DNA of 64,000 nt, taken from positions 620,001-684,000 of the forward strand of contig NW_027117343.1 in NCBI RefSeq assembly GCF_038025025.1, read 5' to 3'. Below, piece after piece: positions 1 through 64,000 of this stretch. The translations under genes were made by a program, and so were the position numbers. Positions within the stretch are counted from its first letter, which is position 1. Every line of letters begins with the position of its first letter. Under the pieces are notes generated by a model, which worked only from the letters and a program-made list of their open reading frames with translations, made no database searches and was not told the DNA's origin. Origin of the DNA: Phyllosticta citribraziliensis (lineage: Eukaryota).

Positions 1-359
1 TGCCGTATCCTCAGGCCATTGAAGGCGTGCATCCGCCACTCAAATTCGCCGTGAGCTACTCTGGTTTTGCACCTGCTGCCAATGAGCTCTACCAGGCTTT
101 CTACGAACCCAAGATCAAGACTCCAATGCTGCATTTCATTGGAAGCCTGGACACCGTGGTAGAGGAGACTCGGAGCTTGCGGTTAGTCGACGCATGCGAG
201 AAGAAAGAGGGCCGAGTTGTATACCACCCGGGTGGACACTTCTTGCCCAGTCAGAAGCAACCCGTTAGCGCACTGGTCGGCTTCATTAGGGAGATCATGG
301 CAGAGGCTGAAGGTGCGAATAAAGAAGAGAGCGTCGAGGACATGGACGTGCCTTTCTAG
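1..359 (+). CDS. Serine hydrolase FSH1/OVCA2 family, 3' part (gene starts upstream of window)
   Basis: Motifs PPLKFAVSYSGF, PMLHFIGSLDTVV and VYHPGGHFLP match the C-terminal Asp/His catalytic region of FSH1-type alpha/beta hydrolases; the frame is open from the window edge to TAG at 357-359. Confidence 0.8.
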   Translation, partial: PYPQAIEGVHPPLKFAVSYSGFAPAANELYQAFYEPKIKTPMLHFIGSLDTVVEETRSLRLVDACEKKEGRVVYHPGGHFLPSQKQPVSALVGFIREIMAEAEGANKEESVEDMDVPF

Positions 360-597
360 AACAAGCATAGACAACGGCGATAGACATAGACTTGGGAAGA
401 TCACCAGATGACTCAGACGGTTTTCACATCGCGCTTTGGAATTGCTGACTCTATGGGGGTACATTACAAGTTGCCCTCGACGGGCGGATCGCCTCTTGAA
501 AGCCTCGCAGAGATGATTCCTGGCGCATCTATTTGTGACCACCATGCACCGCCCGAACTCCAGAATGGCTGACTGCAAGCAACTTTGGCGGAAGCGC

Positions 598-2275
598 TCA
601 ATGCACCTTGCTCGTCTTGCCCTTGTCAACCTTGGTGGGCTGGATCCTGGCCATCATCTCCTCCTTGGTAATGAGGTGGTCGATCCGTTCAAGCAGGCCA
701 AGCAAGCTCCTCATGTTTCCGCTCCACTCGTTCAAAACGTCGTCCGCATCGCGAGGCTTGGCAAAGTTGACAATCTTGGCCGGACGGTCAATCTTGGCAT
801 AGATTGTCTTGGACGTGACGAGGTCACTGATGTACTTCTCCGTCTCGTCCTCGTTCAGGTCGAGGAGCTCCCGAAGACGGGGGATCTGGATGCGCGTGTA
901 GTACTTGGCAACGACGCGCACGTTGTGCTCGATCACCCTCTTGCGCAAGTCCTGCCATCTTTGATTTGCCTTGGGGTCGGTGGACTGGCCAAGCTTCTCG
1001 TCGAAAATGTCGGTGGAACACAGGTGCTTGCCAAATTGCTGCTCAATGATCGGCCACCTCATCAGCTCCGGAATGGTGAAAAGCTTCAGAAGTTGAGCCT
1101 CTGAGGGAATCTGAGCGTTGCGGGAGTCTTTGAAGATGCGGTGAAGAAGATCTGACTGTTCGTTGTCGTGGGGCGCGAGGATGACAAAGTAAATGACGCG
1201 TTGAAGCACCTGCCAATGTTAGTGATGAGCGTTTGTAAAAGTCCGTTTACTCACAGCCTTCAGCTTCTCGGGGTCCTCCTCCACAGCCTCCGTGTCCAGG
1301 ACCTGTCTGTAGTGCTTGCACGCCTCGAGGTACTTGTCATCGTGCTTGGACAACAAGATCTGCTGCTCGTAGTAGCGCAGCTTGAGGTCCGTCACGTCAT
1401 CCTCCGGTTCGACAGGAGGATCGTCCACACTTCGGTTCTTCTCAGCCTCCTCCCGTTCCTTCTTCTCTTTCTCGAGTTGTTCCGGAGTCTTCTTCGGCTT
1501 CCTGGCAAAGTATCTTGTGCTGATCTTCCGGCTCAGAATGCCAGCCGACGTCCAGTCTCCCTTCTCGATGCACAGTGCCACCTGCTCCAGGATGAACTCG
1601 GTCTTCTCCCTTCGCGTCATCGAACCAAATGTCTCGACTTGCAGCTCGCACAGAATGTCCGTTGCCGATTTGATATCGCCTTGCTGCTTCTTGATGTCCG
1701 AGAGAATGCGGGTCACCCTCGCGCGCTCAACCTCGACGAAGATCTGATTCCAAACATTAGCGCTCCCCATGTGTGAAGACTGAAGCTGTTTACCTTGCCC
1801 TCCGTAACCGTCCTCAAAGTCTCAATCACCGAAAGCTTGGTCTCCAGGTTGGGAGTGTCCTCCAAGAAGCTCATGACCACCTGGACCATCTTCGTGATGG
1901 CCTGCTTGAGTTGACCATGCTTCTTGGACAGGAGCAGAACCTGCTCGTTCAAGAGGCTCCAGTTTGCTTTGGTTTTGCATAGTGTGACGATGGTGACGAT
2001 GATGCGGGAGGTAGATGCGAGGTCGGATGCCTGATTATCGTGAGCACGAGGATGCGAGAGGAAGTGGAGAATATCGGCGTACTTGGCGAGTCTGCTTCTC
2101 CAGCGCGAGCAGCTTCTCGATTGCCGCTTGCAGGTTTGTCTACTCTATGCATTAGCACGCCGGCTCTGTGTTTGGTGCGCAAAAGACCGACCTGCGCGAG
2201 CGTCTCAGCCTCTGGAATCGCCGCGTCGACTTCCTTCGAGAAGTCCTTCTCGGCTCTGAGGACTTCACCGGACAT
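598..2275 (-). CDS. RPN5: 26S proteasome lid subunit Rpn5 (PSMD12), multi-exon
   Basis: MSGEVLRAEKDFSKEVD, LLSKKHGQLKQAITKMVQ, ELQVETFGSM and PCI-domain VIEHNVRVVAKYYTRI...AKIDRPA motifs are spread over several exons separated by short GT-AG introns. Confidence 0.96.
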
Positions 2276-2838
2276 GTTGGCGGGTGAAGCTTTGGGATAA
2301 GACAGTGACGGTCGAGGGTCGGTGAGCAAGAGGGCGTTGGCGAGAGATGCAAGAGATTGAGGTGGGGTTGATGTGGTGCGCGATGCGTTCGTCGAGCTGG
2401 ATGATGATGTTGCCGTCAGGTCGGAGCTATGCCATGATGCGCGCCTCCCCGACGGAGCTACGCTGCTTAGTCAGACATCACGTGTAGCCAAATCGCCCAC
2501 CTAAGGTATCCATTTTCGCAGGCCTGTCCTCCCTCCCAAACTCTTTACCTTCCACTCCTTCGTCTACACACAAAGCTCAGTTGCTGAGCTTTGATTTGGT
2601 GAACAATGTGATGCAGTTCCAACACAGCGATGCAAGACGGGTTTGAGTTCATGCCGTCCATCAGAATCGGGTTCACGGCAAATTACAGCACTCAACTTTC
2701 CATGCAGACAATTCATGAAATACTCCATTGCTTTCATGAGGCCCTGTTCCTCGTCGAAGACATTTGCCACATTTCTTCAATCAGCTTCATGAAAAACAAG
2801 CTCTACCTACGCCTCCGCTGCCAAACCCTGGTGATCGC

Positions 2839-4991
2839 TCAAAGCAACTTCAAATCTGGAACATCAACTTCCTTCTCAACGCCATTCAACTTGCCACCAA
2901 GGGAGACTCCGCCATTGACAAGCCTCTTTGACGTCTTTTGAGTAGCCACCGAATCGCGCCCGCACCTTGCGAGGACCTTTTTGGACACCGACTTGACATA
3001 ACCGACAGCAGCCCTCTTCTTCTTGTCCGAATCCTTGGACAAATCCGGTGACCACAGATTCATGCTGTCGCGGAACTTTTGCGCCTGCACGACGAGGGTT
3101 GGAACATTCTCGGTGTCTCCCCACGCCTTGATTTCCCGATAAGCCCGGTCTCGCTCCTGCTTCTCGCCGGACAGGCAGGCAATGAGCAGCGTTTTGTTCG
3201 CTTGCTTGTTGGGTGGCTTCAGCAGTCGAGAAAGCTCCGCTTGGCCAAGACGAGATGGAGTAGTGTGGATGCATGGAGGTAAGTCGACGCTGTCGCTCTT
3301 CAACGCACCATACTTCTGAAGAGCGCCGAAGAATTTGCGAAACATGGCTCTGCAGTCCCAGTCGCATTCTTTCCCGACATGCAGAAGGAGCATGTCTTGG
3401 GATCCACAGATTCGCTGGACGCTGCTCTGGGGCGTCTTTGGCGGATCTGGGACTACGGCCTGCTCCATTTGAACCTTCTTGATCTTGATCCCGAATCGGT
3501 CCTTCGAAAGTCAGCTTTCACTCTTGGAAATCCGAAGCGTTTGATTCATACGTTTACCTGATCGAGCTTGAGCAAGTCGCCGAAAGAGTTCTCGTCGCAG
3601 CTTCCGACATTCTCTGCATGCTTCTCGGAGAACAGCCTGCTCACAGCGACGGGGAGTTGCTCGGGCAGCTCGTCGATTGGCTGATCCGTCTCTATCCAGA
3701 GCAGCTCAAGTGGAATCCACGTCGGCTTTTCAATGGTGCCGGTGTTGGCGAGGGGCCATTTGGGGTAGCGAAGTCTGGTACCCGGAAAGACGTCTGCAAT
3801 TTCACGTCAGTCTGGACCCGCAGTCATAGGAGGACTCAACTGTCGAAAACGAGCAGTGAACATGTTGCTGCTGTGGCTGTTGCACCAACTTCTTGGGTTC
3901 ACCGGGATAGGCATGTACTTACGATTCTCAAAGTGTCCCTTCACACTCAACAGCTCCGACTGACCACCAGATGTCCTAGGCGCACAACGAAACTTGGTGT
4001 CCTCGGCATTGCTACCAAAGGCGCAGATGCGACGCAGCTTGCCTTCCACATGGATGTCGAATCCGTCCAGTATCTTTGGCTGGCAACTCTCACCATCCTC
4101 CTTTCGTTGGCCAGCCCCAAGGTAATTGTATCGCACTTTGATGTGGGAGCAAACCTTCTCAATCAGCTCCATGACATCATTGGGAATGGTGTCCTTGTCA
4201 TCCCGAGACGCGAGGCTTTCAACGAACTTGGAAAAACTGCCTTCAGCGAGAAAAGTGCGTGAAAGGGGCGTGAGCTTCAAGAGACAACCGGCGCGCGTAA
4301 AAGAAACGGCTACACCACGGCGGACCTGGAAGGACCTTTAATTCAACACATGCTCGGGAGTCGCGTCAAAGTACTGATTCTTGCCCACCAAGCACCACCC
4401 TTCGACTCCATTCTTCTTCGCCTTCCACACCTGCGCCCTCGCAAACGCCTGCATAGCGCACTCCAGAAAACGAAACTGATCCGCAGTCAACGACGCGGCT
4501 GAGGAACCCACCGGAAGAGCACGCGGCACGGCCATGTCTTTGTCAACCAACTCGACCACGACGCCGAAACGACCACCGGCACCCGTCGGCGCGTGGAGCT
4601 CAAAGTCAGCACGGTCCTCAGACGCCGCGTCCTTCTTGTCCAAGGACCACTCCGGAACCGAGAAGATTCGATCGCAGCCGTTTGTCCAGTGGCAGTCGGG
4701 CTCGATGCCCAGCGCGTCGAACACCAGCGGCATGAGTTGCCGTTGCCGCCACTTGCTGTGCAGCCTGCAGCGCTCGGTACCCTCTGCGGCGCCTGGTGGC
4801 AGCGGTTTGTAGAAGCAGACGCGCCAGACGGAGACGGTGTCGTACGTGAACTGCGACGTGTCGGGGCGGTACAATAGGGGCGTCGAGTTGGTCGTCGTCG
4901 GCGCATCTTTCTCCTTGACGTCGCGGGACAGGCAGAGACGCCGCATGCTTTGCGCCAGGGAGCAATCCTGCTGAGAATGCGCCATCGACAT
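2839..4991 (-). pseudogene. Divergent Argonaute-derived gene (N-L1-PAZ-L2-MID, no PIWI), with an in-frame TAA at 4338-4340
   Basis: Exons 4991-3923, 3793-3558 and 3501-2839; introns 3922-3794 (GTAAGT..CTGAC..CAG) and 3557-3502 (GTAAAC..CTGAC..AAG) preserve frame. PAZ motifs SVKGHFEN-H and LRYPKWPLANTGTIEKPTWIPLELLWI, L1-like VGKNQYF and QVRRGVAVSF, L2-like FGIKI, MID-like AYREIKAWGDTENVPT and YVKSVSKKVLARCG. Confidence 0.72.
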
Positions 4992-6164
4992 TGAGAACAA
5001 CCGTAAAAGGCTGAAGTGGTTGAATTTGACTGCTTAGCTGTGGAGCAGGACAAAGTACGAACGAAACGAGGCAAAATTTCAGCGAGTCAGCGATCTTTCT
5101 TCTCGTCCAGAGCGGCCGCTCGGCACCCTTTTGTACTCCTCCGGCAAACATGATGCTTTGCCCTCTCGTGTCTACTCCATGTGTGCAGACAAATACCGCT
5201 CAGCGATTGCGGCAGCGCGAAACTCCAAACTCACAAATCACAACCGTGTGTATGCTGGACAGGGGCACAGCCGTTATGTCGAATCAGAAACAAGCTCGTC
5301 CACAAGTCAAACCAAGCCACAAAAGTGGTGGCTGCACAACACGAGTAGTGAAGTAGACAGACGAGAGGGGTGGGAGGGGGAGGGGAGGTTGCAAGACAAA
5401 CAACAGACGTGCTGCGCAGCCATCCAAAAACCTAGAATCCAAGAAGAAAAGAGACTATCGTCATCACCCACCTGAATCGAACAGGATATAAGATGGCTGT
5501 CTCAAGATTCCAAGCGAGTTGAATGATAACGCCAAGGCATAGCCCAACTTCAAGGGCGGGCAGCTTGTGTAAGTGCCATAGATTGCTTGAGACGATGCGG
5601 CGGTGTCCAGACCTCGATGTGCGGAGGCAGGAGATTGTTTGTGGTCTTGAGGTCGTGGAATTGTGGTGGAGGGCAGTTGGTTCTGTTGATTCACTCACCC
5701 GGCACAGAGGTAGCGCAGGCAGGTGGAGTTAACACTCAAGGTGCATGCCAGATTTCTACGCACTCTCTCAACTGGAAGGCGCCCGGTCAACGGCCAAAAC
5801 AAAAACCTCTGCGCCGGCGACTCAGTCACGTCTCCAACACCTTCGCCCACGGCGGTTTTCGCACCTTGCCAACGACACAACACCACGCACGCCTCTTGCT
5901 TACCAGAGCTGTTCTGCTCGCCTTCGAAGTCGTCTTCCTCATTGCATTGAACAAGACCTCGCTCGATCGTTTGCGGTCACCACCTTGATCTCCACCCTGT
6001 GCACATCACCGCCCGCGCGTCGCCTCGGTGCACCTCACCTGACCCTGTCCCGCTGATTCGATTGCGCTCATCGACACTGGCGTCCATCCTCCCTTCACCT
6101 TGGCATCGCGACCGCATTTGCTCATCCACCGCCTTGGATGCACCTCCAGCTTTGAGACGGAATC

Positions 6165-7784
6165 ATGCCAGACACCCCAGAAGATCCACCTCCTGCCAAG
6201 AGGCTCAAGAATTCACCCGACACAGAAGACGGCCACAAAGATGCGCTTATTGCGGTGGAGGTCAAGAAGGGAAGCCCCTTGACGTCGCTGGCGCCAGAGC
6301 TTTTCAAGATGATCATGGACAGGACGGTGGATCCTGATGATCACCAGTCGTTCAAGAATATGGTGGCAAAGCGATCCGTCAGCAGTGAGTCTCCTCTAAC
6401 CTCCATGTATCCCACTCTTGCCCTCTAGCAAGCTACTGACACGTAATCAGGGCTGTTTAATGCCGAAATCCTCGATCTCGTAATCAGAAATCGGGACCAG
6501 CCCGGTACTGTTCGTTACTGGTCTTCCCATGGACACTCCTTCTTGAAGATTGCATTGCTCGAAAACAGGTTCTTGGCAGAGCCAAACGACCAAAAGCTGC
6601 TCCTGGCCACGATCCATCATGTCGTCACAGAAATTACAGATCTTCAAGGCGACCGGTCGGAGAGAAATCGCCGCAAATGGACCCGACACGCGTGCTCTTG
6701 CATCGCCCGATTCAGACATACCAATCCAGTTTCGAGCTTGAGGGTCATGGTAGACAATACGGAAGACGGTCAGACGACGTTCCGAGAGGAGGACGTTCGC
6801 CGCAGCTGCTGGGCAGTTGTTGCTTGGAGTGGGGATGTAACTTTGCTCGAGAAGCTGAAGTCTGCAACGGGTGGTGCTGCTCCGAAGAACAGGAGCGAGT
6901 GTCCTCGCTTCATGGGCTCCGCTCAGTGGACAGCATCGCGCAGGGGCCACATCCCAGTAATAAGATATCTCCAGCTCGAGGGATACGACTTTGGACAGTG
7001 GGAGCACAACAAACCTCTCGAAGCTACAGTGCACTCACGGAACTTGGAGGCGTTCGAGCTTCTACTTACCCGTTCTGGCGATGAAGTTGCTGAGGAGTTC
7101 CGGGCCGTTGGACATATTTTGATTACGTCGGGCTGGACGCGATGGGCGAGGCTCTTCTGGGCCGAAAACCGTTCCTACAATCAGACACCCGCAAACACCT
7201 CGCATCTGATGATTCTTTGCCTCGCGGGAGAACACAACCACGCAGAAATGACGAAACTTCTCATTGATGCGGGAGCGGAGCCGAACGTCTACTGCAGGAC
7301 CTGGTGTGAGTATCCATTCAGAACGGCGGTTCGCGTTGGGCCACCGGAGCTCGTGCGGGCCTTGATCGAGAACGGAGCAAGTCCGCAACGAGGAAATCTC
7401 GGAGACGAATCATTTGACCCACTTCGCACGGCGATCGACTTTCGGAAACAAGGTATCGTCGAGTTGCTGCTGGAATACGGTTCATGGCAGACATTGACCA
7501 AGACAAACGCGTTGCTTGCTGCCGTCATCGCCGGCCCTCCGGAACTGCGTCCTGGAAAAGATCACCCAAGTCGACCCGGCCACATCGGCATTCTCAAAGT
7601 GCTTCTGCAAGGCTTTGATCCCAATTCCTCCAAGCGTGCGAAGAACCTTGGACGCGAGGCTGTTGCGCGCGCTCGCCAAGATGGCAAGTCGGAGATGCTT
7701 GCCATGCTACTCGAGCACGGCTGCGAACTGGAGCCTGAGCCTGAGGCTGGGAAGAAGACGCGCCGCAGACGCAAGAAGAAATGA
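6165..7784 (+). CDS. Ankyrin-repeat protein with N-terminal F-box-like motif (paralogue A)
   Basis: Exon 6165-6384, intron 6385-6450 (GTGAGT..CTGAC..CAG), exon 6451-7784. LTSLAPELFKMIM is F-box-like; ankyrin-like repeats include KLLIDAGAEPN, PFRTAVRVGPPELVRALIENGA and PLRTAIDFRKQGIVELLLEYG; basic C-terminal KKTRRRRKKK. Confidence 0.8.
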
Positions 7785-8424
7785 GTGGCACGTTCCAGCC
7801 TTCGAACAGAGTCCACGTGCGGCGAACCGACCAAGGGCGCGACAGATCAGGAAGCGTCCAATGGTGAGACTCTGGGACTGCGATAGGACGGGCGGCTGTA
7901 CGTTTCCACAAACAAAACGACCAACGGCATGGCAGGACAAACGGGAGACAAAAGCGAGCAGCAACTCAACGCTCAAACAAGTCGTCATAGTTCGGAAATG
8001 CGGCTCGACGAAAGACTGTACAATTACTTTGACGATCAAATAGCGAGGGAGGTGCGATGGACGGCGGATTGATTGGTTGACTGGAGAATTTCAAGGCCGG
8101 AATGGAAGTCAGAGCTTGGTTGGATGAATGGTAGCTTGCTTGATATGGAATCAGGGGGAGGGGGACGGAGAGAAAAGGAGAGAGGGCAAAAAGTAGATAG
8201 AAAGAAATCAAAAATTCTGGAGTGCTCCAATGTCCTCTGTTGCAGGATAGTAGGCAGGGCAAATACCTCCTCTCATCTCAACCGTCATTGCAAACGGACG
8301 AATGTTACGGCTCCAGCAATGTTCTTTTCGATGGGCTGCGCTGTTTAGGTCCTTGACTCCCAATCTAACTTCCGGGCCGCAAAGTTGCGTAGTGTAGCGT
8401 ATCGATCGATGCTTTACGATTTCA

Positions 8425-9324
8425 TCAGTAGTGTCGTCCCCGCGCCAACCCTTGCTGCCTCGGCCCGTAAAGAATCACCAAGAGCGGCAGAGCGCTGAAG
8501 AAAGTGACGGTGATGAAGACGAAGCCCCAAACATACGCAAGGCCGCTGACCAGAGTCCAGAACAGGGACTTCTGGTCCATGACCTGCTTTTCTGCAATCT
8601 CGGGGGCTTGGCGAAGATCGTCGATGAAGCCGTTGACGAGTTCTTTTAGCAGCCAAGCAGTCCAGGAAGCAAGCGCAGTCGAAAGGCGGAGGAGGCTTTG
8701 GAAGGCGGTCAGGTCACACTGAGGCGGTATACGGCGTCCAAGAAAGTCGTCCAGAGAGACGGGCACACTGTGACAGGACAAGCCAGACAAGTCGGGCAGG
8801 ACGAGAGCGTCGAAGTAGCCTCGCTCGCCTCTGACAGGTCTGACAGCACGGCGGTCGTGACGGCAGAGGCCCTTGCGGCCGCCTGCTCCAGAGCCGAACC
8901 CATCTCTTGATTGACCACCACATCCCCCATCGCGCGCGTAGTCGTTGCCAGAAAAGCAGGCGTAGCCGGCGAACTGTTGGCGAGCAGCAGCCGGTTGAGC
9001 GTCGCCTGCAGCGCACTCAGCTCGCCGCGCAGCGCCTCGAGCCCTTCTGCATCACCGGAACAGCGCAGACCCGGCGAGCGCGAAGTAATAGATTTGAATT
9101 GTTGAGTACGGGCGATGAAGTGAAGCGAGGAGAGGCTTACTGGGTGGCGTCGAGGGCGACGTGCTGGGCTGAGAAGAGTGCCGTTGGCTAGGAGTAGTGG
9201 AAATGGTCGTGGTGCTGTTGCTGACCTGGTGGTGGTGCGCAGGCGATGCGGCGGACCTGACGTCGCAGGCGGCGAGGGCTTGGAGGGTATGGAAGAGCAG
9301 CGGGAGGAAGGACAGAAGCGCCAT
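8425..9324 (-). pseudogene. Hypothetical signal-peptide plus C-terminal TM protein, apparently frameshifted
   Basis: MALLSFLPLLFHTLQALA is signal-like; a possible intron 9140-9047 joins to GLEALRGELSALQATLNRLLL...; the hydrophobic C-terminal ORF (LFWTLVSGLAYVWGFVFITVTFFSALPLLVILY) is in another frame with no frame-compatible intron found. Confidence 0.3.
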
Positions 9325-9750
9325 TCTGAGCGTGAGGGGGAGCGTTTCTACTGGAGTGGTGGTGGAGTAGGACGAAAAGGGGGATGGTTGGTTGTCTGCG
9401 TTGACACACAACTGACTGAGTCGGAGAGCGGAGCAAATGAATGCTTGTACTTCTGGTTAATCCTTTGCCGTGCGGTGGGTGCCAAAGAATTTGTTGCTGC
9501 TCGGTACTGCCTGAAATAGACGGCAAGCTCGACAAAGTTTGCTCAGCACGACGGCTGTGCGTGAGGAGCTGCCGTGCCTTTCGACAAAGCGGATCTTGAC
9601 GACGGCTCCAGAACTTCGACCGCGGATGGGACAGCTGAACAGAAGAGCAATATCAAAGGCGGTTAAAAGAGACTAGAGTAAAGACTCAAATACCAGGAGA
9701 GTATCTCAAATCTTCCCCCTTGTAAGAAGTCAGTCAGTCCACCAGTCCCC

Positions 9751-10342
9751 CTACGCACCCCCCTCCTTCTCCCTCCCCTCCTTCGAATTCAAAAACCTGT
9801 TCCTCTCCACCGCCCAGTTCAACAACCAAAAACCCCCCGCAAACGGCGGGACCCAATAAAGCACTTGTGACCTGCTGCGGCGCCAGGTGTTGAAAAAGGC
9901 GTTGTGCAGGGCGCCGCCCAGGGCGCGCTGCCGGTTCGCAGCGAGGCCGTACTGGACGATGCCGCGCTGCGGGTTGAGCACCGGCGCGGCGCCCCAGACG
10001 GGTATGTGCAGGTCGTAGATGGTGTAGCTGGGGCGAGCGTGTTAGTTTGGGGGTGGAAGAGGGAGAGCATTGGAGCCACGGTGGAGGACAGACAGAGTGG
10101 ATGCGGTTGTAAGAGAACATATGCAGAGTTAGGGACACAAAGAGGGAGCGCTCAAGCTCTGGACGGCGTGAAGGTGATTTTGAGCGGATGTGTGCCACAA
10201 CCAAGCCTTGGCAGAAGGACTGGGTTGGTATGTTTTGTTTGAGGGGCGCGGGTGGGGGCTAGGGGTAGGTAGGTAGGGTAGGGCAAACGCACTCGCCGTT
10301 GGGACTGCGCTCGACGAGCGAGGCTCCGTTACCGCCAGCCAT
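9751..10342 (-). CDS. QCR8: Cytochrome bc1 complex subunit 8 (UcrQ family)
   Basis: PQRGIVQYGLAANRQRALGGALHNAFFNTWRR...QVLYWVPPF...ERNRFLNSKEGR is typical Qcr8. Exons 10342-10293 and 10027-9751 with a 265-nt intron give 108 aa. Confidence 0.9.
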
Positions 10343-11000
10343 GATGACAAAATCCCTGGGTGGTTTCTTGACGTTCTCGAAAGTGTCGTGTGTTGTATGT
10401 TTACTGACGAAGGCAGCCGGGTCGTGTTGCGTTGCGTTCCTGAGTTTCAACTTCAGACGTCATCCAAAGAGGCTCGAGAAGGCCAAGGCGGTTGAATGAG
10501 GAGAGTGAGCGCATGGCTCTCTTATACATGGCAGGTGAGCTGACTGAGGAGGCTTTCTTTCAGCCTGTCTGCCGGCATGCCAGCCTGCAGGGAGCCTTCT
10601 TGGCCTTGTCTTGCACACCCCTCTGCCTAGCCCTAGACGAGGAAATCCAGCGAACTGCGTCTACCGAAGCCGTGGCGTGACACAGTACATTAAGCGGTCC
10701 CCACAACGAATTCCTCTTTTCTCTATGGACAATGGTAGTCATGTTGGCCAATTATGATGGTCGTTTTGAGGGGCAGTTATGTTAAGCAAGGCATCCCGGG
10801 TCGAATGATGGGCACGGTCGACGTTTCGAGCACGCATCACGGGTAGATGCAACAACCTCGTCGCCGGTTTGCACCGGTGCCTGTTTTGGTGTAGTACGTT
10901 CCTGAATGGATGCCACGCTGTGGCTCCTTGGCAAGCTGCCCGGGCGCGGAGGCGGTTGGGGGCGGAGAGGGAGACGTCTTGGCACGGACGGTCTACGGGT

Positions 11001-11052
11001 GGTCGGAAGGTGACGGACGGGAGTTGCGGTGCTGGTCGGAAGGTGACGGACG
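11001..11052 (+). repeat. 19-nt direct repeat GGTCGGAAGGTGACGGACG x2
   Basis: Copies at 11001-11019 and 11034-11052, upstream of QCR8. Confidence 0.85.
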
Positions 11053-12612
11053 CGACGTTTCTGGCTTTTGGTGGGGTTTCTTCACGTAGTTGCTCCGTGC
11101 GGATCCGGCAACGAGTAATAAATGGAACAGTCGTGGAAGCTCGTCTCATGCAAAAGGCAAAGCAATGAAGATTTTGATCCTGCACCTGTCGCCTTCTCAT
11201 TCTGTGGTCCATGGCTCGCGCAAGACCCGGCGATTTGGTTCGTGAATTGGGGCGTAGGAAGAATGGTATGGCTGGAATTGACTTGCAGTAGTGATCCATG
11301 GCAACAGTTCCGAAGAAGACCTACTGCATGCACTTTACATGCAGCGTTTCTGCTGGAGCCGTAAGAGGCAGGGAAGCGGAGGCCGTGGCAGGACAGGGCA
11401 GCCTAGCAAGTGAGGCGCGTGACGTCTCGGATCAGGCTACCGATAGCTCGACGTGCCGGTCTGCAGCAAGCGAATGTCGGAAATTTCTTCTTCTTCTTCG
11501 TGGACGCGGTTGGCCATTGACGCTGGCAGCGATAGCGTCATTGGAGAGCAAGGGGAAAGCCGTTGAGCTAGACGGCGCGAGAGACACGATGTTGGTGAGC
11601 CGTTTTCCCCACGCGCCGTCGATGGTCTGGTCTGGATAGCGCGAGACGGGAACCAGAGCCAGAGAAGCTATTTGCAAGGGAGCGGCAGGCTAGCAAGTCG
11701 GAGACGGCAGCTGGGAACCTATCGAGTCTCGTCGTCGTCTCCACCGGGCCGCGCCGAATCCTGCATGTCCATGGTGCCGCAGGTGGAGGGGCACGCGAGC
11801 GCGACCAACACAGTCAGCAGGGTTAGTAGCGAGCGAATACGAAGCGGTGGGTTGGAATGGGCGTGGAAAAGACGCGACTGGCCAGGTCCAGAGCAAGACC
11901 AAACGGCTCAGGGGACACGATGCAAGCGCGCGCCACTGACGGTGGGCGAGAAGTGATGGAGAGGTGAAGAGGGAGAGGAGAGCGAAAGGGTGGAGGTGGA
12001 GGCTCTGGTCCGTCGCGCCCGGGCCCGGGCTGCAGCCACCGCTAGCGCCCGCACGGGCCGCCTCTTGCCGGTCTCCGGGCGTGGACAACCTAAGGAAGGT
12101 GAGCTGAGCGGAGGTGAAGTGAAGGCACACGCACACAAACACCGTCCATGTACCCTAACCCTCAACATCACGGACAAGGGACAAGACGACCTTGTCGCGC
12201 CATCTCGCCAATGCCTCCTGACAGCTGCCACCCTCTCCTCAACCCCCCTCGTCCTGTCGTGACCACCTTCGCCCCCGTTCCGCGCTCCCGTCGCCTACTC
12301 CACTTTGTGCTGCGCCTGCCCACAGCCCAAGGCCGCCGCGGCCCACGACCGGAAGCTTAGCCAGCGCCTATAAGAACCACCGCCCGCGCTGACTCACCTG
12401 AGTGCTCCTCCAGGATTTCTGCTTGCCTACCGTCTCTCTGGAATCACTACTACATCACTCCAAGCAAGGGATCCCCATTACCCACAAACCCCACCGCATT
12501 CTTCAACTGCCGGGTCTGCCCTCTCAAACTCCGCCTTGACCCGACCATATCAACAAGACGTTGGCCACCCCACCGCTTCTTCACTCACCACCTCTCTCCG
12601 CCCGACAACAAC

Positions 12613-13488
12613 ATGAGGGCATTCGTCCCCTCTCGCCGGGCCGTCGCCCTCATGACGGCCCTGCTCTTTTGGTCTCCCACTTCGGCCGCGCCTCTGGCCA
12701 TAGCTCCACCCTCATCGCCGCAATGTCGCTGCGCTCTCATGCCAGCATCAACCCCATTCTTCCCGCCGCAATCCCCCGCTCCTTCTCGCACCGGCTCCTC
12801 TTCGTTTGTCGACTCTTGCACTGCCCTCGGCCCCCGTCTGCAATCATGGCGAGAAGCCGCTCCCGAGGACGCCGCCAAAGAAGCCGCCAACCTCGAAGCA
12901 TGGGTTTTGGACCAAGACGAGCGGACTGCAAAAGCTGCTGCCGATGTCTTGTGGGGAAAGCGTCCGTTGCCTACCGGCGTCATGATGAAGACGGGTGCCT
13001 CGGGAAACAAGGCCAACGCCGAGGTATTGGAGGCCTTGAGGTCCGGCAAGGACAAGGGTAGAGTCGTCTGTCGGAGCGTCATCGTCGTCGACGAAATCAG
13101 GCCGGCCGACAAATGGCGGGGAAGTGAAGACGCCTCGTGGCAGAGCCCCGGGGCGGACCAATGGCAGCAGGGTCCGACCAAGACCCTGTGGAAAGACATT
13201 GAAGACGCCCTACGCTCCCAAAAGCTGCTGCTGCCCATGCGCATCGTCGTGCTGTCGTTGGTGCTCCTGTGCTTGATTGAAGTTGGCGACGAGATTGTCA
13301 AGTGGTAAGTCTTCGTCTCTCACGTAACCTTCAAAGCTGACCCCTGCAGTGTTCAAGCAAGACGCGGCATCCAGGACCGCCGCGGCAGTAGAGACGAGAA
13401 GTCGTGGTTCAAAAGTCTGCCGCGCATGAAGATGTCGGAGCTCGAGCCCATCATGGAGACGGACGAAGATGATACCCCACTGCCCTGA
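12613..13488 (+). CDS. Hypothetical type I membrane protein (signal peptide, Cys-containing ectodomain, single TM)
   Basis: Signal-like N-terminus and TM LLLPMRIVVLSLVLLCLI. Intron 13305-13349 (GTAAGT..CTGAC..CAG) continues the frame to TGA at 13486-13488; TATAA near 12369. Confidence 0.65.
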
Positions 13489-14412
13489 GAAGACTCGGGC
13501 AGGCTGTCGCTGTGTGTTGGAGCCAAAGTGGACATGACATTTGATACCATGTATGATATTTACGAACTCGAGATTTGCTGCTGTGCGAGCATCACCTTTC
13601 AAATAATCCCACGGCCCTGTATCGAGGGGTGCTCTGTAAGGATGTCAACTACCTGCAGCGAGAACAATCGGCAAGGTTGCTGATGTAGCCAGGGGTCATG
13701 ACAGCCTGTTGCAGTCTACGAGTGGACCTTACAACCCGTTGCACACCTCTCTGCCTCTTGTCTTTACCTTGTCGCGAGGGCACTTACTCCTTGGTCGCCG
13801 ACTTTTCTCCGTACGACTTTTGGCAGCAGTGCCTCGGTCTCACGACTGACGCACCTGATATCAAGTTTCAATCACCCAGGCGATTCATTCAGACTGGTCG
13901 TCTCTCAAGCAAGATTCAAGCTGCTGCTATTCCAACGTCGAAACATTTGGTCGCGCGGAAGCGTCATTCGAGGGCAAATTACCTGCAGCAAGGAATGTGT
14001 GCCTGTCTTGGCGCCGTTACACGCCCTATCCTCACCACATCTGCTACCCCATACCGTCGAGTGAGACCTGTGGATGACCGTTTGATGTCAGCTCAATTGG
14101 AACCGAAACTTCTCCTCACGTGTCCTATACTGTCATTGCAATTTCATTCGATTTTGCCACTTTTTCTCGTCTGGTTTTTGCCATGGCCTCTGCATCGCCC
14201 AAACGCAGGGATCGTGTTTACGCGGAGAGCAGGAATGGAGCAGCACTCGAAGCATTCAAATCATAACCCGCGCGCCTTTGCCTCTGCGCTGCCGTGGCTG
14301 CCTTCTCCCACTCAACGCGTGCTTCGTCCTTCGCGAATCTGTCCCAACTCATCTCTTATCACTCATTCAATCTTTTCATCCGGAGCACAGGTATCCCACT
14401 CGTTCAGTCGTC

Positions 14413-16596
14413 ATGCATCCTTTCCTTGCGCTCTGCGCCCTTTCCATCTTTGCCGCCAATGCCAATGCTGCCGCTCATCCCAAGGTTGGGCAGCATGGCG
14501 TGCAGAAACGCCAGCTGATCCCCGGTCTCCCAATCTTTGGCCCATATTTTGATCCAGACGACTTTGTCACGACTTCGACGGACGAGACCTCGACGGACAC
14601 GACGACTTTGACTGATGCCACCGACACCGCCGCGCCCACTGACGACCTAAGCTCGACTACCAGCAGCAGCTCCAGAACGAGCTCCCACTCGAGACGTACC
14701 TACTCGTACTTTATCCCGTCGCCATCTGCCTTTCCCATTCCCATCACTCTTCAACACCAAGTGGAAACGACGTACATTCCGAGATACACGACCTGCCGAG
14801 AGGTACCAGAAACGACGGCTTTGCCGGGTCCGCCATACCTCAACAATACGCCAACGGCAACTCCCACCGCGTCATCAACATGCGAGACTTTTTACGACCC
14901 GCTGGAAACGACGCTCTGCCACACGACGCTGATTGGCCTAGCAACACGCGTCACCATCACCGACTGTTCGCAAGAAATCACCTTCTCGTCCGATTTTGGC
15001 GCCGCGCTTGTGACGCCGAGCCCAACACGCGTGGGGACGGGGTCACTGCAGTCAACCCTCACGCCTAGCCCTTTCACGCAGCTGCAGACGACATACTACA
15101 TTTCGCCATGGCACTCGTTTGTCGACAACCATGGGCAAATCCCCGAGCACGTCGACGTCAAGGTGTGTCACCCGCGCGCCGACAATGCCACCATCGACGA
15201 CTGCATCCGCGAGGAGGAGTCATGGGCTGCCGTCCCCGTCGTCGTCACGACGCACTTTACGACCAGCGTCGACATGCTGGCTACGCTGACGGACGGGCCG
15301 GGTACCTACTACGTCGGCACCGTACATGGCCATTTTATCGGCAACCGGACCACTGTCAGCCTTAGCACTACCATGATCATGAATTGGGTCTACGAGGCCG
15401 AGACCATTTCGCGCGGGCCACGAATCTCTGCCACACCGGGCCCTGTGGCCCTGCCGACGGGTCCTGAGGCGACGGGTACGGATGCACTCCTTGAGCCTTC
15501 GGCTACGATTAGCTCGACGAGCACGAGGACGAGCACGCTGACCCGCACTGTGGTCGACGTGTCGACAGATGCGGCGCCTGATGCAACATCGCTGTCGCTA
15601 TCGCCCGAGGAGGAGACGCAAATCTTTTCCATCTTGCCGTATTATCCGACGGGCACTGAAGAGTGGGTTGATTCACTGGCGAAAAGGAGAAGTCTGGACT
15701 AATACAACGCAGGCCGGAGGTCCCTGATGTGACGGTCACACTATCACCAGAAGAGGAGACGCAGATCTTCTCCATTCTGCCGTACTATCCAACAGCAACC
15801 GACGAGTATGTCCACAAAGCCCTGCAATACACATAAAGAGGAAGTTAACTGACTATACCTTAGCCCGGAATTGACCGCGACGTTTTTACCAGAGGAGACT
15901 CAAATCTTCTCCATTCTGCCGTACTATCCAACGGCAACTGACGAGTGAGTCCACCAAGTCCTACAACTTTCGAGAGAGGAAGTTTACTGACTATATCTTA
16001 GCCCGGAATTGACCGCGACGTTTTCGCCAGAGGAGGAGACGCAAATCTTCTCCATTCTACCGTATTATCCAACAGCAACCGACGAGTATGTCCACGAAGT
16101 CCCACAACCTGCGTAAAGAGGAAGTCAACTGACGACACCTAAGCCCGGAATTAACCGCGACGTTCTCGCCAGAAGAAGAAACGCAAATCTTTTCGATCCT
16201 TCCCTTCTTCCCGTCGACTACGGATGAGTACGTCCCATCCCAACTCCCCCCTCCCAAGTCAACTAACACGCAGACCAGAGCCGAGCCCACAACGACGTCT
16301 ACCTCCAGCTCCACCACAACGCTCTACAGCGGCACGACGACGCTCCTCTCCACCGGCTCCAGCCGCTCCAGCAGTAGTGCAAGCGAAGTCGACATCGAAA
16401 CAGAATCGCCGCCGACGACGCCCCTCGTTCGCCCGACATTCCCTGTCTCGGCCAACAGCTTGTCGTTTAGGTGGGCAAACTCGACTACGTGAGTGCTTCC
16501 TCTTCTCTTCTGCTGCGTGCCTGCTTGGAGACTTCAGGGCGCATGTCTGGTTAGTGTTAGGGGCTGACGGCGTTGTGGGGGCTTAGGCAAGCTTGA
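14413..16596 (+). CDS. Secreted Ser/Thr-rich protein with a Cys-containing domain and a tandem exon-encoded repeat
   Basis: Signal peptide MHPFLALCALSIFAANANA, Kex2-like KR, Thr-rich tracts. Exons 14413-15662, 15713-15805, 15864-15944, 16002-16085, 16144-16227, 16279-16488 and 16587-16596 all join in frame. Confidence 0.75.
15601..16278 (+). repeat. Five tandem copies of an exon+intron unit (~140 bp) encoding (PELTATF)SPEEETQIFSILPYYPTATDE
   Basis: Both exon and intron sequence are repeated (GAGAC(G/T)CA(A/G)ATCTT..., GAGGAAGT..ACTGAC..AG|CCCGGAATT). Confidence 0.92.
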
Positions 16597-17942
16597 TGCT
16601 TGATCATTAACCGATCTTTCCGCACGTCCACTCGCTAGATTCGTTCAAGAGAGAAACGACACACTCTCCGCGATGCGGTGTGCAAGTGCGGTCATGAGAG
16701 CAAACCGCTCGGACAGCCATCCTACAAATTGCTTGTTTCCGCCTCTGTTGTTACTGCTTTATTCTGCCATCAATCTAATGCCCTCCATTTGCCCATTTTT
16801 TAATCCGTCACTGTTGTCATCGTTGCATCGCATGTCATGTCTGTTACCGTTTGTCCTGTTTCTCTTCTACTTTCCTCCCTTCTTTTTCCCCTCATCCCGG
16901 CCTGCACTCACAACCAAACGACCAAACACCAAAAACCCCAAACTCAATCGCAAAATTCAAACCCACAAAGAAAGCCACGCCACCAGTCTTGCTTCGAATC
17001 CAACCCAACGTACAACCCCTTTATCAACCTGTTCCCCTTTTGACATGGCGCGCACAGCCAGTCCGCCAGCCAGCTGCAAGTGTCCAGCACGATACTTCAT
17101 CCGCGCCATGTATTCCCTGCGCGCAAAAGCGGCCGCAGATAGACTGATAAAAAGATGGACGCACGCACGCACGCTTGTATAGATAGATAGACAGTACCAC
17201 GCACCCCCTGAAATAAAATCATCAAAGTCCCTTTTACAAGCCGTCTTGGCTGCGCGCTGTTTGCGTCTTTCCTTTTTGCGCGAGCTCTTGGACCAGATTG
17301 CCTCGACCTGGCATCCTCGGATGAGGTGGAGGGGGAAGAGGGAGGGGGAAGATGGAAGCTGTGTGAACGGGGAGTATAGTGAGGTGGGATGAGATGGATG
17401 ATGAGCCAGGAACCTAAGCCAGGTGAGGTAGTAAGCTGGGACGAAGGTGCGTACTGGAGATGAGTATGGAATGGGATGGAATAAATAGAATAGAATAGGG
17501 CGGCAGAGCCAGTGCATCGAAGCAGATTATCTTCTTGGCCAGAAAAGGTGGCAGAAGGAAGCAAGGAAGGGAGGACGAGGCGATGCACCCGAAGAGTCTT
17601 GAAACGACGCAGACACGACACGGCGGCAGAGAGCGACAGTAAAAGAGCACAACAGTCTATTGATCGTACTATAAAACAGCAGCGCGTAATATCTACACAT
17701 ATACACATGGTCATACAAAAAGCGGGCAGCGGTAAAAGTGGTGAAGCACAAAAGGCCGAGTGACAAAGGAGTGGAAGAATGATAAAAGAGAGCAGACCCA
17801 GCCAAAACCCAGAAAGACAGACAGACGTAGCGTAGCGAGCGTGTATGTGCGTGTTGTACGCAGCATGAGAATAGTTGTGTGCGTGAGCAGACAGGAGAAG
17901 CGACCTCCCCCCTTTCCCCTCCTCAACTCACCCTTGACTCAC

Positions 17943-20900
17943 TTACAACAGAAAGTAAGCAGCAACAACCGCAACAACGGCACCAGCACCAGAGACGCCA
18001 ACCTTCATCGCAGCACCAGTGAACTGGAGCGGGGTAGACTTGGGAGTCGAAGCCAAACCAGCCACGTTGCTAACAACGCTCGGCTTGGGCGTCGAGACAG
18101 CCGAGGGGTATCCAGCGAGGCCGGCGACGGCCGACTGGACGCTGGGGACGGGCGAGGCGTAGACGGGCGCGGCGACGCCGCTGGCGCTGGGCAGAGCCGA
18201 GAGGCCAGCGACGGCGCTCTTGACCGAGGGCGCGGGCGAGGCGTAGACCGGAGCGACGATGGGAGCGATGCTGGAGCTGGGCAGCGCGGAGAGGCCGGCG
18301 ACGGCCGAGTTGACGCCCGCGACGGCAGGGGGCGCGGCGTAAGCAGGGGCAGAAGCGCCGCCAGCGACAGCCGGGGCAGAGACAGCGGGCACGACGACAC
18401 CACCGGCGACATTGGAAGCGGTAGCGGGCATGGGCTTGACTTCGACGGTCTGGAGGACGACGTTGGGCGTCACGGTGGCGACGATGATTTGGGTCTTGGT
18501 GCCGGTGACGGTCGTGCGCGTCGTGAGGTATTCGGGAGCAGGGGAGCCAGAGATAACAGGGGCAGCACCGCCGGCGACGGCAGAGGCAGGCGCCTTGTTG
18601 TCAGGGGCAGCGTAAGAGGGGGCTTGGCCCTGAGGAGAGGCAACAGGGGCAACAGGGGCAGGGGAAGAGCCAGCACCCGTGTTGGGGACGTTGTTCACGG
18701 GGGCAACAGGGGAAGGCGCAGCACCACCCTGAGGAGCAGTGTAGGCCGGGGCAGATGGCTGAGGAGCGGCTCCGCTGCCGATGATGGACGGCTGAACGGC
18801 AGGTTTGGAGACGATGTTGCAGTCAGGGCCAACGCAGCCAGAAGGTTGAGGAGCAGCACCACCACCGATGATGGAAGGCTGGACGGAAGGCAGAGGAGCG
18901 TTACCACCACCAACCAGGGACGGGGTCGGGTAAGGAGCGCCGTTACCGCCAATGATGGAAGGCTGGACAGAAGGAGAGACGGCCAGCGAAGGCAGGGGAG
19001 CGCCACCACTAATCACAGGCTTCGTGGGGTAGGCAATACCGTTGCACTCAGCATCGAGACATCCACTCAGAGTGGGCTTGGGAGGCGCACCACCGCCAAT
19101 GATGGATGGCTGGACAGAGGGAGTCGGGATATTTCCAGAGCCAAAGGCCAGCGAAGGCAGGCTAATGGACGGCTTGGGGATGTTCTCAGAGCCAGTGATA
19201 GAAGGCTTGGCTCCGCCGATGACGGTCGGGCTGAATCCAACGCTGATCGGGGTCGAGATGGCGAGAGCCGGCTTGGTCAAAGTGATGGAGGACGGAGCAC
19301 CATTTTCACCGCAGTCCTCGGGGCAAACCTCAGTGGTCATGGTCGTGTGGATCGTGGTCAAACCGCCAGTCGGGTGAAGGTCGACGTAGGAAGTGGCAAT
19401 GGTGGTCGGCACAATGTGCTTGGACACATCCGCAGACGGCGCACCGCTAGGGAGGACAAAGGAAAGCGAAGGCTTGATCTCCTTGGAAACGGCAGCAGAG
19501 CCGACGGGCGAGGCGCCAGAGATGATGGGAGTAGGAGTGGGGAAGAAAGACACAGAGAAAACGGGCGTCTTGACGGCACCGCTCGGGAGGGAGGGAGCGG
19601 GGTAGCCAGCAGCATCACACTCCTCGCCCTCACACTCAGAGTCGGAGCAGTCCTCTTCACCTTCCTCACAGTCCTCCTCGCAGTTCTCATCACCCTCCTC
19701 GCAAGTCTGACCAGATTTGGCAGGAAGAGTGCCAGAAGGGTGAGCAGGGTGAGCAGGCGTAGCGATGCCAGATGGCTGGGCAATGGTGCCACTCGGCAGA
19801 GGAACCGAGACCTCCTTGGAGGGGAGGACAAGGCTGGGAGTGGGGATAGATCCAGACACATCCTTGGAGAAAATGGGCAAGTTCAAGCTAGGAGAAGGGA
19901 ACGAGCCGCCAAACCCACCAGATGGGAGGCCAAGGCTGGGGAGACCGTGGCTGGGGAGACCCAAGTTGGGAAGGTCTGGGGTAGGGATAGAGCCAGACAC
20001 GTCCTTGGAAAAGACGGGCAAGTTCAAGCTAGGAGAAGGGAATGAGCCGCCAAATCCACCAGATGGGAGGCCAAGGCTGGGGAGACCGTGGCTTGGAAGA
20101 CCAAGGTTAGGGAGGTCTGGGGTCGGAACGGCGCCCGAGACGTCCTTGGAGAGGATGGGGAGACCACCGACTTCAGAGGGAATAGGCATGGCAGGAGTCG
20201 GGAATGAACCACCAAATCCGCCAGACGGAAGACCGAGGCTCGGCAGGCCGAGGCTGGGGAGACCCAAGGGCAAGTTCGGGGTGGGGATGGCGCCAGAAAC
20301 GTCCTTGGAGACGACAGGCAGGCCGGCACCCTCGGAAGGAATGGGAATAACGGGGGTCGGGAACGAGCCACCGAATCCACCAGATGGGAGACCAAGACTC
20401 GGGAGGCCGAGGCTGGGGAGACCCAGGGGCAAGTTCGGGGTGGGAATGGCGCCAGAAACGTCCTTAGAGACGACAGGCAGGCCGGCACCCTCAGAAGGAA
20501 TGGGGATAACGGGAGTCGGGAATGACCCACCGAATCCACCAGATGGGAGACCAAGACTCGGGAGGCCGAGGCTGGGAAGACCCAGGTTAGGCAAGTTCGG
20601 GGTGGGAATGGCACCAGAAACGTCCTTAGAGACGACAGGCAGGCCGGCACCCTCAGAAGGAATGGGGATAATGGGAGTCGGGAACGAACCACCGAATCCA
20701 CCAGATGGGAGACCGAGACTCGGCAGGCCGTGGCTAGGGAGGCCCAGGTTGGGAAGATCAGGGGTCGGGAGAGCGCCCGAGACGTCCTTGGACAGAATCG
20801 GCAGGGCAGGCGTAGGGAGACCGCCAGCAATTCCCTTGGACACAACGGGAAGACCCAAGCTAGGTGTGGGGATAGACAAGCCGGCAGTCTTGCCGACGGT

Positions 20901-21597
20901 GCCCTGGCCGGGGATGAGCTGACCGCACATGTGGCCATTGGGAGCTGTCGTGGTGCCAGAGACAGACTTCTTGAGGTGGCAGTTGCTGTCAGAGGTGGTG
21001 CTGTCGAAAGCGGCACCAAGACACTCGGAAGTCTCGCCGCAAAGCGTCATGCAGTCGTCGAAGCTGGCCTTGCTCGAAACACCGCCCTCGAGCTGCATAG
21101 TGTTAGCAGAAGCCTTCGAGGGCCAACGGAACACTTACGTCCTCGCCGGTGATGTCAGCACCGCAGTTGATCTTGTAAACGTTGCCGAGGGGGCAAGTGA
21201 AGGTCGTGCCATCATTGTCGGGGCAGGTAACGGAGCCGGAGACAATCTTGGAAATGGCACCATCAAGGTCACCTCCCTTGGTGGTAGCGCTCACGGCCTT
21301 GGAAGCATCACTGGCCATTGACTTGATTGGCGCAGTGACGTCCGAGGACGACTCACCCTTGGAGCCGCCAATGGAGCCAGTCGTAGCCTTGGAGCCTCCG
21401 AGGAGGCCGCCGATGCCGTTGCTCAGACCTCCACTGACACCATTCTCGTCGCAGTCTTCCTCGGCACCGGTGGCAACGATCGACTTGCCAAAGGTACGCT
21501 TCTCCATGGAGCTGCCTTCGGAGCGGGCGACAATGGGGCCAGCAACCGAGCTCGAGACGAGCATGGCAGCGATGAGGGTCTTGGAAAGGGGCGCCAT
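17943..21597 (-). CDS. Large GPI-anchored cell-wall/adhesin-like protein with a PAN/Apple-like domain and Pro/Gly/Ser repeats
   Basis: Signal peptide MAPLSKTLIAAMLVSSSVA. After intron 21138-21093 the Cys pattern CPDNDGTTF..YKINCGADITGEDL..SFDDCMTLC..C..AAF..CHLK is PAN/Apple-like. C-terminal FTGAA plus hydrophobic tail is a GPI-type signal. Confidence 0.85.
19869..20792 (-). repeat. Six intragenic tandem units (54,54,53,53,47,47 aa) SKDVSGAIPTPNLPNLGLPSLGLPSLGLPSGGFGGSFPTP...
   Basis: Visible in both DNA and translation; units sum to 924 nt. Confidence 0.93.
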
Positions 21598-24500
21598 GGT
21601 TGGAATAAGCGATTAAGGATTAAACAGAAAGACGATGAGAGAGTGTATAACGTTTTTCGTGGTGAATGTCGTAGAGTTGGGCGAAGCGTAGCTTCGGCAA
21701 TGAAAGGACGCGAACTGAAGCCCGCAGTTGGAATGAATGTACAGCAAACAACAAGGTGGTGGTGGTGTCGTTGGTGGAGAGGCAAGACAGCCGGTGGCTC
21801 GCTGGTCCTTATACATTATCGTTGAAAGGGGCCGCCATTAACGGTTACAGCCTCATCCACCTTACATACGGGCTGCGCCTCGGCCGACTCTCGAGAGCAG
21901 GTAGGTACAGCATCAAAAACGCCATCAGGATGGCCGCCACCGAGCCTTCAATTGCAATGTCACCAGGAAATAAGCATAGCGGGGCCACGAGACTGGCCCT
22001 GAATGGCTGAGGGTCAGGGCCCTGCTTTGACCGGCAAAAGGCAGGAGCACCGAATAGGAGAGAGACGGTGTTGGCGGTCCACGTCAGACCTTTGGACGCC
22101 ACGACGAAGAATCTGAAATGGAGCTCCGTTCCAGAGCTGTGCAAATTGCTGAGGCTGAAGCCTGGGCCTAATTATGGAGCGCTAACTGATGCGAGGTGCC
22201 TTTTGAGTAAGCGGCGCGACTAGTCTGTGAAGCCGTCGGGGAACTTGAGCGTATGCGGGAGCGCTAGGAGATGGACGTCACTGTCCGGATTTTTTGCTGA
22301 AATGATGGTCCGAAACTCCTTCTCGAGGCTGTGGCGTACTGAGCCGCAGACATTAGATGGTCGAATGTTATCATCTCAGATTTTTGTTCGCTCCCAATCC
22401 TTGAGTCCATATGTGGGGATACACCAAGTCTGGTTTTGTTGCGGTTGTGACGAGTTTTGAAGCGCATGGCGATGAGGGTCTTGAACGAGAAGCAGTACGA
22501 GTTGCTACACTCGCTTAATTTGCTCCGTTGGGCGCTGGATTTGGATATGAACATGACCAACCGGTGATCCCACCCGAAGACCTGATACAATAGCAAAGAT
22601 GCTATTACCGAAAGTGGACAACGTCAAGTCGATGACGATGTTGAGTCAATCGATTTGGGAGCGAAATGTGTGGACGTTGCTTCTGCACCGAAACAGGCAA
22701 GATGATCGACATGAAGCATAGCGAAGGCAGGGAAATGGTCGGGTCCAAGTACAGTCCGGTCAAAGCGTTCCCCACGCACTAGCAGCCAGTCCACGCGCTT
22801 TTTCGGCACTCGGCATCCCTGGCCGTGAGAGGGGCCGTGTCATTCAGAGCTGATCAGCATGCGAGATAAATTTGCGCGATAGCGTTCTTGTAACGGTGAA
22901 CTTGCAAAGAATCCATCGCAACCAGCCGAACGCACGGCTCACACCTGGTGCAGTGTCTGGTGTTCAATCGGTGCCAACGAGTTCTCTTGAAACATTTGCT
23001 TGAATTGTCCTGAGGTTTGATGCCAAAAGTCGTGGCACATATCGACGGGTTTACGCGTATTGCGCTTGAATGCTCTCAAGTCGTTGACCAGTGATGGCTA
23101 AGAGGGTAGCTTGGACGTTTACTGTTGATTGCCGGTCAAAGCATACGAATTCTACCCGTCTCATTCTCTTTTGTGTGCGATGAATTTTGTCAGCGATCTT
23201 CATTCCCAGATCATCTTCAATTCTGGGACCGTTGTGTTTCAGAACTGGCCGGCTTCTTGGTCCCAGAAAACGCCTTGGCGGGAACCGCAGTCAGGACTAG
23301 AGCGCAGTGTGACGGACATCAGCCGCTGAGCGAAACGAGCGAAGAGTCAAGCGTATTTGCGCCACCGCGCAATTCCCTTCGAGCGCATACAACTTCAAAC
23401 GTCTTAGAGGTGGTCTTTTCGGTCCAGAGCATGCGAGTTGCGGACTCGGGCCTCACCGATGGTCTTTCTCACTACAAGGCCAAAAGTCTTGGCCGACGCC
23501 TAAGAGGGGCTCTTGCCAGCAAAGGCATGTGGGAAGGTACGCGGGCAATCCCGTCCAACGTCTTCCAATTGATGTTATTCCCGAAACTCTGTTTTGCTGA
23601 CAGGGATGAACGGACGGCGATAACTTTCGTTGCCGGAGCCCTGGTTTTACAAGGCGAGGCTTAAGGAATCGGTGATCTTGTGCGAGAGTTGCAATATCGA
23701 ATCTCCTGAACGCTCCTGCGTCTCCTCCGTCTGATTGGCCAGGTTGTTTCGATACGGCTGTTTCAGATGAGGGGAGCGCTTTAGCATTTCCCCCCCCTCA
23801 CAAAAACCTTCTTCATCGAGACTGCACATCTTGGCAGACTTGATACCGCGACGAGTCAGTTGGTTGATGAGTAGACTTCATCCGACCGTGCGGTAGACGG
23901 GCCTGATTCAGTATCGATGTGCCTGCCGATCAATTTGACGTGTCTGAGCACGATCCCCAGGCTAGAAAAGTCTATTGGCCTGGGCGAGATGGATGAAAAG
24001 AGGTTGAAAAAGGCGAGAATGAAGTTGACGGGGATAGGCCCGTAGACGAGCCGCAGACGGAGCCAAGAGCGTGGGGCACCCGAAGCTTTGTTCCCCAGAG
24101 TTGAAGACTTGGCGGACGATGTTTCAGAACTGGCATATGGTGAATCAGAGCGATGGAGACGGCCAGTCGTATGCAACGGACAGAGAGCTGTCACGTCTGA
24201 CCAAGAGGGGGCCGAAGCAAGCGGAGCTGGGTGCATGCAGCGAGGCGCACGTGGACCTGCGTCTGACAGGCATCCTGGGCAGCATGATGTGCAGTCGAGG
24301 CTTTCTGGCTAAGAAGCTTGAAGTGCAGAGCGACGTGGGTGGATGGTTGGTCAGCAGAGCGACACAGTGGTGGTGCTCACGAGGCACGCACTGCACTGGC
24401 ACGAGGAGGCGGTGTGCCCTGCGAGGGCCGCTGGATGAAGCAGAAGAAGAAATGTCGTTATCGCGCGATGGATGCCTTGAGGAACGCGACACTTGCGGGG

Positions 24501-24912
24501 ACGAAGGCCTGATGGATGGTGGACGACGAGGTGGTGGGTGAAGAGGAGAAAAGGCACCGCAGGGAGAGAGGGAAAAGTCGGTGGGCTCTTGGCTGGCGTC
24601 ATGGAGCGCTGCAGGGTCTGCTGCACCTCTCTCACATCAACGCGTCGACGTCAATAATCCATCGCCTCCGCCCTCAACCACCGACAATCCGACATGCGTC
24701 AATCCCTGACGCCTCAAACGCCTACTTTCCCAGGCCCACGGCACGCCTCACCCTCCGCTCCGTCCTACTTCTGACCGCATTCTTCGTTTTCCTCGCACGG
24801 GCAGTCGGGTTGCGCACTCATCCTGGGACCCACTCTTCCATGAGTCTATATACTCGCCCGCCGCCATTCCTCACCACCTGCCCATCCTCCCTCCCGTCCC
24901 CTTCGCAGCAAA

Positions 24913-27446
24913 ATGGCCCGGTGGTTCTTCAGGCCGAAACCACAGTCTTCCGCGCCCGCACCCAACCGCGGCTCCGACGATTCTGACAGATCGGCCACCA
25001 CCAGGCCAGCCAAGTGGTCCTTGGGCATTCTGAACGATAAGGAAACCGATGAAGTCCCGGGTACGTTGTCCAATGAGATCCATATCTGGCTTCAACAGCA
25101 ACTAATACAGCTCCAGGATCAATTCTCCTCCTCTCCAAAGTCTCAAACCGCAATGAGCCGCTGGGTCTCAAAAATGTGCCTGCGAGAAATTCATCTTCAT
25201 CCCTCCCGTCCCCACTAACTTCGTCCATCCGCCGCAGCTCATCGCAGACGCGTGAGCAAAAGCGCACTCCGGATGGCAAAATTATCCTCAACCCTCAACC
25301 CGACGAATCTCACAACGATCCGTTGAATTGGCCTGCGATCCGCCGCGATGGTGCTCTTCTATCTCTCGGATTTTATTGCATGCTGGGTGGAGGCATGACT
25401 CCCATCTTGGCCGCTGGATTTCAAAATGTTGCCCAAACGTACGACGTATCTGTATCAAAAGTTGCGCTTACGACGGGTTTGTACATGATGGGAATGGGTG
25501 TTGGTGGTGTTTTTGCCTCTCCAACCGCCATTTTGTATGGGAAAAGAACCGTCTACCTCGCGGGTTCTGTGCTTTTTGTCATCTCAGCTGTTTGGTGCGC
25601 GCTGTCGCCAAATTACGCATCCCTGCTGGTCGCACGAATCTTCCAGGGTATCGCAGTCTCCCCTGTCGAATGTCTTCCATCGGCCACCATTGCCGAGATT
25701 TTTTTCCTGCATGAACGCGCATATCGCTTGGGCATTTACACTTTATTGCTCCTCGGCGGGAAGAACCTCATTCCTCTAGTCAGCGCTGCAATCATCAACT
25801 CTCTGGGTTGGAGATGGGTGTTTTGGTGAGTCCTGCAACCCGACTCCACCACCACCACCCCCAAAAAAGGGGAACAACATGATGCTGACCGTTCAGGATC
25901 GTCGCGATAATCGTTGCATTCGGCGGCCTGATGCTCTTCCTACTAGTCCCCGAAACCTTCTGGAATCGCGTTAGTATTTGTTCTGTAGTTCTCATTTAGC
26001 AATACTAATTTTGATAGACACCGCGGCCGCGTCGCAAGAGCCGCCGCTCTAGAAACCCCTCACCCGGGGAGCATGCGCGCAAGCACTCCATTTTTGGCCA
26101 CAAAACGCCAAAATCATCTCAACCAAATCTCAACGAGTTAAACGAAAAGCTGACAGACAACCATGAAGGGCGTCGCCACGACGCTCACGTGGGATTTGTT
26201 GAGCCAGAGCACCACCATGACGATGGTGGTTCGGAAAAGCAGGGAGTCAGCGGTGAAAGAGATGTGCCAGACATCATGGTGTCCACGCCCCCCTCTAATG
26301 GGGCCAGACAGCCAATCGCGCAAGACGAGACCCACCACGGGGGGGACTATTTTGACCACAACGGACCGAACGAGCGAAAGCACGACACCAGCGGCGAGGA
26401 ACCTCAAACAACTCCGAAAGAAGGGGATCCCGGACATCTTCGCCCAGCCCTCAAAACCTCTCACTCCCCGACCCCGGCCAGCCCTGGAACTCCCACTCGT
26501 CATGTCGCCATATCCCCGCCACTCTCTGAGAAACCATCCATGTCCCATATGGACCAAGACATCGAGACTGCATCCCAGTTATCTGGAGTTGCTTCCATGA
26601 CCCCGTCTCACCAGTATACTGAGCGCCATCGTGAAGCCCCGAAAAAGACGTATCTTGAGACACTGAAAATTTTCAATGGGCGTCTTAGCGGGGACAGTTG
26701 GTGGAGGGTCGCACTGCGCCCTTTCATACTATATTGCTACCCAGCAGTCTTGTGGAGCTCCCTCGTTTATTCGCTCTCCGTCGGCTGGCTCATTGTGCTC
26801 TCAGAGTCCGTCTCTGAGATATATCGCACAAAGGATACTTACAACTTTACCTCCCTGCAGACAGGTCTTGTTTACCTATCTCCATTCATTGGGGGCGTCC
26901 TGGGAACTGCAGTCGCCGGAAAATTTTCAGATCTGGTCGTTCGCTTCATGTCACGACGCAATGACGGCATCTACGAGCCCGAGTTCCGCCTGGTCATGGC
27001 TATTCCGGTCGCAATCACCACAGCCATGGGTCTCATGGGCTTTGGATGGTCGGCTGAGGAACGTGACTCATTCTGGGTACCGACCATCTTTTTTGGCATC
27101 ATTTCGTTCGGCTGCTCGCTCGGTAGCACGACAGCCATCACCTTTGCAGTCGACAGCTACCGCATTTACGCGGGCGAGGCGCTTGTCACGCTCAATTTTT
27201 CTAAGAGTGAGTCTTCCATCAAGTCTTCTTTTCTCTGCGGCTTGCTAACATGTGATAGATATTTTCCACGGCCTCATCTTTTCCCTCTTCTTCACCTCTT
27301 GGTTAGAGTCCGACGGGGCCAAAAACGTCTTCTTGGCCATTGGCGGCATCCAAATCGCGTGTCTCCTGACGACTATTCCCATGTACATCTATGGAAAACG
27401 CGCGCGAATGTGGACTGTGCGGAAGAAGCTCATGGAGAAGTTTTAG
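24913..27446 (+). CDS. Major facilitator superfamily transporter, HOL1-like
   Basis: Exons 24913-25060, 25117-25825, 25897-25969, 26018-27206 and 27259-27446. Motifs IILNPQPDESHNDPLNWP, GKRTVYL, IAEIFFLHERAYRLG, GWRWVFW, VPETFW, YEPEFRL and YGKRAR. Confidence 0.9.
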
Positions 27447-28290
27447 ACCATGATGTCCCTCCGAGGGACTTTTGGGGTTACGATGCTCACGCGTCTTTCG
27501 GGAGGTTTGCGCCACAAACAAACCATCTATTAATGCTCACGATCTTGGTTTGGTTTGGATTTGGATGGGTTGGGTACGTGGCGTTGCGTGGCTTGGCTCG
27601 GCTGTCGCGTGGCTCGACTGTTGTCAGGTACCGAGCTGAGCTGAGCTGGGATTCTGTTTTTGGGCACCACATGGCTGGCTGGATCAGTGGAGAAACTCTT
27701 TGTGCCAATCTGCCGAGGCTTGGCGTTGAAAGTCGTGGCATACACAATGGAAGAGGGAGGGGGCTGATGGAGAGTAGTTGGGAGCATTCGTACGCTCTCA
27801 CGCGGACAATTGACAGGGAGTATTCCAGCTTCCCCAGCCATAGCTTTCAGGAGCGTTCAAGCATCTACACAAGATGCATGACAGGCAGCATTCATGCTTC
27901 AACCCGTCGAAATGGCACTTGTGTGTGCCACGACTTTTGTCAACGCGCCTCGTACCATGTCATTTCTCGTCTTTATTTCTTGTTCATATCCACAAATTCA
28001 TCGACTCTATCGTTTCATTTTGGCTTCATTGTCTCTGTACCAGTGTTGGAAGATCCAGCAAATCTCTTGGCCAGCGCAAGTGCAAGTGCTGCCAGCTTTG
28101 TGTCACGCCCTGAGATGAAACCAAAATCAATTGCGCTCTCTTTTTCCACTTTCTTTCCTGATGCGAAATCGACAACAGCATCACCGAACCAAAACGGGTA
28201 ACACAACGCACTCTCTACGACGGCGTCCATCATCACGACACAACGACGAACCCAACACAGCCATATCTCAATCCAGTCCCGCCACGCCAT

Positions 28291-28520
28291 CCTCAAAGCA
28301 TTCGCGCGCCGGCGGCCGCCCCCAAAACCAGTCATGTCGCCGGGGAGGAACAGCACACAGTTTGGACTCTCGTTCTCTGTCTTCCTCGAAGACAAGAACG
28401 CTGTCCGAATGGTGGTCCTTCTCAAGCCGATGAAAGAAAGCGTTATGTATCCTGCGGTTATCCGAGCACCGGGCCGCGATCGCTGCAGGTTTGCACGTGG
28501 CGAGACGGCGCGTGATGAGG
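28291..28520 (-). ncRNA. Candidate structured non-coding RNA of unknown family
   Basis: Long-range closing stem, three to four internal hairpins, TATATA with adjacent CCAAT ~50 nt upstream on the minus strand, and no convincing ORF. Family not identified. Confidence 0.45.
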
Positions 28521-29781
28521 TTGTGAAGCCGTGCGAAGCGATTGCGGCGGTCGCGTGGCGCGGCGCTGGGTATATATTGGCGAGGGCTTCTCCTTTTGTC
28601 CTCGATCAAGAGCTGTGAAGGTCTGCTGCAGACGAACAGAGAGTCGACGAGGCCCTTTCTACCGTCGAGAGTAGCATGACAGAAGCGGCAACTGTGCGTT
28701 CTGCGCTTTTCTGGGCCATCTTTTCCATTGTTTACAGGGGAAGCTGGCGCGTCTTTCCCGCCGGTGATGAAGATTGCTCGTGATGCTGTTCAGCAGCGCC
28801 ATTGGATCATGATGATGAGCTCCAACTGTGACCAATCCCTGACTTTTAGAATGATATATGGAGAGAGACACATCTCCCTGCTTGATCTGTGAATAGGCGA
28901 AGTGGATTCATTTCAAGGTTTGATACTGCAGCCGCCCCCGGCATAATGTCCATCTGTCCAGTAGCACTTCAATAGAGAGAAACGGAGAAGGACTCTCGCA
29001 ACACATGCATGTCTGGAAAGGGCGGACATGAGCGGTAAAAAGGACACAAAGGGAACTGCAAATCGTGAAGCAAACCTTGCAGCTGACTTACAGTCACAGG
29101 CTCCGCTACAGCGATTACCTAGTTGAAGCTCTGGGAGCATTCAAGCGACTTGCCCATCGAAACCTCCTCTCCCCCCTCCTGACATTTCCACGTGCAAGCA
29201 CAGAGACGCTACGTCATTCAATGCATGACCAGGCAGCTGGCTGACAGTCCTCTCGCTTAGGCTTTGTGAGTATATATTCATCGATTCTCGCGGCGGAGCA
29301 GCTTCCAGCTTCACACCACGCCTCGACCAGAAAGCTGCATGAGATCGACAGCGAGTCTACTGTGTTGTCTCGTTGCGCAGAAGTTGGACACTTTGGCGGT
29401 GGATGGCGCTGGATCGAATGCTGGAGCCACGAGGCGAAGGCACCGGGGGAAACTGTGAGAGGTGTTGCTTTGGTTCTCCATGGACGGTCAATGGTGGATC
29501 TCATTGTTTAATCAACATATTGAGGTGTTGTCACTCGTCTCCCAGTAATCCATCCTTCTCTGACCTGGCGGCTTCCAGTGACGACTACACACAGAAGCCC
29601 CCACTTGAGCCGCTGCCTGTGCCGCAACACATCCAAGCTGCAGAGGAAGATTCAAACATGCAGCAGTGACGTATGCATTCTCGAACGCTCCCGCAAACTC
29701 CCCCCGCTGTCGACATGTCATGCAGCAAGCAAAACAAGAGGATGGTTCTCGCCTGCATCTGTTGCCGCTGCAAACGAAGCC

Positions 29782-29802
29782 AAAAAAAAAAAAAAAAAAA
29801 AA
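29782..29802 (+). repeat. Poly(A) tract, 21 nt
   Basis: Directly visible homopolymer. Confidence 0.95.
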
Positions 29803-30267
29803 GATGCAGAATGCGATGCAAAAGTAAGCCGTCTCCTGCAGTTGTCCAGCTTTTGGACTTGTTTCGTCAATTAATGCAAGAAGGAAAATGTGCAAAGCCA
29901 CTCCGCATGACGTTTAATGTAGCAAGCAGTATGACCCAGTCCTGCTTTAGTAAACCACGTGCGCCCAACGATGCAGTGCTTAAACAGAGAAAAGGCTGTG
30001 GTGAATAAGTGAGTGGTTGTCCACCAGAGAAGCTCCGGATGTCTTTGCCCATGATGATGAGGGATAGAGAGACTGTCACCATGCACCCTTTCAGTGATCA
30101 GTATTCCCTCTTCATCTCTTTTCCGTTACTTTCGTGGCGACAATTTTTCCACGTACTCCGCGGCTTTCAGATGCAGGTCAAGACAGATGGACAGTCCCGT
30201 TAAAGACCACCACAACAAAGAAAGCAAAAGCAACGCGCGCCGCACGGCACAATGGAGCGCGACTCAA

Positions 30268-30483
30268 TCAAGCATACTGCCACGACTGGCGCAAAATCTC
30301 CCCCACAAACAGCGCGACAAAGAGGCAAAACGTGAAAACGGCAAACAGCGTGACGCGACGGCGATTGCGGGCGCGCAGCTGCAGTGCGTCTGCGGGCGAG
30401 ACGAGGGGCTCGTAGTCGGCGCGGGACGGCATCGGCACGCGCCTGGCGTCTTGGACGTGCTGCGGGAGGGAGGATGGCTGCAT
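30268..30483 (-). CDS. Small (71 aa) single-pass membrane protein
   Basis: ATG-initiated ORF with basic RARNRRR immediately before hydrophobic VTLFAVFTFCLFVALFVG, preceded by a CA-rich UTR-like stretch. Confidence 0.45.
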   Translation of the reverse strand: MQPSSLPQHVQDARRVPMPSRADYEPLVSPADALQLRARNRRRVTLFAVFTFCLFVALFVGEILRQSWQYA

Positions 30484-31556
30484 TGAGGGTGCCTGGCAGG
30501 CAGCGAGCGCAGCGGTCGTGTTGAGATTGGACTTTTCTTTTTCGTGATGTGGTTGACGTTGTTGTTGGGAGACGGTTTTGGGTGTGTTTGCGGACTGAAA
30601 CGAGCGAGAGGAGCAAATAGCGGCGCTGGTGGATCGATGGAAGCCTGGGAGTGGAATAAATGGCGCAACTGTCGATCGTCTGATGTTGTCTGGCGAAACG
30701 TGTAGCGGGCAGCTGCGACTGCGATACCTCGTGCTTTCAATTCAACTCAGCAACAACAACACCTCTCCTTCATGGGCGCCATGCGACCTGCATTTGACGG
30801 AATTGCAGCCAGACATAAAGACCAAGTCAAGCGACGCGCCGTCGAAACTTTGTTTGCTTCCTGCCCTAGCGCGTGTTCTGTTTTGTTGTTGTTTTCTGCA
30901 TGACGAGCGAGCTAGCTCTCCCGAACCTTAAATGCTGGTGTCGCCCGAGTGCGTCAACGCGCTTCCTATCAGCGGCAAATCCGAAGACTGGAGGAGACCA
31001 AGAGGCGCGTTCGTTAGCTTCGGTCGACCTTGACGCGTCTGCCCCGCGTGAGCAAGGCCGAGAAGGTCGGCCGGGTGGAACGAGTGCTTGTGGTTCTTGA
31101 TTGACTTGACGAGGTGGACGTCATCCTCTTTATAGCAGCACTATCCATCAAAGCTTACCAGTAATGTTGATTCTGTTCGAAAGGACATCAGTCAGACCTG
31201 TCGCAGTTTGTACCGATCAGACATTCATCCAAGTAAAGACCGGAGAGACTAAGAGATTCCCAAGGTCAGTCCGATGAGCGACCAATCACCCACAAAAAGA
31301 AGATCAATAAACTGATGAAGCAATGTCTTGCAAGTGAAATGTTCTGAATAGGTTTAAGCATTCAACGAGATAGAAGATGGAAGGGTTTATATACAGTGGC
31401 GAAGTGAAGCTTCAAGTGATACAAGCTGTAAAAGGAAATACGCCACCAGGACGAGAGATCCCTCGACGAGATGGAAAGCAAATGGTGAGTTGCCACAACC
31501 TTAACGACATGTCGAGCATCATACCCAAATAGACACTCTGCATATAGCAAGATCGA

Positions 31557-32206
31557 TTAGGTCGAGGGTGGCAAATCCTTGAGGGCAACGGCAACACTAG
31601 CCTCGTCCCTGGCGTCGTCCGAGTTCCACCTGATGATCCAACTGCCCTCGGAGCCCTCGACGGGCGTGGCATAGAACTGCGAGATCATGGTGCCCGCGCT
31701 GCTCCACCAGAAGACATTGTCGCCGTAGAGCTGAGCGCCCGTGTGGATGTGGCCAACAGCCGTGTCTACAATCTCGACCGGGTCATAAGCACCGGAGCTG
31801 GGATTGATCGACAGGTACTTTGTGCCGGGCCAGGGCTTGCCGACGGGGAAGACGGTGAAAGAGTTCTTGTCATAGTCAAAAGAGACTGCGAGCGGGCGTC
31901 AGCACGGTTGAGTGGATCCTTTTGGTTAGGGCGTGTGGCCAACTCACCAGTAACGTTTTGCGCGTCTTTTGCGTCCGAGGGGGCGTTGCCGATGTAGGCG
32001 ACACCTATGACATCTTGTCAACCTTTTTCAAGTATGATCGGAGCACGGCTCAAAATCTAACCATCGACGTAAATCAGCTGGACACCGCCAATGCCCGGGC
32101 CGTATGCAAAAAGCGGCGAAGGAGACGACGTGTCACGGCCCGTAAGGGGAGCGGCGTAAGCCAGAGGCAAAGCGGCGGCCGCGAAGAGGAGGAACTTGGA
32201 GAACAT
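31557..32206 (-). CDS. Small secreted protein of unknown function
   Basis: Signal peptide MFSKFLLFAAAALPLAYA. Exons 32206-32062, 32004-31948 and 31885-31557 join in frame (LFAYGPGIGGVQLIYVDGVAYIGN...GAQLYGDNVFW...QFYATP...WIIRWN). Confidence 0.75.
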
Positions 32207-32999
32207 GGTGGATGTGCTGGACTGTCTGCCGCTGTGTGGCCAGATCAAGATCCATGATGGGGGGCGCACGCCGCTTTGTAGTGGATCAGTGGTTGGCAAT
32301 GCCGACGCAGACGCATGGCAGGTTTCGCACTGTGCAGCAGAGTCGCCGTGTTGGACATGTTCGCAGGCGGATGTTGCCCGGTGGCCGCCACGCACATCCG
32401 CCTCGAGCGTGGTAGCGTGGGCTAGTCCCACTAGCAAGACTAGACCGACGATGGATCGCGCCTCGCATCGCCTCGAACAGAGCCTCCAGATCCTTCGTTG
32501 AAACATCCAAACGCGCCAGACGACGCCCAAATTGTCTGCCAACAACGCCTTCAGGTACTTCATCGAGAGCCGCGTCATGACAGCCGACGTTCAACTGGAT
32601 TTGCCGCTCGCCGGGAAGAGCCGATGCTCCTGGGCGTCATGTCCCATGGGTCTCGCCTCGTCGAATCTCGTCTGATTTGCTGGAGAGCGTCTGGCTTGAC
32701 TGCTCAGCCTTACGCCCGGTTATTCTTGGGCATGGGGGAGCGTTGATCCAGTGTCTTGACGAAAAGGGGCTGAGATTTGCAGTGCAAGCCTCCAAAGTCA
32801 TTGCTCTTTAGGTCCATGATCCACCGTGCTTAAAATGTAGTCAGAGCCTTCGCTGCTCTGCTTATGCTCCTCACAACACCGGTCTGACACTCTTTAAGAG
32901 ACCGCATTCAGTCTTTTTTTAACGTCTTTTACCCACCCCCCGCTTTTTTCGTTTCCAAGACCTAGCCACTCATATTCCTCCCGGAGTCCGGCCTTCGAA

Positions 33000-35190
33000 A
33001 TGATCGTCCCCTCCTGGTCTGCGCCGCTCATCGCTGCGCTCCCCCTTCTCGGAGGTGCGAGCGCGGCTGCGGCCAAACGTGCCGACTGCAACTCTGCCTT
33101 GACTTTCAGCGGGGCGACATACAGTCTCGGCGTGGATTCTGCAGCGTCGACTCCTTACGCCGTCATCAACGCCCCGGGATCTTCTCCAACCACTGTCCCT
33201 CTCCCGGTCCCAACCTCCTCCAAGGCCACCATCGTCAACAATGCCGAGACCGGCACTGCGGCCGCTCCCGCTTCCACGGCTGCTGGAGGCAATGGCGCAG
33301 CTGCCGGAGGCAGCTCTGCCCCAGCAACGACTGCGGGCTCCGGTGCTGGTTCCGCACCTGCATCGTCTGGTGTCGTCAACGCTGCGGCCTCGGGCACCGG
33401 CGCTGCTGCATCTTCCACCCCCAGCGTGTGCGCAGGAAACACTGCCGATACCAGGAGCCAGTGGTGCGACTATGACGTTGACACCGATTACTACAACGAG
33501 ACTCCTGATACCGGCGTCGTTCGTGAGTACTGGCTGGAGTTGGTCGACAAGACTCTTGCCCCTGATGGAATTCCCCGTCTCGTCCAAACTGTCAACGGTA
33601 CCATCCCGGGTCCCATGATTGAGGCCAACTGGGGCGATACCGTCGTCGTTCATGTCACCAACAACCTGAACAGCAGTCTGAACGGTACCAGTATCCATTG
33701 GCACGGTCTTCGCCAGTCGTTCAACGTCCAGAACGATGGTGTCACGTCCATCACTCAGTGCCCCACGCCTCCTGGCTCGAGCTACACTTACACATGGCGC
33801 GCGGAGCAGTACGGTTCTACCTGGTGAGTTCCACGTCAGCCTTGTCCAACAAAGATTGCTAATTCTTGCAGGTACCACTCTCACTTTGCCCTCCAGACCT
33901 GGCAGGGTGTCTACGGTCCTCTTGTCATCCACGGTCCTGCCACGGCCAACTATGACGAGGATCTGGGCTTCATGATGCTCAGCGACTGGGGTCATCGCAC
34001 CGTCGACGAGATGCACGACTACGCCAACACCCAGGGTGCTCCTGTTCTCGACACTGGCCTGATCAACGGAATGAACACTTGGACGACCAACACCACCAAC
34101 CAGACTGTTGGCAAGAGGTACGAGACCAGCATCGTTGCTGGCAAGACTTACCGCCTGAGACTTGTCAACACTGCCATCAACACCATGTTCAAATTCATGA
34201 TCGACAACCACAACGTGACCGTCATTGCCAACGACTTGGTTCCCATCAAGCCTTTCAGCACCAACATTGTCCCTATCCACATCGGTCAGCGTTACGACGT
34301 CATCTTCACCGCCAACCAGAACACGGTCGCCTCGGACTTTTGGATGCGCGCCATTGCTCAAGTCGCCTGCTCGCCTGTCAAGAACAGCAAGGACATCAAG
34401 GCCATTCTGCACTACGGCAACTCGACCAAGACGCCCACCACCAGCGCCTTCACGTACGTTGATGAGTGTACCGACTTCCCCATGACTGACCTCGTCCCTT
34501 ACCTGCCCATGAATGCCGAGTCGGGTGTCACCCTGAGGGAGGCCGCCACCATCGGCAAGAACAGCGCTGGCTACTACAAGTGGTCCCTGAACTCGACCAG
34601 CATGCTTGTTGAGTGGGCCGACCCGACGCTCAACTCGGTCTGGAACAACGAGACCAACTTCACGGCCAGCAATGCCGTGATTGAGCTTGCCCAGGCCAAC
34701 CAGTGGGCCATCCTTGTCGTCGACAGCACTCTGCCGCTTCCCCACCCGATGCATTTGCACGGTCACGATGTGAGTTTCCTTGCTCTTCCTGACCTTTGGC
34801 CACAACTGACCTCTTTAGTTCATGGTTCTTGCGCAGGGTGTCGGCGCCTACAACAGCAGCATCCCTCTCGAGATGACCAACCCGCCTCGTCGTGACGTTG
34901 CCACCATGCCCGCCTCGGGCTACCTCGTCTTTGCCTTTGAGACTGACAATCCCGGCGCGTGGCTCATGCACTGCCATATCGGATGGGTAAGTCCAGAAGC
35001 AGTCCAGATATCGACATGGCAGCTAACAAGCCGACAGCACGCAGTCCAGGGCTTCGCCCTCCAGATCCTCGAGCGTTACGACGAGATCCGTCCCCTCATC
35101 GACGAGGACCAGCTGCAGGACAACTGCCAGAGCTGGGACAACTTTGACAGCGCGCAGGACATTTCCCAGACCAACGACTCGGGTATTTAA
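33000..35190 (+). CDS. Laccase / multicopper oxidase (AA1)
   Basis: All four Cu motifs: HWHG, WYHSH (across intron 33824-33871), HPMHLHGHD and HCHIGWH-AVQGF (across intron 34987-35037); further intron 34770-34818; ascomycete-type C-terminal DSGI. Confidence 0.96.
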
Positions 35191-36669
35191 AAGACTGCGA
35201 CGATGCAGAGTCGATGAGATATCCTGTGACGGGGATGGGTTGTTTACTTCTTTCCCAGACTTTGGGGTTGGTTTGATGTATTTGGACACGTTGGATGTCG
35301 GCAACGAACATCTTTTTTTCGCATCGTTACAACTGAGTCAATGCCGATACGCTACGGCGCATCGTTGGATTTCGATGGGTTGGGTGGCATGGTCTGGCGT
35401 AGTTTGATCGAGCATTTGTGTATGTAGATATTTGCACCACTCGTTTTTTGGTTGATAGGCTGGGTCCATTACAAGGCGTAGCGATAATTGAGATTGCGAA
35501 TAGAATACCCTGTACTTGTTGCCTGTTGCACATGGTGCATCGAGTGAGACTGGCCTGAGGATAAGGTTCCGTGCCGTGGGCTCCGCTGCCTTGTCTTGGC
35601 CTGTTACGTTCCGATCGCTCGATGGAGAGAAAGGTTAATTGAGCATTGAGAATGATCAAAGCAGCCCTGAGTTGTGCATGTAGCCGTCGACGAGATGATG
35701 TGGAGATGGAGTGAGGTTGAAAGACGACAGGGAGGACCCGGAGCGGGGAAGGGGAGCAAGCCGGCCAGCGGCTCCACCCCTGCCAATCACAGCGACCGGC
35801 GAAGCCAAAGTCGACGACAACTCTTGCACCTCTCCATCACCATGGCGAAACCGACTTGAATCCACGAGTGGACGAATCCAAGGTTGCCCCTCCGATGACG
35901 CGCTGGACTCGTCGTGCGAGACGGGCGAGGAATTTGGTGCTGACGTTATTCTCCGGGCGCGTCTGCCCCAGGCGCCGTGTCTGCGCCCACTCTTGCCATG
36001 GACGGATTGTTTGCCCAGCGTCTTCCACCATCCTTCCGCCAGTGTAAGCTGTTCCCGCTGTCACGGCTACTGGATGCTTGGCCGGGCTTGGATGTTTGAT
36101 TTGTCGCCCGCCGTGCGCAAATCAGAGCGGTGGTTGTCGTGCATGTTCCTCCGCCGAGACGAGAAGACAGTCTTGCCCAACGGTCTAGAATGACGGAGTG
36201 ACACAAGCCAGAGTGAGGCGCGTATTCCGGGCCGGTTCCTGTGCTGCTTGGGTGCTGACGACGACGCCGCATCTCGTCACCCCAGACGGTGAGATCCCAG
36301 CCTCCTCAAATGTCCATGTCGCAGGCGAATGACCACTCTCTCCACCACGCCCGCGCCGAGCCATGCCGCACTGCGTTGGCAGGTTGCCTGTTGTAGCAAT
36401 GTGCCGTGCTCCTGTTTACGTGGAGCGCGCCTCTGCCAGCCTCCCGCTTTATGGCTTTGCCCTGCCTGTCAAAATCAAGTTGTACCCTTGAGGCTCTTGC
36501 CTGCTAACGCCACTACCGCTGCTGTACTGTACATACTGCATCCTCACCGTACATTTTTCACATGCTCTGCCCTCTTTGCGCTTTTGCATGACTTCTTCCG
36601 CTTCTCTCCTACAAACCTCTTCCTTCCTCCTTTCCTAGATTCTTCTCCAAGTCTGTCGATACCCCTAAC

Positions 36670-37769
36670 ATGCGTCCCAAAATATTATCTCTCGTTTTGG
36701 CCCTTAGCGCCGCCGCTCCCTTGAGCTTTGCGCAGACTTACTCCGAGTGCAACCCCCTCGAAAACAGTACGCATCCTCTGCTGGACCCCTCTCAAAATTT
36801 CACGCTAACGGCGACCTAGCAAACTGTCCCTCAGACACCGCCCTCTCCTCCAATTCGTACACGCACGACTTTCGCTCCGGCGCAGACAAGTCCACCTGGA
36901 GCGAAACCTCTGAAGCAATCACCTACACGAGCGCCGGCGCGCAATTCACAATCAGCGAGTCCGGCCAGGCCCCGACAATCGAAAGCTCCTGGTACATCTT
37001 CTTCGGCTCGGTCAGCGTCGTCCTCAAAGCGGCCCCGGGCGTCGGCATCGTCAGCAGCGTGGTGCTCGAGTCGGACGACCTCGACGAAATCGACTGGGAA
37101 TGGCTGGGCGGCGCCAACCAAGAGGTCGAGAGCAACTACTTCGGCAAGGGCAACACGACGGCCTACGACCGCGCCATCTACCTGCCCATGGAGGACACGC
37201 GAGACACGTTCCACAACTACACGGTGCTGTGGACGAGCGACTTTGTCGAGTGGATCATTGACGGCAGCGTCGTGCGCACCCTCAACTACGCCGACGCCGT
37301 CAACGGCAAGAATTTCCCCCAGACCCCCATGCGCCTCAAGATTGGCACCTGGGCCGGCGGCGACAGCAACAACGACGCCGGCACCATCGGCTGGGCTGGA
37401 GGCCACACCGATTACACCCAGGGCCCCTTCACCATGACGCTCGAGAGCGTCAGCGTCGTCAACTACAGCCCCGCCGACAGCTACAGCTACGGCGACACGA
37501 CGGGCGCCTGGCGCAGCATCGCCGTGTCGGGCGGCACCGTCAATTCCAACGAGGGCGGCTACGCCTCGGCGCCTAGCAGCAGCTCTTCCTCGTCTTCGGG
37601 CTCGTCCGGCACCGGCACCACCACCGGCTCCGGCATGTGGTGGACGGCGAGCGCCGCGGCCGTCAGGGCGTCGTCTGCAGCCGGCCCCGCCCTCTCCCGC
37701 GCCACGAGCGTCGCAAAAGCTGCCGTCGTGGCCCTCGCGGCCGCTCTGGTGTTGCTGGTGTCGCCCTGA
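36670..37769 (+). CDS. GH16 Crh-family chitin transglycosylase, GPI-anchored
   Basis: Signal peptide plus QTYSECNPL, intron 36767-36819, catalytic DLDEIDWE, FPQTPMRLKIGTWAGG, Ser-rich tail and hydrophobic C-terminus. Confidence 0.93.
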
Positions 37770-38709
37770 TGCTCGACCAGACGTCGAGTCTTGAAACACA
37801 ACTTCCTGCAAGCGCTTTCCCTTCTGCATTCATTGGACACGACGAAACGAGACGACCTGTACGATAATCTGTCTTCCTACCTGAGCATCAGCGAGCGAGC
37901 GAGCGAGCGAGCGCAAGCGACTTGGGCTTTGGCTTGCCCTTCAACCCATTGGTTCATCGATTCCTCCCCTTCTTTCTTTCCCACCAAACATCCGAAGCGC
38001 AAAGTAACGCGCGGAACGGCATGGCATGGCATGGCATCACACAGCATTTGCGAGGCGCCCTTGGGTCACTAATCAGCGGTCTTTTCTTCTTCCCCTTTCG
38101 TTCCCATTGGTCTTCCCTCTTGGTTGGTGCGCTGCGTACTGTACAGTACAATGCAAACGTACATACACACGCCGACCCGTATAAAGTAAAGTAGCATACA
38201 TAGATAGGTACACTCACAGGCAGACAAATGGACATTCCATGATGACATGGCTACGACTTTTCTTGAGTGATGTGTTGCTGTTGTGCTATGCGTGGTTGAT
38301 GGATCGTAGAAGTCCGTTCGAAGTCACGCGCGATCAACAACGTAAGCAATTTGGTCTTTACCATGCTCATGAACACTGTCATCGGGCAAATCTCTCACCA
38401 TGGTTTGAAGAACAAATTCTGATTTAGCTACTTGCTGACCTCGGCAAGATGCTGACCCTGTTTTCCTCTTGCAACTTGTAGAACCCAACACCGTCCTTGA
38501 GCGCCCACTTCCTGTGGCGTATCATGCAATGGTAATCGTAACTTGCTTCCAGCTTCTCCCAGAAAACGGTTACGCATATTTGTGATTCTGAAGCAAAAGA
38601 CTCCACACTCCCCCGTTCATCTGGAGCGACTTTTTCTCTCCCAGTAATCCCGATGTTGCAATCACTCTTCCGGCCTCCTGTCGAACCCTGCTGTGTTCAC
38701 TTGACGCTA

Positions 38710-40410
38710 CTATTCGCAGCCATGTGCAAGGAGCACGTCGACAATTTCAGTCTTGAGATCAGCGCGAGCTTGCCTCACGGCGGCGCGTCCCATGTTGACT
38801 GCACGTCTTGAAGATGATGTATTGAAATGCTCGTGCGACACGAGAAGCTTGACCATTTCCAAGCAGTCTTTGTGGACAGCTTCCAACAGCAAGTTCGCCT
38901 TGGTTGCCAACTCCCACTTGCAGTGCTGAAGCAATACTTTCATTGCGTCAAATTTGCTCGAATCGAGGCCCTTGATGAGCGGATCAGAGCGGTGTCCCTT
39001 CTTGGAATTGTTGTGCCGTTCGACAACAGTAGTGTTTGGATTTCCTCCATTCTGAAGAAGGGTTTGCAGAAGTTCGGGGGGTCCGGCGCTAATTGCTGCT
39101 TCAATGGGGGTGCTGCCGAGATCTTCGCAGTATTTGTCGACTGAGGCGCCGGCTTGGATGAGAATGACAGCTTTCTTTGACTTGTCGTGTCGACCCCGAA
39201 AGCACACTTGCACCAGCGCTTCGCTGAGCTCTCTCTCACTCATGGTCGGCTTTCGAGCCCAGAACAGTCGAGCTATTTCTGCTGACCCATGGATTGCGAT
39301 CTTGCGAGTCAATCCCTGCTTAATCCAGGTTGCAGGATCGGGGTGCCAGTAGTAAGGAGTGGTAACTGGGAGGCTCGTAGATCTGTACCTATCATAGGCG
39401 GGCAGGATAGCTTTGAAGATTTCGGTGTGATTCCCATTCACTGCACCGCATAGTGGACTGAAGCTGTCGAAGTAGTTTGACTGCCTTTGTCCGAAGTCAC
39501 AGCCCTTCTGTTGGAGGTATTTGATCATATCGGTGTGGCCGTTGCGAGCGGCCGCCCACTGGACCGAGCCCATGAAACGCGGGTGGTATCGATCTCCAGT
39601 TCGGCGAGCCAAAGGGCCATGTTCAGATTCGAGGACGTCCATCAGTGGGATGTCACCCATCCAAGATGCCACTACCAAGCAGCTGTTGACAACATCTTGT
39701 TCAAGGGATGTCTTGGTGTAAAGTGGGTAAGTCTCGCTTCTCTTCCTAACGAGAGAAGAGTACATGGAGAAGTGTTCTTTCGCATGGAAAATGCAGGAGC
39801 AGATTGCTTCGAACAAGGCTTTTCTGCTGAACGTGGGTTCATCGGGTTGTATACGTAGAAGCTTTTCCGCGGTTTGCTGGATCAGAGCCAGGATGCCAAT
39901 GTCGCTGTTGGGACGGGCGAGAGATTCTTCAAGGATCAATCGGGAAATCATGAGAGGTTGTGTCTTCTCAAGATGGCACCAAAAGAGCTGGTTGGATTCT
40001 TGTACAGGCCGGCCTGCTTTGAAGATCGCGCTCGTGATCTCAGCTCTAAAAAGCCCTGTGAACATTAGCCATGAAGTTACAGTTACACAAAGAATCGTGC
40101 ACTCACTGCTCACGAAGCGGAGGTTCATCGTTTGGTCGATTCGGTCTGTCAAATTTTCATGGTCCTTCCGCCTCCAATAGTAGTGGAAAAACACTCTGGA
40201 GATGTCTCGGATGAGCTCCTCCATGATCATCTTGAAAAGCTCCAGGGGCAGTGCTGTGAGGTGGTCGACCTTCTTTTCCTGGGCGACTCGGCGGCGACGA
40301 GGGGCTTTCGATTTGGAGGGCTTTTTGCGGATATCTTCAACGTCGAACGACTGGTTGTCCTTGGACGCAGGCGGATCATGTCCTTTCTTCATTGACCTTG
40401 TGATCGCCAT
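38710..40410 (-). CDS. Ankyrin-repeat protein with N-terminal F-box-like motif (paralogue B)
   Basis: ATG at 40410 and in-frame 51-nt intron 40106-40056. LTALPLELFKMIM, AAARNGHTDMIKYL, PLCGAVNGNHTEIFKAIL, TPIEAAISAGPPELLQTLLQNGGNPN; clear similarity to the 6165-7784 protein. Confidence 0.82.
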   Translation of the reverse strand: MAITRSMKKGHDPPASKDNQSFDVEDIRKKPSKSKAPRRRRVAQEKKVDHLTALPLELFKMIMEELIRDISRVFFHYYWRRKDHENLTDRIDQTMNLRFVSSECTILCVTVTSWLMFTGLFRAEITSAIFKAGRPVQESNQLFWCHLEKTQPLMISRLILEESLARPNSDIGILALIQQTAEKLLRIQPDEPTFSRKALFEAICSCIFHAKEHFSMYSSLVRKRSETYPLYTKTSLEQDVVNSCLVVASWMGDIPLMDVLESEHGPLARRTGDRYHPRFMGSVQWAAARNGHTDMIKYLQQKGCDFGQRQSNYFDSFSPLCGAVNGNHTEIFKAILPAYDRYRSTSLPVTTPYYWHPDPATWIKQGLTRKIAIHGSAEIARLFWARKPTMSERELSEALVQVCFRGRHDKSKKAVILIQAGASVDKYCEDLGSTPIEAAISAGPPELLQTLLQNGGNPNTTVVERHNNSKKGHRSDPLIKGLDSSKFDAMKVLLQHCKWELATKANLLLEAVHKDCLEMVKLLVSHEHFNTSSSRRAVNMGRAAVRQARADLKTEIVDVLLAHGCE

Positions 40411-41944
40411 GGTGGCTAGTTTGCAATGTTTGTAGGGACGGACATCAATCCGCGGGTTTGTTGTCGGTGAAGTCGTCAATGGAAGGTGAAAGAGATGCGG
40501 TTGCGACCTGATGTAGCGACGTGGCGACCTTGAGGCGCAAATTGAGTTGAGTGGCAGAGGCTTCAATTGGCGAGAAGCTTGAGGTGAGGGCGTGAGAATG
40601 GTGCCGGCAGAATTCAAAGGGACATCGACCCTCGCGGCTCAGTGCAATGACCTTGAGATGCGACAAGACGAGGATCGGTCGTCAAAGCCTCGCCAGACAA
40701 CAGACGGGAGTGAGGTCAAGGATTGCGGTGAGATGTCTTCGAGAAGCCGACAGAGTGGCGCCTTGTGGCCTCTTGAGGTGATTTGGCGACGAGAGAGCTG
40801 AGTGTGTATGCTTTGATGAGTGAAGCGAAGGCCGTTGCGAGGGTGGTCGGGAAGGCAAAAGAGCGCCTCGTAGCCAGTTGAAACGGCCTCGAGACGCGAC
40901 GAGAGGGTGGAGTTGGTGGAGGGTGAGTGGTGTCGGGTCCAAGACGCGTGTTCGATGGGCGTAGTAGAAGATGCAGGCGGGCAGGCACCAAGACGCGTCC
41001 GCCCTCAGCCCGATTGGGAAATCTGGGTCGCGTACCACCTACATGTACCTGCCATCCAAACTTCCCAGCGCCGACCTGATGCCGGTGCCCCTTCCGTTGT
41101 TGACCCGCCCGTAGGTCCGGCCGGGGGTGCCTCCTCAGGTCGTGCGCAGCAATCGACCGCGTAAGAGGAACTTTGCCCAAGCTTTCCTCAGTATTTCCCA
41201 GGTCCGCCAAAGACATGCCTGAAGCCCAACTCCGCTCCCGTCGTTTGGTCAGTATGAATGCTCATGTGTCGTCGTCACTTTTGCGACACCCCCATCTAAG
41301 TGCCGCTGTCTCAGACTCTCGACATGAGTAGAAGAGGCGGGCAAGAGATGTTGTGTTCTATCAGAGGAAAAGACCGGTGGGCTGTCCATAAGTCTGGTCG
41401 AGGAATCGACTTTAGCTGTGCTTCATGCATATTCTCCATTCCAACCAGCTTTGACTCGAAGCTGAACATGGCGTCGGTGAAAGATTCAATGTACTGCCAC
41501 TTCTGCCCCCATGGAGGAAATGACTCTGCTCTTCCTTCTTCGTTCATACATTCCTGTACCTTGGAGTGGTAGACTCGACTGTCAGATGGGATGGCCGGGA
41601 GGTCGACGTTCGCTGCGCTTCATCGACGTTCTCCGCTCAGCCAGACTTCGCTTCGCCTTCAAGATGGACATCAGGTCGTCGAGGGGTCCCATGTAGCTCT
41701 TTTGCAGGAGAAGTACTGTACTCTTGACAGTGCTCGTAGCGCGATACCTCCATTTACTCCGGCCAGTTTGGGAGTAGTGCCTTGAAGTCGTCGCCCTGTG
41801 CTTCTCGCCGAGCCCACGATATCAAAATTCAACTCAACTTCACGGCGGTTCGAAATACTTTCGACCGACAGATTACGCATTGCGATCGCCTTTCGCACCT
41901 TCAAAGCCAACTCGACACCATCTTCTCTTTCGAAAGTCGCAACC

Positions 41945-42923
41945 ATGATGTCCCACGAGCTCAAAGCCCTCCTCTGGTTCATGTTCAAGCTCGACACCAT
42001 CATCCTCGCTCTGGTCGTCGTCACCATCGATGCGTGGTTCGCCTTCCCGGTCGACCGCTCCGTTGCGCCCGCTTTGAGCATGCTCAGCATGCAGGTGGCG
42101 ATGGGCGCCGCCGCTTACTACGTCTTCCACATGGTCCTCTACGTACGAAGACCCAGACCCACAAGCCTCGAGTGGCAGCTGTGCTGACGTTTCTGCAGAT
42201 GTCCATCCCCTGCCGCGTCCAAGAGCGGCACCACATCAATCCGCGAATCCTCTTGCTTGTTGGTCTCCTCTCCGTCGCCCTGGTCCTCGGCATCGCCGTC
42301 GTCCTCGTGGCCATGGACTGGCCCGGCGACTTGGAGAACGCGGCGTGCGCTGGGACCGGGGTCGACGCGAGATGGGACTGCGGGATTCTCTTTGGTGCGC
42401 GCTACTGCACCGTCATCTTGCTCGCCTTTGTCCTGGCCCAGATTTTCATGGCCATGTACGTCCTCCCCGCGGACAACTGGGAGATCCCTTTCCCGGTTGG
42501 CATGGTTCGTGACTTGTTCCGCCGCCTCCGCTACCTGTTCCGCCGCTATATCCGCGGGGAGGGGGTCAGCGAGAACGAGGGCATTCCTCTGCGGACCTTG
42601 GGAGACCGCGGTCGTCCTGAAAGGCGTGCGAACGGTCCTGAACGCGAGATCATTCTTTTTGGTCCTTTCAGGCACCCGGGATCGCCAAGGTCGCCAGAGT
42701 CCGAGATCAGGTCCCAGGGTAAGTCTCTTTTCTTCCAATATTCCCTTTCCATTCGGAGACTCTTTCAAGACGGAATGTGGTGACTGATTAAATTCAAGGT
42801 CAAGTCTTGCACGCTGCGGCTGAGGAGCATCCCGCAACTCCCACGCTGACGAGCCGCCACCGCCGCACCATTAGCCGCAACTCTGTAAGCGGCAGCTTGA
42901 CTCTGGGGCTTGAGAACGAGTAG
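41945..42923 (+). CDS. Hypothetical four-TM membrane protein
   Basis: Exons 41945-42142, 42199-42718 and 42799-42923 join in frame; four hydrophobic segments, a Cys-pair loop between TM3 and TM4, polar tail. Confidence 0.6.
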
Positions 42924-43394
42924 TTCTCCTCAGATGCAGGCATGAGGGTCTTCTTTTGCGGGGAACGTCCAACGAGTCAGTGGCGGCACGAACCCTAAAC
43001 ACCACGTTTGCGACTAACCGAGCCTGCAGTACGAGCAAACGAGTCTTACCGTACCCTCCGCCCCTCCCCCATTTCAGCCACTGCTCTTGGCTCGGCGTGG
43101 CACGTCCATCGTCCCGTCCCTTCATTGCGCAAGATTGTCAAGAAAAGCTGGGGTAACTCTGGCGGTCGGGGCGCCTTTGTCCGGTTTGCCGAGGGTGCGA
43201 GGTGGGTTGGGCTGCAGGAACACCGTTTTCGAGAAGGGTTCGTGGGTGCGGGGCCAGATGATGCAGCGAATCTACTGCCCTGCGTCAGGTACAGGATAAT
43301 GGCTTTTTTTTGCGGTGGTTTTTGTTGTTTCCTTAAGTCTTCCCAGGTCCGCATCGTTCGTCTGTAGCTTTCCTCTTTTCCCTTTCCAGCAAAA

Positions 43395-45584
43395 ATGTTC
43401 GGCGGGCGAATGGCAAGGTCACTTCTTTCATTCGCACTTTTTGTCCTCCCTTCTAGTCTCTTGACCGTGGCAGCCGAAGGAAAATGTTGGCGCGACACCG
43501 TCTGCACAGGCCCTTCTACCTCTGCGTTCCCTGGTGAATGGGACTCGTACATTTACGCGCCTTCTTCGCGCACCGTCAGCCCCAAGTCTATCCTCTCCCT
43601 CAAGGGCGGCGATGTCATATCTGGATATCCTGGACCGGTAATCCTCAGCGGCGACACTTCTGCCCTGGTATTCGATTTCGGCATCGAAGTTGGCGGCATC
43701 GTGTCTCTGGAATTCACCAGCAGCGGAGGCAGCAAGGGCGCTCTAGGTCTTGCCTTCACCGAGGCCAAGAACTACATCGGCAAAGTGTCAGACTCTTCCA
43801 ATGGCAACTTCACGTTCGGGGACGGGGCCATCTACGCCAACTTCAGCGCGGCGGGGGAGCATTCGTACGTCATGCCAGACGCAAAACTGCGCGGAGGATT
43901 CAGGTACCTCACTCTCTTCTTAAACGACGAGGACATCGCTGCAGGAGTGAACGTCAACGTCGGAAGCATCGAGCTGGAAATCGGATTTCAGCCCACGTGG
44001 TCGAATCTTCGCGCCTACTCTGGGTATTTCAAATCTTCGGACGAGCTGCTGAATCGCATTTGGTATGCCGGAGCTTATACTCTGCAGACTAATAGTGCGC
44101 CGGTGAATACGGGCCGGCAGTTTCCGTTAATTAGTAGCGGGTGGTCGAATGATGGAATCCTCGGCAATGGCTCGACCATCATTCTTGATGGCGCAAAAAG
44201 GGATAGGACGGTTTGGCCAGGAGATATGGGCGTCGCGGTGCCGGCGGTCGCCGTTAGCACTGGCGAAATGGAAAGTGTCAAATGGGCGCTGCAGGTCATG
44301 TACGACCATCAGGTTAGTTCCTTAAATATGTATCGGCGTGAATGAGAACACGGGCTGACAGACTCACAGAATGCCACTGGGGCTATACCAGAATCAGGCC
44401 CACCTCTCCTGCAGCTGGACAGCGATACTTACCACATGTGGACCATGATTGGGACGTACAACTATGTCCTTTTCACAAACGACATGGGCTTTCTCGACAC
44501 CAACTGGGATCGGTATCTGCGCGCAATGGATTACGTATATGGCAAGGTTGGCGAGACTGGACTGCTCAATGTCAGTGGCACCCGAGACTGGGCGAGATTG
44601 GGACAAGGATGGAACAACAGTGAAGCCAACATGATGTAAGTCTGGTCCTGGTCTCGGATGAGAAATCGACCGGCCTGCTAACACTCGCTTGCAAGACTTT
44701 ACCACACGCTCATTACTGGAGCCAGCCTTGCCGACTGGAAGTCAAATCCGAGCTTGAGCGCCACATGGACCTCCCGGGCTGCTTCGCTTCAGTCAGCCAT
44801 CAACAAATATCTCTTTGACGAAGACAAAGGACTTTACCGGGACAACGCTACGCTTACGTCGGTTTACCCGCAAGATGCCAACAGTCTTTCCATTCTTTTC
44901 GGCGTCGCCTCGTCAGACATGATACCCCGAATATCATCTGGTCTGACTGGGAACTGGAGAGAGTTGGGCGCCGAGACACCAGAGCTCCCTGGCAATATTT
45001 CGCCCTTCATCAGCTCTTTCGAAATTCAAGCGCATTTCTTGGCCGGCGAAGCAGAGCGCGCTCTCGAACTCATTCGACGAACTTGGGGCTGGTACATCAA
45101 CAACAAGAATGGAACCGAGTCCACGGTAATTGAGGGCTTCCTCACGAATGGGTCCTTTGGCTACAGGAGCTACCGTGGATACGGCTATGATTCGAGCTAT
45201 CCAAGCCACGCGCACGGCTGGAGCGCGGGTCCAACGAGCGTGTTGACAAATTACCTTCTCGGATTGAGCATCACCAGCCCGGTGGGAAAGACGTGGAAAT
45301 TTGCGCCGTCTTTCGGTGACGTGGAGAGTGCCGAAGGAGGTTTCAGCACTGCGCTGGGAAAGTTCCGGGCAAGCTGGTCCAAGAAGGGCTCTGAAGTGTC
45401 TCTTGAGTGGGAAGTTCCAGCTGATACTCAAGGTACTGTTGTGCTGCCGAATGAGATTGGGAAAGAAGCCGTCTTGTATCAAGATGGAGAGGAGGTCGAC
45501 GTTGATTTTCGACAAAGCCAGGAAAGCTTCGAATTCGCGGTCTCAGCGACCACGGACACGTATAAACTCAACTGCAAGTTGTGA
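43395..45584 (+). CDS. Secreted alpha-L-rhamnosidase-like glycoside hydrolase (GH78)
   Basis: Signal peptide, FDFGIEVGG, RGGFRYLT, LLNRIWYAGAYT, LDGAKRDRTVWPGD, SDTYHMW and SHAHGWSAGPT; two introns near 44313 and 44637. Confidence 0.92.
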
Positions 45585-46135
45585 TTCCGGCAGAACATGC
45601 ACAATTTCGATAAAGGACTGTCATAGTCATGGCAGAAGGAAAAGGAGGCTCCATTGGTGTGTAAATGAGGGGGCAGAGGAAGCCTCAAAGGTGTGTCAGA
45701 GTAAATATGACAGACAAAACTTCGATTATGTGTTCCAACGTGCTTCAAACTCGTCTGTTACGAGGTCAACAGATGCATCGAAGACTGTTTGAGAGAGAGG
45801 AAGGTTTTGAATGACGCACAAGAAGGCCCAGGGCACCCGGACCTAGCCAGGCAAAGGAAGGGTACCAGATGCCTGGATCGTGCGCTAACCGGAAAAAGGC
45901 TCCTCCGAAGCGTGCAGGGGGTTCCCTCTGGGCACGGCTTCCTTGCGCTCGGCTGAACGCTTAGCTCCGGGTCCCCGGCCATCCTTTTGCATCACCATTT
46001 CGCCGCTCACTTTGCTGCATCCTACTACCTCTACAACCATCGCCACCAACATTTGCAGTCAACACAACTCTCCGTCTCTCACCTCAGCCTGCCTGTGTGA
46101 GGGCGTGGTCCCGAGCGACAACCTCATCATCTGCC

Positions 46136-47311
46136 ATGCCGGTGTCTGCTACTGAACATGCGCACCTACCCACTGAATTGGTCCTCGACATTTTAGACTA
46201 CATTCCACGCAACAGTTCATCGCAGCCAACTCTTTGGGCTTGCTGCCTCGTCAACCATCAGTGGTACAATGCTGCCATTCGCCGCCTGTACGAGCAACCC
46301 CACCTCTACGGAAAGAACTACGACCTTTTCGTCAGAACCCTCTGCCCATCAGTGAATCTCCATGTCAAGAAGAGCGACTTGGCTGGTCTGGTGCGAGTCT
46401 TGAACCTGAGAGGCATCGTTCACCAAAGCTCAAAATCCATGACAGCGCGCCTGCTGGGAAGAACCAAGGGGAGCTTGGAAGCTTTTGTTGCCCCCCAGGC
46501 TTCTTTCGCTGTCAACTGTTTTGCCGCCCTGTCCAAATGCGAAAAACTCCAAATTCTGGACCTCTCTCTCATCTCTGAAGCCATCAGCATTAGTATTTTG
46601 GCTAACGCCCTTCGACGCCTGCCACACTTGAAGATTCTCTACTTTCCACGCTCGTCCAACGACAGCAACAAAGTCGGCGGTCCCACTTCTTGGCCTCCTC
46701 TTGAAGAGCTTCACCTGAGCGGCCCCTTGGAGAGAGCATTCTTTGATCAGCTAGCTGTTGGCGACGCACCTGGAGAAACTTCCCTGCCACCAACTCTACT
46801 CAACCTGTCGATTGAGCACTGCGCTCGTGTGCCTTCGGTCAGTGTTCGAAACACGTTGAAAGGTGTTGGCCTCCAGCTTCGAAAACTCAGAGTTGCCAAC
46901 AATCGGAGTATGATCGAATGGCAGATGGATCATGTCATTCCACACTGCCCGAATTTGAAGGTCCTCGAAATTTCGCACGACTACGTCACGTCGGGATTTG
47001 GCGACCTTTCAAGATGGAATCTCTCGAGCCATCCGCTCGAAAGACTGGATCTTCTGAGATTCTCCTCCGACGGCATTTCTGATCCGGAACTTGAGCCCAC
47101 AGGTCTCTGTCCTGAGCACCTGACTGAAGCTTTGGACAACAATTACTTCCCTCATCTGCGCGTTGTCCGGGTTTCAAAAGAGGCCGCATGGCACTCCGAA
47201 AAGGTCGAAGAGGTGGAGGAGTTGCAAGGTGCATTGGAGCTGAACTATATGACTAACCACGCCACGGAGTCTCTGGACAAGGCAGTTGGTGTGTGGACGA
47301 TGAATGACTAA
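46136..47311 (+). CDS. F-box protein with leucine-rich repeats
   Basis: HLPTELVLDILDYI...CCLVNHQWYNAAIRRLY F-box followed by LRR-like LxxLDLS/LxxLxI repeats. Confidence 0.88.
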   Translation: MPVSATEHAHLPTELVLDILDYIPRNSSSQPTLWACCLVNHQWYNAAIRRLYEQPHLYGKNYDLFVRTLCPSVNLHVKKSDLAGLVRVLNLRGIVHQSSKSMTARLLGRTKGSLEAFVAPQASFAVNCFAALSKCEKLQILDLSLISEAISISILANALRRLPHLKILYFPRSSNDSNKVGGPTSWPPLEELHLSGPLERAFFDQLAVGDAPGETSLPPTLLNLSIEHCARVPSVSVRNTLKGVGLQLRKLRVANNRSMIEWQMDHVIPHCPNLKVLEISHDYVTSGFGDLSRWNLSSHPLERLDLLRFSSDGISDPELEPTGLCPEHLTEALDNNYFPHLRVVRVSKEAAWHSEKVEEVEELQGALELNYMTNHATESLDKAVGVWTMND

Positions 47312-47829
47312 CCTCTATTCCTCCACAGTGGGTGTCAGAAGATATGACACCTCCTGGGAAGCACTGCTGCATTTAGGCGCCGTAGCTAGGCCATGAGAGT
47401 ATCCTGTTTTTCAATACCCGCCGTGCCTCTCAAGTCGAAAAAGTACCGCTTGATCTTTAAATAGAAATCAACTTTCCCTATGTTCTCTGCACAGAGCAGA
47501 GAGCCGCCAGCAAGAGGGAAGATTGGAAATTGTTTTGATGGAATCTGGAGTCTGGAGTCGAACGATACCCATGATTGTTGGTCATGAACAATACCGGTAG
47601 TAATTCAAATTCAGCCATGTCAATATAGTCTTCTCACTCTTCGTGTCCCAGCTTTTTGTGCAAGAAATTACAAGTTTTGTCGAAGATGGTGCCTTGCTCT
47701 CCATCGAGAAGTGCGGCCGCGGGGATTGGAGCGTAAGTCCGACGCCTGTCGAAGCTATCAACCTTCTGCAACCAAAGCTCTACTCTTTCCCTCAACATCA
47801 CAACCACCACCCTCTCTCCAATTTTCCAG

Positions 47830-49756
47830 ATGGCACAGCTCAAGCGCAAGCTGGAGTCTGCAAATGCTTCGGAGGCAATCGACACCAGCAAACGCGCGCG
47901 TCCAGGAACAAACGGCACGTCCCTTCCGCTACCTTATGCAACGCCGCACCATCGCCCTTCACGCAAGCTGACCCACTCCCAGAGACTCTTTCCAAGGGCG
48001 CAAACCGCACGCACAATGAGGTTCAACAGCCTCCGCCTGCAACACCGTCTTTCTTCTCGCTCCCAACAGCGACGTCAGCCTCGGAGCCAGTAATCGAACG
48101 TGAGGAATCGCCAGAACACGAGCCGGGAACACACTTCGGGACGTTCACTGAGTTCGCAAAGGATAAATTGAAAGCCCAAGGTCAGAGCGGGTCGAAAAAG
48201 CCTCAGCGAGGCCAGGAGAATCAGTCGCGAGCGTCACGATTCGGACAATCGGCAGCGCTAGACATTGACGTTGGTTCCGAAACCAGCGATCAAGAAGCTG
48301 TGGAAGCTGCGTTATATTTGCAGAGCGTCAGGTAAAACATCAGAATCTGCCCCAGATTCCTCCCCTGCCACAATCCCATCCTAGGCGCTGTTGCTGAATC
48401 AAGGCTCTAGATCCGAAGCAGATGGCCTTCCATACCTCACCAGGCTCCAGTTAGAGGCCGACATTTACGAGAATGGACTTGGAGACAGTCGCGGCTACTA
48501 CGCTGATGGCGCCTTTGTTTCCGCACCTGTTGCTGGGCCCGTGTTACCGCCTGGCTTTGCCTCTGCTGGCAGCGACAGGTCATCCGTTAGCGGAGATGCT
48601 CCGGAGTAAGTAGCAGAACTGCTTCAAATTTATAGTACAGTTTGCTTACTCGCTCACAGATCAAGGAGGCTGCCAATTATTGTGCCTCAAAAAGCCTACA
48701 AGGCTTCTCTGATCGCGCGCTACCATCGACTTCATACATTTCTGAGCTCTCCGCGATCTGATGCCATGGCTCGGACGTTTACGAAGGAGGAGCATCTTTA
48801 CACATTCCCAACAAAGTCGCAAACAGCGGGTAGGGCCCGCACTATGCGAAATTGGCTCGACAGATTCATCACCCGTCATCCAGCACCAGCTCAGATCGCG
48901 TGCGCAAACGCAGAAAATGTTTTGGAGCTGCTCAGCATGATTCGATTCACCTTCAAGCCTGGCAAAAACCTGCATGCCAACACAAGCTCGTGGATATGGG
49001 CGTTGCTCTGCAGGCTTGACGCGTCTGACGTGCGCGGTTCTGACGAGATGCACATTATCAGGGAATTGGCCTTTAGGGCATTGTGGGTACGTTGCAGCTT
49101 TACGGGCGAAAAGATTCCAGAGGTCGAATTGAAGGCCCGAGACTTTGCGCTGGATAACAAGGAAACTTTTGAGTGGTTGGGGGTGCCGTTGAACAAACCT
49201 CCAACCAAAGCTAACCGCAGAAAGACCTTGGAGGCAGAAGTAAGTTGGCATGGTGCCCCAGCGCCACACAACACTGTACTAACTCATCAAGCAGAAAGAA
49301 AAGGACCAGCGATCTACTCAAGGCGGTGACGAGGAAGCAAATGGCAAGGACAAGTCGTCCCTGGAAAATGATGACTCAAAGACCTACGAGATGGATGACG
49401 AGCTCAAGAAGCTGCTCTCAGACAGGGTAGAAGAGCTCCGCGGCAACAAAGACGACCAGGAACAACCTCCCGTTGGCACGAACGAAAAGTCGGTTCCCTC
49501 GAAACAAGACGCAAATCCTGGCCCAGAGCCGAAGAAACAAACCACAAGCGAGGACGACCTCCAAACACCCACTGTCAATACACGTACGACACTCGACATG
49601 ATCCTCTTCGTAGCGAGCGAGCTCTTTGGCCAGAGGGATCTGACCAAGTACTGTGAGAATTGGGATTGGGACTTGTATCACCTGGCGGAGCTTGCAGCGG
49701 ATGACGAGGGTGGTGATGATGCAATGGAAGGATTCGATGGTGAAGTGGACGAGTAG
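47830..49756 (+). CDS. Gemin2/SIP1 (Brr1/Yip11)-like snRNP assembly factor
   Basis: Motifs EAALYLQSVRSEA, WIWALLCRL..IIRELA and TLDMILFVASELFGQRDL match Gemin2-family signatures. Introns 47915-47982 (GC donor), 48332-48409, 48606-48659 and 49240-49294 keep frame. Confidence 0.75.
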
Positions 49757-50122
49757 AGAGTCAGTCTTGGAGCAACGGGCACTGTATGGCTTCATTTGGG
49801 TGCGTCACGGCGAGGACAGGATGACGTTCGGTTGTCAGCATGGCTTGACGGATGCTTGACCATCCAACTTAACAGGGTGAGGGCTGTGTCAATGCCACCG
49901 CAGCATCACTATCTAGCCAAGATACGTGTACATCATGATCATGAGGGCGCTTTGCAGATATTTCTTCCAGTATGTCCGTATTGCCGTCCAACACGAGCGC
50001 TCCTACATCGAGACAACACCCTCTCCAATCTGTTCCAAAAGATCAAGCTTTGGCGCCTCATGTGATGTAATACCAGACGCCAAGGCTACTTTATAAGCAA
50101 AAAGAACTCGACTAATCATTGT

Positions 50123-50176
50123 CTTCTGGTGTCCATAGCTTCATTCTCCGCACCATGAAGCTATGGACCCCAGAAG
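50123..50176. repeat. 22-bp inverted repeat (21/22 paired) with 10-nt loop
   Basis: CTTCTGGTGTCCATAGCTTCAT-tctccgcacc-ATGAAGCTATGGACCCCAGAAG. Confidence 0.95.
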
Positions 50177-50694
50177 CACTTATTATTTCTTTTTGGTATA
50201 GTGACTGGCCGAATGAGGCAAAAACGGCGAAGCGTACGTCGTTGTGCGGGCGTTCGAGTCCGACAAGACGCGAACTTTTTGATTCTGAGCTTGATTTTTG
50301 CAATGTGTTTTCGAGGGTTTCGAGATGGTGAGCTTCACCGTGGATTGCTCCATGGCTGGAGCTAAATGGAGGCTTCAAAGGCAAGGTATGCGGCTCTTTG
50401 CTGCGTAATTGATGTTGCTGCTGTGGATTTCATGGAAGATTGGTCGTCGATATTCATAACAGAACATTTATCTGCCAAATGGCATAACTCGCTGTGGGGA
50501 TGTTTGAGTCCTCCAAGGCGCGAGTTCTGCAGCACTCCTTTTGAGACTTGGGGGAAAATTCTAGGGCAGTCAGATTGCTACACACCCAAGGGTCCAACCG
50601 CGCGTCTACAAGCGTAAAAAAGGGTATCATAAAGAGCAAGATTCCGGGCGGGAAGAAAACACACAAACGCCGCCTCTGCACCCTCTCTGCCAGC

Positions 50695-51361
50695 TCACTC
50701 AACTCCAAAGCTCTGCGGCGCCGCCATGCTCATCCGCAGCTGTCTCTCCCTCTGCTGCGCCTGCAGCGTCAGCCGATCAACGGCATAGCTCAGCCTCTCC
50801 TTCTTCTGCCTCAACTGCTTGACCTTGAGCTCCTCAAGCGGGGCCAGGCCGCCGCCGTCGGCCGTCCTCGCCCTGGCCGTTGCTCTACCTTCAACTCTGC
50901 GCTCCCCGGTTCTGCTCGCGCTTCTGGATGGCCCCGCGCTCTTGCGACCGCTACCGCCACCGCCAGCTTCGTCCGACGACAGGCGACCCTGGTTCAACTC
51001 GTACTTGGCGATGAGGGACTGCTCGCGGCGCTCCAGCTTGTCGAGGTAGTTCGCCACGCGCGAGAGCAGATTGTCGACTTCGGGGCGGATCTCGGAGAGC
51101 AGGCTGCGCTGCGCGGCGTGCAGGTCGGGTTCGGAGATGAGCTCGAAGTGCTGTTGCGGGGAAGAAATTGGTCAGTGGGCAAGTCTCTTGTGGGACGTTC
51201 GGGATGTTGTTAGGGAGCCAATGGCTTACGCGGGTGGTTTGGAGCACTTTGGAGAGGCGTGGTAGGTCGTTGACGCCGGAGTCGAGGATGGAGATGGATG
51301 AGTCGAGTAGCTGCATGCTGTTGCGCAGCGAGGAGACGCAGCCTTCGAGGGCGTCGGCCAT
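50695..51361 (-). CDS. SPC19: DASH/Dam1 complex subunit Spc19
   Basis: LEGCVSSLRNSMQLLDSSISILDSGVNDLPRLSKVLQTTR|HFELISE...LDKLERREQSLIAKYEL...LRQKKERLSYAVDRL; one intron. Confidence 0.92.
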
Positions 51362-51680
51362 GATGGAGGTATCCCGGCAGTTACAATGCGCTGGTTATGT
51401 CGTGATTTCTTATCGACAGGTGGTGGTAGTGGCGGGAGACTTTCAAAAGTGCATCGTTGACCAAAAGCTGCGTCGTCGATGTTTACAAGCAGCGAGCTGG
51501 TGGCGCCCCCGCTCCGCTCCGCTCCGCCACACTGGACTTGGCGCGGGCACCCCTCCGCTCCGACTTCGACTTCACTGCCGAGTCGTAGCCGCAAGGAACG
51601 CGAAGCAAAAGCTCACCACCGCCTCCACCACCGACCCGATCCCCAACTCCAAACGGACCCCCGAAAAAACCTCCGTCAAC

Positions 51681-52295
51681 ATGTCTTTCCTCGGCAGGAA
51701 GTGGCCCGCGCCCGTCGGTACGTGCTGGACCGGAAGCCAAACGAATACAGAAGAGGAGGAAGAAGGGTGTGAGGAATTGCGCTGACGGTGTGGATGTACA
51801 GCTAAGCCCATGACGCCCTTTTACGTCGCCGGTACGCATTGAATCTTTCCCCTCCGCCAATGCGGTGTTTCTGGATTGTCGTCTGTTGGATGCGACGGAT
51901 GACCGCGACGAGAGACTGCAAGAGCTAGGACCGTGAGGAGGAGCTAACCATGTGCCCACCTCCAGGCATCGTCATCCTCTACGGCATCAACTCTGGCGCC
52001 ACTGCCTACCGCTCGTGTACGTAGCCCTCTCGATTTCCCCCTGTTGCCGTCTTTCCATCCAGAGCCTCGAGCTTCGGCACTTTCGACGGAGAGAGCACTT
52101 CATCTCATGCGTCAATGCCTGCACGCGCTCCCCGCCCTGCTTCATTCCTCTGTCCTTGCCCGGACTCATGAGGCACTCCATAAACACTCGATGCTTGCAA
52201 ACGACAACTAACACTGTCCAGCCCCCGAGTTCAAGGACGACCCGCGCAACGCCAACTTCGTCGCCGCCGCCAAAGCCGCCAACGGCGGCCACTAG
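51681..52295 (+). CDS. ATP18: Mitochondrial ATP synthase subunit i/j
   Basis: Exons 51681-51717, 51802-51831, 51967-52016 and 52222-52295 give MSFLGRKWPAPVAKPMTPFYVAGIVILYGINS...EFKDDPRN. Confidence 0.92.
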
Positions 52296-53066
52296 ACGCT
52301 CCCAACAGCAAGTTGCCGCGGGATTGGGAACGGACACATCAGCATGATAGAAGATGGCATGGGGGTGTAGATATCAGAGCTATTGCCGCTAGCAAGCCTG
52401 CGTGCGCGTCTGCAATTGAAGCTGTTCTGGTTGGAGGCTTTGAGGTTTTCGTCTCAGTGTTGAAGCTGGCTCTGAATCTGTTCAAGTTGTGTGCTGGCGT
52501 GGGGGTCTCGACTGACATGGCTGAATGGTTGCGATTGTGCATGTTCCCTTGTCCGTTCAGAAAGAGACAACGGCCAGCCACGGCTCTCTCGCGAAGCATC
52601 GGGTACAGACCAACTGGAGCAACTCCGCCAATTCATGACTACCCCTCGCAGCATCGACCAAGCCGACCTTTCGACTCAGAGCACATGTACATGCTGCTAC
52701 TGCTGCTGTCTGCGGACACAAACCAAGCACATCACCATCCATCCCATCCCATCCCATCCCACCCTACCCCACGTCCAAGAACACCAGCAGCACAAGCAAC
52801 CCGCCTAGCCGCATAACTGACAGCGGCGCCTTCAACTGCTGCATTCCAACCGCGTAGTCAAGCGGGCAGCCTTGAACTGTTCCGTCGTCCCAACCCGCAC
52901 AGCAGCGGGGCAGCATGTTGGCGAGTGTGGCCATCTACTTCCCCTGCTTCTACATACCTACGACCCACGCTTCCATTTCGCCATGTTTCCTTCAGTAGCA
53001 CATTCAGGTGAGTAGCAGAGACTTACAGTCCATGTAGCCGAGCTGCATGCCCGGTGGGTGGTGTTG

Positions 53067-53093
53067 CAGCAGCAGCAGCAGCAGCAGCAGCAG
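53067..53093 (+). repeat. (CAG)9 microsatellite
   Basis: Directly visible, in the non-coding region upstream of HRR25; short (GGAT)n and (GGGA)n runs also occur at ~53554-53624. Confidence 0.95.
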
Positions 53094-55638
53094 CACGTGG
53101 GCATATCTGGTGCCACCCACGCGCCTTGGCTTAGCCAACCGACGAACCGACTGACCAAGTAATTACACCCCGGCGCGCGTCGTCTGGGCTTGTTCTGATG
53201 TGGAACGCGGGGTAGTGTGGCAGGTCAGTAGGTCGGTCGGTATAACGCACCAGCAGCATTCTTCGGCCCTTCACGCATGTATATCTGGGGGGAAAGGGGA
53301 GCGGGTTCAGTGAGGCGGGCTGAGCCATGACGTCGAGGAGCTTTTAGGTCAGGTCACTCGCGAAATTCATACATTCACACATTCGTAGTACATGTAGTTA
53401 GATACGTCGCTGCCTTACTGCCATGTCAGGTCATGCGAGGACCATGTGCGCGCCAGACGTGCGGGCAAGCGGGCGGGCGTGCGTGGGCCGGGTGCATGCA
53501 TGCATGCGTCCACGGCTTAGCTTGGTTGCTTCTGTTGCTTCTGCGGTACGTGCGGATGGATGGATGGATGGGTGGATGGGGGCGATGGTAGCAGAGGAGG
53601 TTGGAGGGAGGGAGGGAGGGAGGGAAAGCGGAAGTTGTCTTGGGTGGGTGGGTGTTTTGGATGTTGGAGATGGCGTGGACAAGAAATAGGTTTCTGTGTA
53701 TGTTGGCGAGAGTTTGTGTATCCCAGGTGTTGTTTACAGTGCCAGAAAATCACGACGAACGGCAGTCGGGGCCACGCAGGCAAGCTAGCTCTCGGAGCTG
53801 TAGTCAGTGTCTGAGACCGGTCTCCGGCGGGTGCTCGCTTACGGGGTGGAGGGATAGGTCGTGCAGAGCAGGGCGAGCGGAAAGGGTGCGGGATCGAGAT
53901 GATGGGCCAACAAGCGACTATGTATAGATACCTAGATGATGGGGGATGGTGGGGTGATTCGTGAGGTGAGGCGCGGGGGGGGAGGGGCTGTTGAAAGCGT
54001 TGGCCACGACACGACGACGATTCCTTGTGAATTTGACATGTAGACATTGCAGCATGCAATGTGTGTATGCAGCGGCGGCGCGGACGACTTGGAGACGGCG
54101 TAGTGGACGCGTCGATGAGGGAGGCGTGAGGAATGAATCTGGATTCCATGTACGTAGGTGCATTGGAAGATGGCAGGACATGGGTGGTGTTGGACGCCGA
54201 CCTGGGTAGATGCGGAGCATGGCATAGCGAGATGCAGAGGGCGTGAGGCGTGGCTGACGGGGAATGGACGACGGTCGAGGGCGCCACGCAGAGTGCAGGC
54301 AGGCAGCCAGTGGTCAGGGGGAGGGAGGGTGTTTGGTTCCTGGCTTGTATGTATTGTGGACGGGGTTTGAGTTGAGTTGTGGAGAAGGATCTCAAGGGTC
54401 CCGAGGGGTTCGTGTGGAGAAGGCGGGAGAGGGCAATTAACTGGCTGGACTGTGCGATGCGTTGCTGCTCTTGGTTGTGAGGTGGTCATTGGGGAGCAGC
54501 GCTGTAACTGCGGCAACGGCAGCATTTTCTTCTCCACTCACCTACCTGCGATGGTGAGAAAGCGAGCGACTAAAGTGGGCCAGGGCAGCAAAAGGGGAAG
54601 GTCACGATGGCAGATGCGGGACAAACGGTTGACATGATGGTCCGAGGCTTGCGAGGGTTGTTTTGAGAGAGGGAGGGCTACGGCCCGAAGAGGCTTGGGA
54701 CGGGGCGCGGCTGAGGCTCGCGGCGGCAGCAGAGGCTTTGGTACATGTCGTTTTTTTAGCAGTGCTGTGGTGGAGTGGAGTGGCAGAAATCATGGCGCGT
54801 GGCTTCAGCTTTGAGACAGCCGCGCCGGCCGGAGAGACATGATGCGCTGCAAGCGAAGCGCTGACGCACGAGCGATCCAGGCCGCGGGTCGATGGACTTT
54901 TGATATTGCCTGTTTCGACGGCCAGGTCGATGCCCGGGGCACGTCGGGCGGCTGCCCGGACGGACGTGGCCCAAGGCGGCATTATTACGTCTTGCAGCTG
55001 AGTGCCTGATGGAATAGGAGTTGTGGTTGTGGTTGTGGACGGGCTGGTGGCTGCGATGCGATGCCAACGAACCGCCGACGACATCCAGGGGCGGCGTTTG
55101 CGTTCTGTTGTTGGTCGTGGTTCGTTCGTTTGCTCTCATGGATCAGATCTCCAGTTTCCAGCCGCCAAGTCTCTGCCTCACCCCGTGCGGGAGCTGTGCT
55201 CGCCCACGCCTACCAACGCCTACGCCCACGCCCACGCCTACCAACGCCCGCGCCCGCCTGCGTCTGCGCCTGCACCTGCCGAGCCCGAGCCCTTTCGACT
55301 ACTTCAACTCTTGTACTTCCTAACAACCTCCCTCCTCGCTCCTCCCTCCTCCCCCCACCCCCCCTCCTCTGCTCGCGATCGCACCGCACGTCGACGGCCT
55401 GCGTCCTGTCCAGTCCAGTCCTGCCTTCAACGTCGTCTACTCCCAGGCATCCACCGTCCCCGCCCGGGCTTCTTGGTCGTCCCTTTTTTCGCCGCCCGTC
55501 CCACCCCCCCCTTTGCCACGGCCCCGCCCGCAAACCAAGCCCAACATCCTCCGTCTGTCGCCGTCGCCGTTGCCGCTCGCGTCGGGCTGCAGTCTCATCG
55601 CCCTCTCCACCGCGACCACCACACTCCCAGCCTGCCTG

Positions 55639-56028
55639 GTAAGTCACGGACTGCACAGTCACTGCCACGCCGACGCGCTCCCGTGCTGCCTCGCCGCACC
55701 TGGACTGCACCTGAGCGCCGCTGCCTGGTGCTTGCCTCCCTCTCACCTTGCCTTACCTTTCCTTTCCTTCCCTTCCCGCCCACAACACCTCAACCCACCC
55801 ACGCACGCACGCACGCCCTTACGCCCTTTGGTCTACATCTTGCTCCAGCCAGCCAAGCCGGGCCCTTGTTTCTGCTTTTTCTTTGTCGCGCTCTTCTGCC
55901 CGCTCCCACTCTACTCCTCGCCCCTTTCACCACCACGCCCTCAACCTCGTCCGCTCATTGTTGCGTCGGCCCTACGTTCACCGCCTGGCTGCCAAAGCCT
56001 TGCTGACCGGCTTTCTCACCCGCAACAG
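55639..56028 (+). other. Probable 5'-UTR intron of the CK1 gene
   Basis: GTAAGT donor at 55639, GCTGAC branch at ~56003 and CAG acceptor at 56028, in a pyrimidine-rich leader. Confidence 0.6.
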
Positions 56029-56156
56029 TTTAATAACCTAACGCGTGTCCGCCACTCTCGCCTCGTCTGCCTCCCAGACCACACACCACACCACCACCAC
56101 AATCAAATCAACCGACCCGACCGACTGCTCCGCTTCTGCGTGCAGTCTCCTCAATC

Positions 56157-57599
56157 ATGACGACCATGGTATGTCGACCCTCCTCGCCCACCCTCCCTGT
56201 CCGACACGCTGCCGCTGTGCCGCCGCACCCGCCTCAGCCTCAACCTCGCCTGGCCCCCTCTGCTCCCGCAAACAACACCAGCCCACGCTGACACACCTCT
56301 GGCAGGATTTGCGCGTCGGTAACAAGTACCGCATTGGCCGCAAGATCGGCAGCGGTTCGTTCGGTGACATCTATCTCGGTTCGTGCCCTCCTTCCGCATT
56401 GGTCGCCGGAATGCCCTCTAACCTGCCATCAGGCACCAACATCATCTCTGGCGAAGAGATTGCCATCAAGCTCGAGAGCGTCAAGGCCAAGCACCCCCAG
56501 CTCGAATATGAGGCCCGCGTCTACAAGTCCCTTGCCGGAGGCGTCGGCATCCCCTTCGTGCGCTGGTTCGGCACCGAGTGCGACTACAACGCCATGGTCC
56601 TGGACCTTCTCGGCCCCAGCTTGGAGGACCTCTTCAACTTTTGCAACCGCAAGTTCTCGCTCAAGACGGTCCTGCTCCTGGCCGACCAGCTCATCTCCCG
56701 CATCGAGTACATTCACGCCAAGTCCTTCATCCACCGTGATATCAAGCCCGACAACTTCTTGATGGGCATCGGCAAGCGGGGTAACCAGGTCAACGTCATC
56801 GACTTTGGTCTCGCCAAGAAGTACCGCGACCCCAAGACGCACTTCCACATTCCGTACAGAGAGAACAAGAACTTGACCGGCACGGCCCGTTATGCTTCGA
56901 TCAACACCCACTTGGGTGTCGAGCAGTCCCGCCGCGATGACATGGAGTCGCTTGGCTATGTCATGCTCTACTTCTGCCGTGGCTCTCTTCCCTGGCAGGG
57001 TCTCAAGGCCGCGACCAAGAAGCAAAAGTACGACCGCATCATGGAGAAGAAGATGACCACTCCCACCGAGGTGCTTTGCCGTGGCTTCCCCAACGAGTTC
57101 GCCATCTACCTCAACTACACCCGCTCCCTCCGCTTTGACGACAAGCCCGACTACTCGTACCTCCGCAAGATTTTCCGTGACCTCTTCGTTCGCGAGGGCT
57201 TCCAGTACGACTACGTCTTTGATTGGACCGTCTACAAGTATCAGAAGAATGCCCAGGCCATCGCTCAGGCTGCCAACAACCAGACCCAGCCCGAGGATGA
57301 AGACAAGACCCGCGGTCGTCACGTCACCGGCACTGCCGCCGCCACTGGCAACCAGACGGCTGCCGGTGGCACCGTGACCGACAAGCGTCGTGGCCCCGTC
57401 AACCCGCGCGAAGGAGGTACCGGAATGTGAGTGCTCAGACATTATCCATCCTTGTAAGGGCTCTTTCCTCTGCGGCTTTAGTGCGAAGACGCTTGGCGCG
57501 GGGGGTCTTTTCCGTTGTTTACTAACGCCGACTTACTACCCCAGGCAATTGCGTTCCTCGAAGCGTGGCGGTGCGGACCAGTACCAGTCGGGCTACTGA
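56157..57599 (+). CDS. HRR25: Casein kinase I (delta/epsilon type; Hrr25/Hhp1/CK-1a)
   Basis: [44 protein letters not shown] and LPWQGLKA. Exons 56157-56168, 56306-56378, 56433-57426 and 57545-57599. Confidence 0.97.
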
Positions 57600-58920
57600 T
57601 GAATGAACGAAACGGCCCTTAGCTTGGCAACAACTCTCATCTCATATTGTGGCACAGTCGGAAGGCACGCAGTCCGACGGCGCCTCGTCAACATCGGGAA
57701 ACGCGGCCTCGCCGTCCGCTCGGCTCTACTCCATTGGACGGCACAGACTCTCTGCTCACTATCAGCTCATGTCATGTTTTGTCGGTTTTGCAACATTTAA
57801 GACCGATCATCGGCCCTGGTGGAAGGTTTCGGCCTTGCCGCTACATCTCGGCAGAGGACTCGGTCGACATCGGTGCTCCAAGGTTCCGGTCTTTCGGTTG
57901 ATTCGCCTGCGTAATTGTGTGCGCTGGCCTCGAAGGCGGTTCATGGGTGCTGGCCGAAGTTTCATCAGGGCCCGCACCTGACATGACAAGAGGTTGCTTC
58001 TATTCGACGGCGACCCCGATCTACAGTCTTTCCAGGACACGAGCAACCAAGATGGCGGAGGGACAACTGCAATGGGACTACCAGATTGATTGTTTTGTGT
58101 GCTTCCGGCTCAACTAATTTCCCCTTTCCCGGTTTCCTTGCCTCTCGCCTTTGCTTTTTCTCTTTTTATTGCTGCCTTGTTTACTTTTTCTTTCCTCTTT
58201 CCTCCACTCGCGTGCATCACTTCCGGCACAGTGTCTGCTTCTGGGGAGGTTTTGCGTTTATCAGGGGACGACAGCAGACAACCAAATTGCAAATCAATGA
58301 TCAGCCGCTGCATCAAATGAGGCTGATGGCTGGACATGGGGACGGAGAAGGCGGTGACGTTCAGGCGCGGTGGTACGAAGAGTGGAGACAAGCGTAACCG
58401 AGCACTCGGTCGAGTTGGAGCTCTGCGACGCTGCTGCGCCGACGGACTGCTTGGGAAGCTTGGAAGTGGATGGCGCTCTCTCAGTTGCGTAACAAGGTGC
58501 AACTCTACACTCCTTAATTGATTCATCCTTGCACCGTGAAGAATCCAAACTGGATGAAGCGTTTCGTCGTCTTTAATGCGAGCCTGAGGCTATTTGATAT
58601 TGATGAAGGATGGCTGTGTACCACCGAAAATGCGTGTATCGAGATGTGCCTGCCAAATGCGATGAATGATGTTGAGAGGACCCTCGCGGTGACGATGCCT
58701 GAGTCAGGCATCCTTCAAAGATCTGCGTCCTCGGCCAATGCGCGACGCAAATGCCAAAGCTCTGATTTGCCGCTCAGCTCCAAGAAATTCGCTGCCACCG
58801 CGCGCAAAGCTACTTTGAACCACATCCCACAACCCTACAATATCGCAAGCCCGACCCGGGGCTCTATTCGCCCTTTTTCGGCGAAGCTACCACCACTGGA
58901 CCAACCAGTCCCCCCATATC

Positions 58921-61446
58921 ATGCTCACATCGCGCCCGCTGCAGTCCTCAATATGCAGGGCATGTCGCTTGAAGCTACGAGCAAATGCCACCACCGTTCT
59001 CGACACCAGCAACCGCTCTCTTTCGACCTCCAACGGCGCCAGATTGCATAAGCGCATGCGACTGAACCCCTCGCCAAAACATTCGCAACGCACCTTTTCC
59101 ACCGCGCCGGCAAGACTGCAACATCCTGGGAACGACCAGGATAGAAGTAATCAAAAGGCAGAGGAGCAAACAGGGCGCCACCAAGAGGAACCACAGGATG
59201 CCAATGGTGCGGAAGAAGCGACAATTACGCCGGAGGAGGCTGCACGAACCGCGAAGCAGATGTTTGGCGACATATTGCCAGAAGGGCTTCTGAATGACGA
59301 GGAATACCTAGTCTACAAGCGGTTGTACGGTGAGGCGATTCGCATAGTGCCCGAGGCGGAATACTTTGCAGAGAAGGCGGCAGAAGAACGCGAACGGAAT
59401 GCCGCAGCCCAGGAGGCCGCCAGGCATAAATTGTACGTGGAGGATTCTTCCGGCGACCTGAAAGAAGTCCCGTACTACGCGGACGCGCCAGAAGTGGACC
59501 GAGTCATCGAAGAGGACGAGGTGTTGGAGGACGACAATGCTGAGCCAGAAGAAGACGTCGAGGGCTTGGAAGAAGGCATGGAAGAGCTGGACCTCGAGGA
59601 CGAGACCGGTCCTTCAGCAGAATACATCAGAGCACATCCTTATACTTTCCTTGGTCGATTCGCCACCTCCCCTTCGACGATACAGTTGCCAAAAGAGGAA
59701 TTCGTCAATCCGATCAGGGACATGCTCGCGTCAGCAAATAACAAGCATCTCCGACAAACCGCGGAACGACTTTTCGGAGGCGTCCGTTTTCCGCACTCGA
59801 CTTCAACGCCGCGACCGCGCGGAGGAGAGATTGTGCAAAAGCCCATTCCTCTCGAAGCATCAATGAATCGGATGGCTCCGATGGAGAGCGATTCGTTCAT
59901 GGCAGCCATCATGCCCGGCGCGTATGCATCTGCCATGAGCGTCATGATCGAAGTCCGCAAGCGTCTCGGGAGTGAGTGGTTAGAAAGCCTCCTTCAAAAA
60001 CCAGGCGGCCCCTTGATCTTGGACGCCAGCTCTGGAGGCGCCAGCGTCGTCGCGTGGCGGGAGGTTCTCAAGGCCGAGTGGGCACGGATGAAAGAAGATG
60101 GAACTATTGCCGATGCTGCCGCTCAACCTCCTCTAGGCAAGGCCTCTGTCATCTCGGGCTCGGACACGCTGCGGAGACGGGCTGCTCGCTTCCTCGACGA
60201 CACTACTTTCTTGCCCCGTCTCCCCGATACCATCATGCGAGGGGAAGAAATCGGACCCCAGCATCGAAAGGTTTACGACATCATCGTCGCCCCGCATCTT
60301 CTCTGGGGCATTGAAGAAGACTATATGCGCAAGAACGCAATCCAGAAGCTATGGTCGCTTCTCAATCCCAACGGTGGTGTCTTGATCATCCTCGAAAAGG
60401 GCGTTCCCCGTGGCTTCGAGGTTGTCGCTGGCGCCCGCGACTTTATTCTGAAAAAGCTAGTTTCCTCACCCGGCTCGACGCACGTCAAAGCCTCCTTTGA
60501 CGACATGCTCGACGAAGGCCTCATTGAAAAGGACAAGGGCATGATTGTCGCTCCGTGCACCAATCACCTCGGCTGTCCCATGTACAAAATCCCGGGCATC
60601 AGCCGCAACAGAAAAGACTTTTGCTACTTCAAACAGCGCTTCATCCGCCCCGGCTACCTCCAGAATCTGATTGGAGCCAAGGACCGGAACCACGAAGATG
60701 TGCAATTCAGCTACCTGGCCGTCATGAAGGGTCAGGATCTGCGGGCATCGGAGGGTTTTGTGGTTGAAGACGAGGCAACAGAGGCAGCGTTCACGGGCTA
60801 TGGGGACCGCAACCGCAACCCATTCGAAGAAGAGGAATTGGCACAAGCAGCTGCAGAGGAAGCCCTCCTTGCCCAGCTCGAAGGAAAGACGGAGGCGTCT
60901 GAGCCAGCCAGCGAAACGGCCGCCACGACTCCAACCGCTGCCAGCGGCACAGCAGAGCCAGAAGCAGCAGTAGTCCCAACACCGGCATCCAGCACGGCTC
61001 CCGCAGCCCAATCGACCGCGCTGGCCCCCAACGTGCTCACGCTGACGCTGCCGCGCGCCATCCTGCCGCCGCTCAAGCGGCGCGGGCACGTGCTGCTCGA
61101 CGTGTGCACGCCGGCGGGCAACCTGGAGCGGTGGACGGTGCCGCGCAGCTTCGGGCGGCAAGCGTACCGCGACGCGCGCAAGTCGCGGTGGGGCGACCTG
61201 TGGGCGCTGGGGGCCGCCACGCGCGTGCAGCGCAGCGTGCGGCTGGGCAACAAGGAGCCGCCGCTCTCACTACAGGCCCTCAAGCGCAAGGCCGGAACGC
61301 ACCAGGGCAGGCTGAGCAAGGACGACAAGAAGAAGTTGAAGGCTATTCGCGGCAAGACGGATAAGAAGGGCAAGATTTCGAGGGCCATGGTCAGGACGAC
61401 TAAGACGGATGCCGAGTTGTTGGAGGAGGTGTTTGGGGAGGCGTGA
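58921..61446 (+). CDS. RSM22: Mitochondrial small-subunit assembly factor / methyltransferase-like Rsm22 (METTL17 family)
   Basis: Mitochondrial presequence-like N-terminus; GGVLIILEKGVPRGFE, APCTNHLGCPM, FCYFKQRFIRP, PPLKRRGHVLLDVCTPAG and YRDARKSRWGDLW. Confidence 0.93.
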   Translation: MLTSRPLQSSICRACRLKLRANATTVLDTSNRSLSTSNGARLHKRMRLNPSPKHSQRTFSTAPARLQHPGNDQDRSNQKAEEQTGRHQEEPQDANGAEEATITPEEAARTAKQMFGDILPEGLLNDEEYLVYKRLYGEAIRIVPEAEYFAEKAAEERERNAAAQEAARHKLYVEDSSGDLKEVPYYADAPEVDRVIEEDEVLEDDNAEPEEDVEGLEEGMEELDLEDETGPSAEYIRAHPYTFLGRFATSPSTIQLPKEEFVNPIRDMLASANNKHLRQTAERLFGGVRFPHSTSTPRPRGGEIVQKPIPLEASMNRMAPMESDSFMAAIMPGAYASAMSVMIEVRKRLGSEWLESLLQKPGGPLILDASSGGASVVAWREVLKAEWARMKEDGTIADAAAQPPLGKASVISGSDTLRRRAARFLDDTTFLPRLPDTIMRGEEIGPQHRKVYDIIVAPHLLWGIEEDYMRKNAIQKLWSLLNPNGGVLIILEKGVPRGFEVVAGARDFILKKLVSSPGSTHVKASFDDMLDEGLIEKDKGMIVAPCTNHLGCPMYKIPGISRNRKDFCYFKQRFIRPGYLQNLIGAKDRNHEDVQFSYLAVMKGQDLRASEGFVVEDEATEAAFTGYGDRNRNPFEEEELAQAAAEEALLAQLEGKTEASEPASETAATTPTAASGTAEPEAAVVPTPASSTAPAAQSTALAPNVLTLTLPRAILPPLKRRGHVLLDVCTPAGNLERWTVPRSFGRQAYRDARKSRWGDLWALGAATRVQRSVRLGNKEPPLSLQALKRKAGTHQGRLSKDDKKKLKAIRGKTDKKGKISRAMVRTTKTDAELLEEVFGEA

Positions 61447-62377
61447 AGGGTGCGTCGATGTGGGATCGGGGATAGGTGCTCAGGGGCAGCTGTATGTGTT
61501 TGTTCGTCTAAGTTGTTGCACTGTTCTGCGGTGGTGGATGGAGACGCCTCTCCCCTCATACCCAACTCTCCTCTCTCAGCCGAAGCAGCTCAACTCGATT
61601 CTCAAAAAATTTGACCATTCTGACCCTACCACAGTGGATGTCGGAAGAATTGAGACCTCCTGGCAATATTAGTCCGGCCATGGAGCGTTCATTCACTGCC
61701 ACAGCCGCACTTAAGGAGCATCCATGCATTGCTATAGCTACTGTACGCTCAACAAGCAGTCATCAATTGCTGCAGCCAGACTTACGTAGGGAGTCTCGAT
61801 TCTTTCGATGCCCACTGTGCTGCCTCTACATACATGCACATTGGAGATACGGTGCCCTCCATTCCACCTGCACCTCTACCTCATCACTCCCCGTTTACCA
61901 CCCGTGTCTAACGTTTCGATGTCGATGCTCTGAGTCGTGTGCTCTCCTTGGCTGCCCTTGTCTGGGCGTTGCTCTTGTCCCGAGCTCTCGGAGTCTGTGA
62001 CGCAAGAGCGAGCAGACGTTGGTATAAGCTTTGAGGAAAGCTTTGGGGGAGAAACGTGTCTTGCTCAGAGACATGTCGTCGTCGGCGCGACGTCATTTGG
62101 ATGTGGGACGGTGAGGACGTAGTCTGAGACGTGGGGAGGCGAGTTTCAGTCTCTCTTCCTCACGCTTGTTCGTGGTCCGTTCTCGTGGTGTTTTTGAATA
62201 TGTGATCGCCATCTGGATGCGGACAGATGGCGTGTTGTAACTTGAGTGATAGCTTGTCTGCTCTCTCGCAAAACGCGCATGTACTTTTCCGTACCGAACC
62301 CTAGAAGCACCCGACCAACTCCGGCAAATGCACTCGAATGGACCCTCCAACGCCGTCTTCTCTCGGGCAAGGCTTCG

Positions 62378-63189
62378 CTAGAGCGTCTTCAAGACCTTGG
62401 CCACGACGTCGCGCTGGCCGTCGACGCCCAAGCCCTCGCGATCCGCCTCCTGCAGCGCGCGGCCCACGGCCAACACCACCTTGACGCCCTCGTCGCTCTC
62501 GACCCACACGCGGCCGTTCCTGCCGACGGCCATCTCGAAGCGGACGCGCTCGGCCAAGGCCTCGAGCACGACGACGCGGCCGGGGCCGCCGTCCTCGGCG
62601 GCGGCGTCCTTCTTCGGCGGCGGCATGAGCAGGCGCCGCGCCATGGCCGGGCTGACGTCGAACACCATGCCGCCCTTGAGCGGGCCCAGCCCGTCGGCCT
62701 TGCCCGTCGTCGCGCTCAGGCACTCCAGCTCCGGATCCATGTGCTTGGAGGCGGCGGCGACGCGGGCGTAGACGAGGGCGCCGGGCGCCAGGATCGGGCG
62801 CGTCTTCTTGGTTGCGTTTTCGAAGGCGAGGTGCGGCAGCGTTGCGCAGGGCGTGTGCGGCGTCAGGGCGCAGTGGTAGGCGTCGGTGCTCGAGTGGTGC
62901 ACTTGGGCGATGACGAGGTCGTTGGTGTGCGGCATGTACTGCGGATAGTCTTGTCAGACGGGCTGATGGCGTGGAGAGACTGGGGACTCACGCGACCGCT
63001 GTTGTATTCAACCCATACGCCGTTCTTCTTGCTGTCGACGTTAAGCGTGCCCGCGACTGTCGCCGTGATGGTCGACGGCGGCGTGTGCCGCACGCCTGGC
63101 CCCAGTTTGAGCGGCTTGTCGGCATTCTTGGAGGTTGGAAGCAGTGAAGGAGGGATCTCCTCTCCCGGGAGCACGACTTCGACGGCCAT
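62378..63189 (-). CDS. RRP40: Exosome cap subunit Rrp40 (EXOSC3)
   Basis: VVLPGE..LKLGPG, R|YMPHTNDLVIAQV, LAFENATKKTRP, DPELEC and FEMAVGRNGRVWV; intron 62991-62939. Confidence 0.95.
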
Positions 63190-63451
63190 TTTCTTGCCAA
63201 TGCGCGCTCGACGTTTTGGTTGTCGCAGGTAGCTTTTTCTGTCGGCATGGACCGCCAGTGATGATGTCAGTTTATCCGACGTTCTGCCATGCGGCCGCGG
63301 CCAATTTTTAAAACCATTTGCTGGACATCTGCTTCCACAACACCTTTACTCGAGATACACCGCCCCTCCCCCTCTCCCACGCCCCGTCGAGTTGGAGCGT
63401 CCTTGATCGACCACCTTCAGTCCTATAATCGGAAACGAGATACCTTTCAAA

Positions 63452-64000
63452 ATGAGCGCGGAAGAGAGTGGTCCGTCCAGGGTTGCCATTGGTATTTCCT
63501 TTGGCAACTCGTACAGTTCTATTGCCAGCGTCAATGCTGTACGTCTTTGTCCATATCAGGAGAAAATGGGAGAGGTACTAACTTCATGTAGGAGGGCAAG
63601 GCTCAGGTCATCGCCAACGAGGAAGGAGGTCAGTTGATATTCTTAGTCGACCAGCGGTCCGCGCAAAGAATGCCCAGCTAATCAAATCTCTTTCAGACCG
63701 TCAAATCCCGACCATCCTCTCCTACGTTGCTGGCGAGGAGTTCCACGGCACCCAGGCCAAGGCACAGTTGATCCGCAACCCCAAGAACACCGTCGCCTAC
63801 TTTAGAGATTTCCTTGGCCAAGAGTACGGTCCCGTTTCGCCCTCTGTTGCGCCCACAAGGCTAATGAATGCTGCAGCTTCAAGTCGATAGACCCCACCCA
63901 CAGCCACCAGTCCGCACACCCCAAGGAGCACGAATCCACAATCGCCTTCTCGATCAAGGACACTGAGGAGGACAAGGAGAACACCCGCACCATTTCTGAG
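63452..64000 (+). CDS. SSZ1: Ribosome-associated complex Hsp70 Ssz1, 5' part (truncated by window end)
   Basis: AIGISFGNSYSSIA, VIANEEGDRQIPTILSY, EFHGTQAKAQLIRNPKNTVAYFRDFLG across three short introns. Confidence 0.92.

What the first reader, a model, noticed from the sequence alone, without database searches (positions are those of the whole stretch)
2839..4991. PIWI-less Argonaute derivative (N-L1-PAZ-L2-MID only) next to RPN5
Seen: splicing two canonical introns assembles a ~655-codon frame carrying Argonaute-order motifs: N-domain WTNGCDRIFS, L1 VGKNQYF/RRGVAVSF, PAZ SVKGHFEN..LRYPKWPLANTGTIEKPTWIPLELLWI, L2 FGIKI, and MID AYREIK..GDTENVPT..KKVLARCG. It stops ~40 aa after the MID end with no GxDVxH PIWI motif, and only ~560 bp remain before the RPN5 start, too little for a PIWI domain. 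Known: eukaryotic Argonautes need MID plus PIWI for guide binding and slicing; the MID 5'-phosphate pocket is Y/K/Q/K(K). Here Y, K and K/R are kept and Q is replaced by L. Inference: either a decayed Ago or a distinct family of slicer-less PAZ-MID proteins, such as a small-RNA decoy or adaptor in fungal RNAi or meiotic silencing. The strong divergence with preserved PAZ core and splice sites suggests it evolved for a long time in this form.
Basis: partly seen in the sequence, partly recalled or inferred. Interest (0 to 1): 0.8.

Follow-up and report, generated by a model that had tools for sequence, protein, structure and literature searches.

The report
PIWI-less Argonaute relic, broken here
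This fungal gene is a real descendant of the RNA-silencing protein Argonaute that has lost its cutting (PIWI) domain and is shared by several Phyllosticta species, but in this genome a premature stop codon interrupts it.

Summary
The minus-strand gene at 4991-2839 is Argonaute-derived. It has N, L1, PAZ, L2 and MID domains and ends about 20-40 residues into what was the first PIWI strand. Pfam sees nothing. Support comes from a family profile that hits 24 of 26 outside proteins carrying Piwi and/or PAZ, hhalign at 99.8%, and an AlphaFold model that matches human AGO2 residues 43-574 at Z 24.1. No PIWI remnant lies anywhere in the 64 kb window. RPN5 starts 563 nt downstream.

It sits inside the L1 stretch VGKNQYF...RRGVAVSF, which 4 of 4 orthologue models read as coding. 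The public 634-aa model removes it as a 63-nt "intron". Contigs of two other runs carry the same TAA.

Orthologues occur in five Phyllosticta species. Their open frames cannot be explained by neutral drift (0 of 300 simulations). The nearest PIWI-bearing relatives, from Saccharata and Diplodia, have already lost slicer residues.

Verdict: a genus-restricted PIWI-less Argonaute derivative, probably freshly disabled in this genome. Its function is untested.

The parts
2839..4991 (-). Whole coding region of the Argonaute-derived gene: ATG at 4991-4989, stop at 2841-2839
   Evidence: P0001 (634 aa) maps exactly onto the window.
4485..4880 (-). N domain (residues about 38-169)
   Evidence: The model aligns from residue 39 to hAGO2 residue 43. 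Identity is 130 of 132 to P0033 and 113 of 132 between P0033 and P0002. Domain edges are approximate.
4245..4484 (-). L1 linker (residues about 170-249), holding VGKNQYF and RRGVAVSF
   Evidence: hhalign aligns from query residue 201 to the canonical fungal Argonaute L1. ArgoL1 was found in the matched proteins.
4323..4385 (-). 63-nt segment annotated as an intron in P0001. It is conserved L1 coding sequence in the orthologues.
   Evidence: P0002, P0003, P0004 and P0033 all read it as VGKNxYFDATxExxLxYxxFQ. In the model it forms strands E199-202, E206-209 and E216-218.
4338..4340 (-). In-frame TAA, codon 218, where orthologues have Tyr
   Evidence: Contigs of X1 (0 differences) and X2 (one C>T, which cannot lie on T-T-A) carry the same bases. 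P0005 ends here.
3794..3922 (-). Intron 2 (GTAAGT...CAG), inside the PAZ coding region
3681..4244 (-). PAZ domain (residues about 250-394), interrupted by intron 2; includes LRYPKWPLANTGTIEKPTWIPLELLWI
   Evidence: Model 250-394 matches hAgo2 PAZ 227-350: Z 14.8, rmsd 2.2 A, 115 aligned. The family-only profile hits 3 of 3 PDB PAZ chains at E 0.13-0.2.
3502..3557 (-). Intron 3 (GTAAAC...AAG). An alternative donor GTATGA 6 nt further on is used in the P0002/P0033 models and adds Val-Asn.
3415..3680 (-). L2 linker (residues about 395-464), interrupted by intron 3; includes FGIKI
2959..3414 (-). MID domain (window residues about 465-616), with AYREIK, GDTENVPT and KKVLARCG
   Evidence: Model 467-618 matches the N. 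crassa QDE-2 MID (2xdy) at Z 13.1, rmsd 2.6 A, 125 of 127 residues, and the Arabidopsis AGO MID (3vnb) at Z 13.2. Motif table.
2842..2958 (-). C-terminal tail of 39 residues, predicted disordered. RLVNGGVSLGG aligns with the first PIWI strand MVVGADVTHPG.
   Evidence: pLDDT is below 50 for residues 619-657. Column table. tblastn of P0022 residues 123-234 reaches window position 2884.
600..2275 (-). Downstream neighbour RPN5 (proteasome lid subunit)
   Evidence: PSMD12/CSN4_N at E 2.9e-48, PCI at 7.6e-21, RPN5_C at 1.2e-16. The ATG at 2275 was read from the ORF list.

Best explanation
The locus is a true Argonaute descendant that lost its PIWI domain in the Phyllosticta lineage. What remains is N-L1-PAZ-L2-MID plus a short disordered tail holding a vestige of the first PIWI strand. 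It arose within a fast-evolving Argonaute paralogue clade of Botryosphaeriales (Saccharata, Diplodia) that had already lost slicer residues. In other Phyllosticta species the 655-657 codon frame has been kept open by selection. There the protein is probably made, and it cannot slice or bind GW partners. The most likely activity is non-catalytic binding of RNA ends through PAZ and a MID pocket that keeps Tyr, Lys, Lys and Arg, making it a competitor or adaptor for small RNAs. This activity is inferred, not shown. In this genome a Tyr-to-TAA change at codon 218, inside a conserved L1 beta-sheet segment, interrupts the frame. The annotated 63-nt intron is most likely a gene-caller's way round the stop. 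This copy is therefore probably a freshly disabled allele that encodes only the 217-aa N-terminal piece. Rough odds: Argonaute-derived and PIWI-less 0.95; selection on the frame in sister species 0.85; non-functional here 0.6; RNA-end binder or decoy 0.25.
For: Homology. The profile of 3 family members found 29 proteins at E<=1e-3. Of the 26 outside the family, 20 carry Pfam Piwi, 4 more carry PAZ, and 2 carry nothing. hhalign of the family-only profile against 13 canonical fungal Argonautes gave 99.8%, E 3.8e-28, over 355 columns from L1 to MID. The ESM Atlas best hit scored 0.93 with 185 of 256 features, and 10 of 10 top named clusters are PAZ/Piwi.

Fold. The model has pLDDT 77.5. Every listed Foldseek PDB row is an Argonaute or PIWI-clade protein, best E 5.3e-21. 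VIA gives Z 24.1 to hAGO2 residues 43-574, and separate PAZ and MID matches at rmsd 2.2 and 2.6 A.

No PIWI. The orthologues end at the same place, and there is no PIWI hit in the 64 kb.

Origin. The family (SH-aLRT 100) joins Saccharata (80) and Diplodia (95). Those relatives read GAS for GAD, RSG or REG for RDG, and WHAR or YYSG for YYAD.

Selection. 0 of 300 unconstrained simulations reach 70% identity without a stop, with a mean of 9.6 stops, yet P0002 and P0033 are open. Indels in relatives' coding sequence are in frame: +TTG at 3193, and three 1-nt losses at 4899-4912. Conservation is graded: N 86%, L1 81%, PAZ 71%, L2 68%, MID 61% between P0033 and P0002.

The stop. TAA is at 4340-4338. 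The segment is coding in 4 of 4 orthologue models. The same bases appear in X1 and X2 contigs. P0005 stops there. An X1 contig runs colinear through the 63-nt segment and intron 2 with no differences.
Against: No Pfam Argonaute model reaches even E=10 on P0001 or P0002, or E=1 on the single exons. A single-sequence PDB search found no Argonaute. The good model was built with an alignment that includes Argonautes, so its Argonaute-like fold is not independent of the sequence homology. With only 4 family sequences the model was useless (pLDDT 34.2).

The 437 codons after the TAA are fully intact, and the segment has GT..AG ends and a length divisible by 3, so splicing rescue is possible. The TAA allele is found in several data sets, which fits a tolerated or fixed state.

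Among the 18 listed differences in exon 4, 12 change the residue and 6 do not (a truncated subset). This suggests weak constraint on MID and the tail.

The P. citricarpa and P. capitalensis models (366 and 476 aa) lack the MID exon. This is either annotation read-through of intron 3 or real loss; I could not see those genomes.

The tree joins long branches, and the program warns that such joins may be false.

No binding or expression data exist.
Confidence: 0.6

Rival explanations
1. The gene is functional in this genome. The 63-nt segment has become a real intron (intronization after the nonsense change), and a 634-aa protein lacking 21 L1 residues is made.
For: The segment has GT...AG borders and a length of 63 = 3 x 21. 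There is no further stop or frameshift in the remaining 437 codons, which are 94% identical to P0033. The TAA allele is present in X1, X2 and a second public model, so it is not a private error.
Against: The donor GTGGGC is weak, and I see no CTRAY-like branch site near the 3' end (read; the consensus is recalled). The segment is conserved coding sequence in 4 of 4 orthologues and aligns to the canonical Argonaute L1. It forms three strands at pLDDT about 85-90. The only contig that bridges it in the possibly-RNA run X1 retains it, and no joint was reported there. At 94% identity a single stop is what neutral change would give anyway: mean 2.1 stops, and 43 of 300 runs with none.
Confidence: 0.25
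2. The whole family is a dead relic: a truncated Argonaute pseudogene decaying in all Phyllosticta species, with gene models forced by annotation pipelines.
For: The trajectory looks like decay. Slicer residues are lost in the nearest relatives. PIWI is lost. There are very long branches, with a stem of 2.38 changes per column. There is a nonsense codon here, shortened models in two species, and mostly residue-changing differences in exon 4 (12 of 18 listed).
Against: Open frames of 655 and 657 codons at 70% and 94% identity are not expected without selection: 0 of 300 simulations at 70%. Indels in coding parts keep the frame. Conservation is patterned, with invariant blocks in N, L1, PAZ and the MID core LLIACLSGEKQERDRAYREIK.
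Confidence: 0.12
3. It is one half of a split Argonaute. The N-PAZ-MID protein works with a separately encoded PIWI-containing partner, as bacterial short Argonautes work with APAZ proteins.
For: There is only the analogy, which is recalled and not tested, plus the retained vestige of the first PIWI strand at the C-terminus.
Against: No PIWI-coding sequence lies in the 64 kb window. No stand-alone PIWI protein surfaced among the 29 profile hits. The genome itself is not held, so it could not be searched.
Confidence: 0.03

Closest known systems
Canonical fungal Argonautes (QDE-2 type; here P0007 Dothistroma septosporum, P0017 and others)
   Same: Same domain order from N to MID. L1, PAZ and MID motifs align (hhalign 99.8%). 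The MID fold matches the QDE-2 MID at rmsd 2.6 A. The Y-x3-K of the 5'-phosphate pocket is kept.
   Different: There is no PIWI domain, so no catalytic tetrad, no PIWI half of the guide channel and no tryptophan pockets. No Pfam Argonaute model fires. The NLALKFNAKLGG motif is replaced by SVSKKVLARCG.
Botryosphaeriales divergent Argonaute paralogues (P0006 Saccharata proteae, 877 aa; P0009/P0034 Diplodia 'argonaute-2'; P0022 cluster)
   Same: They are the nearest relatives in the profile search (E 2.2e-20) and in the tree. They share the lineage-specific AVGY...RC(A)G helix, a one-residue deletion after WG(D/E)xE, and TLVV/TVFV in place of TxCV.
   Different: They still have a full-length PIWI, although it is predicted slicer-dead (GAS, RSG/REG, WHAR/YYSG). 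They have lost the MID Tyr (His or Gln), which the PIWI-less family keeps.
APAZ partner proteins of prokaryotic short Argonautes (recalled, not tested here)
   Same: They are Argonaute N-terminal-lobe-like proteins that exist without a PIWI domain of their own.
   Different: APAZ proteins lack PAZ and MID, are bacterial, carry effector domains, and work with a neighbouring MID-PIWI gene. None of this is seen here.
Truncated or PIWI-lacking Argonaute gene models noted in genome surveys (for example a Medicago model; PMC3098777, search listing only)
   Same: An Argonaute-like gene model without PIWI.
   Different: Those are single-species annotations usually treated as fragments or pseudogenes. 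Here the PIWI-less form recurs in five congeneric species with open frames in at least two.

Membership tests
Eukaryotic Argonaute (AGO clade) | PIWI domain (RNase H fold) present | tested here: not met
   The protein ends 39 residues after MID. Only an 11-residue vestige aligns with the first PIWI strand. There is no PIWI hit by tblastn anywhere in the window.
Eukaryotic Argonaute (AGO clade) | Catalytic tetrad DEDH/D | tested here: not met
   The columns are absent, and the first Asp column reads Gly (RLVNGGVSLGG against MVVGADVTHPG).
Eukaryotic Argonaute (AGO clade) | PAZ domain | tested here: met
   The fold matches hAgo2 PAZ at Z 14.8, rmsd 2.2 A, 115 residues. The family profile hits 3 of 3 PDB PAZ chains, weakly (E 0.13-0.2). 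hhalign covers it. The Pfam PAZ model itself does not fire.
Eukaryotic Argonaute (AGO clade) | MID domain with 5'-phosphate pocket residues (Y, K, Q, K, K in hAGO2; residue numbers recalled) | tested here: inconclusive
   The MID fold is met (Z 13.1 to 2xdy, 125 of 127 residues). Tyr and Lys of YREIK are kept. The Q position is Leu, but it is variable in fungal relatives. The K...K of the last helix reads K...R. The pocket's PIWI-side contacts are necessarily missing. No binding test was possible.
Eukaryotic Argonaute (AGO clade) | N and L1/L2 linkers in canonical order | tested here: met
   Model residues 39-620 align colinearly to hAGO2 43-574 (Z 24.1, 465 aligned, rmsd 12.9 A because the lobes are posed differently). 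hhalign is colinear over 201-581.
Eukaryotic Argonaute (AGO clade) | Recognition by curated Pfam models (ArgoN, ArgoL1, PAZ, ArgoL2, ArgoMid, Piwi) | tested here: not met
   There were 0 Argonaute families at E<=10 for P0001 and P0002, and 0 at E<=1 for the four exon translations.
Processed or decayed pseudogene | Frame-disrupting lesions and neutral substitution pattern | tested here: inconclusive
   This genome has one nonsense codon and no other lesion. Sister species have open frames, which does not fit neutrality. Codon-level dN/dS could not be computed because no orthologous DNA was available.

The most novel reading that the evidence does not exclude
Phyllosticta species maintain, under selection, a stand-alone N-PAZ-MID 'half-Argonaute' that binds small-RNA ends without any PIWI domain. 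It would act as a natural sponge or adaptor that tunes RNAi, possibly cross-kingdom RNAi in these citrus-associated fungi. The TAA allele in this species would be a recent natural knock-out.
Probability: 0.2. Interest if true: 0.7.

Novelty: new variant of a known kind. Interest (0 to 1): 0.5.

Why it matters
Eukaryotic Argonautes are defined by their PIWI domain. I found no description of a natural PIWI-less derivative kept open across several species. The searches were: Phyllosticta + Argonaute, 5 papers and none relevant by title or abstract start; six phrasings of 'lacking the PIWI domain', 4 papers of which 3 were listed, none on fungi; and term searches within the 2025 NAR Argonaute survey, with no mention of truncated or PIWI-less forms.

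If the protein is made and binds RNA, it would show what the N-PAZ-MID part can do on its own. It would also offer a natural contrast between species with the intact frame and this species with the stop.

It is a practical warning too. The protein is invisible to Pfam, and the public model hides a nonsense codon inside an invented intron.

Tried and rejected
- Pfam on the four exon translations and on P0001/P0002 gave no Argonaute family.
- A single-sequence PDB search found no Argonaute.
- The first AlphaFold run, with 4 family sequences, gave pLDDT 34.2 and was unusable.
- No whole genome is held for the window, so canonical Argonautes, a stand-alone PIWI gene and synteny could not be searched.
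- The metagenome locus scan matched 127 pattern stretches, none of them a relative, so no orthologous DNA was obtained for dN/dS.
- The third word-based protein search, with profile A3, returned only 5 family rows and one basidiomycete Argonaute, adding nothing on Phyllosticta's own canonical Argonautes.
- Sequencing runs: no RNA holder is listed, and the kinds of X1 and X5 are guesses. No splice joint was reported in X1 or X5 at any of the three introns. Their contigs are colinear with the genome over the 63-nt segment and the covered parts of introns 2 and 3. The X1 contig depth was 8737 on the RPN5 end against 52-57 on this gene. X1 had no cover at 2401-2501 or 3310-3511. Because contigs show presence only and the RNA status is a guess, I draw no conclusion on expression or splicing from these.
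- Earlier findings of this scan: none by place or by words.
- Rejected as the cause of the stop: a RIP-type mutation. Tyr (TAC/TAT) to TAA is a transversion, whereas RIP makes C-to-T or G-to-A transitions (recalled knowledge).
- Rejected: assembly or sequencing error for the TAA (P0005).
Full report
**What is in the sequence**

The gene lies on the minus strand. The ATG is at 4991-4989 and the stop at 2841-2839. A public 634-aa protein, P0001 (named by its source as an uncharacterized protein of Phyllosticta citribraziliensis), maps onto the window without a mismatch. Its blocks are 4991-4386, 4322-3923, 3793-3558 and 3501-2842.

Intron 2 (3922-3794, GTAAGT...CAG) and intron 3 (3557-3502) are ordinary. 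A second donor, GTATGA, lies 6 nt further on and is used in the sister-species models, where it adds Val-Asn. However, codon 218 is TAA (4340-4338).

The P0001 model avoids the stop by declaring 4385-4323 (63 nt, GTGGGC...CAG) an intron. Another public model, P0005, simply stops there after 217 aa. It comes from a contig of a different length (1.72 Mb against 2.46 Mb).

**Is it an Argonaute?**

Curated models say nothing. No Pfam family matched the four exon translations at E<=1, and none of the Argonaute models matched P0001 or P0002 at E<=10. A single-sequence search of PDB sequences found no Argonaute.

- **Profile search.** A profile of three family members, searched against 1.84 billion representatives, found 29 proteins at E<=1e-3. 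Three are family pieces. Of the other 26, 20 carry Pfam Piwi (most also with PAZ, ArgoL1 or ArgoN), 4 carry PAZ without Piwi, and 2 carry nothing. The best outside hit is P0006 at E 2.2e-20.
- **hhalign.** The family-only profile (5 sequences) against 13 canonical fungal Argonautes gives 99.8% probability and E 3.8e-28. It covers 355 colinear columns, from family residue 201 (L1) to 581 (MID).
- **PDB with the family profile.** The 3 of 3 matches are Argonaute PAZ domains, but they are weak (E 0.13-0.2).
- **ESM Atlas.** The feature search puts PAZ/Piwi clusters in all ten top named places. The best scores 0.93 with 185 of 256 features.
- **Fold.** An AlphaFold model of the intact sister protein P0033 (94% identical to the window's product) has mean pLDDT 77.5 and pTM 0.64. 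It was built with a 36-row alignment that includes the Argonaute hits.
  - Foldseek lists only Argonaute and PIWI-clade proteins, best E 5.3e-21.
  - VIA aligns model 39-620 to human AGO2 43-574: Z 24.1, 465 residues, rmsd 12.9 A because the lobes are posed differently.
  - The PAZ part (250-394) matches isolated hAgo2 PAZ at Z 14.8 and rmsd 2.2 A.
  - The MID part (467-618) matches the N. crassa QDE-2 MID at Z 13.1, rmsd 2.6 A, 125 of 127 residues.
  - Because the alignment held Argonautes, the model is not independent of the sequence evidence. With four family sequences alone the model failed (pLDDT 34.2).

**No PIWI**

Residues 619-657 of the model are disordered. In the alignment, RLVNGGVSLGG sits on the first PIWI strand MVVGADVTHPG of canonical Argonautes, and the protein ends about 25 residues later. 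P0033 ends at the same residue and P0002 about 20 residues earlier.

tblastn of eight PIWI-bearing Argonautes or fragments against the whole 64 kb gave significant hits only inside 4403-2884. Nothing matched their PIWI parts. The next gene downstream on the same strand is RPN5 (PSMD12/CSN4_N, PCI and RPN5_C domains). Its ATG is at 2275, 563 nt after the stop.

**Where it came from**

Named members come from five Phyllosticta species:

| Species | Model(s) |
|---|---|
| P. citribraziliensis | P0001 (634 aa) |
| P. citrichinensis | P0033 (657 aa), P0032 (209 aa) |
| P. citriasiana | P0002 (655 aa) |
| P. citricarpa | P0003 (366 aa) |
| P. capitalensis | P0004 (476 aa) |

The two short models read through intron 3 into a stop and so lack the MID exon. 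I could not see those genomes to tell annotation from loss.

The nearest outside proteins are from the same order, Botryosphaeriales. They are P0006 of Saccharata proteae and P0009/P0034 of Diplodia.

A quick maximum-likelihood tree used 27 of the 36 rows of A4; the nine short rows P0003, P0021, P0022, P0026-P0028 and P0035-P0037 were left out. It places the family (SH-aLRT 100) with Saccharata (80) and then Diplodia (95). All sit on very long branches (2.1-2.6 changes per column against a median of 0.64), and the program warns that such joins may be false.

Shared oddities support the grouping independently:
- the AVGY...RC(A)G helix in place of NLALKFNAKLGG;
- a one-residue deletion after WG(D/E)xE;
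- TLVV/TVFV in place of TxCV.

These PIWI-bearing relatives have already lost slicer residues. They read GAS for GAD, RSG or REG for RDG, and WHAR or YYSG for YYAD. The likely history is therefore a slicer-dead, fast-evolving paralogue followed by loss of the whole PIWI domain in Phyllosticta.

The PIWI-less family keeps the MID Tyr and Lys (YREIK), while its relatives read His or Gln for the Tyr. The K...K of the last MID helix reads K...R in the family and in the P0022 cluster, while P0006 and the two Diplodia proteins do not keep it in those alignment columns. The hAGO2 residue numbers behind these names are recalled, not from a call.

**Is the family alive?**

Unconstrained substitution of the window's coding sequence down to 70% protein identity (the level of P0002) produced a mean of 9.6 stop codons, and 0 of 300 runs had none. 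At 53% identity, 0 of 300 runs had none. Yet P0002 and P0033 are open over 655 and 657 codons and colinear with the window.

In the relatives' contigs, the indels listed inside coding sequence keep the frame: +TTG at 3193, and three single losses at 4899, 4910 and 4912. This table was truncated, with 22 further rows not shown.

Conservation between P0033 and P0002 is graded:

| Region | Identical residues |
|---|---|
| N | 113 of 132 |
| L1 | 65 of 80 |
| PAZ | 103 of 145 |
| L2 | 49 of 72 |
| MID | 92 of 150 |
| Tail | 11 of 24 |

There are invariant blocks in all domains. Against strong constraint on the C-terminal exon, 12 of the 18 listed nucleotide differences in exon 4 change the residue and 6 do not. 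That table was cut to its best-supported rows, so this is only a hint. A proper dN/dS needs orthologous DNA, which I could not obtain.

**Is this copy alive?**

The 63-nt segment is coding in 4 of 4 orthologue models that cover it, with Tyr where the window has TAA. It aligns to the canonical Argonaute L1. It forms three strands in the model at pLDDT about 85-90. Its donor GTGGGC is weak, and I see no branch-site match near its 3' end (read; the consensus is recalled).

The TAA is not an error. A contig of run X1 has no difference over 3581-5300. A contig of the metagenome run X2 covers 3784-4648 with one C>T, which cannot fall on the T-T-A of 4338-4340. The holders may include the source sample, so the independence of these runs is not certain.

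The rest of the frame is untouched. At 94% identity, one stop is about what neutral change would give (mean 2.1 stops; 43 of 300 runs with none). I therefore read this copy as recently disabled (about 0.6), with splicing rescue as the main rival (about 0.25). The run data cannot settle this: all are contigs, the RNA status of X1 and X5 is a guess, and no joints were reported at the introns.

**How it probably works**

Shown:
- the domain content;
- the absence of PIWI and of every catalytic residue;
- retention of the PAZ and MID folds and of the Tyr/Lys/Lys/Arg positions.

Inferred:
- Without PIWI the protein cannot slice. From established Argonaute structures (recalled), it also cannot form the MID-PIWI channel that holds the guide's seed, or offer the tryptophan pockets for GW proteins.
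- What remains could bind a 5'-phosphate (MID) and a 3' end (PAZ) weakly. The most likely role in species with the intact frame is a non-catalytic binder or competitor for small RNAs or for Argonaute-loading factors. I give that about 0.25.
- A split-Argonaute arrangement with a separate PIWI protein has no support here.

**Novelty and verdict**

This is a new variant of a known kind: a genus-restricted, Pfam-invisible, PIWI-less Argonaute derivative. I found no description of it (these were search listings and term look-ups only, and supplements were not consulted).

Its interpretation is partly supported. Interest is moderate. The family is a worthwhile target in the sister species, but the copy in this window is probably broken.

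Noticed in passing
window 4323-4385 (-): The public gene model P0001 hides a nonsense codon by declaring a conserved 21-codon L1 segment an intron. A second public model (P0005, 217 aa) ends at the stop instead. This is a clear example of annotation masking a lesion.
   Followed up: yes
window 3552-3557 (-): Intron 3 has two in-frame donors 6 nt apart (GTAAAC and GTATGA). The window's model uses the first, while the P. citriasiana and P. citrichinensis models use the second, adding Val-Asn.
   Followed up: partly
window 600-2275 (-): RPN5 proteasome lid subunit gene (PSMD12/CSN4_N, PCI and RPN5_C domains). An X1 contig covering its 5' end stops at 2371 and has depth 8737, against 52-57 for the contigs on the Argonaute-like gene.
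   Followed up: partly
window 3-359 (+): C-terminal part of an FSH1-type serine hydrolase, running in from the window's left edge (Pfam PF03959, E 1.1e-25).
   Followed up: no
window 6156-7784 (+): Ankyrin-repeat protein gene upstream of, and divergent from, the Argonaute-like gene (Ank_2, E 9.6e-17).
   Followed up: no
window 3067-3501, run X3: Run X3 holds two different versions of the locus over the same 435 nt (37 and 22 differences; depths 116 and 65). This means either two related organisms or two copies in that sample.
   Followed up: no
proteins P0006, P0009, P0034, P0022 cluster (not in the window): Botryosphaeriales carry a full-length but predicted slicer-dead Argonaute paralogue (GAS for GAD, RSG/REG for RDG, WHAR/YYSG for YYAD). 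In most of them the MID Tyr is replaced by His or Gln. One is named 'argonaute-2' by its source.
   Followed up: partly
window 2555 and 3581, run X1: Two X1 contigs end in Illumina adapter sequence exactly at 2555 and 3581. Position 2555 lies 284 nt after the stop codon and might mark a transcript end.
   Followed up: no
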